Assembly: GCA_004022145.1 (NCBI GenBank)
Contig: RCNU01000005.1
Reading direction: 5' to 3' (one strand)
Length of the DNA: 64,000 bases
From: Paecilomyces variotii
Lineage: Eukaryota
Shown here: piece after piece, positions 1 to 64,000 of the stretch
Layout of the letters: each line of letters starts with the position of its first letter
Position numbering within the stretch: the first letter of the stretch is position 1
Position numbers and translations under genes: made by a program
The notes under the pieces: generated by a model
The model's database searches: none
Seen by the model: the letters and a program-made list of their open reading frames with translations, nothing else
What the model was told of the DNA's origin: nothing

Positions 1-239
1 GGCTGGAGACCCTTGATCATACAATTGAGTAATTTTACAGTGACATTTAAGAAGTTATGACTGCACGATTACCTTCTTGTCAGGGAGGCAGGACGCTTAT
101 AGACGCATGTCACCGGTCCGCGGCGCTTTCTGCAACGCGTGCAGATAGGACGTTTCCCATCACACCTCGTTTTATCTTCCCGACAGTTGGTGCAAGCGAG
201 TCGAATCTTTGAGCGCTTTTCTCTGCCTAAAGGAGGCAT
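1..239 (-). CDS. Zn(II)2Cys6 fungal transcription factor, 5' part only (continues beyond window start)
   Basis: Manual translation from ATG 239 gives MPPLGREKRSKIRLACTNCREDKTRCDGKRPICTRCRKRRGPVTCVYKRPASLTR, which has Cx2Cx6Cx6Cx2Cx8C spacing. A GTAATC donor follows at 72. Confidence 0.88.
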
Positions 240-881
240 GGCGTTCGATCTCGCCTGAGTCTCTTATTATCGTTGCGTGTCCATTATTGGGTAACAGTGA
301 TTGTCATTTGATGGATTGAATCTACGGATGCATACAGTAAGTTCCTCCCCGAGTCCCCGCGAAGCCGAGAAAGCGGGACCGAGTCGCTAGTCTAGCGCCT
401 TAAATTGAACTACCTAGGTATGTAGTTAACTTTCTCACCTACAGTATCAATTATTGACTCAAAGGACCTTGAAGCTGTTCTGTAATATGATTGTATTGGT
501 CAGAATCTTGTCGCATATAGTTACCATGTATATGCGAGTGCCGTACCTTGGTGTTTTACCTCATTAGGAAAATAGGGTTTAGGGCACTGCCAGAAGCGGG
601 TCCATCGATGGCCAGACTGAGAGCTTCTCCTTGATCTTCGAACCAAGCTCTGCTTCTTGCCACTCTTTGCGAGATACTCTTTTTTTAAGATATCTCCCCT
701 CTTAACTATATCATTTATATTCAGGACTAGATGGATTATTGAAATCTCTTATCATTCGCCCCCCCACGCTGCGGACGAAGTCCTTTCGTTTACTCCGTAC
801 TTTCGCCTCTCGGAGGAGGAAGTACGTATAGCATTTAACTCCATTTAATACCATCGAGTGCAGTCCGCATTGAATTATCCC

Positions 882-2120
882 ATGATGCTTCCTGGATCTC
901 TACCGTCTCGATCAATAGTCGATGACAGCGAGGATGTCCCCGTTAACAGGGTACTATCCTTCAATGGGCGACTGAACAAGTACTTCCACCGGGTTACCAA
1001 GAACGAGAGCATTCAGAAGACAACAACAACATCGACCGAGGCCAAGAGCTTAGGCGACGAGAGTAATACTTCCTCTTCGTCGGAATCGCTAAAGCGGAAA
1101 CTCGAACATGAGGATATCCCCAGCTGGCAAGAAGGACGGACTACTCGTTCTCGACCAACAATGTCAAGAGCGTCAGCTACGATAACAACCGCATCGCGCC
1201 TAACACGTTCGCGATCCCAGACATTAGCTAACTCTCCCTCATCCCCATCCTCCTCCTCTTCCTCCAGATCATCGAAGACGACAACAAAGAAGAAACGCCC
1301 CGCCCGCTCTCCCCTCACGACATCTACAATCTCCCCGCCCTCCCTCCTCCGCGACACCATCCCACCGAACCTAATCCTCCTTCTCGTGGGTGTCAACCCA
1401 GGCCTAATGACCGGTACAACCGGCTTCGCCTACGCACACCCCTCAAACCTCTTCTGGAAACTGCTCCACTCCTCCGGTATAACCACGATCCGCCACCCTC
1501 CCAGCGACACATACCGTCTCCCGGAACTATACGAGATCGGAAACACGAATATCGTCGAGCGCCCGACGCGGGACGCGAGCATGCTTACGAAAGCTGAGAT
1601 GGATGCAGGCGTGCCTGTTCTCGAAGCGAAAGTAGCTGCTCAGCGGCCCGAGGCTGTGTGTTTGGTCGGGAAGAGTATCTGGGAGGCGGTGTGGAGGGTG
1701 CGTAAAGGACGGGGGATTAAGAAGGAGGAGTTTAAATATGGCTGGCAGAATGAGAGTGAGAATATGGGCCGTGTTCGCGCCGGGGATGGTGTCGAAGGGT
1801 GGGATGGGGCACCGGTGTTTGTGGCCACGACCACCAGCGGGCTGGCGGCGGGTATGACACTGGCAGAAAAGCAGGCTGTCTGGAATGAGTTGGGAAGATG
1901 GGTCGTTAAGAGGAGGCAGGAGAGGAAAGCTGCTGCTTCGAGCGAGCTTGACAAGGCACTGGACTCTACAGTGGAAGTCACTGAGTGTTCTCCATCTAAC
2001 GTAACAACAGACAACGTAGCGAATCCTACGTGTCATAAAGTCACCGGGGAACTAACATCTGACACCACTATTCTCACAGAGAGTGCAGGAACAGGCGTCT
2101 CAAATACTAACGAAGCTTGA
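882..2120 (+). CDS. G/T(U) mismatch-specific thymine/uracil DNA glycosylase (TDG/MUG family)
   Basis: Motifs LLVGVNPG, YAHPSNLFWKLL, IGNTNIVERPT and ATTTSGL, with a Ser/Thr-rich disordered N-terminus. First ATG at 882; single exon. Confidence 0.9.
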   Translation: MMLPGSLPSRSIVDDSEDVPVNRVLSFNGRLNKYFHRVTKNESIQKTTTTSTEAKSLGDESNTSSSSESLKRKLEHEDIPSWQEGRTTRSRPTMSRASATITTASRLTRSRSQTLANSPSSPSSSSSSRSSKTTTKKKRPARSPLTTSTISPPSLLRDTIPPNLILLLVGVNPGLMTGTTGFAYAHPSNLFWKLLHSSGITTIRHPPSDTYRLPELYEIGNTNIVERPTRDASMLTKAEMDAGVPVLEAKVAAQRPEAVCLVGKSIWEAVWRVRKGRGIKKEEFKYGWQNESENMGRVRAGDGVEGWDGAPVFVATTTSGLAAGMTLAEKQAVWNELGRWVVKRRQERKAAASSELDKALDSTVEVTECSPSNVTTDNVANPTCHKVTGELTSDTTILTESAGTGVSNTNEA

Positions 2121-2765
2121 CCTCGGTTCGACCGTTCCGCATAATATCACGCTAGAACCCTAGAATCATGATATCTAACGATTATAGACAAACATCACAA
2201 GATTTGCTAATTTAGAAAAAAAAAGCCCAGGCTTTAGATATTCATCTCTTGATTTTCTCATTAGGCGATCATTGATAGTAGATATCCTATGATCATTATC
2301 TGATATAGTAATAAAAAGGATGCTAATCCGGCATCCACATGCTCCCCGAAAACGCGCTCCATAAGAAACAACATGACCGTTCGTAAGAAAAATACACATG
2401 TCATGATAACGATTCCGAGGATCGACCTGTTGAATGAGATACCCCGCTCAATGAATAGTTCCTTTCATGTTCCCCCCAAGTCCTTGAAAACGACAAGGAC
2501 CCAAGGAAACAGGAAAAGGACAGGATCAAAGATACAGCCAGAGAGTCGTAGGAATATGGCGAGATTTTGTTGATATGAAGGAAGACTTAAGGGACTCGTC
2601 GAGCTATCTTCGTTCTCATCTGCCAGATCTCTGACCGTGTCTTTGTCTCAACCAGAAGACCAGCTAGATGAGAGAGAGACCGATCACAGCGAGATCTGCG
2701 ATATTCGAGACGCACGGGCTGGTCGTCAAGCCAGGCACGACCCTGAATCTAGGTCCATGGCAGAC

Positions 2766-3246
2766 TTAATGAGGCACGGTGGGACCATCAGAGGGGTTCT
2801 TGTCACCCTGGCGTTCGCGGCCCTGTGAATTGAACATTAGCATCTGCTAACACGGCAATGCACAGGAATACGAGTCAATACTTACCACTGTCTGCTGGAG
2901 CTCACCCTTCTCCAGGATCTGCTTGACGACGTCATCCTCATTGGAGGTACCGAACTCGCTCTCCAAGGAACCCTTGCTAGCAGTGTCAAGAACACCCTGA
3001 GCGCCGTGACTGTTTGGTATTAGTTAGGTCTTCTGTTCCACATAACAAAACTGCAGGGAGAAAAGGTAGCATCGTCACATACCGGTGCGTCACGAAGATC
3101 TTCCAGCCGTTGAGCACCTGAGCCAGAGGGATAGTGCGGTCCTTGCGCCAGTTGTTCAAAGCCTGAGCGTCATCGACGAAGATGACAAAGTCGTCGACCT
3201 TGCCCTTGTAGAAGACGCGGGACTGCTGCTCATTTGCGCGAGGCAT
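2766..3246 (-). CDS. RTC3/SBDS N-terminal-like small RNA-binding protein
   Basis: Three exons (3246-3083, 3009-2886, 2822-2766) with GT-AG introns. Sequence VFYKGKVDDFVIFVDD...WKIFVTHRHGAQGVLDTASKGSLESEFGTSNEDDVVKQILEKG. Confidence 0.85.
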
Positions 3247-4001
3247 TGTGGCTGATGTGGATAACTCTTGCTTGCTGGAAAATAGATGTGAAGCCTAAGC
3301 TCTGGATTTCGAGTGCAGCTACTATCTAGAGGTAGCAACGGATACGTGAAGTATAAGCGTAAGGTGACGTTGAAGATGGGAAGAACAGAAATGACAAGCT
3401 CAGTTCAGTTCAGTTCGGTTCAATTGAATAGTCTGGATAGAGTCGAAAAGAACAGACAGCGAGAACCAGCCTTATGTAGGCGAGCTCTCATGACGAGTTC
3501 GGCCAACCTGCTCAGCGGGCATCGACGTCATCGGCTCTCCGCCCCGCCTTGCTTTGCGGATCAACAGGGGAGGACATCGCGCGACCAGTTCAGGGAAGAA
3601 GGAAAAAAAGGAAAAGAAAAAGAACCAAAGATAAGTTACAGACTACTGAAAAAGTGCATTATTCTCTGCGAATAGAGCCACATCTACCATCCGTCATTCG
3701 TCATTCCACCATACCTACGGAGCATGGTCAAGTATATACTACTTACTGGACTGCCCCTCCTCCCGGAGCGGACATTTTATCCCTCTCCGCACCGTCATGA
3801 TCTGATCCATTACGTGTGAATGCCAAGTCCAACCTCAACTCCTCCTCCACTGCAGCTCCACTGCATTTCGAATGCACCAGAACAGGCCTTTGAACAAAGC
3901 CACACAATTGCCAAAATCAGTTGGTATACGGAGTACAGCTCACCCGTAGAAAGCTATCCGCAAGTCGTCACGTGTCCATTGGACAATTGGACACGTTCCA
4001 T

Positions 4002-6769
4002 CTATTCCTTCGCTCCGCGGCCCCGACTAGGAGAGAGCGCGTTGAGGAAAGGAGACGACAGATTCCATCGTCTCTTTGGTGAGTACTTGAATTCGCCATT
4101 GGACTTCCCACTTGAGCTGCGTGACGGAATATCGGTAGGAGCCGCAGCTCTCTTCCGCAGCCCTGTGAATCTGATAGTGGAGGATCGACCCAGGTTCCCG
4201 GAGGCGTCAGCTGAGTTGTGAGAGTGTCCTTCGTTGGTAGATAGAGCTTCGATCACCGTTAGGATCTCCTCTGGATCCTTCTCAGTCCATTCGCCCTCGT
4301 CTTTGATGTCGACGACTGCGTCGGCCGATCGGTTAGTGACCGTGGTCAGAGAGCTGGAACGACGACTGAGGGGCATGTGAAAGCTCAGCCGTCTCATCAG
4401 AGATCCAGGAGATGCCAACAGTAGATAGTCAGCTCGCTTGAGGATCATCCCAGGGAATGGAAGAACGTCACGTGTATACAGATCTGAAATGAAGCGTTCC
4501 AACCGGACTCGATCGCGCCTACGTGGATTGAGCATCGTTGCGGAACGTATCGTTAGCGAGGTCAGCGATCGTCCAAGCTCAGCAGGGTAGACGGGGTTGC
4601 TGTCATCAAGCTGGGAGGGAAAGTTGGTTTTCTTGATGATCACATGTTTCTGCTTAGGTCGAAGGCTCGTCAACGACTGTGCTGAAGATCGGCGAGTAAG
4701 AAGAGCCAAATGATCACCCCCCAGATACAATGGCTTCAAGGCGAGAGACATCATGGAGTACTTCCTTGGTTCCAAGTATTCAGATGGTAAGTTTGTGGGT
4801 AATACAGTGGACGCCTTCAGAAGCTCCATCTTCCAATGCGTCTCCTCTTCAGCACTAGATGCACTCAAGATGAGTTCGAAGCTGGTGCTCTGGTATTTGA
4901 AGACCACCTTCCAAGAAAAGCCGCAAGTATGACAGTGAAGTCCTGACAGATATAAGCACCATGAAAAGAGAGTAAAACTAGGGCTGCTTTACCTATACCG
5001 TTGGTCAACACATCGATCCTCATATCCAAAACGTAGATAGAAGCGACCAGCTGTAACTTGCGCGAACCATCGGAGTGCCTGCAGAGGACTATGTATCCGT
5101 GGAATAGTACACAGACCATATAATCTCCCATGATGCCTTCGGTGGACTCGTATGCGACATAAAGGACGCCACAAAGGATCAACGGGCCCAATTGGCGGTA
5201 CACGTCCTGGAGGACACACTCGAAGACATTGTCAACCGATGATCCTCATCCCCATAGGCTTCTGGAGAACTTACATTGTCCGGAAATTCAAGTTTCTCTT
5301 GCAAGCTAACGGTCTTCTGAATGCGGTCCTGAGCTAGAGGGTTACCGGTGGCGTCGTTTATACACGCTACTTTCATGCGTATCTGCTCCAAGATCTGGCT
5401 GATCTCCTCATGAGCCTCGGGGCAGTCTCCGGTAGGTGTATTTTTCAGAAGATCCGAGAGCAGGAGAGGGTATTTGCAGACGCGCTGAATAGGCTGCGAA
5501 GAACACGTTAATTGAGACCTGAGAAACGAAGTAGTGACCAGACCTTTATCAGTAAATCATTTAATGTCATGGCTTTACACTCTTCTGGTTTTTGGCCATC
5601 CTTGGAAGCAACTGCCTTACAGAGTGCTTCTATGCCTCGATCATAGATGCTCCAGGAAGGATGTGACCGGCGGATAATAGCCAGATCTTCAGTGAGCAAT
5701 CCGTAATTACCGCAGAAGTCTTCGTAGGAAGGGAAGCCGAGAGACTGGAGTGAAGACATTAGTAAGTCCATCCACCATTCTGCGGGCATCGGTAGATTTA
5801 CAAGTCTGTCAAGCTCGCGAGCCACGATACGTGCTTCAAAGGGATCCGCTGCTACTGCCTTGATCCTGATATCAACAGTAGCCTTCAGATTGCGTGTCCG
5901 CAGAGATCTATTGTGCGGCCGTCGAAAGTGCCCTAGATCCATACTACTCCACTTCTCATGCAAGGTACGAACTGGCAATTTGGAGATCTCGCCGTCCACG
6001 GGCTCTTCTGATTTAGGTGATATAATACGAAGTTGCTCTAAGAAGATCTCGTGGATTCTTCGAATCTTCTGCAGAGTATGGCAGATTGTCGGTCTTGCTG
6101 GAAGGAACGACGATAGGATCTACCAGCAGTATACAGATTAGCACAAGGAAGCCAAGGGGCTCGGAGTCAGCGTACATCTGTAAGAGACTTAAGACCGGTC
6201 ACATATTCTGACTCCGTGGAGAGGATCTCGTGTAGGATCTGGCGTCTTTTGATCCCTCGAGTCCAGGCTGCATCGTCAATAGATGTATTACTCGGAGCCA
6301 ACCTCAAACTGTCGATCGACGTCCGAGCCTCAGAGTTCGACCTGGGGCTCGCAGGATGTCCACTCTGGTTGGTGCTGCTTTGGGTTGTTGCCCTTGATCT
6401 TGTAATGAGGCTTTGGGTAGTAATGCTCATGCTAGCCGTCTTTACTGTTTCCAAAACGGATGAGTGGCCCGATAGCTGTTCCCACCGCTGATCCTGAGTA
6501 TCCGGAATGTTTGAGAACTCTGCCAAGGTGGCATCACTGTCGCGCCGTTGTGGTTCTTCTGTCCAACCTTCGACGTGCTTCAGGGGAGTTCGCGCGGCAG
6601 TCTGCCTCTTGAGCCGGAAGCTGTCAACCCATTTCTTGAAAGGATGGCTATTGAATTTAGAAGTACTAGTAGTCTCTGGTTTGGAATCATCTGGGTTGGA
6701 GGGGCCCTCATGGATAGTGGAGGATTTTGGAGTCAGGAATGGCGATTTCATGTCCTCTGTGGGCTCCAT
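4002..6769 (-). CDS. Rho guanine nucleotide exchange factor (DH domain followed by a PH-like region), multi-exon
   Basis: DH hallmarks KRRQILHEILSTESEYVTGLKSL and, across an intron, DLLIK|PIQRVCKYPLLLSDLLKNTP. Start ATG 6769 is inferred. Confidence 0.82.
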
Positions 6770-7469
6770 TGTGAACGGGGGATTGGCGTGATGAATGGAG
6801 AGACATCTCGGAGACGAGAGGATAAACAATCCCACAACAAAACGATATATGATATGTGCCTAAGTCAGAGATGAGCATATTAAGGAAACGACAGCAGACG
6901 GTGCAGTCCAGCATGAGGAAGTCACAACGGGCGTAAGAATCGTATAGCCATGACAGGGAAACAAAGAATAAGCCAAGAACAGCACATTTTCTATCGAAGA
7001 CACTGGTAGACATAATAATCTGACCAAATGTCCTTTTTACACACACCAAAATCATTCTGGAACGGAGCAGGACATCCCATCGCATTTTCTATAGACCATT
7101 GTATTACAGTAGCATCACAGTGAGAACCATACAGCTACGTCATGGCTCCGAGTATGCACAAATCATCATATTAAAGACGAAAAAATGAAAGCAAGGAAGC
7201 GAGCACCCATAACTATTCTGGATCTCTCTCTGATTAATAGCAACAACCAGCAGAATAGTAGAGCAGTAGATACTTGGGGAAGAAAAGCCCTGTGACGCTA
7301 GATACTGCGCCAAGCGTATACTTACTTACTGCTGTATCGATCTAGCCTGCATCTCCCCAGATTTGACAGACCCACCAAACCCGTTTCGGTTTCGCCAACC
7401 ATCAAACCCAACGATTATATCTGATATCCTCTACGATGTTCTCATAATCTTACACACTTCCACCCTGAT

Positions 7470-8386
7470 ATGGGACTCCCGATGGACGGTAATATCCATG
7501 CACCTACGGTACCCTCCGGCCCCACCACCGGAGGGGTTGCCGCTCGAGACCTCTCTAAGCTCTCGATGATGGAACTGATGGCGGAGAAGGAGCGCTTGGA
7601 AGCTGAGCTTTCAGCTCTCAGCAGCGTGTTGACTTCGGTGAGTGATGAGACATGATATCTCAGATATAGGTTTATGCGTGGTTTGCTGACAGCATGGGTC
7701 GTAGCATGGAGTGAACATGAATACAGGCTTGACAACCTTCGACGGTTACCCACGCGACGATATCGATATCGCCCAAAGTACGTCTCTCAGGCCATGATCG
7801 AATGGACCGAACTTACAGAATCTTTACAGTTCGAACTACACGAGCCCGCATAATCCACCTTCGGAACGATCACAAGGATGTCATGAATCGTCTGGAGAAA
7901 GGCCTCCACGAGCACTTTGCCAACCTTCAACAGGCACAAACACAGGCGGCTGCTGGGGTGACAGATGCGTCCAGTTCTGCATCTCAGGTAGCACTGGCCG
8001 ACGCGACGTCGACTTCCCCGGCAGGGATCGTGGAGACTCCATTTGCAAAGGTCAACAGTGTTGTCAGTGGCAGCCCGGCTGAACAGGCAGGCCTTAAGGC
8101 CGGTGATACGATTCGAAATTTTGGAGGAGCCAACTGGATGAACCATGAACGACTCTCCAAGGTCGCGCAGATTGTCCAGCAACACGAAGGGGTAAGTTTC
8201 TAGCTCCGTTCTCTCCGACTGTACCCTGTCTACGGATATTGACTAGTCATCCAGATCCCCTTAGTTGTAAAAGCTGTCCGGAAGGCTGAGAGTGGTTCTG
8301 GGACTACGGAGCTGACCTTGCGATTGACTCCACGGCGTGACTGGGGTGGTCGCGGCCTGTTAGGTTGCCACTTGGTTCCTCTGTAG
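7470..8386 (+). CDS. NAS2: 26S proteasome assembly chaperone Nas2/PSMD9 (PDZ domain)
   Basis: Four exons. TTFDGYPRDDIDI, RIIHLRNDHK, PFAKVNSVVSGSPAEQAGLKAGD and C-terminal WGGRGLLGCHLVPL*. Confidence 0.92.
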
Positions 8387-8801
8387 ATTTGGTTGCTCCT
8401 CACTGCTTGATTCGCACGAATATCCCCCGCGACGCGCAGATACCCTCCTCAGCGTAGGCTCGGTCTTTGCAAGGCATTCTGTTACGAGAGACATGATCAT
8501 GATGGAGTCTAGGTCACCGAGTGTTACTGGTTCCTCCGGGTTTAGGAGTCAAGAGGATACCTATAGATAGGCCTTTGTATGGCAATCGAAGACTGTACCA
8601 GTAATATTGAATTACGTGACGATCATGCTCTGGCAGTAATACATTGAGTCACCCCAACAAAATAATAATCTGCTATGGTATGCGCGTGAAGCTGGTTTGT
8701 TTGCAGGGAGTGTACCATAGATAACTGGCGGCCCATAGCGCGCTGTAGAACATTTTCCACGGAGTTCGCTGAGCAGGGATCCGGAGGGGCAAGCCGTGGG
8801 C

Positions 8802-8813
8802 GGTCACGTGACC
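8802..8813. promoter_or_regulatory. Palindromic E-box GGTCACGTGACC upstream of Ran
   Basis: Perfect 12-bp palindrome containing CACGTG, about 210 bp before the Ran ATG. Confidence 0.45.
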
Positions 8814-9024
8814 TGGAGGCTCCTCGTTTGTTGTCACCGACTTGCTCAAAAATTCCATCACCAGCCCAACATCGCCAGGCACTCCCCCTTGCACTCAGGA
8901 TACCCTGACAGCACCCTTTTCCATACCATCACTTCGTCCTCATCTGCGCGACTTCTGCGCTGGTGTCTTGCTCATTGCGCTTAACGATTAATATATTTTC
9001 TTTTTGTCACGTCACGAAATCACC

Positions 9025-10074
9025 ATGGCTCAAGCCCCACCAACTTTCAAGCTCGTCCTCGTCGGTGACGGTGGTACCGGAAAGGCAAGTCAAACCGCTC
9101 TCTGGATGTCGCATGTTTCGCCTGAAGGTTCTGGGTCGGGGTATCAAGCGATGGATTGAACGATCCGACCCTGAACAGTCGCTCTCTGACCTCAGAATCC
9201 GCCGACTACTTGATCGACCCCTCCCTTCCCGCTTGGATCGCGTGCTGACCGACTGTCCATCGATACAGACCACCTTCGTCAAGCGCCACTTGACTGGAGA
9301 GTTTGAGAAGAAGTACATCGCTACTCTCGGTGTTGAGGTTCACCCTCTCGCTTTCACCACCGTACGATCCCCTCCCCGCTTGACGACCCCGCTTGGGGTG
9401 CCCCTCCATCTGGAGGACATATCGACTAACTCGGCTATAGAACCTGGGTCCGATCCAGTTCGACGTCTGGGACACTGCTGGTCAGGAGAAGTTCGGTGGT
9501 CTGCGCGATGGATACTACATCAACGGCCAGTGTGGTATCATCATGTTCGATGTTACCTCCCGTATCACCTACAAGAACGTTCCCAACTGGCACCGTAAGT
9601 TTTTTTCTCGGCTCTCCGTCCGACGGGGTGTAATCAGGAGTCTTTTTTTGGATGGAAAGGGCTGACATGCGGGAATAGGTGACCTTGTCCGTGTCTGCGA
9701 GAACATCCCCATTGTCCTGTGCGGTAACAAGGTGGACGTCAAGGAGCGTAAGGTGAAGGCCAAGACCATCACTTTCCACCGCAAGAAGAACCTCCAGTAC
9801 TACGATATCTCCGCCAAGTCCAACTACAACTTCGAGAAGCCCTTCCTGTGGCTCGCCCGAAAGCTGGTCGGCAACCAGAGTCTTGTAGGTGTTTCCTGTT
9901 GCTCAACTGTGTCGATAGCGATCACTGATAACGAAATCCTAGGACTTCGTCGCCGCTCCCGCTCTCGCTCCTCCCGAGGTCCAGGTCAACCCCGAGCTCC
10001 TCGCTCAGTACCAGAAGGAGATGGAGGAGGCCCAGAACCAGCCTCTTCCCGACGAGGAAGACGCCGACCTGTGA
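9025..10074 (+). CDS. GSP1: Ran GTPase (Gsp1/Spi1)
   Basis: Five exons. [58 protein letters not shown] and acidic tail [10 protein letters not shown]. The first intron is GC-AG (9085-9268). Confidence 0.97.
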
Positions 10075-11229
10075 ACGCTTCGCTCACAGGAATGTGGAGA
10101 GCAGAAAGCGCCTGGATTTGGGCTGCAGCCTAGCCCCACGGACAGCCCCATTCAGCGTCTTTCTCTAGCTCTGCGGAACGGACACGAAAGCAGGATACGA
10201 TACGATGATACGCGATCCGGTGTGAGGAAATCATCCAAGGGGGGTCTTCTTAAATCTATCATAGGAGGAACCAAACGGTCGGACATGAATGCATTTTCGA
10301 TTTTTAACTACTAGTAGTCTAGACTTTTTATCCTCTTCTCCCATCTTGACACGAGAACAAAAATTAAAATTGCAAAAAATTCCCTCACGGTGAATATTAC
10401 GAAAAAAAAAAAAAGCTTTTTATCTCTCTTCATAGTTATTCTCCCGTTTTATCTACATTCCTGTCTTGATCACCAACAGTAATCATTCACTAGTATGTAT
10501 TTACAAGGTAGATTGTAGTTAAGTAGTGACTAGATTGTAGACCAAAAGTATAGAACTTCCACTATGGAAACAGATAAGCCTTCCGTGGAATAACTCATGG
10601 TAAAGGGAAGAATTATCGTAGAGTGGGGTGAGATATAGTAATAAATCATGAGTTGCTTGCATATAACTTGATTACTGGGTCGTTGCTCTATCGCTCGTGA
10701 AGGCCTACAGATGGACACCGTGCATAGGGCTCGTCCACGATCGAAGATGAATGACAATTTCGATTAATCACTATGAAAGGTAAAGTAGATGCAAAAGGTC
10801 ATAAAAAAGCCTTGTACTCTTGTACACGACCGTTAGATTGGCAGCCGCCCCCATCGAGAGCTGAGATAAGCCTACTTTCGGAACCGTTGAGTTGGCTCGA
10901 AGGATCTCGGTTGAGACAATAGAGTAGAGCGTGAAAGTTAAAGAGGAGATAAAGAAGATATGCCGCGAATGGGAGAGAAAGAAAAAAAAAACGAGGAATG
11001 CATTCAAACACCGCCACTCCGACCAAACACCAGTTACAGTCATGAAATACCATATGGCAAAGGATACCACCGACGCTATGCAAGTTGCTTCGAAAATAGG
11101 AAAAAGTCCATCAGAACTGGGTATCGTGATATGACAGCGTCTCTTTCGACGCTGGAAATTAGACACAATGAATCCGCTGATCACCAGAACAGGATGCGAG
11201 TACGCAACGCCATCACTATGAAAGACAGC

Positions 11230-14200
11230 TCACGAATCGGAGATATCGTAATCGTCGTCATCCTCACTGGCTTCTTGGCCCCTCTGATTGACGACTATAC
11301 GTTTGCCTAGACGATGTGGCGGCACTCCATCTCGAGAAGCTCCAAAGTCGAGAACCTGATTCAGGGTGTCAGCAATTTGGTCAAAGCAATAATTCATCCC
11401 TCCCGGTTGCACATACCTCGATGTAAGTCAGGTGATCCCGTTGAACGGCAGCAACGCATCTGCGGTCGTTGAACCTGACCTGCCACACACCGCTAAGTTC
11501 GGTAAGGAGATCCTTCACACATTCTCCAGTACGCACGTTCCACATCTTCAACGTTCGATCTGATCCAGAGATGACCTTCTGGCCGTCATGCTGGAAGCAC
11601 GTGATCGCACCGGTGTGGGCGCTCAACGTACTCTTGCACTGGCCATTTTCAGGATCCCAGATCCGCAATGTTGAATCCGCGGCTGCTGAGACGAGACGGT
11701 CGCATTTCAAGTCAAGGAGTCCCACGAGAGAAGTATGGCCCTCGAGGTTGTACAAGAGAGAGCCGGTCTCAAGAGACCAAACCTTGACCATATTATCCAT
11801 TGATCCGCTGATGCAACGGTTCCTTTCGTGGTCAAGAACCACACTGTACACTTTCAAAGTATGGCCCTGGAGCCTGTGGAGCGTCTCTCCAGTGGATATT
11901 TTCCACACTCTGACCGTACAGTCATAGCTTCCACTAACCAGAGTGTCGCCATGAGCTGCGATCGCGCGGACCGAGTGCTGATGTCCTGTAAGTACACGGA
12001 CAAAATATGGGCAATCAGCATCGTCTGCATGAGGACCGGCCTGAAAATACTGCGGGTCGCCAGGCTGCGGAAGTTTCCAGACGCGCAAATTGGAGTCACG
12101 AGAACCAGTAATGATCAATGGTTCCTTTGGCATCATCTCAGGCGAGCCATCGGCACGTTTGCCTACTTCCGCTGGCAGAAGGATCTGCAAACAACGTACC
12201 GTGGAAGTATGTCCTTGGAAGATCTGCGTGCACTTGGCCTTCTCGATATCCCACACCCGTACAGACCTGTCGGTAGAGCCAGAGACCAGTGTGTTACCAA
12301 GATACTCCAGCGCCCATACACCACCCTCGTGACCTTCGAGTGTGGCTCGAAGGGCACCGGTCTTAGTGTCGTATACGTTAATGTTGGTGTCATCGCTGCC
12401 GGTCAAGATCTTATCGGTATCGAACTGCAGACAGGTGACCACATGGCGATCATGAGCACGGAAAGCAATATGCTTCGGTTTAATATCGGGTCGCATCCAG
12501 CTCTTGTGGATGGAGTGATGTCGTTGGTAGAGCGACTTGTAAAGATGGAGACTCCTGAGGGATGGCAACCCAACGTCAGGATATGGCACTGCGGCAGCCG
12601 CAGCATTAGCTGCTGCGTATGGACCCTCGGTAGCAGCAACATCCCTCCAGCAGTCCATGGTCTCTGCACTCTCACCCTCGGAAGTAGAAATCTTTCTCTT
12701 TGCTGATTTGCGACTTCCACCTCGAGCCGCAGCCTTTCGCTTAGGACGTCGAAGGGACGAGGAGGGGCCTAACAGCTGTCTGTCATTGGGTCCACCTATT
12801 ATCGACATGGCAGACACAGAAGCTGCATCGGAACCTGCTCTTGAGACTGCAGTCGAACTCAGGTCCTTCTCCCAGTCATCAACACCATTGGGAAACTGCC
12901 AGCCCCAGCCCTCTCTGATAGCCCGCTGCAGTTCTCCCTCAGGAAGGACAAAACCGTCTCTGTCGAACAACTCTTTCCAGGTTTTCTCGTCAGAGTTGAT
13001 GATGTGTCGCCATTTCTTCGATACTTGTGCCGCTCGACACATAGTCTGAACATCGAAATATTTGACAATGTTCAAGCTAAGTTCAGGCGGTAGAAGAGCC
13101 AAGAAATCACACTTAAGAGCCGGGTTTACGACATCAGCAACGAAGTGTAGCGTTGGCTTGGGACACCGTCTCAAGAACTGGTACATCAGGTAAGTTTTCA
13201 ACTCATCTGGCACCGAGTCGAAAAAGTTCAGCATAACGGGGATATCCATCAAGGAACCAGTAGACCTTGGGCCATCCACAGCTGCAAACGAGTTCTCAGC
13301 CACGGCACTCTGAGAAACTACTGCATCGATGTCCCGCACGCCCAGTGACTTGGACGCGGCGGGAATATGGTTCTCGAAACTCGAGTCGGTATCTGTCCCC
13401 TGATCTTCCGTTGAATCGAAGAATGAGTCTGCATTTTGTGCGTTCATTGCCGTCACAGGAGAGAGGCTCGGACTCGGTAAGCACATATCCTGCGCGACGG
13501 CACTATCAATGGCTGTCAGACGCGAGGTGGAGACAGAAGGACCTTCTTGTGAGACATCCGCAGATGTCTCGACAACCTCATGTTGCACGAGATCAGGACC
13601 ACCAATGTCATTTTCTACATTATGGCCAGCTTCAGCAACCTGGAGGCTCTGCTCTCCGGAGCCTGTACGGGTTTCGGTTATTTCTTCGTCGGGGCCCGAG
13701 ATCTCCGTACGGAAGTTCTCCTTTCCCTTTCCAGAAGGATGAGTCGAATTCGGAGTGGGCTTGGCTCTGTGTTGCTCTGTCTCTGTGGATAGCGGGGAGC
13801 GTAAGAGACTTTCCTTCCGATGGAAGCTACCACCACGAATCCTTCGTCGAGATAGAGAACCTTCGCTGATGATTTGGCTATGTTCTGTTTCTGGCGTAGC
13901 CAAACCAACTGTTGCAGGACGCGAATGGATGGCGCTCCTGTGTCGGGAACCCCCCCGATACGCGTAAGAACCAGGCCCGACTAAGGCAGGCGTACCGTGC
14001 GCAGTATAGGCAGCGTCTGACATGGATACCGGAGATACAGGACGGCGTCTGGAGCTGGAGCAATTGCGGGATGACTGACGGGAGAGCCTAGGGGGCGCAG
14101 ATCGTCGGGGCAGGGTCGTTTCATGGGATGGGTTGTATGTGGTTACTGACTTCAGGGTACCATTCGATTCCTTCAATGCGTCATGCTGTCCCTTCAGCTG

Positions 14201-14703
14201 TAGTAGCAGTAGTCAGTCAGTATCATCGTGGCGTGGTCAGAAACCAACGGCAGGTCGGTGAAACGTACCTCCTCCAGGGTGCCGAGAGTGTCTTCCGGCT
14301 CCTTGAATATAACCGACCTTCCCGCCATCTCAAATTTAATGTTTCTCAGAGACGATGGAGTCGGGGTTGAGGCCAACGGGTATAGCTTAGGGTCAAGGTC
14401 CCTGGTAGCTCGGGGTGGTTTCATCACCAGTGGAGGGAAGTTGGTGGTGGTGGTCGTCGTGGTAGTCACCACGGTGGTACGCGTTGCGGGTGCAAAGGAG
14501 AACTGGCCTAGCGAGGTGCCCGAAACCACATTTCTCAAGTCCGTCGTCGGTGGTTGACGCCTGTGCGGTTGAGCAAAGCCGTTATTCACGGATGGGTAAG
14601 GTGCTGGTTCAGGCGTGCGGGAGGGGAATGGCGACGCGTCTCTGGCCCCCGAGCGTGAGGCCGTCTCTTCCATATCGATAGGGATCGAGGATTCCAAGGC
14701 CAT
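11230..14703 (-). CDS. CDC4: F-box/WD40 SCF substrate receptor Cdc4
   Basis: F-box DFLALLPPELSLNIVKYFD followed by WD40 repeats (GHEGGVWAL, SGSTDRSVRVW). Introns at 14268-14198 and 11416-11356. Confidence 0.93.
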
Positions 14704-15486
14704 CTCCTCCCAGTAGGCCAGATGGGTCTGCTTGTTCTGCTGTTGGAGAAAGCCAACGTGTCGTGAACGCCGTAAGCGGGCGGTTGCACCTATATCGGAT
14801 GCTGGCGAAAAACGGTCCGTATACGCAGGCTACACCTGCAGAAACCTCACACTGCCCGCTACCACTGTTGCAAGCAGTCGATTAAAGCATGATGCTCTGC
14901 ATGATACTGCCAATACAGACCAGCGGAGGAAGAAAGAACAGAACAGAACAGGACAGAGAGTGGATGAAGTCGGCTGAAGAGTGGGAAGTTTGGGCGGCGG
15001 GAGCGAGAAGGGAGGCAGAGCAGTCCATTATTAGCAGGTGGTTGGTTGTGCCTCCCTCGTCAGCGTCGGGCGGTAAGCAAGGTCTGGATCTGCCCCCACA
15101 CCGGCACAAAGACAGAGAAACACGACAGATAATAGTACTATTTAATGAACACGAACAATACGGTACTTGGGATCGATTGGGTAGAAATCGTGGATCGATC
15201 TACAGTGGGAAATGCCAAAGCAAAGAGTAATGAGCAGAAGAGGAAATGGTTATTGTTCTTCTTCTTCTTCTTTTTCTTTTCTTTTTGCCTCTCGTCCTCA
15301 GCTGCAGGGACTCGCAGGTTTCCATCGCGGGAGGAGGCTCAGTTGCCCGCAGTTCCGCGACGGCCTTTCTTTCTTATCCAGCACTAAGTAAGAGACTCTT
15401 AGCTTCACGATGTAACTAACTTAAACCCCAGAGAGTAGGTATTTATTTCCTTTCCAGTTTCCACAGACTCAAATCCGTCGTCTAAG

Positions 15487-15510
15487 TATTATTATTATTA
15501 TTATTATTAT
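15487..15510. repeat. (TAT)8 microsatellite
   Basis: Read directly from the sequence. Confidence 0.9.
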
Positions 15511-17673
15511 CACTATCATTATCATTAGCACAAATTCCTCTCCCTCGCAAAGGCCCCTTCCGTCAACCTTTTCGGGGACCACCACGTGATGTGGTGGCAA
15601 CGTATGTTTTAACGTCGAGTATTATTATTAGATAGAGCAAATGAGCAAAACACTTTGCGATAGATGCAGATAATAATAATTAGACAGCATAGAGATAATA
15701 ATGCCCAAACGGAGCAAATACTCAACACCTGCAGCTGTGAGGGTTGAGCTCTAATGCATGATCTTGTCACGCAGAGACCACATGAACACGACGAGATCAT
15801 CCATCATGTACTACGCCCGTCCTGCTTCTTGCTTGCTATTTGACAGCACACTTTATTTTCCGGATCTGTAGCCGGTAAGGGGCGATTACGATTACCAGTA
15901 CACGAGTAAAACAGCTGTGTGCTCCCCCTTCTGTGATCAATAACTAGGAAGATGTAATATCTGTCAAGATGGGGTTCTCCACCTCGATCTCTGATTCTGT
16001 CATTTATTATTATCACGTAGATGACTCGGATATGGATTATTATTAGAGCAGAGCCCGTCAGCCCTGGTGGAACTTGACGCTCCATCATCGAGTCCAGAGT
16101 CCAGACCCACTTGAAAAAAAAGTACCGTACGGGATTCCTGACCCCCACTCCGGATCGAGCATTTAAGGTGGAAAAGTGGCTGAGCCTAAGGCTGCTAGTA
16201 GGAACCACAATGGGTTACCACTCTCAAAAGACAGACGCGACGGTGAGTTAACTACCTAGGTAGGTATCTATATCATTTCGTTTAAGAGTATTATTTATGG
16301 ATTTTTGGTTTCTTATGAAAGTCTTGTAGAAAGATCTCAGTTGGATCTATAATGTTCTACTTTACAGTACGATCGTCCCTTCCACCTATCAGAAACAAAT
16401 ATATATCTGTGGCTTTTGAATTAAGTACTCGCTGCAACCAGTGCCACATGATCTTTACTGAGAGTCTGAGACAATCTTTCCAAGAAAACCATTCTTAATA
16501 GCGAACTCTTCACTGTGGTTTTCTCTTTGGCAACTCTGAACATCTATCATAAGATCATAACTGAATAGTCAACTTAGTTTAACTAATAGTTGGATTCGGA
16601 CGTTGACTAATCATATGATTGTGCTCTGGACCTGCCGATATTAACTTAACATGGTGCGATGGAGAGACTCTACTACACCAGACGTGAGGATCAGGTGGTT
16701 CCAGGAGGCAAAGTATCTCTGGCTGAACTAACATATGCAGGCTGTTTTCGACATCGATTGACTGCTATGACCGAGATAGATTAGTGGATATTATCCTCGA
16801 TTCCTGAACGAAGAGTACTTACTAACTACCGGTATTTTAAAGAATGGACCCATGCCTTTGTAAGATATACAAAGACGAATTACTGCAACAACGACGAAAA
16901 AATTAGATATTGAAAGACGATATCAAGATTTCCTTGCAAACACATTTTTAAATCGACTCTCCACCTTCGCTCCCTATGCCAAGTTCGAGAAGGAAGTGTA
17001 CTTTTCTTTTTGAAAAGGAACCACTGTATATATGCCTACTGCTAATCTTTTATTTATATCGTTGAATGCCATACAAGAACCAATTTATGTCTCTGACGTA
17101 GTCAACAGATAAGGCCTGGTCTCCGTTTGTCCAAGCGTGCTGTCGCTCCTGACAAGATGCGGATGGCCGTTTGCTTCAGATCCGAAACATGTACTACCTT
17201 TAGAGCGCGAACAACGGATGCTACAATAAGCTGCTAAAGGAGAAAGCATTGTTATGATACAGTGAATCGTGCATATTCACTACCTGTAGTCTATTGAGCC
17301 TGGGCTATTGAATACGCCGATTGACTGAAAGACGTTGCAACGCGGAAAAGGAAGGCGCGTGGGTGGGTAGGGCAGCGACTTCCCCAGGAGAAGGGAAAGG
17401 ACTCTCCCACCACTTCCCATCACTTCCCACCCTTCCTGAACCTGCAAAAACACGCAGACGAAATTCAAATTTATCCATAAGATCTCCCCAAGGCTCGTTT
17501 TATCATCTACATTTCCACCCATCGCTCCTGAGAGCGCTACCGGTCAATTCAGTCACTTGACAAAGAAAGCAGCCGTCTCCTTCAATTCCATTCAGGACCG
17601 CGCCCGAGATCTTTCCTCCAAGGACGTTTTGAGTAACAGTACTTAGGCGATTTTTGATAGGAAGCAGTACGGA

Positions 17674-20485
17674 ATGGTTCGCATCAAGTATGTTGAGCCT
17701 CGCAAGGCTCAGATGCAGGCTGCTACTCCGCGTATCCTGGGCGCCAACCCCCCGAAGTCGGCACAAAAAGAGCAACAGGATCGAAAACAAATCATCGAGA
17801 GGCCATTGGTTTCAAGACAGTCACAGGCTGTTAGACAGCAACAGAGCCAGGAAATGGTGCAGATTATGTTACATGTATCGGTCAGTATGCACTACCCCAT
17901 ATTTGTTTGTTGAATGGGACTAACACGTCTATCCTGCAGTTCGGAACATTGTTTTATCTCCGGTCAGTCGACATAGACGTAAACCATATGAAATTCAAGA
18001 CAACCTGACTCTTCACAGTGAATTCTTGCCACTTCAATGTTTCGAGGACAGAGACTTACGGCTGGCCCATAAAGAGAATAGTCTGTCATACCGCCAATTT
18101 GTCAACGGAAAAGCGTCGCTGGCGGAATACAACGAGCAGAAAAGACGAGACTTCGGACAGGGAAAGCGTGGTCAACCGCTGAAGATTCTTGTCCGCAATC
18201 GCGACGCAAAAGCTGATGAACTTCTTGACCTCCTAGTAAGAATAACTCTCAATACCTCACAGTCGGAAGCGGCTATTGATAAAAACAGGAGGGAGGCATA
18301 TTCGACGCGCTTGAGAAAAATTTCCTGGAAGCCATCCAACTGACAGTGATTGTCGACGAGGCTTACCCGGAAAACGTGCTCGAGAGTTACACGTTCACCT
18401 TCAAGTATACCGGCGCCAACGGAGCTGTGGATAGACGTTTAGCAAGCGTCTCTCTGGCGTCAACTGACTGTGTAGCTGATATGAAGACTACTCAGGCTGC
18501 TAGATTGGGCCTGGAGATGATTATACGTCGCCTGATTACTCTCAGTACTTTCCTTCCGGTTCTTCCCAGTACTATTGTCCTTCTCTATCTCCTATATTAC
18601 AGTGACTAACGCATTTTTCAGACAAGCGGAGCCTGGGAATCCACCTCTTTTACACCGAAGATTGCCCCAGAGACTATGAGCCTTCCGGGTTCACTACCGC
18701 AGCCGATGAAAGAATTTGCTTCCCGTGTAACGAGGATTGGCAGAAGCAAACTCAGTCTTGCGGTGCTATGGACAGTGGCCATCATACGTGGGTACATCTC
18801 AACATCGGTCTGAAAACTACTGACACATCTCAGCGTCGGACTCAAAGTCACTTCATTGAAATGGATGGGCCCGGAGCAGGACGGCTCGGAGAACGTCGCT
18901 CAAGTTCCTTCGGATCTCCAATATACGGATAGTATATCACGTACAGAGGAGATTGGGATTTCCCCTAACGATGCAATGCAAATTGTAACAGAAAAAAGTA
19001 TGTGTGACTATGGGCTCAGCACAAATGCCGGACACAAAGACTCACCGCGGTTCGCTCGAGTAGACAGCTCCCAGGAATCAACCCAAGCACGCCATGACGC
19101 AGAAGAGAAACAGAGACTGCAGAAGATGATGCCGGTTGGTTGAGCCACAAGATATCCTACTTGGTGAGGAGATGGAATAACTCACGAAAATTCGTAGATG
19201 GCCTCGTCCACTCCTGATGGTGAACTGGTTCCTACCCAGCAGCTAAATTATGCTAGCAACTTCAGTCTGTGGGATGACGACTCGCCTAACGTGCATGAGC
19301 ACCTTCAGCTTTCAGAGACGAAAGCATCTCAAATCCGGCAGCGCATAAGTTCATTGACACCTGATAACCGTACAAGCAACACAGCTAAGGTGATAAGATG
19401 CCAGTGCAGCTGGAACGGAGAAGAACCAGACATGGTACGCGTATGTTTTCTCATGCAGCTGTCTCAAGCTAATTGTGCAAAAAGATCAAGTGTTCGTTCT
19501 GCCATACTTATCAACACGCTCTCTGTTATGGTTTCGCAAACCCCACGGACTCCCGACTTCCGGAAATTCATGCTTGTTATAGATGCCTCCTAGAGCCTAG
19601 TGAACCATCCTTGCTTCGGGAGCTGAATACGCTTGTTCTCCTCAGGAGAGCATTGAAGATCATTATGGAAGATGGCTACCCTCATAGGATATCAGCTTTC
19701 TCACAGAAACTCCGTAAGCTTCCCGAAGACCGTTTCTGCTATGTGTTACTTGATTCCTAAGAGAAGATAGACTGCAATGGACAGACTGTGGTCCAGGTGG
19801 AAAACTTTCTAAGAAAGCAGGGGTTCATCCGGCCTACTCCAGGAAATAAAAGCAAAGGATTCCTGACAACGGGTCTACCAAAGTACACAATCCCACAGTC
19901 ACCGGAGAGCAAACAAAGGATGCGCAGGGAAATATTCAACCCAGTGGCAAAGATTGAACATTATGTGAGTACAAAGCCACGTCTCCAAGAATTTTTTACT
20001 CAACGTATCGTCAGTATATCTGCAATCCCACGAAGAATACTGTTTCTACAAAAGACTCGGCACTTTCATTCCAACGTTCTCACAAAGCAGATGAACTCCA
20101 ATCCCGGTCGCTTCCTCCTCATCTCCAAGATAATGGAAGCAAAGAGTACCAGAGCTCTGATGATGAATTGACAGACATGGTTGATAGGAGTCAGAGTCCA
20201 AAGAGGAAACTGTCGGCGAGAGACGCCAGTGATCTCTGCGACCAGTATTCCAGCAGCCAAATGTCTGTACCGGCCTCAATGCCAACTCAGGCCAACGTAG
20301 ACGGCAACACAATGAGAAAACAAGACCTGGAGACATTTTCCACTCTCGGCGCTCTAAAGAGACGTTCAATTGACAGCTCCGCGGTAGAAGCAAACATCGA
20401 CCGGCCAGAGAAAAGGCGCAAAATGAGTGCTGCGGCGAAGCACGTCGACGTTGGAGTGATATCTACAGACGAAGACAGTTCCTAA
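17674..20485 (+). CDS. HOP1: Meiotic HORMA-domain axis protein Hop1 (HORMA + PHD + winged-helix-like region)
   Basis: About 10 exons splice into one frame. HORMA segments FGTLFYLREFLPLQCF, GIFDALEKNFL, VLESYTFTFKY and CPRDYEPSGF; PHD IRCQC...CSFCHTYQHALCYG...HACYRC. Confidence 0.88.
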
Positions 20486-23400
20486 GCCATGCCTCGATGA
20501 AATACTAGTAGTTCACTCCATACCATGATCTAACAGCAAACTGGTTCTGTCATCAGTTATCGCAGTGTAAGTTTCTTTTGTCCCTTCCGTGAAAAAGGGG
20601 AGCTAGAGTCCCGTCGTTGTCAATCGAGGCGTCTCTGATACCATTTGCAGGAGCCTCCTATCTGGCCCCTCTCCATGAAGACTCCAAAAATCTGCAATTT
20701 ATTCAAGCAATGACTGAAGTGTGGAAAGGATATGGTACCACAATTATTTGTAATAAGCAACATATTTAGTTAAACCACGATCCGATTATCCTGACTTCTT
20801 CCTGTAATTGCTCGACGTAGTGGCCAGAGCTCCATCTTATACTCTTGGTATACTATTGTGCAGATCTTCTCCACTTGGGGCAAAACTAAGCTGAACCTGT
20901 CATTGTGACGCTCAAGCTGCCTCACAGACTATTGTTTTTTAATCATTTTCTTTGCAGCCACAGGCGCTTAAGTATGATAGCTTGTGTATAAGCTTCTACT
21001 ACGCCCTGAAGTTTAACCATTTTATCGGGGAGTGGATCATCACGAAGATCCCGGACCCTGAGATCCCCAGCTCGCGTGGCAAGGGTCATGAGATCGCTTT
21101 CGAACGTCGTCCCATCTTCTGCCCGGATGGCGTTACCCAATAATAGATGGACCCCGATGTCCTGGTTATCTAATTTTCCATACGCCAAGTGGACCAAGCT
21201 GCCTTCCCTATTATTATGAATATGAGGTACAGTACAATAATAGGGGCCTTCGAGTACCGACAGAGGGTTACTCCTTTGTTGCCGTGGCTTCCAAATAAAG
21301 GTTAGACAGTGTTACGTCTATCTAGAACCTTTTTGTTGTACAGTACTTTGCAATGCGACATCTATACGAATGTGTGAGAGAGACTACTGACAGTCAGTCA
21401 ATTTGCAAGGTGTCAACAGTAAACATGGACCGTAAGTAACTAACGCATCGGCCCATTTTGAAAGTTGAGATGAATCATGACCCGTCTGGGTTTTTCCAAA
21501 TTCCTCCTCAATGTCTGTGCTCTGTATGATGATTTCGGAAAGATCTAGTTATTGGACTGAAAGTAGTCCCGACAGAATGGCTCTAGATACTCTCATCGTA
21601 CGGCCTCCAGTGGTGGCGCATATTTGTCAATTGACAAATCGTGCGATATCAAGTTCGTATAAACCATCTAAACACCTTCAATGGGCTGAAGTATTTACAA
21701 GACGGGATGAAGCAGAAGACCGCGACGCAGATCCGAAGGTGCTCTGTAAACAACGCGGGAGATACTGTAGGTAAAAAATTAATGATTAATTTACCACGGG
21801 TTTGGTAAAAAAAAAAAAGGGGGTCCTTGTCAGGATCTACAACCGGCGCGCCACTGTTGACAGCGGGTGCTCCAGGAAACTCAAATCTTTCTCTCCCAGT
21901 TTCCCCTCTCTTCTTTAATAATAATAATATAAATAATCCATATAGGCAACAGAGTCAGACAGACAACCCCACTATGACGGCTAATTTTCAGCAGAAATTA
22001 TTAGTCTAGTCTAGTTCATTATTATGCAGTTATCGCAGCGCGCGGATCAAGAGTTTGTCTCTTATTTCCCATCCCATCTCTATCTGTACTACTGGCAATT
22101 TGTATTTAGATTACTCCACGAACATCTCTCGTATTTAAAAGGATTAGGGTTCGTGGTCATTTACTATTAGTTATGAAAACCAATACGAATCTGGAATGAC
22201 GCGGGTTATTATTAATGATTTAATTGAGCAAGCACAGACAATGGAGTATGTACTCAGCAATTCTAACTCAACTGGGGATAAGGGGGAAAAAACGCCATGT
22301 GCTTTGCCGTCAATCCCGCCCGCCCATTTTCGTCCTTTTTGTTTCCCTTTTGGACTTTTCGGGGGCCCGGCGCGCGGAAGATCGATAGTCTAGTCTAGCT
22401 ATCTAGTCTCGGTAGGAATTAATTTTTCTTGTTCCCGAGAACTGCGAGATATGATTGATTAGTTACCATCGATAACTGTAATACTATCGGAAAAGGGGAC
22501 TTAGATGTCTTGACGGCTTAACGGTCCGTCGGTTCCGTCTGGTCTATCTACTGGACTCTGCTGTGGATGGATGTCTTGTTCGACAGCGGCGGTGTTTATG
22601 AATAATCAATAATAAACTGCACTAACTAGATAGAATTTAGATACTCCTGAAGCCTTAAGGAGAGCAACAAGAAAAAAAAGTGTTAGCACTAAAGTAGATC
22701 AACAATAATAACAATACTATTCAGGTATAATTGATCTACTTTGCATTCAACCCTGCAGGGCTTAAGGGACATGGATTTTCACAGGGGGTAGATAGATAGG
22801 GCATGAGAAAAAAGGAATAAAAGGGAAGAAGCTGGAATAGGATAAACCGATTCCAGTAGTGATAAACGATGGACGGACCATGAAGGAGAAGAAGGGCGTG
22901 CTCATGATCATGGATCATGACGATAACTGATAACTAATAAGCACAGGGATAAGAATTAATCCTCATAATATACTCCGTACTCCGTATATTGTACCAAATG
23001 ACTGGGGCGGGGAGCGAGTACCGCAGACTCGGTAGACGAGCTCCAGATGATCCTCTGACCGGTCAAACTCAGTCTTTCTCTCCCTGGTTTTGATGATGGT
23101 CTGGTTGGTGACTCCGTATCTGTAGATGATGATGTTCCATGCATGCTGTCAAGTCAGTTGTCCCGACGTAAGGATTAGTGCGGTTTGTGTATCTACAAGG
23201 AATACTCTAGGACATAAACCGACCGGGGATGCGAAGCGTTGGAATCGATTGTATACTCCGTAGTCTGGGATTCGTTTTGGCAGGTAAGTGATTAGTGACT
23301 CGGGTAAAGAAATGGTATTCGCTGAGTCGAGTCAACTAGCAGGAACAGCACGAGGGTGTCAATAATAATCATGCAAGTCAGGTTATGACATTCTTTAATT

Positions 23401-25795
23401 GCCCGGGGCAGAAAATGGCAAAGGAGTCTTGGCTGGTGTCTCTCCTTTCCCGAAGTGGCGGGGATGGAAATCAATTTACAAAGCCAGCGCGGTTAGGCGT
23501 CCAGGTCAGTTTCCGAGCGACAGAATTTGGCGCTTTGTTAGTGCTACTCCACGCGATCATCGATTCTCATGCACACCGTCTCTTTGCCAGGTCGGTCGTG
23601 TCCGTGTGCCTGGTGGAGGGAGTCTTGCTCTGTTTGCGGGATGGTTAATATCGACAACGAACAATAATACATAATAGCCACCGTTTATCTCGACTGAATC
23701 GGAGGGAACGAGAAAGGTTTTCTTCTGGGGAACAGTCCATGGGAGGTTGACTTGACAATAACAATAATAATAGGAGGTTTCTATTCTTAAATGATTTGCC
23801 TGGGAAGAAAACCCATGTTGGACTAACCATCCTGCCTGTTCCTTGTCGCAATTACCGCTGGGAGAGAATGGCACGTCTGACTGATCATGTTTCACCGGTC
23901 AACTGCCGTACCTTGCATGCAGAAAGCGCGAACTAGCATCTGTCAAAGTGTCGGTTAATAATGTCTCATTGGCTTGGTTGTTGGCATTGCCTTCTAGCCT
24001 TTTTCTCCGTTTCTATTTCTGGTCCCCGCCGGTGTTTTGGGTGGTGAATTCCTTCTCGATGGACTTGATGATTTGATTTTATCTTTGATCTTCGTCTTCG
24101 CCTCTCAATCTCGCAATTGATGATGTGGCTGGGAAAGAAGAGATAAGGCGATTGTGAGATGGCGATTCTGGGGATCTCGACTGGGAATTGCGTTCATTAA
24201 TGACTTGATAGCTCACGTCTACTATAGAATAGAGATGGGTACCAGATTCTATAGAAGAAACCTTCGTGAGCGCTCTGGAGAGTCTGATTTGTGGTCCTGG
24301 ACTGCTTGACAGCAGCAGAGTTTGCCCGTCCTGGGGGAGAACTCGTTAACTTGTTCTAGCGTCCGACTCGTTTCCCAGGGGTTCGCCAACCAGAATTGCC
24401 GATGGATGAGATCTCCGACCAGACGGATCGCCCGCGATCGCAAACAAGAGAACTATTATATTTTCTTTTTGGACGGGACCAGAGATAGAAGGGATGATAG
24501 TCTACAGCCACCACTGGCTGCCTTTTCTGTCGATCGAGCTGGTTGCACGGCAGAGACAGTATGTTTAGTTACAGTTACACAGTCCTGTCAGTCGAGGATC
24601 AAGCAAGGGACAGTGGCAGCTGGCTGAACAGAACAAAGACAATTCCCCGTCTTCCTGCAGAGAGAACGTGCAGCACTGCAGCTTTCTTTTCCCCCAGTGT
24701 CACCCACAATGGGACATGACACCAAACACCAAACAACAAACAACAAAAGAACCATGGTATCACTATGACTCCGTACTCATCCTGATACACGAACCTGTCC
24801 ACTTTTACCCGAATCTAGAGCTTCGTGGGGCCCGCCAGATGAGTTGTTCTCTGTGCTCAGCCCTTTTCTCAAGACGCCAGGCACCCGAGGTCAATTCAAC
24901 GAGAAGAATTGTTGACGGCGACCTTCATCTTTCTGCTCCACGAACTTAGACCGCAGAGACCCCTGAAGCGTTCCACTCTATCACAGACTAAGAAATGGGC
25001 TAAACATGGGTAAGATACGCCCGCTTATCCAGGTCGATCCTAGACAGTCCACTACCACGTCGATGCTAACCATCGTCGTCCAAGTCGATCTCGCCAGTGA
25101 CGCAGGCTCTCAGTTACCGGTGGCCGCCGGGCTTGGTCCTCCGCGCACACGAGTACGGGCCTTGGGATTGTTCGCAAGCCTCGAGGCGCTTGGAGCTCCA
25201 CGCTCCACAGCAGCAGGCACTAACAGTTCACAATGAAAGCCCGGTGATCGCCCGACTCGACTTTCTTTTGCGTGGTTCCCTGACAGCGTGGTGCTGGCCA
25301 AACGATGCTAGATTAAGTACTACTACGACTGCCCCTTAAGCACCCGGATCTGCCTCTCTCTCTTTTTATCGTGATGGCCCGGACGTGATTTCCAGCGCCA
25401 GTCTCTCGTTTTGAAGCATCTACCACCAATTCTTCTTCTTTCTCCCATCCTTTACTTCATATATTTCTTGCAGGGCTTCTCACGGGCTGGGAATCGGTCA
25501 GATCAATTGCACCGCCGCCGCAGTGTTCGATTCCTCTTCGACCTCGTTTTCACAATATCTCGAAGACGTCAGTGTCCTTTTGCTCGTCATTCGAGTGTTC
25601 CGTGGAACTGGGTGGAGTTCGGTTCCGGTTCCTCGTGGATTTGTGCTCAGGAACACCTGTTTCCGTGGACCGGGCCCTGCGATCTTGTGGTTACGGACCG
25701 GCAAGTTACGGTTCGTGTCCGGAACAAAACAAATCGGATTGTTTGACCTCGGCGAATTAGACGTAGGTATATGAGAGCAGATCGCTCCTATAGCC

Positions 25796-28096
25796 ATGGC
25801 GCGCCAACAACCCAGGTCGTCTGTTGTCATCCCAGCCCGTACATCCAGTGCCAATGCTCAGAGTGTAGAGCAATCTCAGCCTCGAAGCACCGGTAGGAAG
25901 GACATGCACTCGAACTCGAAGGCGCAGAAGATCTTGGGCACGATGGAGCTGCCGATGGATAGTCGCTGGTCGAAGATGGGGGACAGGGACTCTGCGCAGA
26001 GACAGCATGGGATGCGGAGCGGACACTCGACGACTCGAACTGAGCGCAATGGCAACCTCCAACCTCCATTTAGCCCAACCGAACATGCATCATCGCCGAA
26101 CTTGCGCGTGCGAGCCTCGTCGCCGTTGCTAGGCCAGAGCTACCGTGACCGCGGCCCTTCATTCTCTTCCGTCCAGCCTCCTCCCACGAAGCCTATTCAC
26201 CCGTCAGAGTCGTCCACCTCGCTACATAGTGGCTATAGTTCAAAAGATACCTCGGCCACCTACTTCAACCGAACTCCTGCTTTGCCCACAAGTTGGTCAG
26301 GCGACAAGCCCGACAAAGCGACGGAGGGGGAACAGGCAAAGGGTAACAAAACGCCGAAAACGCCCACGAAAGAATCTAAGAGAAAGGGACGGCCTCCGAG
26401 GATTGATCTGTCGTTACTATTCCCAAGACCAAAGGCCTCCGCGGCGCCTCTCCTGTCTCCCCAGAGAATGATGGATTCGCCATCCCCGGTCTCTGCTGGC
26501 TCCGAGTCATCCATTGGCAAGGCTAAGAGGTCCGACAAGTTCTACTCGTTCGGTAACAGGCTTTCCAAGACACCGCCACGATCCAGTGGAAGTTGGAAAG
26601 AAAAACATGCTACAGTTCGACAGCTTGACCCGATGCCTCCACTGCCAACCGCGAAACATACTGATTGGTACGATTCTCCCGTGGAGAAAACAATCTGCTG
26701 TTCGGGAGGAGATCTCACCGTGGAGATCCATGAGCGGGAAGAAAAGAAAGAACAGGAGGAAGAACCGGCGCCAGTCACGATTGACCGTGAGCGTCAGAAA
26801 CCCCCTAAACATCGCTTCAGCACTATGCCCTCGACTAGGCCACCCAAGCCATACGATCGAACGAAGAGAATGTCATCCCACAGCTCTCTAACTGCTCGCA
26901 GCGGCGACTCACATCTGAGTCCAAAGGCCGTGAACAATCTCTCTAACACCATCAAAAGCTCGCTCGAGACATGGCAATCTGACGGTCGCCTGGGATCTCC
27001 GGCCGGTACTACCGGTTCTGGAGCCATGTCCAAGAAGAGCAGCAAAAGCAGCTTTGGGAACGCAGACCTTCATTATTCAAGTGTCCTTTGCTTGTCATCG
27101 TCGGAAGATGAGGAAGACGACGACGACGACGAAGGAGTCATGGCGCAGAAGTCTGCCACCGATGCGACTTTCCGGAGTAGCGTTGCTACATACGGAGAAC
27201 ATGAGCCGGAGATCTGCACGGCATCCACTGTCCAAGCTGCCAAAGGGCCGACGTTGACGCGGATTCAAAAGCCAACCCTGACCTTGCAGGAATCTCGCCA
27301 GTCACGACGTAACCAGTCTGTACGTCGGGATCCCTCAGTATCATCATATAGCAGGTCATCACGGCTCTCACGCCCTCCAAGTGGAATTCCTACAATATCA
27401 GAACCTGAGAACGAAGAGACGGAAGACGGGGTTCCTATGATGCGATCTACCCGTTCCAAGTCTAGCAACAGGCGGAGCCGAATTATTTCTGTCACCAGGC
27501 AGGAAGAATTCCTTCTGGAAGCTATCAGACAGAGGAAAGGAAAAGTGACGCCTAGTCTCTTCCACGAGGCTTCGTTTGCATCGCGAGATTCCGATCGAAA
27601 CTCGACCCTTTCCGTGAACCCGCGCGAATCGACGTACAATGCGGACACCTCTTTTTTACGCCTTAGCCCTGGCATCCCTGCCTTCCCGGAAGTCTGTGGT
27701 TCGACGGATCTCAGTGTAGCTGATACGGAAAAAGAAGGTTCGGTCACTCACAGCACCGGTTCGGATACTGAGCAGAGGACCGATAACTCTACCGTGTCTC
27801 CACGAGTCAGTTTGATTTATAGTGATACTCTACCATCGCCGTCCACCAGCCGCGCCTCTCCAATGACACCGACTCTGCCTATCCATCGCTTCTCCCCACC
27901 ACCGTTGCACCCACCGCCGCCGTACGCTCTACCTCCGGTCCCGGAGAGCCACAGCCAGAGAAGGCACTCGCGGCGGCGCACTGATAGCAGTGAAGCGATT
28001 ATCATCAACGAAGGCGATGATTCGAAGCAGGAGGACGAGTTTCCTGTGTGGGCCCTCGGCTGGAACGAGCGATCTAGCATGACCATTGTGCACTGA
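25796..28096 (+). CDS. Hypothetical Ser/Arg/Pro-rich, probably disordered protein (766 aa)
   Basis: Single 2.3-kb ORF with good start context (GCCATGG). No domain recognised. Confidence 0.8.
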   Translation: MARQQPRSSVVIPARTSSANAQSVEQSQPRSTGRKDMHSNSKAQKILGTMELPMDSRWSKMGDRDSAQRQHGMRSGHSTTRTERNGNLQPPFSPTEHASSPNLRVRASSPLLGQSYRDRGPSFSSVQPPPTKPIHPSESSTSLHSGYSSKDTSATYFNRTPALPTSWSGDKPDKATEGEQAKGNKTPKTPTKESKRKGRPPRIDLSLLFPRPKASAAPLLSPQRMMDSPSPVSAGSESSIGKAKRSDKFYSFGNRLSKTPPRSSGSWKEKHATVRQLDPMPPLPTAKHTDWYDSPVEKTICCSGGDLTVEIHEREEKKEQEEEPAPVTIDRERQKPPKHRFSTMPSTRPPKPYDRTKRMSSHSSLTARSGDSHLSPKAVNNLSNTIKSSLETWQSDGRLGSPAGTTGSGAMSKKSSKSSFGNADLHYSSVLCLSSSEDEEDDDDDEGVMAQKSATDATFRSSVATYGEHEPEICTASTVQAAKGPTLTRIQKPTLTLQESRQSRRNQSVRRDPSVSSYSRSSRLSRPPSGIPTISEPENEETEDGVPMMRSTRSKSSNRRSRIISVTRQEEFLLEAIRQRKGKVTPSLFHEASFASRDSDRNSTLSVNPRESTYNADTSFLRLSPGIPAFPEVCGSTDLSVADTEKEGSVTHSTGSDTEQRTDNSTVSPRVSLIYSDTLPSPSTSRASPMTPTLPIHRFSPPPLHPPPPYALPPVPESHSQRRHSRRRTDSSEAIIINEGDDSKQEDEFPVWALGWNERSSMTIVH

Positions 28097-29465
28097 TTCG
28101 AGTCTGTGCCGAACGTTATCAATCTCTTTTCATATCATCCGTGCTCTTTATCAATCCACGATCGACAAATACGCTCTCTACATCTCCTAATTATTTATAC
28201 CCTTATTTCTCTTTTCTTGTTTGACTGAGGCGCATGGTATGTACAATACGGCGGACGTTCTCTAGCATTTTGCGTTTTTCTTTGGGTTATGTTGCGAACC
28301 AACGTACGGACCCCTTTTCAGGTCTCGTGCCCTCCTGTACTATATAGTGGTCTTTTTTTGAGCCCGCATGGGGCGTTTTGACGTTCATAGTCGGCTTAGA
28401 CTTAGAGGTTTAGAGCGAGGATTATGTTCTCAGGTGATGGCGAGCGTCGTTTAGGCTGCATCTGTTACTCGTATAGAACCCCGCATTAATGACAGAAGAT
28501 TTCAATTTCCGACTCTTTCCTTTTGGCCTGGAAGATCTTCGATCCCGTAGGCGTCTTTTCGGTACGAACAGGCTCACATGAGACTGATGGTGTTGGGAGC
28601 TTTCCTGCAGTTGATCAGCGCCCATGACCTGTGGTAGGACCCCCATGCAAGCATCGATCCATCTAGCCTCAAAAGGCGCCCAAAGAGAAACGGGGCTTGA
28701 TAGGATGACAATTTTCTTCAATTGGCAGGGAAATCATCTGGCATACAGTGGACGACGGCGATCCAGAACCGCCCACGCTAAGGTCGCACAAGGGATCTGT
28801 AACAGGCTAAGGATAGGAAAACAGCCTACCAGTGTACCAGATGACACCTTAGGCTGGTTATTGCACCTGAAGCCAATGCTAAACATCCAACTAGATAGAG
28901 TCCTAGACTGTGCGATCCACCGTTCCGACGTAGAGAGAGTTACCCCGGATCTGACAGGCCCTCTCCCTTTCCTGTCCACTTGAATAATAAATCGCACTTT
29001 TTTCCACCCAACGATCCTGATCTCGGTCATTCTTGGACCGCCAGCAGACTCAAGAAGAAGGAGATATTAATATCTCTCTTTCTCCAACTGACCTTATCCG
29101 CTCCTTTCTTGGTGGGCCTGTCCAAGGTCGTGTTAGTCTAGCATCTTGTCTTTGCCCGGTTTGCAGGCGGACCCAGGCAAGGCAGGGCAAGGCAAGGCGA
29201 ACCTCACCGCTCACGCGTCAATCCCCTTTAACTAACATTCCTCTCACCTGTGACCGACGTAAGTGGCAGCAGCTGGTGGACGCTCAGGATTCTTCTTGTC
29301 CTTGTCTGCCACGCAGTGGTCTCTCGTCACCTGCACTGCAGTTGTTCTCTCTTATAAACAAGGCCTGGGACAGTCGACCTGGAGATCCGAGGGCGCTGAG
29401 CGTTCCCTATTTCCCAGGCACAACCACCGAGGACAAACACCGGCGCGGAAACTAAGATCGTCAAC

Positions 29466-31090
29466 ATGGGGGAAGGCCCGCAACGCTCATCCTCCTGGAT
29501 AGGAATTCCGCTACGACATCTGTCTGTGATTCTGGTAAGCATCCTGGTTGCTGACGAGGCGGTGGGGTGTAGCTGCTCCGATGTTGCAGCGTCGCGATCG
29601 CGGAGAGAGAGAGAGAGAGAGAGAGCAGAGCTGAAGCTGACATGACAATCGAACTATACAGCTAGCGATCCAATACACAGGCTTTGCACTGGTAAGGACT
29701 TCTGAATAGGATTATGATGCGACCATGAAACGGATTGACGCGCTGACACCTCCCTAGCTGCTACACTATTCCCGTGTGATGCCCACTGTCGCGGGCAAAC
29801 GCTATCTGACATCAACCGCCGTCTTCCTTAACGAAGTAACTAAGCTCGCGATCTCCCTGACCATCGCACTATACGAAGTTTCTAGGAACGCACCGCCCTC
29901 CGTTCCCGCGACGTCGCTCTTCTTTACCCTCTCTAGTGCCGTTTTCTCGGGAGACAGCTGGAAGCTTGCGATCCCCGCCCTCCTCTACACGTTGGCCAAC
30001 TCCCTCCAATACATTGCTCTTTCGAACTTGGAAGTGGCAACGTTCCAGGTTACCAATCAGCTGAAGCTCCTGACAACAGCAGTTTTTGGCCTTGCCTTGT
30101 TGGGGACAAGCATACCTCCGCGAAAATGGGCGATTCTCTTGTTCCTTGTGGTCGGAGTGGCCCTAGTTCAGTTGCCGAACGGAGACTTGGAGGGGCTGTC
30201 TTACAGAGATGACGCACATCTCTACTTTCCCAGATCCCTAGAGGAATGGAAGAGAATGGGCGGTACCGCTGCCCATCTGCACAAGCGTTCTGCCACATAT
30301 GAGGGCATCCAGGAGGATGAGCTGTCACAACTACCGCGCCTCGATGCGACCATTGGCTTGCTCGCAACAATCGGGGCATGCATTTCGTCTGGACTAGCCG
30401 GCACTTACCTGGGTAAGGTGCTCAAGGATAGCTCGAACCCGACATCTCTCTGGATCCGCAACGTGCAGCTGGCTTCCTATTCGATATTCCCGTCTTTGTT
30501 TATCGGAGTTGTCTTTCTTGATGGCGAAAAGGTCGCCAACAATGGTTTCTTTGAGGGTTACAATTGGGCCGTCTGGGCAACCATCATCGTGCAGGCTTTG
30601 GGAGGAATTGCGTCTGCTTTCGCCATTGCCAATGCCGATAGTATTGCAAGGAACGGCGCAGCTAGCCTCAGTATCGTTCTGAGCACTGTAGCAAGCGTGT
30701 TGTTTTTCGATTTCCAAGTTACAGGAACTGTATGTCCGGACTCATATCCTGCTTGTTTTTGTCTTTTGGTTAAGCCAAGCTAACATAGATTGTCTACAGT
30801 TTGTCGTTGGGGCACTCATCGTTCTTATCGCAGCTTACATTTACGGAAACCCGACTCCGGGTTCAAGCAAGAAGGCCCTTCGTCCACCACCCATACGCAT
30901 AGATACCTATGAGAAGGATATCGATGGCGATAATGAGACTTCTCTATCACCGCCGACGAATGACTTTTCGATCAAACTTCCCACAACGCCCCTGCTCAGC
31001 CAGACGGGCATATCGACATCTAGACCGACGTCCCCTAACCCTCGAAGCACAAGTGGAAGTTACCTTTCAAAGCAGGAGAGAGATTCATAA
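29466..31090 (+). CDS. Nucleotide-sugar (UDP-galactose) transporter, SLC35A/Gms1-like
   Basis: YLTSTAVFLNEVTKL, KLAIPALLYTLANSLQYIALSNL, FQVTNQLKLLTTA and SLWIRNVQL. Four exons including a 30-nt micro-exon near 29662-29691. Confidence 0.9.
29603..29624. repeat. (GA)11 microsatellite in intron 1 of the transporter
   Basis: Read directly from the sequence. Confidence 0.9.
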
Positions 31091-31640
31091 ATGAGACGAT
31101 CACGATCAGGTTACGAATCTGCAGAGATGCATCAGATAGGAATTCCAGGGGAGGAAGTTGGCAATAAAATAACAGCATGACTTGGTAGACGGAAAAGCAC
31201 GGTTTGATTTACGACAGCGGGAATGTCTCATCTCCTGCTTTCTATGCCTTTATCATGGTGGTTGCTTATCAGTTTTGATTTTAATTCTCTATACCCGAAA
31301 GCCCTCGCAAAAAAGACATTGGCGTCGAGCTTGATGTATGTATATCTACGAGCAAATATGGGAATTGATTGGTTAACATCGCTTACCAGGTGATATTTCT
31401 GGTCCTTTATCTTGATAGTAGAAGCCTATTAAAGTGATTTCCTATATAAAGCCCCTGCGTAGCAGAAACGACTCCCCGGCGGGAGGCAAGCAAGCTTCGC
31501 AGACACGTGCTTTTCATGCATAGTACCAGTATGCTTCATGTGCACCGCCCTTTTCATCCAGCCTCGACTTTCAATTTCCTATCCCCTGAAGCTTTGCATG
31601 AAGATCTCATCCATCAATATCTGAACAAATTGAAGCTATC

Positions 31641-34600
31641 ATGCAGAAAAGAAAGCATACCTCTCCAATCACTCCTTTCCATTACCCCCTATCCCAACGA
31701 CAAAACAGCCCCCGCTCCCATCAGGCAAGCTCCGGCTTCAATTCGATTACACAGGGTCTATCAGGAGTCATCTCTTCTTCAGTACGCTTCTCATCTCCAT
31801 CTACAAACGAGAACCATGATCTGATTGATGGACATGTGCTTGGTCTTCAGATGAATGATGACTTGCCTCTGGATGCTTTTGGTGTGATACCACGAAACAT
31901 TCCTTTCTGGTTAGAGCCAGAGACTGATTAAGTGATTTTGTAAGATCGTGAGTTGCTGGCTCAATTAAACGAGGAAAATCAGAATCGAAACGAGAGTCTG
32001 GTGGATAAGAATGAACCTTCGATCACCAGACCAGCGGCGTTCAAGCGGATGGATGCACCCCAGACTCCTGTTGTGAGGCAGAGTTCGAAGTTCTTCGGGA
32101 ATTGTAAGTGATATTTCTACTATAAGCTCCTATGGATTCTGCTAAGAAAGCTAGCGAATGGCTCTCGAACGACACTTCGTCGGAGTCTCGAATCGAGCTC
32201 CCCTGACGTCGGCCCACCGTCAAGTCCATTATTAGTCTTTGGATCGCAAGGGAGACGTTCCCTAGGACAGGGCATTCCTCTCTCACAAAGTCGCTCCTAT
32301 GCTGCGCAAGCGGTAGAAGCCGCGTCCAATGAGCCTTATACGAGTCCCGATATCGAGAGACGGATATCCCTGAGTCATGCACCACCAATTATCCAGGGTA
32401 TCGCTCTGGTTCCGGTTCATGAACTTCCAGATCGTTTCAAATCTTTGTTCAAATTTCCCATCTTCAACGCCATTCAGTCAAAGTGCTTCCAACATGTTTA
32501 CCAGAATGACTACAACGTGGTTGTATCAGCTCCCACGGGAAGTGGAAAGACAGTATTGATGGAACTAGCTATATGCCGGCTTATCACAAACCTAAAGGAT
32601 GGGCAGTTCAAAGTAGTATATCAAGCGCCTACGAAGTCCTTGTGTTCGGAGCGGTTCCGTGACTGGACCTCGAAATTTACATCTCTCGGCTTGAACTGCG
32701 CAGAATTAACCGGCGACACAGATTACGCGCAGCTTAAGAGCGTTCAGAATGCCTGTATTATCATAACCACGCCCGAGAAGTGGGATAGCATGACGAGGAA
32801 GTGGAAAGACCATGCTAGACTACTGCAACTGGTTAAGTTATTTCTAATCGATGAGGTGCATATTTTGAAAGAGACGCGTGGAGCTACACTGGAAGCTGTG
32901 GTCTCGCGTATGAAGTCCGTCGGTTCAGATGTACGTTTCGTCGCTCTGAGTGCTACTGTCCCAAATTCGGAAGACATTGCAACCTGGCTTGGCAAGGACG
33001 CAACAAACCAGCATCTCCCAGCACATAGGGAACGATTTGGAGAAGAGTTCCGTCCGGTAAAGCTTCAGAAGTTTGTATATGGGTACCAGTCGAACGGGAA
33101 TGATTTTGTGTTCGATAAAGTCTGCAGTACAAAGTAGGATATTCCTCTTTACTAAGTATCTTTCTGCTAACATTCGATCATGCAGACTCCCGGAAGTCAT
33201 ACTTAAGCATGGTTGTGGCAAACCGATTATGATATTCTGCTGTACGAGGAACTCGTCTATCGCTACGGCGAAGGAGTTAGCCAATCTTTATGCATCGACA
33301 ACACCCTCGAAGCGAATGTGGAAAGGACCTGCTAGGCCTATTAACGTCCAGAACCCAGACTTAAAAAGTATTTCACTTACTTGAGGCCAAGTCTCTCTTT
33401 CGTCTTTGATACTAATCGATTTGCAGATACCGTTGGTTCCGGAGTAGCATTTCATCATGCTGGTCTCGACAGTGGTGACCGCCACGCCGTAGAGACAGGT
33501 TTCCTAGGAGGTCAAATCAACATAATATGCTGTACATCTACGCTTGCCGTCGGCGTCAACTTGCCATGCCATTTAGTGATTATCAAGAACACTGTTGGCT
33601 GGCAAGACGGTGGGTGCAAAGAGTATTCCGATTTGGAAATGATGCAAATGCTCGGTCGTGCTGGGCGGCCCCAGTTCGATGACAGTGCCGTGGCTGTCAT
33701 ATTGACCCGAAGAGAGCGTGTTCATCATTATGAGAAACTTGTTTCTGGCTCTGAGAGCTTAGAGAGTTGTTTGCATCTGAATCTGATCGATCACCTTAAC
33801 GCGGAAATTGGGCTAGGGACAGTTACTGACATCCAGTCAGCAACGAAGTGGCTCGCGAGCACATTCCTCTTCGTCCGGATGAGGAGGAATCCGACTCATT
33901 ATAAACTCAAGGAGGGAGCAGATAGGAGAGATGAAGACGAGATGTTGCAGCAGATCTGCGAAAAGGACATCAAATTACTCCGAGAGACTAACCTAGTTAC
34001 CTCGGAGGGGAAATTGAAAGCCACACAGTTTGGAGACGCAATGGCCCGATATTATGTGAAATTCGACACCATGAAGGTGCTACTGTCCCTTCCACCCAAG
34101 GCGAAGTTGTCGGAAATCGTAAGTCCTACGGCTGGGAACTCCAAGATGACAAATCCTAACCTGCGCAGCTCTCTGCAATTGTTCAAGCCGAAGAATTCAA
34201 GGAAATCCGCCTAAAGTCCGGGGAGAAGTCACTCTACAAAGAGATAAATCGCGCTAATGGGATCAAGTTCCCGATAAAAGTTGATATTGCACTGCCAGCA
34301 CACAAGATATCGCTCCTTATACAATCCGAACTCGGGGCGGTGGAGTTTCCAGCCGCTGAGCAGTTCCAGAAGCACAAATTATCTTTTCAGCAAGATAAGA
34401 ATTTCGTGTTCTCTCATGTGAATCGGCTTATACGATGTGTTATTGATTGTCAGATCTACTTAGAAGACTCTATAGCAGTGAGAAATGCTCTGGAGCTTGC
34501 ACGATGCTTTGGAGCTCGCGTCTGGGACAACTCACCTCTGCAGATGAAGCAGATTGACCAAATCGGTGTTGTTGCTGTCAGGAAGCTCTCAGCTGCGGGG

Positions 34601-36702
34601 ATCACTAGCCTTGAGGCACTAGAGCTCACAGAGCCGCATCGAATCGATATGATCCTAAGCAGGAATCCACCGTTCGGAGTCAAGCTTATTTCAAGAGTTG
34701 CAGACTTCCCCAAGTTACGGGTGACTATCAAGATGATAGGAAAGGTATTTGCGAGTCTGGGTCTAAGAGGACATGGCTAATTTTTAATCTAAAGGAAACC
34801 AAACCAGGAAAGCCAGTCAAAGTTAACTTCAAAGCGGATATTGGTTTTATGAATGAGAAAATACCTCTGTTTTTCCAGAGGCGTCCGGTTTATGTGTGTT
34901 TCCTTGCGGAGACTTCTGATGGCCGTATGGTAGACTTTCGGAGAATGAAGTGGGTTATTGACGAATCCGAGCTCCTTCACTACATCTTTTCACTAAGACA
35001 TGAAAGTGCCAATAAATTACAGAACAGCTACGAGATACTGCTCCAAGCGGAGTTGAGGAGTGCATTTCAGCACATCACTTGCTATGTGATGTGTGATGAC
35101 ATTGGTATGACACGAGTGAAGTCATCATACAGAGTAGGGTATGACTAACTTTGGGAAGCTGGAACTATGAAATACGCTGAGATCAAACCTGAAATACCAG
35201 CGTCATTCTTTCCTGTCGCAAACACGGCTTTGGGAACTAAGCAGACGGACAAACCTCTGATGAACACTTCACGCCGGCGCAGTAGTGATATATCCCGCAG
35301 CAATACCGTAAAACATCCGGATGTGGATGAGTTCGAAGGGGACGATCTCGAGGTTAATGACTTTGTGGCAGCAGGAAAGTCAAATTTCTCATCCTAATAA
35401 GGTTCGTCACTAACTGTCGACAGGAGATGATATGTCGTGGTTTGTAATTCAGGAGGAGTCTCCCAAATTCGGACCTCAAAAGCAGAATCAACTGCCAAAG
35501 TCAAAGGAAAATGGCAATACAATGAAGGCCAAACGAACGATGAGTGATGATCAGGAACGGCCGACCCAGCTACCCAATGGGAAGTGGGCATGCAATCATA
35601 AGTGCAAAGACAAGTCAAGGTAATATCATCTGGATCTTAATTATTGGGGCAGTGAATAACAGCGCCAAGTTGCAAACACTTTTGTTGCCGGGACGGACTT
35701 GAAAAGCCACCCAGAACAAATAAGAAACAAGCGTCTACCAGCGAAAGTAGGCGGGACCCGAATCTGAACCAATTGACGATCTCAGCGAGCCTTAAGAAGG
35801 ATGGATCAGCTACTTGCAATACCCCAAAGGCCGCAAGAAAAGTCAATCGAATTGATAGCATCGAGATCGTCGATTTGAGTCGGTCATCGTCTAAGAAGCT
35901 CTCTGCCTCATGTTCAGGTAGTGATAACTGGCAATCTTCTAATACAGTCACGTCAAAAGCTTCCAAGCTGAAGCATCCGTCACACAGCTCGTCGGAGATA
36001 TTGCCTCAAAAGCACGCGACAGGGTCTTATATTGACTTAGATCCTGATTTCATACACGCCAACAAAAGGTCATCTTCAAGCGAATATGGAGATAGCGGTC
36101 TGGATGACCTTCCCTCTCCATCGGTCTTGCTCGATAGCCATGGAAAAACTGCAGTGAAAGCGTCCGGTAGATTAGCAGATCAGGGGGCTGGTACGACCAC
36201 GCAGGATGATGCCATGAACTTTAAGGATCTTTTGGTAGATGATGGCGACGATATCTGGCTTCTATCTGAGAATGTCGTTTGTGACATGGACAACGTGAAA
36301 AACGGAACCAGCAAAAGCTCGAGTGAAGAGAACGTCAGCTCCGCTAATATAACGGACATCAGTGGCTCCCTTGAAGCACTAAGTCCTCTCACTGGTTCCA
36401 GTCTAGGGCAAAGCCATTCTCCCTTCCTGAAGACGGGCAGTGATCCTATGCTCGCGCAGGTTCCAGACACGGAGGCTATTCACGGGCAGAAACGTGGTAC
36501 CTCCCTGACTGAAGGAAGCGAAGATGAGAATGTTCACCGGAAGAAATTTAGGGGTTGTGAGGTATACAATGATGATCTACGCGGAGTCTCCCCTAGAAAA
36601 GACGACATAAGTTCCAGAGAACCACTTGCAGTCCCCGACGGCTGGGAAGGAATCGACAAATCTCTCCTGGAAGAATTCAAAGATATAATCAATTTCTTCT
36701 GA
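31641..36702 (+). CDS. MER3: Meiotic Ski2-like DExH helicase Mer3/HFM1 (helicase + Sec63 + C-terminal Zn finger)
   Basis: SAPTGSGKT, LIDEVH, ALSAT, GVAFHHAGL, TSTLAVGVNLP, QMLGRAGRPQFD, LESCLHLNLIDHLNAEI and Zn finger WACNHKCKDK..CKHFCCRDG. About 11 exons; the start codon is less certain. Confidence 0.9.
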
Positions 36703-37858
36703 TCCAACAACATAGTCGTCCGACTCATCTTCTCCTATCTGGACGCGAACGAACTATGGGTTCATGCATGTATCCCGTACTATATACATTCATATAGGCG
36801 TTATACCTGAGGCATGATCGAAGCGCTAGTCTATGTCTCTCAATATTCATAGTCCTAAAAAAGGAGGCTGATCATATCTCCCAAGCACTATATCAGGAGG
36901 AAGCTTGAGGATTTAAGATGGTTGTTATAGTTAAATAGCTCTAGTTAGCATGTGTAAGCAGAATTGACACTACATTTAAAAGCTAGAATGTCCTACATAT
37001 CTCGAGTACTTGTATCGAATCATTGAGAGGACATCATCGCAATCACACAAATACAAGTCGAACGATGACAAGTGACGGACAGATAGTCTCAGCACATCTC
37101 AACAGACCCCTCAAGTGAATTAAACTTGCAGAGCGAAGAATCAGTCATATCACTTTCTGCTATCCATTCCCTCAACAATTCCCGAAGTTGACGGAGCCAC
37201 CCATCCAGAAAGAGGAAGTGACCTGGCTTCATCCCCCAACCCCAGCTGAAGACAGCTATATCACCGCCTGTTCCCATCCAGGAAAAGAAAGAGACCTGTG
37301 ATACTCACGTGGGATACAAAACGTGACTTGTCTCTTTTCTAGAAGCTCAAAGGGATTTCACAGCGTATAACACAACGCGTAGCTCACCGCTCTGACACTC
37401 GCGCACACTGTTATTGTTGATTATCTGGCGGCCGCCTCCGATATCCAGGTCATATGGAGAATCAGAAATCAAAACATTAGTGATCTTCCTTCTTTTCTGC
37501 CGCTGCATTCTTCTCTCCCACAACACCATGCCTGTGAGTTTGAGCTCTTCTTATCTGTTACATCTCCTTAACAAGATTTCTCAATCGTAAGGTTGCTTGA
37601 TTTTTGATTTTGAGAAGAAGAGGACTCAGCAGAGAACTGAGTTTCTACGTCCTGGTAAGTCCTTGTATGATTCATGCAGTTTCTGTTCCTTGTGATGATA
37701 TTGATATCGGGTATTGTTACTCCTAATATCGGAGATTGGAGACATATTAATTTGGGTCTGAATTGGTATCGTTAGCAGGGATATTATCTTTTTGTGAATT
37801 ATCTCTCAGGAACTTGGGCTAACAGACCTGACCAGTGTGGCTACGACTACAAGTCAAA

Positions 37859-39850
37859 ATGGGGAGGTTGAATTACTCTGCGGTTAGTACAGCATGGTTC
37901 TATCATGGTCTAGGTTCTGACTGCCATATTCAGAGAAAGATTGAAGGCTTGAAGGCGGGACAAGTCTTGTCAAAAGATCTGGTATGCTTCGAGTGTCTTG
38001 GTTTGGTTGATTGTCTATTCTGACGTTCTATTGCAGAAAAAACGGATCCCACCCGGAATCTTCTCCAAAGCTGCTGCGCGAGACCCGACTTTGGAGATCG
38101 ACATTGCTGATAAGCACTTGACGGACGAAGGATTCGACCTATTCATCGATGATCTGATAGAGTGCATCGAGTACAGAAACGACGAACATCTAGATGGGAT
38201 TGTCAGGCTGGCAGAGCTCCATCTACAAGGCAACTGTCTGACGGCCCAGTCTCTGAAGAAGCTCGCTCGAGTTATCTCCCTCAGTGCAGGAGACCTAAGA
38301 GAGCTCGACCTTTCCGATAATAAGATCGAGATCCAACAGCTGGAACATCGTATGACATGGCAGGAGTTTCTTGAATCCTTCCAGGGATGCTACGTCCTCA
38401 AGAAGCTCGACCTCAGTCGAAACCCTCTTGGACCTCGTGGGGCGGAGATCCTAGCCCGATCCTATATGCAAAGCGAGCTGGACTTTTTGGAGTCCGGTCT
38501 AGATGAAGTGGAAACGGCCGCATGTGAGAACGAGGACCTTAATGAGAGAGTGCACTCCTTGACGCTTGGTGCTGGGAAAGAGAACCAGACGCCTAGAAGT
38601 AGCTCCAAGAGGTTGTCCAGCAAGGGAGGGACCCCTTTGTCAGGTATGAAGCTATTCCTGAAGAGAAACCTGTACATGTGAAATTTAACTCTTTTTCAGG
38701 CAAACAGTCCCTTTCGTCAGTAGAGAAAATTCCAACTCAGGCTGATGCCAAGCACTATGCTTGTACCAGGGGACTTCGTTCGATTCCATATCTGATCTTA
38801 TCTGACATATGCATGACCAACGCCTCTGCTGTACACCTATCCACCATGCTAAGTATCCATCGTCCAGCGGAGCACCTTCTCAGCTATCTTCCTGGAGGAA
38901 AAGCTCTCGTCCTGCCTGATACGGCCACTCATTGCAAAGGGATCATATGGCTACCAAACAAAGACTTGGGCCCCCTCGGCCACAAGCTGCTAGATATGGC
39001 GGAACGATTCCGCGATATGGCGTCTGACATTGACTCGGACGAAGAATACGCGGAGGAGTACAACACGCCTTCGAAGATCACCGGTTACGATGAGCCTTTG
39101 GCGACCGATAGCCCGTCGTATGACGACGGCATCAGAAGACAGCGCCAAATGCGAAACAAGATGAGCATTGAATACTCGAGGCTCGCAAAGAGAGTGCGTA
39201 TCGAAGTGTTGCAGGCAGAAGGCGTCCACAGTGCAGATATATGGAGCGTTACTTTGAAGATGATGGTCATATGCCGGGCTCTACTTTTGGATGATAAGGA
39301 CCGTCATGCGGATGCATCAACAGGGGACGGACATCAACCTGAAAAGCAATCGGAGGAAAAGGGAGAAGGTACTCTCGAGATTAGAGAGCCAGCAGCTTCT
39401 GTTACTGCAGCAGACATCGTGCGAGGACGTTACACCTCGCACGGTAACGACTTTGCCTCAGAGTTCCCAGCACTTCCAACTTCCAAGCCAAACTCGACAG
39501 TTGAGACTCCGAAAAGGTCAAGAAATGACCGCCATTCGACGCCGCCTTCGCAGAACCAGACTACACATGCAAGCAGTCCCCACGTCCGTAACAGTCCCGC
39601 CGTGTCTTCTTCATCTGGGAAAGTCTCATGGCGCTTCGGCCTACCCATTGAGGTTTGGCGCATGATCATTTCTGAGGCTGTAGGCGCGAATGGAATCCTA
39701 GATAGAGAACAACAGCTTCGCGTTATGAGATATGCTTCCGATTGGAACGCGCTTGCCTACGAGTTAACCATCACAGGAGCTGCAGAGCACCAGCAAATCT
39801 GGAAGTTCATCGATACTGTCAATTGCTTCACATACAATCCGCTCTTCTGA
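37859..39850 (+). CDS. Leucine-rich-repeat protein (RNI-like repeats), function unknown
   Basis: LAELHLQGNCL, LRELDLSDNKI and LKKLDLSRNPLG. Short first exons MGRLNYSA|RKIEGLKAGQVLSKDL|KKRIP joined by GT-AG introns. Confidence 0.82.
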
Positions 39851-40127
39851 AGTATAAACAGGCAGGCAGAAGCTATGACTCATTAGCATTGCAGGCGATG
39901 GCAGGGGTAACGCGTCTAGAAATTTCTTTACCATTTCCTTTCCACTTTCGAGTTCTTCTCATTTCGATGCAGCAATTCCTTTTTGTATCCTCACATCACA
40001 CCACAAGCATTTCGGCGACCGGAGTCCCCTTCTTTTCAAAAGACATACCAAATTGATTTCGGAATTGCCTCTCATCAAAAGGAGTTCATCATTAATTCTG
40101 TTCTACTTCCTTGAAAAGAAAAAAAAA

Positions 40128-40143
40128 GGGGGGGGGGGGGGGG
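40128..40143 (+). repeat. G16 homopolymer preceded by an A-run
   Basis: Read directly from the sequence. Confidence 0.85.
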
Positions 40144-40346
40144 ATAATGCTGTCTCTTCTCTCTTTTTATCCGTCTCGGTCTTTCAGTCATGGATAATTG
40201 TACGCATAGGTATTTTACATTAGTAGTCAGAATTAAGCACATTTGGTAGTGAAATATTCAGCCAAAGCTTTCTTTAGACCTAGATAATATATCCCTGGGG
40301 GGGGCATGGTGGGACGGATGTTCTATAAGGCTCTTTGATAGAGACA

Positions 40347-41124
40347 TCATCCTCCATAATCATCGCGGACGCAAACTTGCTCCTCATCATCGTCACTAGA
40401 ATCAAACACCTCATCAGGAGCATCAGCAGCTCCACTAATCGCAGCAATTCGGTTCAGAGTCCACTGCATCTGTAGAAGATCAATGGACGGGAGGGGCTTG
40501 TCTTTCGGGTCATCGGTGGTCAATATTAGCTCGTCTCCAGAGAGGATTTTCTTTTCCGACAAACAGTCGAAAAGCTTTGCCTGGCGTGGACCCGAGTCTA
40601 AGGTCCCAGAGAGGTTAGGGCGTATTGTGATTCTAACTCGCTTGTTGTAATCCAGACACTTCAACCAGAAAAAGCGAACTCGTAGTGACTTTTTATCGTC
40701 TGCCAGGTGCAGAGGCTCAAGAGCAAATCGAGCCCGACCCCATAGCTTGTGTGTATTTGAACAGAGTGTTATCAAATTCTGACACACTTCCGTCTATTAA
40801 TCTCCGATGACTTGTCTCTGCTAGGCAATTATATGGTCTTCCGTTTAAAAGGATCTTAACGCCGCCCAGAAAACGAGAACCAGAGACAGGCCCAAACGGC
40901 ACTGTCTATAGTGCAGATACCACTTAGAGTCTCGAGATCCTTAAGGAGTCTCTCTCTCTCAAGGTCATCGAGCTCTCGTGCAATCTCAGTAAAACGATTT
41001 ATGGTTCTGATTGACTAAGTCGAGATATGTCTGACGAAAGCTTCTCACATATATACTTTTCCAAGGCTTCGGTATATTGTATTGAACTGCTTCCACTTGA
41101 GGATGCACTGATATCACCACTCAT
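40347..41124 (-). pseudogene. Decayed fungal HNH-endonuclease-like (HNH_2-type) gene
   Basis: The C-terminal part NLITLCSNTHKLWGRARFALEP...PLPSIDLLQMQWTLNRIAAISGAA plus an acidic tail resembles this family. Upstream are four in-frame stops (40845-47, 40821-23, 40797-99, 40794-96) and a frame break near 40872. Confidence 0.7.
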
Positions 41125-42557
41125 TGGTCTTTTCCACCCGGCAGCTGCCAGCGGGTTGGAAGGCTCTGTATAAAATGGGTCTTGTTGATACAAACATATA
41201 GATTTCCAGCGCCGCTTGTTCCCGGTGAAGTTGCTATAAAACGAGTATTTTGAAAGTACCCATTTGGATGCCCTTGAAGAGTCGGCTCTATCATCGAGCT
41301 CAAGTCTTAGGGGGGTTCTTGAGCACGTATGGCTCGTCTTGCAAATCACGTACCCAAAAGCTTGGGTTCGTCTATCACAAGCAGATATTTCCGAAATCAT
41401 CTCCGTTCCACTCTATATAGCGAGGAAGAGAAAAATCTAGAGGAAAAGTCCGAAAGGTCATAACAGGTTTAGTATATACTGGATTCTAAGGAAACTGGAT
41501 GGGTGATGGGTTAGAGAATGTAGAAAATATATAAGGTTCTATAAGGGATGACTATCCAGAGTACTTATCTAGCCTGTTTTACGCAACCAACAAGTTCTGG
41601 ATGACGAGTCCACTTTTGGATAAATATATACGCAGACGAGCAGATCTACTGAGAAGATGCACGGAAGAAAAACTCTGATGCGAGGAGGAACTTTCTATAT
41701 TGAAGGATGCATAGTATTCATGGGAATTCCCCACAGGATGTATTCATTGCGTACACTTTGTGTGATTTGAGCCACGGTGAAGGGGCACGAGAATATAGAA
41801 AGACCCCGCAGTTGATGCAGTGGAAGGCTCTTCCTTGAGGTAAAGGCTGATATTATTCTGGTGAAGATCAGTGGAACCACTGCTGTGATTGAATCTAGAG
41901 CCCGTCATTGTTTTATGCCGTCTGTATTCCCTCCCGAGAAGATGGCAACGAGCAGAAGGGCGGCCATATATATAGTTCCATCTCTTATTTCCACGACCGC
42001 CGGCAAGCTCCGACGGAGATTCCCTACGCACGTGATGTGACCCCAGATCCGCGTGGATTTAAATACCAACTGCAAAGAATAATGCGGTGATGAGAGACAT
42101 GTATTATCTGCGAGATAAAAGGTCAATCGGTCTCTTCAATTATTATCTCTTCGCCCTTCAACCCAATTGGTGATACATCAAAGAATCGTCCAGCAGCCGC
42201 CAAATCAACCTTGCTTGCTGAGATACCTAGATGAGAATCTCTACCTCCCTGCAAATAAATGATAGCGGTGGCTACGTTGGCAGTATCTGATGCGGAACCA
42301 ATCTTGATATTATTCCATTTGTGCTGTACGATAGCGATACGTCTCAAGTGAGAATTACCGGCGGATCGTCCGAATTTAAAGCTTTATCTAACTCGCGCTA
42401 TCTAATCTGCGGGGATATACTTGACAGCTAAGTAATACTTACTTATCACCCGACATTATCCGCCCACTCGCCACTCCACCTACAGGAAACTGCAGAGCAA
42501 CTTGTTTGATGGTCCCATTGGAATATAATCAGTTCGCGGCCTCATGCGCAGCCCATA

Positions 42558-45158
42558 ATGCTAGAACCAGCTGTTAAACAGCAACTCTACCATTCCAATT
42601 ACAGAAAAGGTTATTCTGACGATGTAGACGTGCTCCGCGATCTCGAGTACCCAAGTCTCAAAGGTGCGCCCTCATATAGAGCTTGTTTGATTTCACTATG
42701 GTGTTGACTATGTTGCTTCTTCCCGCCTACAGAGACAACATATTTGGACCATGCAGCTACCACACCATATGCAAAGTCTCTCATCGAGACCTTCTCGCGT
42801 GACTTAACCGGGAACCTGTTCGGAAATCCTCACTCCGCATCTTTGTCTTCGCAGCTCACTACTCGCCGCATCGAAGACATCCGCCTGCGTATGTTGCAGT
42901 TCTTCAATGCCGATCCTGAAGCGTTTGACCTTGTCTTCGTCGCAAATGCTACGGCGGGCATAAAACTCGTTGCTGATGCGCTACGTGATTTCGATGGATC
43001 CGGGTTTTGCTATGCGTATCATGTGGATTCACACACCAGTCTGGTAGGCGTGCGGGAGCTGGCAGAGAACGGCAAGAAATGTCTGCTGTCAGATGCAGAA
43101 GTAGACAGATGGATTGCAGATCTCGAACAGGACAGCCCTGATGAGAAGGCCTCGACGCGCCTATTTGCATACCCAGCACAGTCGAATATGACAGGAAGAC
43201 GTCTACCATTGAGATGGTGCAAAGAGATCCGAGAGGCTACCGACAGCGGAGGCCATCAGAGAACTTTCACCCTGCTCGATGTGGCCTCCCTTGTCTCTAC
43301 TTCCCCATTCGATCTAAGCGACGCTTCAGCTGCGCCTGACTTCACGGTTCTCAGCTTCTACAAGATCTTCGGCTTCCCTGACCTTGGAGCTCTGATCGTC
43401 CGCAAGGGCGCTGGCGATATCTTCCAGCGAAGGAGGTACTTTGGTGGCGGCACGGTAGATATGGTCGTCACGCATGGAGATCAATGGCACGCTAAAAAGG
43501 AGTCTTCCGTGCACGACAAATTGGAAGATGGTACACTTCCATTCCACAATATCATCGCCCTAGATTCAGCACTTCAGACGCATTACCGATTGTACGGCTC
43601 GATGGCTAACATATCCGCGCATACTGGCTTATTGGCGGATGAACTATTCAAGCAGCTATCCTCAAAGGTGCATTGGAATGGGAGGAAAGTATGCCATATA
43701 TTCACATCGTCTGCATCCGGGTGCCGAGACCCATTGAATTATGGCCCCATCATCACGTTTAATCTACAGGACAGTCAAGGTGGATGGGTCGGTAAATCGG
43801 AAGTCGAAAAGATGGCTGCCGTTAGAAATATCCAGATCAGATCCGGGACGCTGTGCAACCCAGGAGGGATGACTGCTCAGCTGGGACTATGCGACGACGA
43901 GATGAAACGCAATTTTGCTGCTGGTCAGCGATGCGGAGACGAGAACGATATCATTGATGGCAAGCCAACGGGCGCTTTGAGAGTCAGCCTCGGCGCAATG
44001 ACTAACATGCGAGATATTGAAGTGTTTCTTGCATTCATTGATGAGTTTTATGTTGAGAAAGCCCCAGAATTGGACATATTGCGCGTTCCTATGCAGGTAC
44101 CGGATCCGAATTTCTATGTGGAAAGTCTCTGCGTCTATCCGATAAAGAGTTGCGGCAGCTTCAAGGTAGCCAGTGGCCAACGCTGGGAGATCAGAAGGGA
44201 AGGGTTTGCTTGGGATAGAGAATGGTGTCTCATTCATCAGGGAACAGGCGTGGCCCTCAATCAGAAGCGATATCCCCGTATGGCTCTGATTCAGCCCTAT
44301 ATTGATTTGAATCGAGGAGTACTACGGATTACCCTCCCGGACCATTCTGGTTCTGATCCTCAAAGTCTCGAGGTCTCTCTGGCGAAAGAAGATCCAGACC
44401 TTGTTGCGGCCGAGATATGCCGGAGTTCCAAGAAAACATCTACAGTGTGCGGCGACTTGGTGACAGTCCAGGTCTACTCATCCCCGTCTGTGTCGGCTTT
44501 CTTCTCGGACTTCCTCAATGTACCATGTACACTTGCTCGGTTCCCACCGCAGACCTCTACACGTTACTCAAAACCTAGACGTCCGTTTGTTCGCAAGACC
44601 AAGCATACTGGCAATGACATGCCTGGTGCCTTTCCGGAACGGCCGATGTCTTCACCTGAACGGCAAAACCCGATTCTCTTGTCAAACGAAAGCCCGGTAC
44701 TCCTCATATCACGATCATCAGTGAACCGTTTGAATGAGACTATCAAAGCCAATTCCAAGAATGGTGGTAGGATCAGCAGAGCCGTTGCTGCGGATGTCTT
44801 CAGAGCCAACATCGTCGTTGCGGAGAACACATCCAATGGTTCCAGCCTCCCAAACATTGTTGAACAACCATACGCTGAGGATAGCTGGATGTCACTCTGC
44901 ATTGGTCCCGAGAGACTCCAGTTTGATGTTCTAGGACACTGCCAACGGTGTCAAATGGTCTGCATAGACCAGCTTACCGGTACCCGCAGCGAGGAACCTT
45001 TCTCTACCCTGGCGAAACACAGGAGGGTTGACGGGAAGGTGGTCTTTGGAAGACATATTTGTTTATCGGCTGACGAGAGGTCTGACGATAACTTCTCTGA
45101 ACCGAAGACTATCATGGTTGGTGATACCGTTATCCCGAGCTGGGATGGAAGGGTCTGA
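42558..45158 (+). CDS. hxB: Molybdenum cofactor sulfurase (NifS-like + MOSC)
   Basis: YLDHAATT, FGNPHS, PLP lysine motif SFYKIFGFPDLGAL, RSGTLCNPGG, YPIKSC, FRANIVV and CQRCQMVC. One 5' intron. Confidence 0.93.
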
Positions 45159-45480
45159 AGATCTATATAACAATATCTATTTACTTGCATGGCAAATGTA
45201 TGACCGGTTGGAGCTTGGTTTAGGGCTAATCCGTAGCCTCAGGATATCATTTATACATAGCATACTGCTGAAAGAAATATGGTATGAACCAATGCTTTCG
45301 TAAAGTAGATGTATTCTATTTGTACATTTGATGGGATCTCTCCCTTCTACAGCCCATTTGTTACCATTGCAAATAAAGACATAATTCGCCGTCCCGTTTG
45401 TACGAGTTGAAAGCCGGAAACGAAACACGAAACAGCTTCCCATGAACCCGGAAAATAGCACCGATGCTGACCCATCTCGT

Positions 45481-46192
45481 TTACCTTCTCGGCCACTTCT
45501 TCCATCCTCTTCCGTGTCCTCTCTGCAAAGAAACAACATTGATTAGTATGAGGTGTTCCGCAGCAAGATTACATAACTTTGGTTATGTGACAAGGGGAAG
45601 AGTATCTTACCTGCTTCCACGCGCGGATCAACTCCGGCATCTCCAGCATGGCCTTCTTCCTCTCCTCCAATCTCGTCTCCAGCGTACGCTCCCACTTGTG
45701 ACCCTTGACCTTCTGTCCGATACCGGTACCCTTGATTGCCAGACCGCGTTCAAGGCGTCTCGTGTCCTTGAACTCTGTCGACTTTCGTCCCGGGGGTAGC
45801 AGGGCCTCCACGTTGTATTTCTGGGCCAGTTTCACGAGATCAGCCTGCTGTCGTAGACCGATGCGAGCACCAATCCACTTGCCGGTGCGGAAGTTCTTTC
45901 GTGGCAGGAAGGGGTTCGGATAGTCTGGGTTCGAGTAGAGAAGGGCTTTGGCAGACGACCAAGCAGTCGGGTCTCGTGTCTGACCCTTGGCGTCCCGGTT
46001 CGGGGTGTATGGCGACGGAAGAGTCCCGTCCGGTGATGGCTCTGAAGACTCTGAGGTTCCTTCTGTAGCAGGGGGTGTTGGGCGAGGAGCGACCTGCGCG
46101 GAGTAGATTTGGGGAGGATAGCGGGCGAAGAAGTTGCGCAGTCGGAGAGGGAGCTTGCTCACCAGGCCCTCGGTGGCCTGGACGGCGGACAT
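45481..46192 (-). CDS. MRPL25: Mitochondrial large ribosomal subunit protein mL59 (MRPL25)
   Basis: LRNFFARYPP, PNPFLP, GLRQQADLVKLA, KVKGHKWER and MPELIRAWKQ|RGHGRGWKKWPRR*. One intron. Confidence 0.88.
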
Positions 46193-46546
46193 TATGGCTG
46201 CTTGAACGGCAGATGCCACCAATTGATTAGGAAGAAAGACAGCTGGCAGCACGATGGCGGGATGTCTGTTTATTGTTGGTTCTCTCCCTCCGCTGGCCTG
46301 TTGCGGTCGAGAAATTCGTGATGCTCCGAAGATGCATCGATTGCCCGGGCGGACGGCGCTAAACCCCATCTGGTTCGGTCGGCCATTCTCGGCTTCCGGG
46401 CGAAGAGAGAGTGAGTGTTCACTGCCATCTATCTCGAGTCAAGACATCGCGCTCTCTATCCTGTCAGTCAGTGTCTTGCGAGAATAAAATCTCTCATTTC
46501 CATCGGGTGCCTCCAAAGACCCTTGACTGCTGATATATCTAGCGCC

Positions 46547-48955
46547 ATGGCTGAATACAACTACGGCGGGACAGAGGAGGAGAATGCGGAGTTGAGGAAG
46601 ATCGAGACAGAACTGGTGAGACCATCCCTGGGTGTTGCATGAAGCTGTTCAGTCGTAGATCTATCTAACCCTCAGGGAACAAACAGGCTGAAGACCCGGA
46701 CAACTTCGACACGTGGGAGAAGCTCGTCCGCGCGGCGGAAGGCCTCGAGGGTGGTATTAACCGCAATTCCAACCCTCAGGCCATCACGACGGTCCGGAGT
46801 TTCTATGACAGATTTCTAGCCAAGTTTCCGCTGCTGTTTGGATACTGGAAGAAATATGCGGATCTGGAGTTCTCGATAGCTGGCACGGAAGCTGCAGAGA
46901 TGGTGCGCGCAATCCTGCCATGACTTTACCTCCCCCCCCAGTGACCGACTCTTGGCTGATGCGTTTTCATAGGTTTATGAGAGAGGCGTTGCTAGCATTT
47001 CGCCGTCCGTCGACCTCTGGACCAACTACTGCTCTTTCAAGGTCGAGACCAACCATGACTCCGATATCATTCGAGAGTAAGTATACAAGAAGTGGTTTTC
47101 CTTCCCTATAACCGTTAGCGATGCAGCGCGAACACCATTGGGTGGTCTCGAATACGCATGAAAGCAGGTGGTGATTTGGCGAGGTTCCTCGATGATGGGT
47201 GAGATCGGCGCCTACCACCCAGGTTCCCTGGAAATTACTTCTCACCCATGACTTCTCAGGCTGTTTCATTTCCTTGACCACATCTATCAAACCAAGACCA
47301 GCACACCAATCACTCTGTTCGGAGACTTCCATTCTGCGCACGATGAGGCTGACCTTCATCCCACTGAATCATTTGGGCCCATAACCACTGAGAAATTATA
47401 CTCATGTTTGCCATCCTTGCCATCTCCCTCGCTCTTTTCCCTCTGTGACTGTTAGAATCTAGATATGCTGACACGTGACCCTACAGATTATTCGAACGAG
47501 GAGCCAGTGCTGTGGGATTGGACTTCCTGGCGCATCCCTTCTGGGATAAGTACATCGAGTTTGAGGAACGTCTCGAGGCGACCGACAAGATCTTTGCAAT
47601 TCTCGGTCGCGTGATTCACATTCCCATGCACCAGTACGCTAGGTACTTCGAACGGTATCGCCAACTTGCACAGACACGCCCTGTGTCCGAGCTGGCACCC
47701 CCAGAGATCCTTGCCCAATTCAGAGCGGAAATCGAAGCAGGCTCGGCGCATCTCCCACCCGGAGCCAAGGCGGAGGCAGAGATTGAAAGAGATCTCAGGC
47801 TGCGCACCGACACATATCATCTTGAGATCTTCTCCAGAACCCAGACGGAGACGACCAAGCGTTGGACTTACGAGTCTGAGATCAAGCGGCCTTACTTCCA
47901 CGTCACAGAGCTGGATGAAGGTCAGCTCTCAAACTGGAGGAAGTACCTCGATTTCGAGGAAGCTGAGGGTTCCTACCCGAGAATCCAATTCCTGTATGAG
48001 AGATGTCTTGTTACCTGTGCTCACTATGAGGAGTTCTGGCTGCGTTACGCCCGGTGGATGTCTGCCCAAGAAGGAAAGGAAGAGGAAGTTCGCAATATCT
48101 ACCAGCGCGCGAGCTATTTCTATGTGCCGATTGCAAACCCCACGACCCGTCTGCACTATGCCTACTTTGAGGAGAAGTCTGGTCGCGTCGATGTCGCCAA
48201 GGATATCCACCATGCCATTCTTATCAATCTCCCTGGACATGTCGAGACTATTGTCTCTTTGGCTAATCTCTCGCGTCGTCATGGCGGACTCGACGCAGCG
48301 ATCGAGGTGTACAAATCTCAACTGGATTCGCCGCAGTGCGAACTAGCTACCAAAGCTTCCCTGGTTGCAGAGTGGTCACGACTCCTGTGGAAGATCAAGG
48401 GCTCGCCAGACGATGCACGCCAGGTGTTCCAGAAGAATGAGCAGTACTACCTTGACAGCCGTGCATTCTGGACCAGCTATCTCATGTTTGAGCTGGAGCA
48501 GCCGACCAGTGCTGAGACCGAGAATGTTCAATATGAACGAATCAAGCAAGTTATCGATGATATCAAGTTGAAGAGCACTCTTTCGGCAGACGTCGTCAAG
48601 GAACTTGTGCAGACCTACATGGTCTATCTTCTGGAGAGAGGCACAAAGGATGCCGCCAAGGAGTACATGACACTAGACCGTGAGATCCACGGTCCTACGT
48701 CTGTCCAGACCGCAATCAAGGGCAGGCCTACGGAGAAAGGTCCTCAGAACGGCAGCCAGGGAACGCCTGTCCCTGTCCCTGTTGCTGTCCCTGATCCAGC
48801 AGTTGCTGCGGCAGCCCAGGGAAGCCCTTACGCTGCCTACTATGGACAAACCCCGGTCAACGGCGCTGTAAGTATCCCTTAGTTCTCGAAAGATCCAGCG
48901 ATCTCCTGGTTCTGACCGCCTACAGGTGCCAACACCAGTTGCCCGTTACCCTTGA
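46547..48955 (+). CDS. PRP39: U1 snRNP HAT-repeat splicing factor Prp39
   Basis: FLAKFPLLFGYWKKYA, SVDLWTNYC, GLDFLAHPFWDKYIEFE, IKRPYFHV and LYERCLVTCAHYEEFWLRY. Five coding exons; intron 3 spans 47077-47486. Confidence 0.93.
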
Positions 48956-49485
48956 TTTCCCTTTCCTGTTTTGTCTCCGTTGCGAACCGTGTTCCCTTGC
49001 GTGTAGAACAGACGATTTCATACGAGTACCCTATTTCGGCGTGTTGACCGGTGGGTGGCGAGTTTCTTGTTGGTGAGCCGACAGCTTACGCTGCTTTTTG
49101 AACGGCATCACAATGCATCTACGGGATGCAGATCTACAGGGATTGGACAGTTCTTTGTATTCTATGGCTTTCATGCCTATCAGTTAGTTACCCTCTTCGT
49201 AATGAGTTCGGTTATGCTCCTTTTCTAGCAGCATGCAATCCCCGATGCTCCTCGTAGTGGTGACGGTAGTATTCCCGCTCTGACGGGATTACTCTAATAA
49301 CATGTCTTCCGCCGTAAGTATAGATGATCTAAGTAAACAGTATTAATTCATCATTATCAATCTGCGGAAATCCCACCGGTTTCATGCATCATGTGACTTC
49401 GCATATGGCACGTGTGGCGACCCGCATGAATGACCATCTCCGCCAGCTTCGAGCTCATCTCCGCCGACGCCTTTCATACTCACAA

Positions 49486-52123
49486 ATGACAATGATGGAC
49501 GGCATTGTGACAAGCGGACCAGCTGGAGCGCCTCCTCCTGCACCTCCGGAGGACCCTATCGAGCGTCCTCCTACTCCGCCCCCTCCTCCGCCGCCTGAAC
49601 ATTCTCTTCCTCCTCCGCCTTCCGACGCGAGCGCGCCTCCACCCCCGCCAGAAGCAACTGCTCCCCCTCCTCCGCCGGAGGATGCGCCGCCGCCTCCCCC
49701 AGCGCCAGTTGTTGAGAAGAAGAAGAGGGCAGGATGGGGCTCGCAAAAGTCGACGACACCGTTGAGTGTGGAGGAGCTGTTGCGGAAAAAGAGAGAGGCG
49801 GATGCGGCAGCTGCAAAGGTATGTTCTTTTTCTCTATCCAATGTTCTTCAGTTTGGTCAATGAAGCGTCGCTAACTTGATGTTCTATCTGTAGCCCAAAT
49901 TCCTTTCTCGAGCGGAAAGAGAGAGGCTGGCTCTCGAGAAACGAGCTAAAGAAGTCGAAGCCGAGCGACGAGCGAAAGCAGAGCGGGCAACAAATGGCGC
50001 TGATCGAAATAGGGCGCGATCACCTACAAGCTCGGACGGATTGAATGGCCTACCCAGGCCTGTTCCTACTGGACCACGAGCCATGCGGAATGGGGAGGTA
50101 CCTACAGCGCGAGCGGCGATGCGCAACTCGCAACCCAACAAGGACTACGACATGCAGCCCCCTCCTCCACCGAAGCCTATATCGTTTGGTCCTCGGGATT
50201 CAAAGGGAGAGAAGCGCCCATTGGATGAGGAGGAAGCTCAAGCTGCGCTCATCAAGCAGCGGTATATGGGACAAGATCAGACCTCGAACTTTTCGGCGAA
50301 GAAGAAGCGCAAGCGCACGACGGAAAGGAAATTCAACTTCGAGTGGAATGCAGAGGAGGATACCAGTGCTGACTACAATCCGCTGTACCAGAACCGTGCA
50401 GAGGTCAACTTCTTCGGCCGTGGCCGTCTGGCCGGTTTCGGTGACGATGTCGCGGATACCGTTGTGCGAAACTATGCCAAAGCTCTAGAAGAGCGTGATA
50501 AAGAAGCTGGAAGTGCGAGAGCCCGTGAGATTTTGGAGATGGAGCGGAGACGGAGAGAGGAGAGCAGCAAGGCCGCTCTCGACAAACATTGGAGCGAGAA
50601 GAGATTGGACCAGATGCGGGAAAGAGACTGGCGTATCTTCAAGGAAGACTTCAACATCAGTACCAAGGGTGGAAGCGTGCCGAATCCTATGCGGTCATGG
50701 GAGGAATCGAACCTGCCCCGGCGGCTGCTCGAGCTTATTGACAAAGTCGGATATAAAGAGCCGTCACCTATTCAGCGTGCAGCTATCCCTATCGCCCTGC
50801 AGAACCGAGATCTTATCGGTGTTGCTGTTACTGGTTCGGGTAAGACCGCTGCATTTTTGCTTCCCTTGTTTGTCTATATCGCAGAGTTGCCTCGGATAGA
50901 CGAGTTCGAGTGGAGAAAGGCCGATGGCCCGTACGCCATTATTCTAGCTCCCACCCGTGAATTGGCGCAGCAGATTGAAATCGAAGCCAAGAAGTTCGCG
51001 GGTCCTCTTGGATTCAACGTCGTGAGTATCGTTGGTGGTCACTCGCTGGAGGAACAAGCATATAGCTTGCGGAACGGCGCAGAGATCATCATCGCTACTC
51101 CAGGTCGTCTGGTGGACTGTATCGAACGACGCATACTCGTCCTCAGCCAGTGTTGCTACGTCATCATGGATGAAGCTGATAGGATGATTGATCTGGGTTT
51201 CGAAGAACCTGTCAACAAGATCCTTGATGCGCTGCCTGTCTCGAACGAGAAGCCCGATACAGAAGAGGCAGAAGACTCCCGTGCGATGAGCCAACACATT
51301 GGAGGCAGGGACCGTTACAGGCAGACTATGATGTACACGGCAACTATGCCCTCAGCCGTCGAGCGCATTGCAAGGAAGTATCTCCGTCGGCCGGCTATTG
51401 TCACAATCGGTAGTGCCGGTGAGGCAGTCGAAACCGTGGAACAACGTGTCGAGTTCGTCGCAGGCGAAGACAAGCGGAAGAAGCGCCTTGCAGACATTCT
51501 CATGTCAGGAGAATTCCGTCCTCCGATCATCGTCTTCGTCAACATCAAGAGGAACTGCGATGCTGTCGCTCGCGACATCAAATCATGGGGGTTTTCTTCG
51601 GTTACGCTACACGGAAGCAAGACTCAGGAACAGCGAGAGGCGGCTCTGGCCTCAGTTCGAAACGGCACCACGGACGTTCTGGTCGCGACCGATCTCGCTG
51701 GACGAGGTATCGATGTGCCAGATGTCAGTCTTGTCGTCAACTTCAACATGGCCACGAACATCGAGAGTTACACTCATCGTATCGGTCGTACTGGACGTGC
51801 TGGAAAGAGTGGTGTGGCAATCACCTTCCTGGGCAACGAAGATGCCGACGTCATGTACGTATATTTCTTCCTTCTTTCCTTACATTCCCCCCATCCCCAT
51901 GCATCATTTGTTCCATACATTTTCCATCCCAAAAACGTAGCCAGTTATCTAACATTCCATTCCTAACAGGTACGACCTCAAACAAATGCTCATGAAGTCT
52001 TCCATCTCGCGCGTTCCCGAAGAACTACGCAAGCACGAAGCAGCCCAATCGAAACCTACTCGAGGTGCACAGAAGAAAATCGAAGACAGCACTGGTTTTG
52101 GAGGAAAGGGTGGATGGGCATGA
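49486..52123 (+). CDS. PRP28: DEAD-box splicing helicase Prp28 (DDX23)
   Basis: KFNFEWNAEEDTS, HWSEKRLDQMRERDWRIFKEDF, AVTGSGKT, DEAD and HRIGRTGRAG. Polyproline N-terminus; two introns. Confidence 0.95.
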
Positions 52124-52399
52124 CTGACCCTCCTCCGCATAAGTAGTTATCATATTTCATTTCATTCGCAGATGTAATAATCACGCATCTTATTTTTTTT
52201 TTTTTTTTTTTTCTTTCTTTCTTACTTACTCTTGTGAGCCTCTTGTATAGCGATCGATCAATTATGATCATTCGGGGTCTGGAACGGGGGGCGGATTGGA
52301 CATGGCGTTTTACCCGTTTATTTTAAAAAAATACATCGATTTTTATCCTTATGTATTATGACTACTAGAGGTAGTTGTAATAATATCGATCATTCAATT

Positions 52400-52419
52400 C
52401 ATACATACATACATACATA
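52400..52419. repeat. (CATA)5 microsatellite
   Basis: Read directly from the sequence. Confidence 0.8.
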
Positions 52420-53004
52420 TACGTACCGCAGTTCTCTTGTCATGATAGTAACTATGTAATAATTCCTTCGCCGATGGCCTGCCTATCTTATCTCTCCTGT
52501 CTGTCTATGATTCTATCATCATAGTTCTCCCAATAATAAAATACTTTATGTCTCTTTTACTGGTCGGTCTCTCTTTCGGTTGTGTTTAGAAATAGATAGA
52601 GTTATTTTTTAGGAGAATTCCACGTCCATGGATACTATGGGAGGAGCTTCACGCGGTCATTTAATTATTCTGGTGAGAGGAGATCCGAACATCGGTTCGG
52701 TGATCTATTTTTGTATTCTTTTTTTTTCCCCACCCTTTTCTCTGCTATCCTGGGGGGGATTATCAAAGAAGCCGAGTAAGACGGGGGCTTGGATGAGTGA
52801 GACTATCTGCCCCGTTCTGGCTTTTATCTTTTTTCTTTTTTTCGAATTACAGGTTAGCTGCTCCTGGTAGTTCATTCAGATAACCACCACAAGGCCCGTG
52901 ACGAGTACGTCTGTAACTCTCTGAGGAGTAGTATATAGCCGGTTCAAACGTTGGACGCCAGATTCAATTGACGTGCAAAGTCCCAGAGGAATCGGTCAAC
53001 AGTT

Positions 53005-56000
53005 TCACAGCTTCTGTTCGTTGATGTATCCATTTGCCTTCAGCCAGTTCTCTACGTCACTCCGGTCACGCTTGAGCCAGTGGACCTTGGCGCGGATGGC
53101 ATCAAGGCTCTGCTCGACAGCACGGTCGTAACCCTACAACACGGCACATGTCAGCCAAATCTCACTCTTGTCTCCCTCTATGGCTAAATGTACCGACTTA
53201 CCTTCGTATCCTTTGAAGCAAAGAACTCTTCCACCTCCTTCAGCTGCTTCTCCGTGCAGAAGCTGGAGGTAGTGATCTGGACTACGCTTCCCAGCATTCC
53301 CAGAGACGGCGGCAGTCGCTTGTAGATGGCATCCCAGTTCGTCTTCAGCCATTCCCACCGGGCCTCGATACCATTGGTATGGCTTCTCAAACCAGCAAGC
53401 GGCATGTAAATATCCTGGTTCTTGACCTCGTCACCGCTGGCAAGATCCAAGGTCCTCTTGATGAGAGCGGGGTCTTCAGCGGCACCGAGGGTACGCAGAG
53501 CAGTGTTCTTTTCGTCGGAAGTAGGGGCGTTGCGGAAACGGTCCAAGATGACGTCGTACTCCTTCTCGCCGCCGTTCTTCAAGACAATGCTGAAGACACT
53601 GCCACGGATATTGGGGTGAATGGCGCTCCGGTCACCCTCGGCGAAACGCTTGAACATGTCCTTGGCAGCATTCACGACCACGGGATCGTCAGACATACCA
53701 GCGCTACCGAACGTCAAAGCCTTCAACTGCTGCAGGATGTGGTCATCGTCCGGGGAGAACTGCCAGCCGACCTGGTGGGCCTTCTCGCTAACAAGGGAGC
53801 GCTGGAAAGCCTTAAGAGCATCCTTGACCCTCTGGTCCTCGAACAACCAAGCAGCGCGTAGTGTGCCAATGCGGGTGAGCATTTCGTTCCACACAACATA
53901 CTCTGACTCGGTGTCGAAACCCTTGAGTAGAGACAGCAGACCAGAGGTCTTTTGGTACCCAGATGCTGCCAGCGCTCCCGAATCAGCAATCATACCCGCA
54001 CGGTCTTCAACCGTCAAGCGGCCATCCTTGGCAGCCTTTCCAAGCTTCTCGAGTCGTTCAGGGGTGTAAGATGTCCGGTAGATGCTGGTGTGATCAGCGT
54101 TGAGTTTGAAGAAGTCAAGATCAGGAACCTTGAACTCGCCCTCGCGCTCGCTGAGGGTGATGCTCTCATCCACGCCGTCTTTGGTGCGAAGACCAAGGAA
54201 GACGGGGTAGATCGTCTTATCTTCCTCGGGACGGACATCCCCAGTGCGAAGGAAACGGTTCTGCTTCACGTTGATTGTGGACTTGGTAGGGTTTTCTGAG
54301 ACTGTCACGACGGGGAAACCGACGTTCTTCGTCCAGATATCCATCACTGACTCGACGGGCTTGCCACTGGCCTTAGCCAGGGCTGCCCACAAGTCACCCG
54401 TCTGGGTGTTTCCGTAAGCATGCTTCTTAATGTAATCCCGGACACCCTGGATGAAGACATCCTCGCCCATGTACTTGGAAATCATGCGCAGGACCGACGA
54501 GCCCTTCGAATAGGAGATGGCATCGAAGATCTGGTTGATCTCATCTGCCCGCTTCACAGGGACCTCGATCGGGTGACTGCTCCGCAGGGAGTCCAGGGAC
54601 AACGCGCTCTGGAGGTTATCAATGACGTAGGTCTGCCAGACCTTCCACTCCGGGTAGAAGGCGTTGCACGAATACCAGGACATCCAGGTCGCAAACCCCT
54701 CGTTGAGCCAGAGACCATCCCAGAAGTCCATGGTGACAAGGTTTCCGAACCACTGGTGGGCAAGCTCATGCTGGACCGTCTCCGCAATTCGCTCCTTCAT
54801 CGAGGCGCCGCTAGTCTTCTCATCAAGAAGAACATCGACGATACGGTATGTGATCAGACCCCAGTTCTCCATGGCACCAGCGCTAAAGTCCGGGATGGCG
54901 ACCATATCCATCTTGGGAAGAGGGAATTCGCTATCGAAAGCTTTCTCGTAGAAGGCAAGCGTCCTGGCGGCCAGTTCCAGGGAGAACCGGCCGTGTTCGA
55001 TGTCCTGGTCCGGAGTAGCATACACACGGATGGGAACCCGGAAGTTCTTGGTTTCGATGTAGTTGAGATCGCCGACAATAAAGGCCACGAGGTACGTCGA
55101 CATCAACGGGGAGGTTGTGAACTTGGTTGCCTGTCTCTTGCCGCCCGTGATTTTCGAGTCGACCTCGAAGACCTGGTCTACGTCCATGTTGCTGAGACAG
55201 GTTTTACCCTTGTCTGCGACCAGCGTGACGGTAAACTTGGCCTTCAGGGCGGGCTCGTCAAAGCAAGGGAAGGCCCTCCGGGCATCCGTGGGCTCCATCT
55301 GCGTCGTCGCGATGTACTTCTTCTGGCCGTTCTTGTCCTTGTAAGAGGACCGATAGAACCCGGCCATGTTGTCATTGAGCTGGCCCGTGAAAGTCTGTTT
55401 GATCTGGGCCTTTGATCCGGCAGGGATGGTCTCCTTGAACTTGACTGTCGTAGTCTGCGCATCCTGGTCGTAGGTCACCTCTGGGCTGGAGGTCACCACC
55501 GCTCCTCCTGCGGACACGGTGGTGGAATGGATGTCGATCTCATTTGAGTTCAGCGAAATGGAATTGGTGTCCTCTACGACGTCGAGACTATAGCAGAGAA
55601 ATAAAACAAATTAGCGACATCTTTGTGTGCCGTGTGACTGCAGATCGATTGTCCGCTATTGTAGACGGTCATTATCCGCCGTTGGTTGCCTTGGAACAAC
55701 ACAGGCATAAAATTCCAGGAATACGGCCACAACATACTCAATGATCACAGTTCCTTCGTAGGTGAACTTCTCAAAGTCCGGTTCCAGAGTCAAGTCATAG
55801 TGCAATGGCTTGACATTAGTCGGCAGCACCTCTCGACCCGGGACGGTAGTCGAGCCCGAGGGCGCATCGGCATGTCTGGAGCGACACATCCTGCGGTATG
55901 AGCAGTATCGCTTGGAGGCCTGATTCAGCGGTGCAAGACGGGCGGGAATGCGCGATGACGGAGCGGAAGTCGTTCGAAGGGAGGAGAGAGATCTGGAAGG

Positions 56001-56108
56001 AGAGGACGGGAGTGATGTCCAGCGATGTCGGGGAATAATAATGGAGGCAGGCCGTGGGAGCTTTGCTGCGTTCCAGACCAGCGATGGGCTCCGAGAGAAT
56101 CGACGCAT
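53005..56108 (-). CDS. APE2: M1-family alanine/arginine aminopeptidase (Ape2/ApsA-like)
   Basis: GAMEN and HELAHQWFGNLVTMDFWDGLWLNE zinc motifs. Two introns; N-terminal presequence-like extension. Confidence 0.93.
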
Positions 56109-56831
56109 GGACGAGGGAGAGGAGGAGAAGAGGGGGAGCAGACAGAAGAGGGGCTGGGAAGGGCGGAGGAGAGGAGGGGCAGAAGAACAACAACAACACG
56201 ATTAACTTGAACTTAATAATAATAATAGTACCTTCGTTAAGGTAAATTTAATTTCCTTGTCTTTGTCGTCCAGGCTTCATTTCCTGCGGGCGGTCAGCGC
56301 TTGCGGCGGTGAAGCGGGCAGAACAATTGGCGGTGAATATGCTTAGTCAAGTATCAGGTGATCTGCAGTCAGTTTTAATGGCCTCAGGCCTTCTATGATT
56401 ATATAATGAACTCACTAACCAACCTTAGTTAACTACAAATGAAATGGAAAATCTCCCACTCCATCGACTCTTTCCCTCTTACAAAAACACCGCAAGGAAC
56501 AAACCTCAGCAACCAGTCAAGCTTAACACCGGCTGCTGGAGAGAACGCGGTCCCTACATTCCACCAGGTTCGTTCGGATCGCGATCTCTTTACTTCCTTG
56601 CTAGAGGGTTAATCCAGCAAGTTTGAGGGGCCCAGTATTGTTTCCTTTTTTTTTTAAGGAGGGAGCAAAGTGAGTGGGTTTCCATAGAACGTTGGGACAT
56701 CATAATATATTATTATAGTAATATATTCGCAGCGTTCAAAACCAGAACGTCAAACGAAAAAGATAGGATATTCATTATTAAATAAATAAATAGAGAGAAA
56801 CCATTATTTTGTGACGTTTACTCATGCTTCT

Positions 56832-58835
56832 TCATGACCTCGAACTCCCTTCCCCTGGTCCTTCATGCTGTAGTGCTTCCTGCCGCACCTTGTCTCGTGG
56901 CAGTTTCACGAATATGCTTCTCGACCAGCCATCCGGGTCGACAACCGTCTCTTTCACCAATGTGTACTTGCCCAGGTAGGGCAGGAGAACGGCCCAGACG
57001 AGCCAGTACAGTGCACCGCAGCCGAAGATGCCCAGTGCGACAACGCAGTGCAGGAAGTAAGGCAGGTGTTCGTAGACGTTCTGGCCGGGAGACGGGGGAA
57101 CGTATGGGGCGATGGTCAGGTAGAGATTCGACAGGAAGAAGAAGACGGTGACGGGGAGAGTGGCGTGGATAGAGGGAGCCCAGTCCGGGAACTTGCCCTT
57201 CGATTTGGTGAGATAAATGTACATGAGACCTCCGGAGACAAACACGTTGACAATCGCGAGAGGGTAGGAGATCAAGCTGGAAATTTGTGGTCAGAAACTG
57301 AGACGGATTTGCAGATCATAAATAGAAACAAAAAAAACATACTTGAGAAGGAAGTTATAGGCATCTCCCGGCGGGGGAGCAAGCATGATGATCACGGAGA
57401 CAATGTAATGCTCCAAGAGACCAGCAGCGGGGGCGTTGAAAGGCCGATTGCTGGCCCATAGTTTGGAGAGGGGCAACACGCCCTCGCGTGCGAGTGCCTG
57501 CACGACTGTTCCCATTGTCAATATCGATGATCCGGATCGTCAAAAAAAAAAGGAAACTACTTAGACACCGTTCAACTTACTTCGACCCTGCGAGAACAAA
57601 ACAGAAAGCACGTTTCCAAACGCAGACAACGCCACGAACACGGACATGACTCGCTCCGCTCGCTCGCCGAACATGTTGCGGAAAAAGGAGGCTGCCAGGA
57701 TGCGGCCTGATGACAGAATCTCCTCCTTCGGGACGGCCGCAAAGTACGCGACGTTGACCAGGATGTACAGAATTCCAACAAATGTAACTGCGAACGGAGC
57801 TGCAATCTTCAATGTGCGAGCAGGATTCTTGGTCTCGCTCAGAGCCTGCTTTCAGTCAGATATCATTCAACCTGAGAGGGATAAGAAGAAAAACTCCTCC
57901 AGAAGGCCACTCACGTAGTTTGCATTGGAATAACCGATAAACGACCAGATCACGTTATATAGAGCGGTCACGATACCATAACCACTGCCCTCGGTCCCCG
58001 CAAATGCGTTCGAGAAGTTGTCTGGCTTGGGGACTTTCAGGTGTCCAGCTAGTGCCACCCATCCAGTGACGACAATGATCAGAATGATGATCAGCTTGAT
58101 CGCTCCCAGAACGTTCTGAAGGCGGAGACCCCATTTCAATGCCGTGGAATGGATCAGGAGGGCGGCCGAAATACAGGCCAAGCCGATACCTCGCTGGTTC
58201 CACCGAGTGACTTCGACCTGCGCAGCGTTGAGGATGTATTCTCCGAAGATGACACTGTTCGATGCCGCCCAGCCAAGCAGAACGGCGTATGCGGCGAACA
58301 TGGCCGTCGCGAGAAACTTGGGTTTGGTATAGACATATTCCAGGTAGTTCTTCTCGCCTCCGTTTCTATAACACAAACCAGATTAGTTCAGACCACTGCA
58401 TCCACATCTTGATATACATACTTGGGAATCGCGGTTCCCCATTCGAGGTAGACGGCCGTTCCAGCCAGACTAATAACCATGCCGGCAACCCAGATGAAGA
58501 GGGCCAGTCCGACACTGCCTGTCAACGACAGAATGGCACTCGGTGTTGCAAAGATACCCGTTCCAATGATTCGGTTGAAGATCAAGAACGACGCTGTAAC
58601 GACACCAATCTGCCGTCTGCTATCCGGCGACTGGTCGAAGACATGACCGTCATCTATAACATATGAGCCACTCCATGTCGGGACGTAGGCAAATGCATGC
58701 CACAAACTGATTCTGCGGGTGTTGATACTTACAGATCTGTGAGATTCCATCTGCCCTCTTTGGCGTCTCATCGAGTGGTTTCACATCAGCGGCGGCGTTC
58801 TTGACAAACCCGCTCTGTGGTTCTTGATCGGCCAT
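56832..58835 (-). CDS. MUP1: High-affinity methionine permease (LAT/APC family, Mup1-like)
   Basis: IFNRIIGTGIFATPS, YLEWGTAIP|NGGEKNYL, ALYNVIWSFIGYSNANY, QALAREGVLP and PPPGDAYNFL. Multi-exon. Confidence 0.85.
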
Positions 58836-59439
58836 GGCGATGTAGTATGGTTCAATAGCAGCTGGGTTGCGCCAACACACACTATAGCAGCAAACGATAT
58901 CAAATGCACTTGGGCGCCCAATGTTTCTTATAGAATGATATTTTTCCCACACGTGCTGGACCAAGCGCAAGCTTGAGTTACACTCAAACACCCCAAGAGC
59001 GACTGTTCCCGACCAAAACCGGGCTTAACCGCGCGGTGACAGCCGACAGCGATGATGTGCTTGTACTAAGTGTGGTGCAATGAGACCGAACCATCCAGCC
59101 CCAGTCGACGTTACTTTTTTGCAGCGGGACAAGACCTCAAGTAAGTAGTCCTGGAGGCCTGGAGAGAGAGGGAAACTGGGGAAGCTACCAAGAGCAGCAA
59201 TATTGATCTTTCCACGGGGATCAGCACAGGCTCGACCCTATTTGCAAACGGTCCACACAAGCTCACGGTAGCCCAGAAGGGAAAGTCATCTCATGGCGGC
59301 GAGAAATAATGTTTAATATTCAACAAGACAAGATGGTCGCGCTCGAATGTGCAAGAATTTGTTGCTCGCGCCACACGCGAGCAGGGCATTGATCTTTTTT
59401 TTTTTTAATCGAGAAGCCCAGCCCATGCAACCGTCGAGT

Positions 59440-59450
59440 GATGGCGCAAT
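59440..59450 (-). promoter_or_regulatory. Putative CYS3/MetR bZIP binding site ATTGCGCCATC
   Basis: About 600 bp upstream of the permease ATG; one mismatch from the ATGRYRYCAT CYS3 consensus. Confidence 0.55.
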
Positions 59451-60752
59451 CGGTCAAATTTTCTAGAAATCCCCAAAGAGCGGCCGTTTAGATCTGATAT
59501 CTCCACTAACTTTAACCTCAAGTGTGCTAGACGCCCTGAGATGGCCACTGCGCTGCTGTCCATGGGCGCGGGGAGGGGCGAATCACAGGCGCAACAGGAT
59601 ATAGATCCATGGGTGTCCGCCACAGAAAACGCTCGACAGAAAAAAGCCCTTCCCCTGGACGAATTGCACACGCGATGCCTCGTGAGCAGATTAGCGGAAG
59701 GTACCATAAACGAAAAATAACTAGCAGATGCCAACCTCATTATTCTCGTCCTTAGCCAACTGCGCTCAGACACCGGCACAGGCGCGATGACACACAGAAA
59801 TCGGGAGGCGCATCACGCAATAATCGGCACGGACCGTGTGGCGTCCTGTGGTAAACCCAGTTTTCTGCTCGGCATCCCGACGCTCTCTCGGCCCTATCTA
59901 CTGATTGAAGAGATGAACAGAAGACAAAGACACAAGTGTAGACAAATAATAATCAGTCCACGTTCACTGTTTACATACAGAGACCGCCCGGACAGCCTTT
60001 GGTTCCATGAGATCAGAAAGCACCATGACAACCCCGAAACCGAGAGCAAGGAAGCCTCTCTGGACCGATGCCAACGCCCGAACAGCCTGGACAGCGCCCG
60101 TTCCCAAAAGTATTTACACCAAATATTCCATATATCAGACAGACGGCCTTACACAAACGACGCGAGGTCATGCCATGCCGTTATCATAACTACTGCCGTG
60201 CAGCGTCATCCATAATGCGGGCCATCAACGAAAAAGAAAGTGAAAGCAACAACAGCATAGGAGAGTCGAGTTAGCCAGTCTGGAGACCCATTGCCCAACG
60301 CGAAACGCCACAAACAAGAAACTCCATCTTCTTCCCATTGGATATATGATAAACCGGTCCAAAGACGTCGGTGGAAAAAACAAACCGGGAACGTGCGCAC
60401 GAAAACCGCCCAGAGAAACATTATTGCAGAGTCGGGGATCCGACTCCAATGAAGAGGGAGAGGAAGAAAAAGGTCAACGTAGTATAGTAGAAATGTTAAA
60501 AAGTAAGTCATTAAGACGCGGTTGGAAGAGAATTGTGAAGTCAACAAAGCGACATCGGGAGACGAGAAGATGAGTGGCCATTGAAAAGGACAGCCTTTTC
60601 AAGGCACGGATGAAAACATGCCGCGTGAAACCTCAAGACACGCTGGCATGGTATCGCGCAGGTGACAAGTTCCAAGGTCCATATAAAAACGCGGATGTGG
60701 ATTTTGGAAAGTAGAGCTGGATTCCATAGGGAAATGGTCATCTTGCATGAAC

Positions 60753-63700
60753 TCATTTGGGCGGAGTAACTGCCATGGCGGGTGATACAGGACGCAGATT
60801 TGACGTGGGAACCTTTGCTGCAGCACCAGCTGGAGATGCAGATGCCCGCTTGGCCATCAGAGCCATCTTTTTGCGGAGAGAGGCAAGGCGGCTGCGGATG
60901 CTGGAGACGACTATACAACTTTTAGCTTGACATATCGATCAACAGAAATAGAGACACTTACGTTTCATCACAACTTTTCGATCCTCCACCTGCACACCAT
61001 CGAGCATGAGTCGGTCACCGTCGGATGGGCTGGCTTTCTCCGCATCACTGCCTTTCCTTGATCGGGGCAGTTCGTCATCCTCGAGCACAGCCTCAAGCAT
61101 TCTGATGGCGGTAACGTAGGCAATCTCACATCCAGGCAAGTCTTCACCAGTGAGTTCGTTGATCGCAGCAGCCCTGCTCATCTCCAGCGCCCGGTCGTAC
61201 ATGAGCTTCTCAGCTGTTATTCCAGAGCCCACGACGACATTATCAACCGAGGTACCCAAAGCAGAACCAATCGAGTGGTTGCTCGGATGGCTAGGGTGAT
61301 CAGGGGGAAGTCGTCTTTGGCCATCAATCAACTTCAACCGGACAAATTCCGCCTTCTCCAACACCTCGTTGAACCGATTACGGACCCATTGAACCACGTT
61401 GTTGATGCGCGTCCCAACCACAGCACTCGTCGCAGACATTCCCTCCGATCTAGGGGGCGATTCTCCAAAAACTTCCCCGCGGTTCTTGCGAGCCCACCAG
61501 CCACCGGCGATATCCATTGACTTGGCTAGCAGGGCCAGCGCCTTGACATAAAGCACCAACGCTTCTTCTGATAGAGTCACAATTGCATCGACAGTGAGGC
61601 CACCGTCGGCCGAATCCGAAGGGTCACCATCGCCGCCTTGGAAATTGTGCTTGATTGTTGTATCAGTGTGGACGGAGGGCGCTAGCGGAATGAGTTGCTT
61701 ATACTTGACTTCCGCGAACCCGTAGACCACATCACTTCGAGTCGCACACTCCTCGATCACCTGCACGGTTCTTGTGTCTTCATCGACAGCCGCATTGGCC
61801 TTGGGACTATCTCCAACGGCCATGAGACTGCCTTGGACCGCGGGGTAGGCAGGGAACGGGTTATACGCCAGCGGAGGGGAGCGACCGCCCTTGCCAATGG
61901 TCAAGGGGGGAGAAAATCCCACGCCAAACAACCGTCCGCTTGCCATATTGAGCGCTTTGGAGATAGCAGATGTCGCTGACGTCGGGCTCTGGCCATACCT
62001 CCGCTCATAGGAACTCTGGCGATGATGCGTGGAATCAGCCCGGGCTCGCCCGGTAGCCACCTGCATGGCTCTCGCCTGCGCTGCTTGTGAGCTCGGACTT
62101 GAAGGGCCTTGGACTGTGGCTCGTCGGGTTAAAGCGGTTCCTTGGCGGGAAGTCTGGTTGATACGAGGGCTGTTGGCGAGCTCATCTGCAAATGCATTCA
62201 CTTCCACCGCACGCTTCTCAACCACGACGTAGTCTCTCTCAAAGGCGACCTCTTGAGCAGCTCGCTCCCTCTCATCCAGCACTCTGTCTTCCCGTGTCTG
62301 GACATCCTCCATGGCCGGTGGATAAGTGGCTCGACTGGGGCGTTCTAGGCCGGCGGCCACGCCACTGCGATCCATGAGCTCCTGACGTCCAGGAGCCGTC
62401 GCGTGGGTGATAGCGGCCGGCCGTTGAGCAGTGACGGCCGCTCGCTGGAGATCCTTACCTGACGACAGGGGCCGGTCTCCGCTGGCTACCCGTCTCATGG
62501 GACTGGGCCTAGGCGGTGTATCTGACTTCATCCGGGGCGTCATCGGTCGCTGGAGATTGCTAGGAATAGGTGATTCGCGGCCTCGCGCAGACGAGCGCTC
62601 CCGAGCCTCTGCGGCGGATATTGTGTCCAATTGCGCTGCGAGCTCTCCGCGAGAGCTGACTCGACGCTGCTGATCGACGGTGCCAACATCAGCGGACGGA
62701 CGGCGACTGACAGGAGGTCGATCGTCACCGACCAGCCCAGGGATCTCACTTTGAATGACCACGTTATCGAAGAAATCCTTGAACGTCATTCTCTCCACCG
62801 GGTTGCGCTTCAAAAGAGCACGGATCAGCTGCTTGATCTCGGCTGACGCTTCGTTGTCTTCTGGGAATCGGATTCGATCCTCGCCTCGCTCGATCTTTCT
62901 CAGCAATTCGACGTGGTTGCTGGCCCTGAACGGGGGCTTGCCCACCACCATCTCGTAGAGCACCGTTCCGACTGACCAAAGGTCTGCCTTCGCATCGTAT
63001 TTCTCGTATCGAAGGATCTCAGGGGCCATGTAGAGTGGAGAGCCGCACAGCGTCTCCGCCAGAGAGGTGGACGGAAGAGATCGAGCGAAGCCAAAATCAG
63101 CGATCTTCAGCATGGGTAAGGACTCTAGCCCAGTGGCGGGTGTGAAAGAGTTCTCACTTCCCTTGTAAGGGACGACCTGGGGCACACCGTGCTTGTATGA
63201 CGTGGGAGAGGGACACAATAGGAGGTTTTGGGGTTTGATGTCGCGATGGATCAGATTGCGGTCTCGCAAGAACTTGAGTGCACTCGCGAGCTGCTTGAGG
63301 AAATGCCGGACCACGACCTCATTGAGCGCACCGACGCGTGGGTTCGGGTACTTGGCGATCATATCCCGCGTAAACCGGTGGTCTCCCAGCGTATCCCGCC
63401 GCTTGATGAAGAGTGACAGATCCCCCAGGGCACAATACTCCATGACCAGGTGGATATGAGATGAGGATTCATGGCAGTCGATAAGAGCGACAATATGGGG
63501 ATGGTGAAGGCCCTTGAGGATGTCGATCTCCGACGAGAGGTTATCTTTGAGTTTCTTGTTGAGCTTTCCCAGGTTGACCGACTTGATGGCTACGTAGGAC
63601 CGATGTTTCTACAGTTCAGAAGAAGCAGTCAGCGCAAGGAGCTCTCATCCTCAGTAACATCTCAGCAGAGGATGGATGAGTGTATGCCATTAGAGATAGA

Positions 63701-63854
63701 GAATCTATGTCGGGAGGTGACTCACCGAATGTACGCCCTGATAGACGGTAGCAAAGCTTCCTCTCCCAATCTCATCCAGCCTTGTGTATCGACCTATAGG
63801 CAGCTCTGATCGGGAGCCCTCACGGGCCCTCCTCGAGGGTTGCTGCGCGGCCAT
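60753..63854 (-). CDS. ATG1: Autophagy Ser/Thr kinase Atg1
   Basis: [21 protein letters not shown] and [45 protein letters not shown], plus [21 protein letters not shown] and a C-terminal MIT-like region. Two introns. Confidence 0.95.
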
Positions 63855-64000
63855 CCTCGCTGTTTGGGGGGGGGATGGGTGACTGACTGGCAGTCCTCTC
63901 GAGATACGCCACCGAGTAGTCCGACGCCGGAAGCTGAGCTATCTCTCCGTCACAACTACCTCGACAACGGCGGGGACGAGGACGGAGTGCAGTGGAGGCC

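Follow-up and report, generated by a model that had tools for sequence, protein, structure and literature searches.

The 64,000-nt window analysed here, a stretch of Paecilomyces variotii contig RCNU01000005.1 (assembly GCA_004022145.1), carries a PRP39 gene whose exons span 46547-46615, 46687-46902, 46973-47076, 47487-48867 and 48926-48955, as defined by RNA contigs and translation. The same evidence gives a product of 599 aa, which matches Pfam HAT_PRP39_C (E 1.6e-63) as well as HAT_PRP39_N and is 95-100% identical to Paecilomyces Prp39, in agreement with the gene assignment in a preliminary description of this DNA. That description also singled out one intron as oversized, and the intron is indeed an outlier: it measures 410 nt (47077..47486), whereas the remaining three measure 71, 70 and 58 nt. 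It separates exon 3 (46973..47076; RNA joints, translation, Pfam HAT_PRP39_N), whose last two bases begin a split codon (..CGA GA), from exon 4 (47487..48867; RNA joints, translation, Pfam), which encodes HAT repeats. The intron is wholly excised in the productive mRNA. All features described below lie on the + strand.

The outer signals of the intron are a perfect donor, GA|GTAAGT at 47077 (GTAAGTAT), a branch GCTGAC (47467-47472) and an acceptor CAG (47484-47486). The strong donor element, here called A (GTAAGTATA, 47077..47085), is followed at once by a stop when it is read through, since the split codon then continues as GAG TAA (stop 47078-47080). Between the outer signals, conserved blocks form three tandem short introns, A, B and C, with two non-coding pseudo-exons, 3a and 3b, set between them. 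Mini-intron A (47077-47126, 50 nt) is putative and delimited by conserved blocks; its 3' end (47097..47126) contains a conserved pyrimidine tract, a branch-like TATAAC (47107-47112) and two candidate acceptors, TTAG ending at 47118 and GCAG ending at 47126. Pseudo-exon 3a (47127..47198) would be 72 nt long if A were spliced, and its sequence is poorly conserved. Mini-intron B (47199..47259, 61 nt) has a GTGAGA donor, a branch-like TTCTCAC (47239-47245) and a CAG acceptor, and is followed by pseudo-exon 3b (47260..47405, 146 nt), a conserved non-coding 'poison' piece. The weak donor C, CAT/GTTTGC, lies with a conserved pyrimidine-rich stretch downstream (47403..47425) and opens mini-intron C (47406..47486, 81 nt), which has its branch and acceptor in common with the whole intron. 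A coding role for the pseudo-exons is ruled out: the length of 3b varies between 92 and 186 nt among orthologues, and stops are universal. Nor is this a stwintron or nested intron: the genome has an undisturbed outer donor (47077-47085), outer branch and acceptor (47467-47486), and no outer splice signal is interrupted by an inner intron.

RNA evidence comes from assembled contigs of three spliced data sets (X2, X8 and X12); contigs report presence only, without ratios, strand or proof that joints lie on one molecule, and their depth figures were left out of isoform ranking. The isoform assembled varies by run: X12 yields the joint 47076>47487, with all 410 nt removed, whereas a single X2 contig reads through the outer donor (47076/47077) and carries the joints 47198>47260 and 47405>47487. 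Every other intron is spliced in this X2 contig; the canonical joint 47076>47487 is missing, and 47077-47198 and 47260-47405, including all of pseudo-exon 3b, are retained. Contigs from both X2 and X8 are continuous from 46972 up to 47197/47199. The joint that removes mini-intron B, 47198>47260, has a side of 147 letters in X2 and of 28 in X8; the X8 instance is weak because of that short side, its 90% likeness and its metatranscriptome source. A further X8 contig retains 47269-47486 with the last intron spliced. Splicing of mini-intron A is seen in none of the RNA runs. Run X6 was set aside as splicing evidence: it offers one unspliced, DNA-like contig of 33.7 kb.

A second lineage shows a related event. 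The genomic locus L064 encodes a product with 84% identity to a Sordariales Prp39; relative to this locus, 74 nt running from GTATTTGA to the canonical CAG are missing from the transcript contig L076, which retains the piece orthologous to pseudo-exon 3b. Donor C joined to the outer acceptor is found in two lineages only, Paecilomyces (X2) and Sordariales (L076), both times in contigs; the same weak inner donor is in use in two classes. The joints and translation of X2, together with L076, bear out the earlier proposal that internal splice sites of this intron are used and yield a stop-containing mRNA.

Translation of the X2 isoform ends right after ..DIIRE, at TAA 47078-47080. Among the 60 parsed orthologues, outer-donor read-through runs into a stop at +1 in every one, and inclusion of 3b likewise brings in a stop in all 60; when all three mini-introns are removed, a stop appears in 43 of 44. 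The 72-nt piece 47127-47198 by itself is in frame and stop-free. Among public gene models, the NCBI model P0004 takes acceptor 47126, 7 of 165 full-length database models run the coding sequence through the big intron, and several others begin only at exon 4, so that the splicing module explains recurrent mis-annotation of PRP39. An ATG within donor C (ATGTTTGC) opens 'MFAAL..' frames that pass via mini-intron C into exon 4 and correspond to some database proteins. This ATG does not qualify as a conserved alternative start: across orthologues intron C varies in length without keeping the frame, and in the window a TGA lies there.

Orthologous introns were drawn from metagenome contigs, in which 75 loci hold both exon 3 and exon 4; per-site counts refer to 62 distinct orthologues. 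The intron sits at the same codon with a length of 317-518 nt in 74 of the 75 fungal loci (exon 3-exon 4 gap 320-521 nt in 74/75), which come from Eurotiomycetes, Lecanoromycetes, Dothideomycetes and Sordariomycetes and include Eurotiales, Onygenales, Chaetothyriales, Lecanoromycetes, Aureobasidium and Sordariales. The adjoining orthologous intron 2, by contrast, is 44-116 nt long (56 sequences) or absent. Positions conserved at 60% or more make up 90 of 371 in the interior of the big intron and 0 of 31 in intron 2 (62 distinct orthologues). The oversized intron is thus ancient, and the alignment upholds the expectation that both its length and its internal sites would be conserved, in at least four fungal classes.

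The conserved positions fall on recognizable signals. The outer donor is GTAAGT in 56 of 62 orthologues and GTGAGT in the other 6. The pyrimidine/TATAAC block is 0.8-0.9 conserved, and a YAG follows it at 6-22 nt in 45/62, vs 22% at random intron places; acceptor 47126, at +14 after the TATAAC block, sits on a conserved block, less strongly so than TATAAC itself or donor 47199. Donor B is present as GTGAG in 61/62 and acceptor B in 61/62. The region of donor C is about 0.9 conserved, with a GT in that context in 60/62, as GTTTGC or GTATTTGC. Mini-intron B measures 51-76 nt and mini-intron C 66-101 nt across orthologues, which are normal fungal intron sizes. The most conserved words outside splice sites are pyrimidine-rich, namely TTTCCT at about +20 (55/62) and the stretch after donor C. 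Among the exceptions, L029 is without the GT of donor C, and L074 is without donors B and C yet has an intron of 518 nt.

Donor B might in addition be masked by RNA structure. A perfect 10-bp inverted repeat (ATGGGTGAGA / TCTCACCCAT, 47195..47249) is a candidate helix that would bury this donor; it is in the minimum-energy fold, with a hairpin z of -1.74, and its GTGAGA/TCTCAC core can pair in nearly all orthologues, although each arm is itself a splice signal. The helix shows no covariation, its score being equalled in 150 of 500 shuffles, and RNAalifold returns no consensus pairs for it. The masking helix is accordingly kept as an unproven possibility. A 'zipper' structure spanning the whole intron is ruled out (z +1.38).

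A stop-containing isoform, conservation beyond that of a neutral intron and the same event in distant species, three of the features by which unproductive splicing is recognized, are found here, and it is likely that the intron is a selected unproductive-splicing switch. With a probability of roughly 0.6, the 410-nt intron is an ancient splicing-control module. On the productive route, the outer donor at 47077 is joined across the outer branch and acceptor (47467-47486), so that 410 nt are excised. On the unproductive route, donor B is joined to the acceptor at 47259, and the weak proximal donor C captures the shared acceptor, making it and the outer donor rivals for one site. The resulting message retains 268 nt, stops at TAA 47078-47080 and encodes only the first 130 of 599 residues. 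This premature stop lies about 1.6 kb and three exon junctions upstream of the normal stop, and because of that distance and those junctions the message is presumably degraded by NMD, or is at least useless. Decay fits poorly with one observation: the stop isoform is the sole form assembled from X2, which is not what efficient decay would leave. Since the inner sites give an early-stopping message, these hidden splice sites most likely limit the amount of Prp39 made.

What the switch responds to is a more tentative matter. To be recognized, weak donors need U1 snRNP and its auxiliary proteins, Prp39 and Nam8. High U1/Prp39 activity should therefore favour donor C and lower PRP39 output, which would amount to negative feedback on PRP39. 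Prp39/U1 level is, on this analysis, a plausible input, held at somewhat less than even odds. A fuller version of the same idea is more speculative still: ever since the ancestor shared by the main Pezizomycotina classes, the PRP39 pre-mRNA may have been an internal sensor of U1 snRNP auxiliary activity, with donor C firing only when Prp39 (and Nam8) is plentiful. Donor C would then seize the one acceptor ahead of the distant perfect donor and so shut the gene down. This would be the logic of the human PRPF39-TRNAU1AP circuit, built independently from intron-definition components, with three tandem mini-introns instead of a cassette exon.

The conserved switch could also answer to something else: spliceosome load, temperature or stress, or an RNA-binding protein on the pyrimidine-rich blocks. 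The anatomy and the RNA evidence are equally compatible with such an input, the conserved pyrimidine-rich words could be protein sites, and the difference between X12 and the runs X2 and X8 could reflect growth conditions. The data single out no alternative input, however, and in human cells the PRPF39 poison exon is reportedly not included without PRPF39 itself (PMC13408128). Another trigger seems unlikely, if far from negligible. That the inner joints are functionless by-products of cryptic sites in an ordinary long intron is improbable. GT and AG dinucleotides are frequent by chance, and the 3a stretch and donor 47168 are unconserved; splicing noise does not account for donors B and C in 61 and 60 of 62 orthologues, for the constant sizes of the inner introns, for a neighbouring intron without conserved internal positions or for the use of the same weak donor in two classes. 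Intron retention and cryptic splicing are reportedly common in fungi, as a study of Yarrowia is said to show, which is a point in favour of noise. Fungi splice by intron definition and favour introns of 50-80 nt, and this preference fits stepwise removal, in which inner introns go first and the RNAs seen here are stages in the making of productive mRNA; mini-intron B is wholly internal, and its excision would leave later outer splicing possible. Yet excising B shortens the distance by only about 55 nt, and once donor C has been used no outer acceptor is left. Because the junction ..CTCAT/ATTATT recreates no splice site, the donor C product is a dead end, and stepwise removal is quite improbable.

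The preliminary description had placed the poison part elsewhere, in a small cassette exon running from 47119 or 47127 to 47167 or 47198 and joined to exons 3 and 4. The sites on which it built this proposal lie where it put them: the donors CAG/GTGGTG (GT at 47168) and GG/GTGAGA (GT at 47199), and the TATAAC, TTAG and GCAG sites. Acceptor 47126 occupies the conserved +14 place (YAG in 45/62), TATAAC is conserved, and donor 47199 is both conserved and used. Donor 47199 joins 47260, however, and so removes the 61-nt inner intron instead of reaching exon 4. None of the four cassette junctions (47076>47119, 47076>47127, 47167>47487 and 47198>47487) occurs in X2, X8 or X12, in contigs that drop rare forms. 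Donor 47168 is unconserved and, like the TGA at 47159, sits in an unalignable stretch; reading on from exon 3 via acceptor 47118 does meet the TGA (47159-47161) in frame, as proposed, but in two runs from close relatives its last nucleotide, 47161, is deleted. The conserved version of the cassette, 47127-47198, is the stop-free, in-frame piece noted above. A small cassette is thus very improbable, and the poison part that is conserved spans 47260-47405, up to the weak donor at 47406 that the preliminary description did not list, in place of 47119-47167 or 47127-47167. Finally, the intron might be long as the host of a non-coding RNA or structured element. Fungal introns often host snoRNAs, and conserved blocks are present within this one. 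These blocks are the splice signals themselves, the fold of the whole intron is no better than that of its shuffles, and Rfam gives no gathering-score match in the window and, in 46400-47700, only two chance-level matches (E 2.6 and 6.6). With no credible Rfam match, the host idea, hardly credible on these data, was dropped.

The nearest known system to the proposed feedback is in the same protein family. Inclusion of the poison exon of human PRPF39 is reported to need PRPF39 itself, together with TRNAU1AP (Nat Commun 2026, PMC13408128), and a mouse/human PRPF39 isoform is described as a weak NMD target (De Bortoli et al., 2019, PMC6582350). By these accounts, mammalian PRPF39 is likewise a U1 snRNP auxiliary HAT-repeat protein with a conserved stop-containing isoform, which lowers functional output and provides negative self-regulation in human cells. 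The mammalian element differs in being a classical cassette between exons 8 and 9, whose product lacks the C-terminal half, which serves dimerisation. In the fungus the element comes after residue 130 of 599, within the N-terminal HAT domain, and comprises three tandem short introns; its observed isoform arises by outer-donor read-through, vs cassette inclusion in mammals as reported. Since the poison exon occupies a different part of the gene in humans, the likeness is an analogy of logic, and common descent of the two elements seems unlikely.

Among fungi, retention of the long intron of srp2 (the SRSF5 orthologue) is reported to make the Neurospora crassa message a target of NMD (Lareau and Brenner, 2015, PMC4379411). 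There, too, the gene encodes a splicing factor, and the intron, one of the longest in its genome, is conserved in place and introduces a stop in the non-productive form. The same source describes the intron sequence as 'not notably conserved' among Aspergillus species and reports no poison cassette (PMC4379411); in PRP39, by contrast, internal sites and blocks are conserved across classes and the event is inner splicing, not the plain retention described for srp2. A possible molecular basis is offered by Nam8/TIA-1/RBP45d and Prp39 (PRP39a), which are reported to promote weak donors via downstream U-rich elements (bioRxiv 10.1101/2022.08.12.503727). The fungal intron resembles the system so described in that its weak donor (GTTTGC or GTATTTGC) precedes a conserved pyrimidine-rich stretch and a conserved TTTCCTT block lies 20 nt past the outer donor, but its blocks are C/U-rich and not pure U. 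SMNDC1/SPF30, a different gene, is reported to have an autoregulatory poison exon (PLoS Genet 2024, PMC11357089), a case like the one proposed here in that an unproductive isoform of deep conservation keeps the level of a splicing factor steady; in that report the fungal isoforms could not be settled because deep RNA data were lacking. Literature searches found no paper describing the PRP39 intron switch in fungi, in line with the earlier remark that no fungal description was known.

Human PRPF39 has recently been shown to regulate itself, and the switch proposed for fungal PRP39 would be a parallel. The fungal intron also presents a compact natural system of about 400 nt for the study of competition between a weak proximal and a strong distal donor over one acceptor where splicing proceeds by intron definition, and it may serve as a reporter of U1 activity in fungi.

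The long intron interrupts a plus-strand PRP39 gene whose exons, placed by RNA contigs and translation, lie at 46547-46615, 46687-46902, 46973-47076, 47487-48867 and 48926-48955; the gene encodes 599 amino acids, and its other introns measure 71, 70 and 58 nt. Exon 4 matches HAT_PRP39_C (Pfam, E 1.6e-63) together with HAT_PRP39_N, to which exons 2 and 3 also belong. Over the portion they have in common, exon 4 and a Paecilomyces variotii protein show 100% identity; with Prp39 of P. variotii No. 5 and of P. lecythidis the figure is 95%. The window thus derives from P. variotii or a species very near to it. Checked on the window sequence, the sites named in the preliminary description are all correctly placed, all on the plus strand. 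The intron runs for 410 nt from the donor GA/GTAAGT (GT at 47077) to the acceptor CAG (last base 47486), with the branch GCTGAC at 47467-47472. Within it are TATAAC (47107-47112), TTAG and GCAG ending at 47118 and 47126, GT at 47168 (GTGGTG) and 47199 (GTGAGA), and a TGA (47159-47161) that is in the exon 3 frame when splicing uses the 47118 acceptor. In close relatives represented in runs X6 and X8, one nucleotide of this TGA (47161) is deleted and one is inserted after 47304, both inside retained pieces.

Contigs assembled from four RNA runs of four studies reveal which forms are present and give no ratios. In run X12, whose organism label differs from that of the window and whose sequence has 15 base differences, a single contig has all four introns spliced out, including the joint 47076>47487. 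A single contig of X2, labeled with the organism of the window's best DNA matches, likewise lacks introns 1, 2 and the last, and it is continuous over 46972-47197, the outer donor having been read through. It skips mini-intron B (47199-47259, 61 nt, GT..AG), retains pseudo-exon 3b (47260-47405) and skips mini-intron C (47406-47486, 81 nt, GT..AG), whose acceptor is that of the whole intron. Whole-intron and inner-site outcomes both exist as RNA, and a strong distal donor (47077) and a weak proximal one (47406) use one common branch and acceptor. The weak-donor outcome carries an early stop and is a dead end because its new junction recreates no splice site; it is the sole form assembled in X2, which yielded no canonical joint.

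X8, a food-fermentation metatranscriptome, contains a contig continuous over 46972-47199, a weak joint 47198>47260 (28 letters on one side, placed at 90% likeness) and a 1.9-kb contig that retains 47269-47486 with the last intron spliced. Its k-mer depths are 136, 96 and 63 over exon 3 and the retained intron part (46972-47300) and 18.5 and 47 in flanking PRP39 contigs; contig depth cannot rank gene parts, and mixed strains are a possible cause of the difference. The 33.7-kb contig of X6 is unspliced and DNA-like and says nothing on splicing. The same splicing event is present in a second fungal class: compared with the related genomic locus L064 (85% identity over the pseudo-exon), transcript contig L076 leaves out exactly the stretch running from the conserved GTATTTGA up to the outer CAG, and it retains the piece orthologous to 3b.

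One metagenome scan yielded 80 PRP39 loci of fungi, at 58-83% amino-acid identity over exon 4. Exons 3 and 4 are both present in 75, separated by 320-521 nt in 74 of them; five short loci lack exon 3, and the cDNA-like L025, with a gap of 3, lacks the long intron and contains intron 2. By named best matches, the loci fall in Eurotiales (Rasamsonia 90%, Penicillium 99%), an Onygenales-like group, Chaetothyriales (Rhinocladiella 87%), Lecanoromycetes (Alectoria and Lepraria 90%), Dothideomycetes (Aureobasidium pullulans 99.7%) and Sordariales (Immersiella 84%); a large clade, L013-L077, has best named matches of only 68-78%. The 74 loci and the window give 75 introns, 62 of them distinct, which share a codon position, a donor (GTAAGT in 56, GTGAGT in 6), a CTRAC-type branch and a terminal AG (YAG in 58). 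At least 60% conservation is reached by 90 of 371 internal positions, 37 of these at 80% or more, versus 0 of 31 in the control, intron 2, which spans 44-116 nt in 56 orthologues and is missing in several. Exons 2 and 3 abut in L014, L020, L054, L055, L058, L061 and L063, all of which keep the long intron.

When aligned with MAFFT, the 62 introns reveal sharp conserved blocks amid unalignable sequence: the outer donor GTAAGTATA; a pyrimidine tract with a branch-like TTTCCTTCCC(A/T)TAAC about 20 nt after it; GGGTGAGA (47197-47204); CTTCTCAC..CAG/G (47238-47260); CCCATGTTTGC at 47401-47411, replaced by CCCGTATTTGC in some clades, with a pyrimidine-rich stretch after it; and the outer branch. The GTGAG of donor B and acceptor B are each found in 61 of 62 orthologues, and a GT in donor-C context in 60, L074 lacking both B and C and L029 the GT of donor C. 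L074 (3482-3999) retains the first pyrimidine/TTAAC block and, at 518 nt, has the longest intron of the set. Mini-introns B (51-76 nt, median 55.5) and C (66-101 nt, median 73.5) are of normal size for fungal introns. A YAG follows the first block by 6-22 nt, mostly at +14, in 45 of 62 introns, as against 22% at random places in the same introns; it defines a possible mini-intron A, 33-63 nt in length with a median of 49. In the window this would span 47077-47126, with the GCAG at 47126 as its candidate acceptor. Splicing of A was not seen in the RNA contigs.

Read-through of the outer donor continues ..CGA GAG TAA, so the X2 isoform encodes 130 residues (stop 47078-47080), and it leads to an immediate stop in 60/60 parsed orthologues. 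Retention of 3b brings a stop in the same number (51 within the piece, nine downstream via frameshift), as does splicing of A, B and C together in 43/44. Pseudo-exon 3a alone (47127-47198) is both open and in frame in 7/44, the window among them. The small cassette of the preliminary interpretation, from 47119 or 47127 to 47167 or 47198, is therefore not the poisonous part; that interpretation holds in spirit and fails for the exon as drawn. A coding role for the pseudo-exons was considered; their varying lengths (92-186 nt for 3b) speak against it. Within 47404-47448, the conserved donor-C word ATGTTTGC includes an ATG, and many database proteins begin MFAAL.. or MLMFA.. in this region. In some species its frame runs through mini-intron C into exon 4; in the window it is in frame and then meets a TGA, and the frame is not kept among orthologues. 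Intron sequence is placed in the protein by 7/165 full-length database models: P0004 (P. variotii) threads 47127-47198 and 47260-47405 and then omits the conserved block ELFERGAS..HQYAR; some of the models from Aspergillus begin only at exon 4. Models mishandling 47077-47650 are P0004, P0124, P0125, P0126, P0130, P0278, P0288, P0010 and P0073.

RNA structure was considered as well. The minimum-energy fold contains a perfect 10-bp inverted repeat, 47195-47204 pairing with 47240-47249, at a z of only -1.74; the helix would bury donor B. Conservation between species does not extend to the outer pairs of this helix, its covariation score is reached by 150/500 shuffles, and RNAalifold predicts no pairs; as the invariant core GTGAGA/TCTCAC is splice signal and pairing partner at once, sequence alone cannot judge the helix. 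The intron as a whole has no better fold than its shuffles (z +1.38), and Rfam finds no RNA family in it.

Upstream of PRP39 lie genes for a molybdenum-cofactor-sulfurase-like protein (Aminotran_5, MOSC_N and MOSC; 42708-45158, plus strand) and mitochondrial ribosomal protein mL59 (45620-46195, minus strand). Directly downstream is a DDX23/Prp28-type DEAD-box helicase (49400-51966, plus strand; Pfam DDX23, 4.8e-29, DEAD and Helicase_C). Prp28 releases U1 from the 5' splice site. The two genes are adjacent in 19/80 loci (L001, L003-L005, L012, L014, L020, L028, L030, L032, L036, L038-L041, L048, L049, L051 and L052), Prp28 lying downstream in Eurotiomycetes and upstream in Lecanoromycete-like loci.

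Splicing factors limited by a conserved unproductive isoform are a well-known kind, mammalian PRPF39 among them. The fungal element sits elsewhere in the gene (at residue 130, versus an exon between exons 8 and 9) and is built differently, combining three tandem mini-introns and outer-donor read-through instead of a cassette exon. The one described fungal parallel is the long retained intron of Neurospora srp2; unlike the PRP39 intron, its sequence is reported to be "not notably conserved" (PMC4379411). A full-text literature search turned up no paper describing a regulatory PRP39 intron in fungi. Upon exosome knock-down in Neurospora, prp39 mRNA is listed as 2.7-fold higher in a study that did not consider isoforms (PMC4549623).

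Across classes, the weak sites have stayed weak. In nearly all orthologues, B has a non-consensus branch-like block, CTCAC or CTTAC (consensus CTRAC). Donor C lacks pairing with the 5' end of U1 at either +3/+4 or +5. A feedback loop through Prp39/U1 may be proposed by analogy, leaning on three lines of work: knock-out of human PRPF39 leads to skipping of its own poison exon, and its overexpression reduces the endogenous mRNA (PMC13408128); mouse and human PRPF39 have an alternative exon with weak NMD (PMC6582350); and Nam8/TIA-1/RBP45d, with PRP39a, promote weak donors via downstream U-rich elements (bioRxiv 10.1101/2022.08.12.503727). Against such a loop stand the dead-end isoform as the only form assembled in X2, the unseen splicing of A, and the L074 lineage, which lacks the inner sites yet retains the length. 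In the proposed loop, the auxiliary activity of U1 snRNP would set the choice of donor, and mRNA with the premature stop would be lost via nonsense-mediated decay or be useless; abundant Prp39 would favor the weak proximal donor and so reduce Prp39 synthesis.
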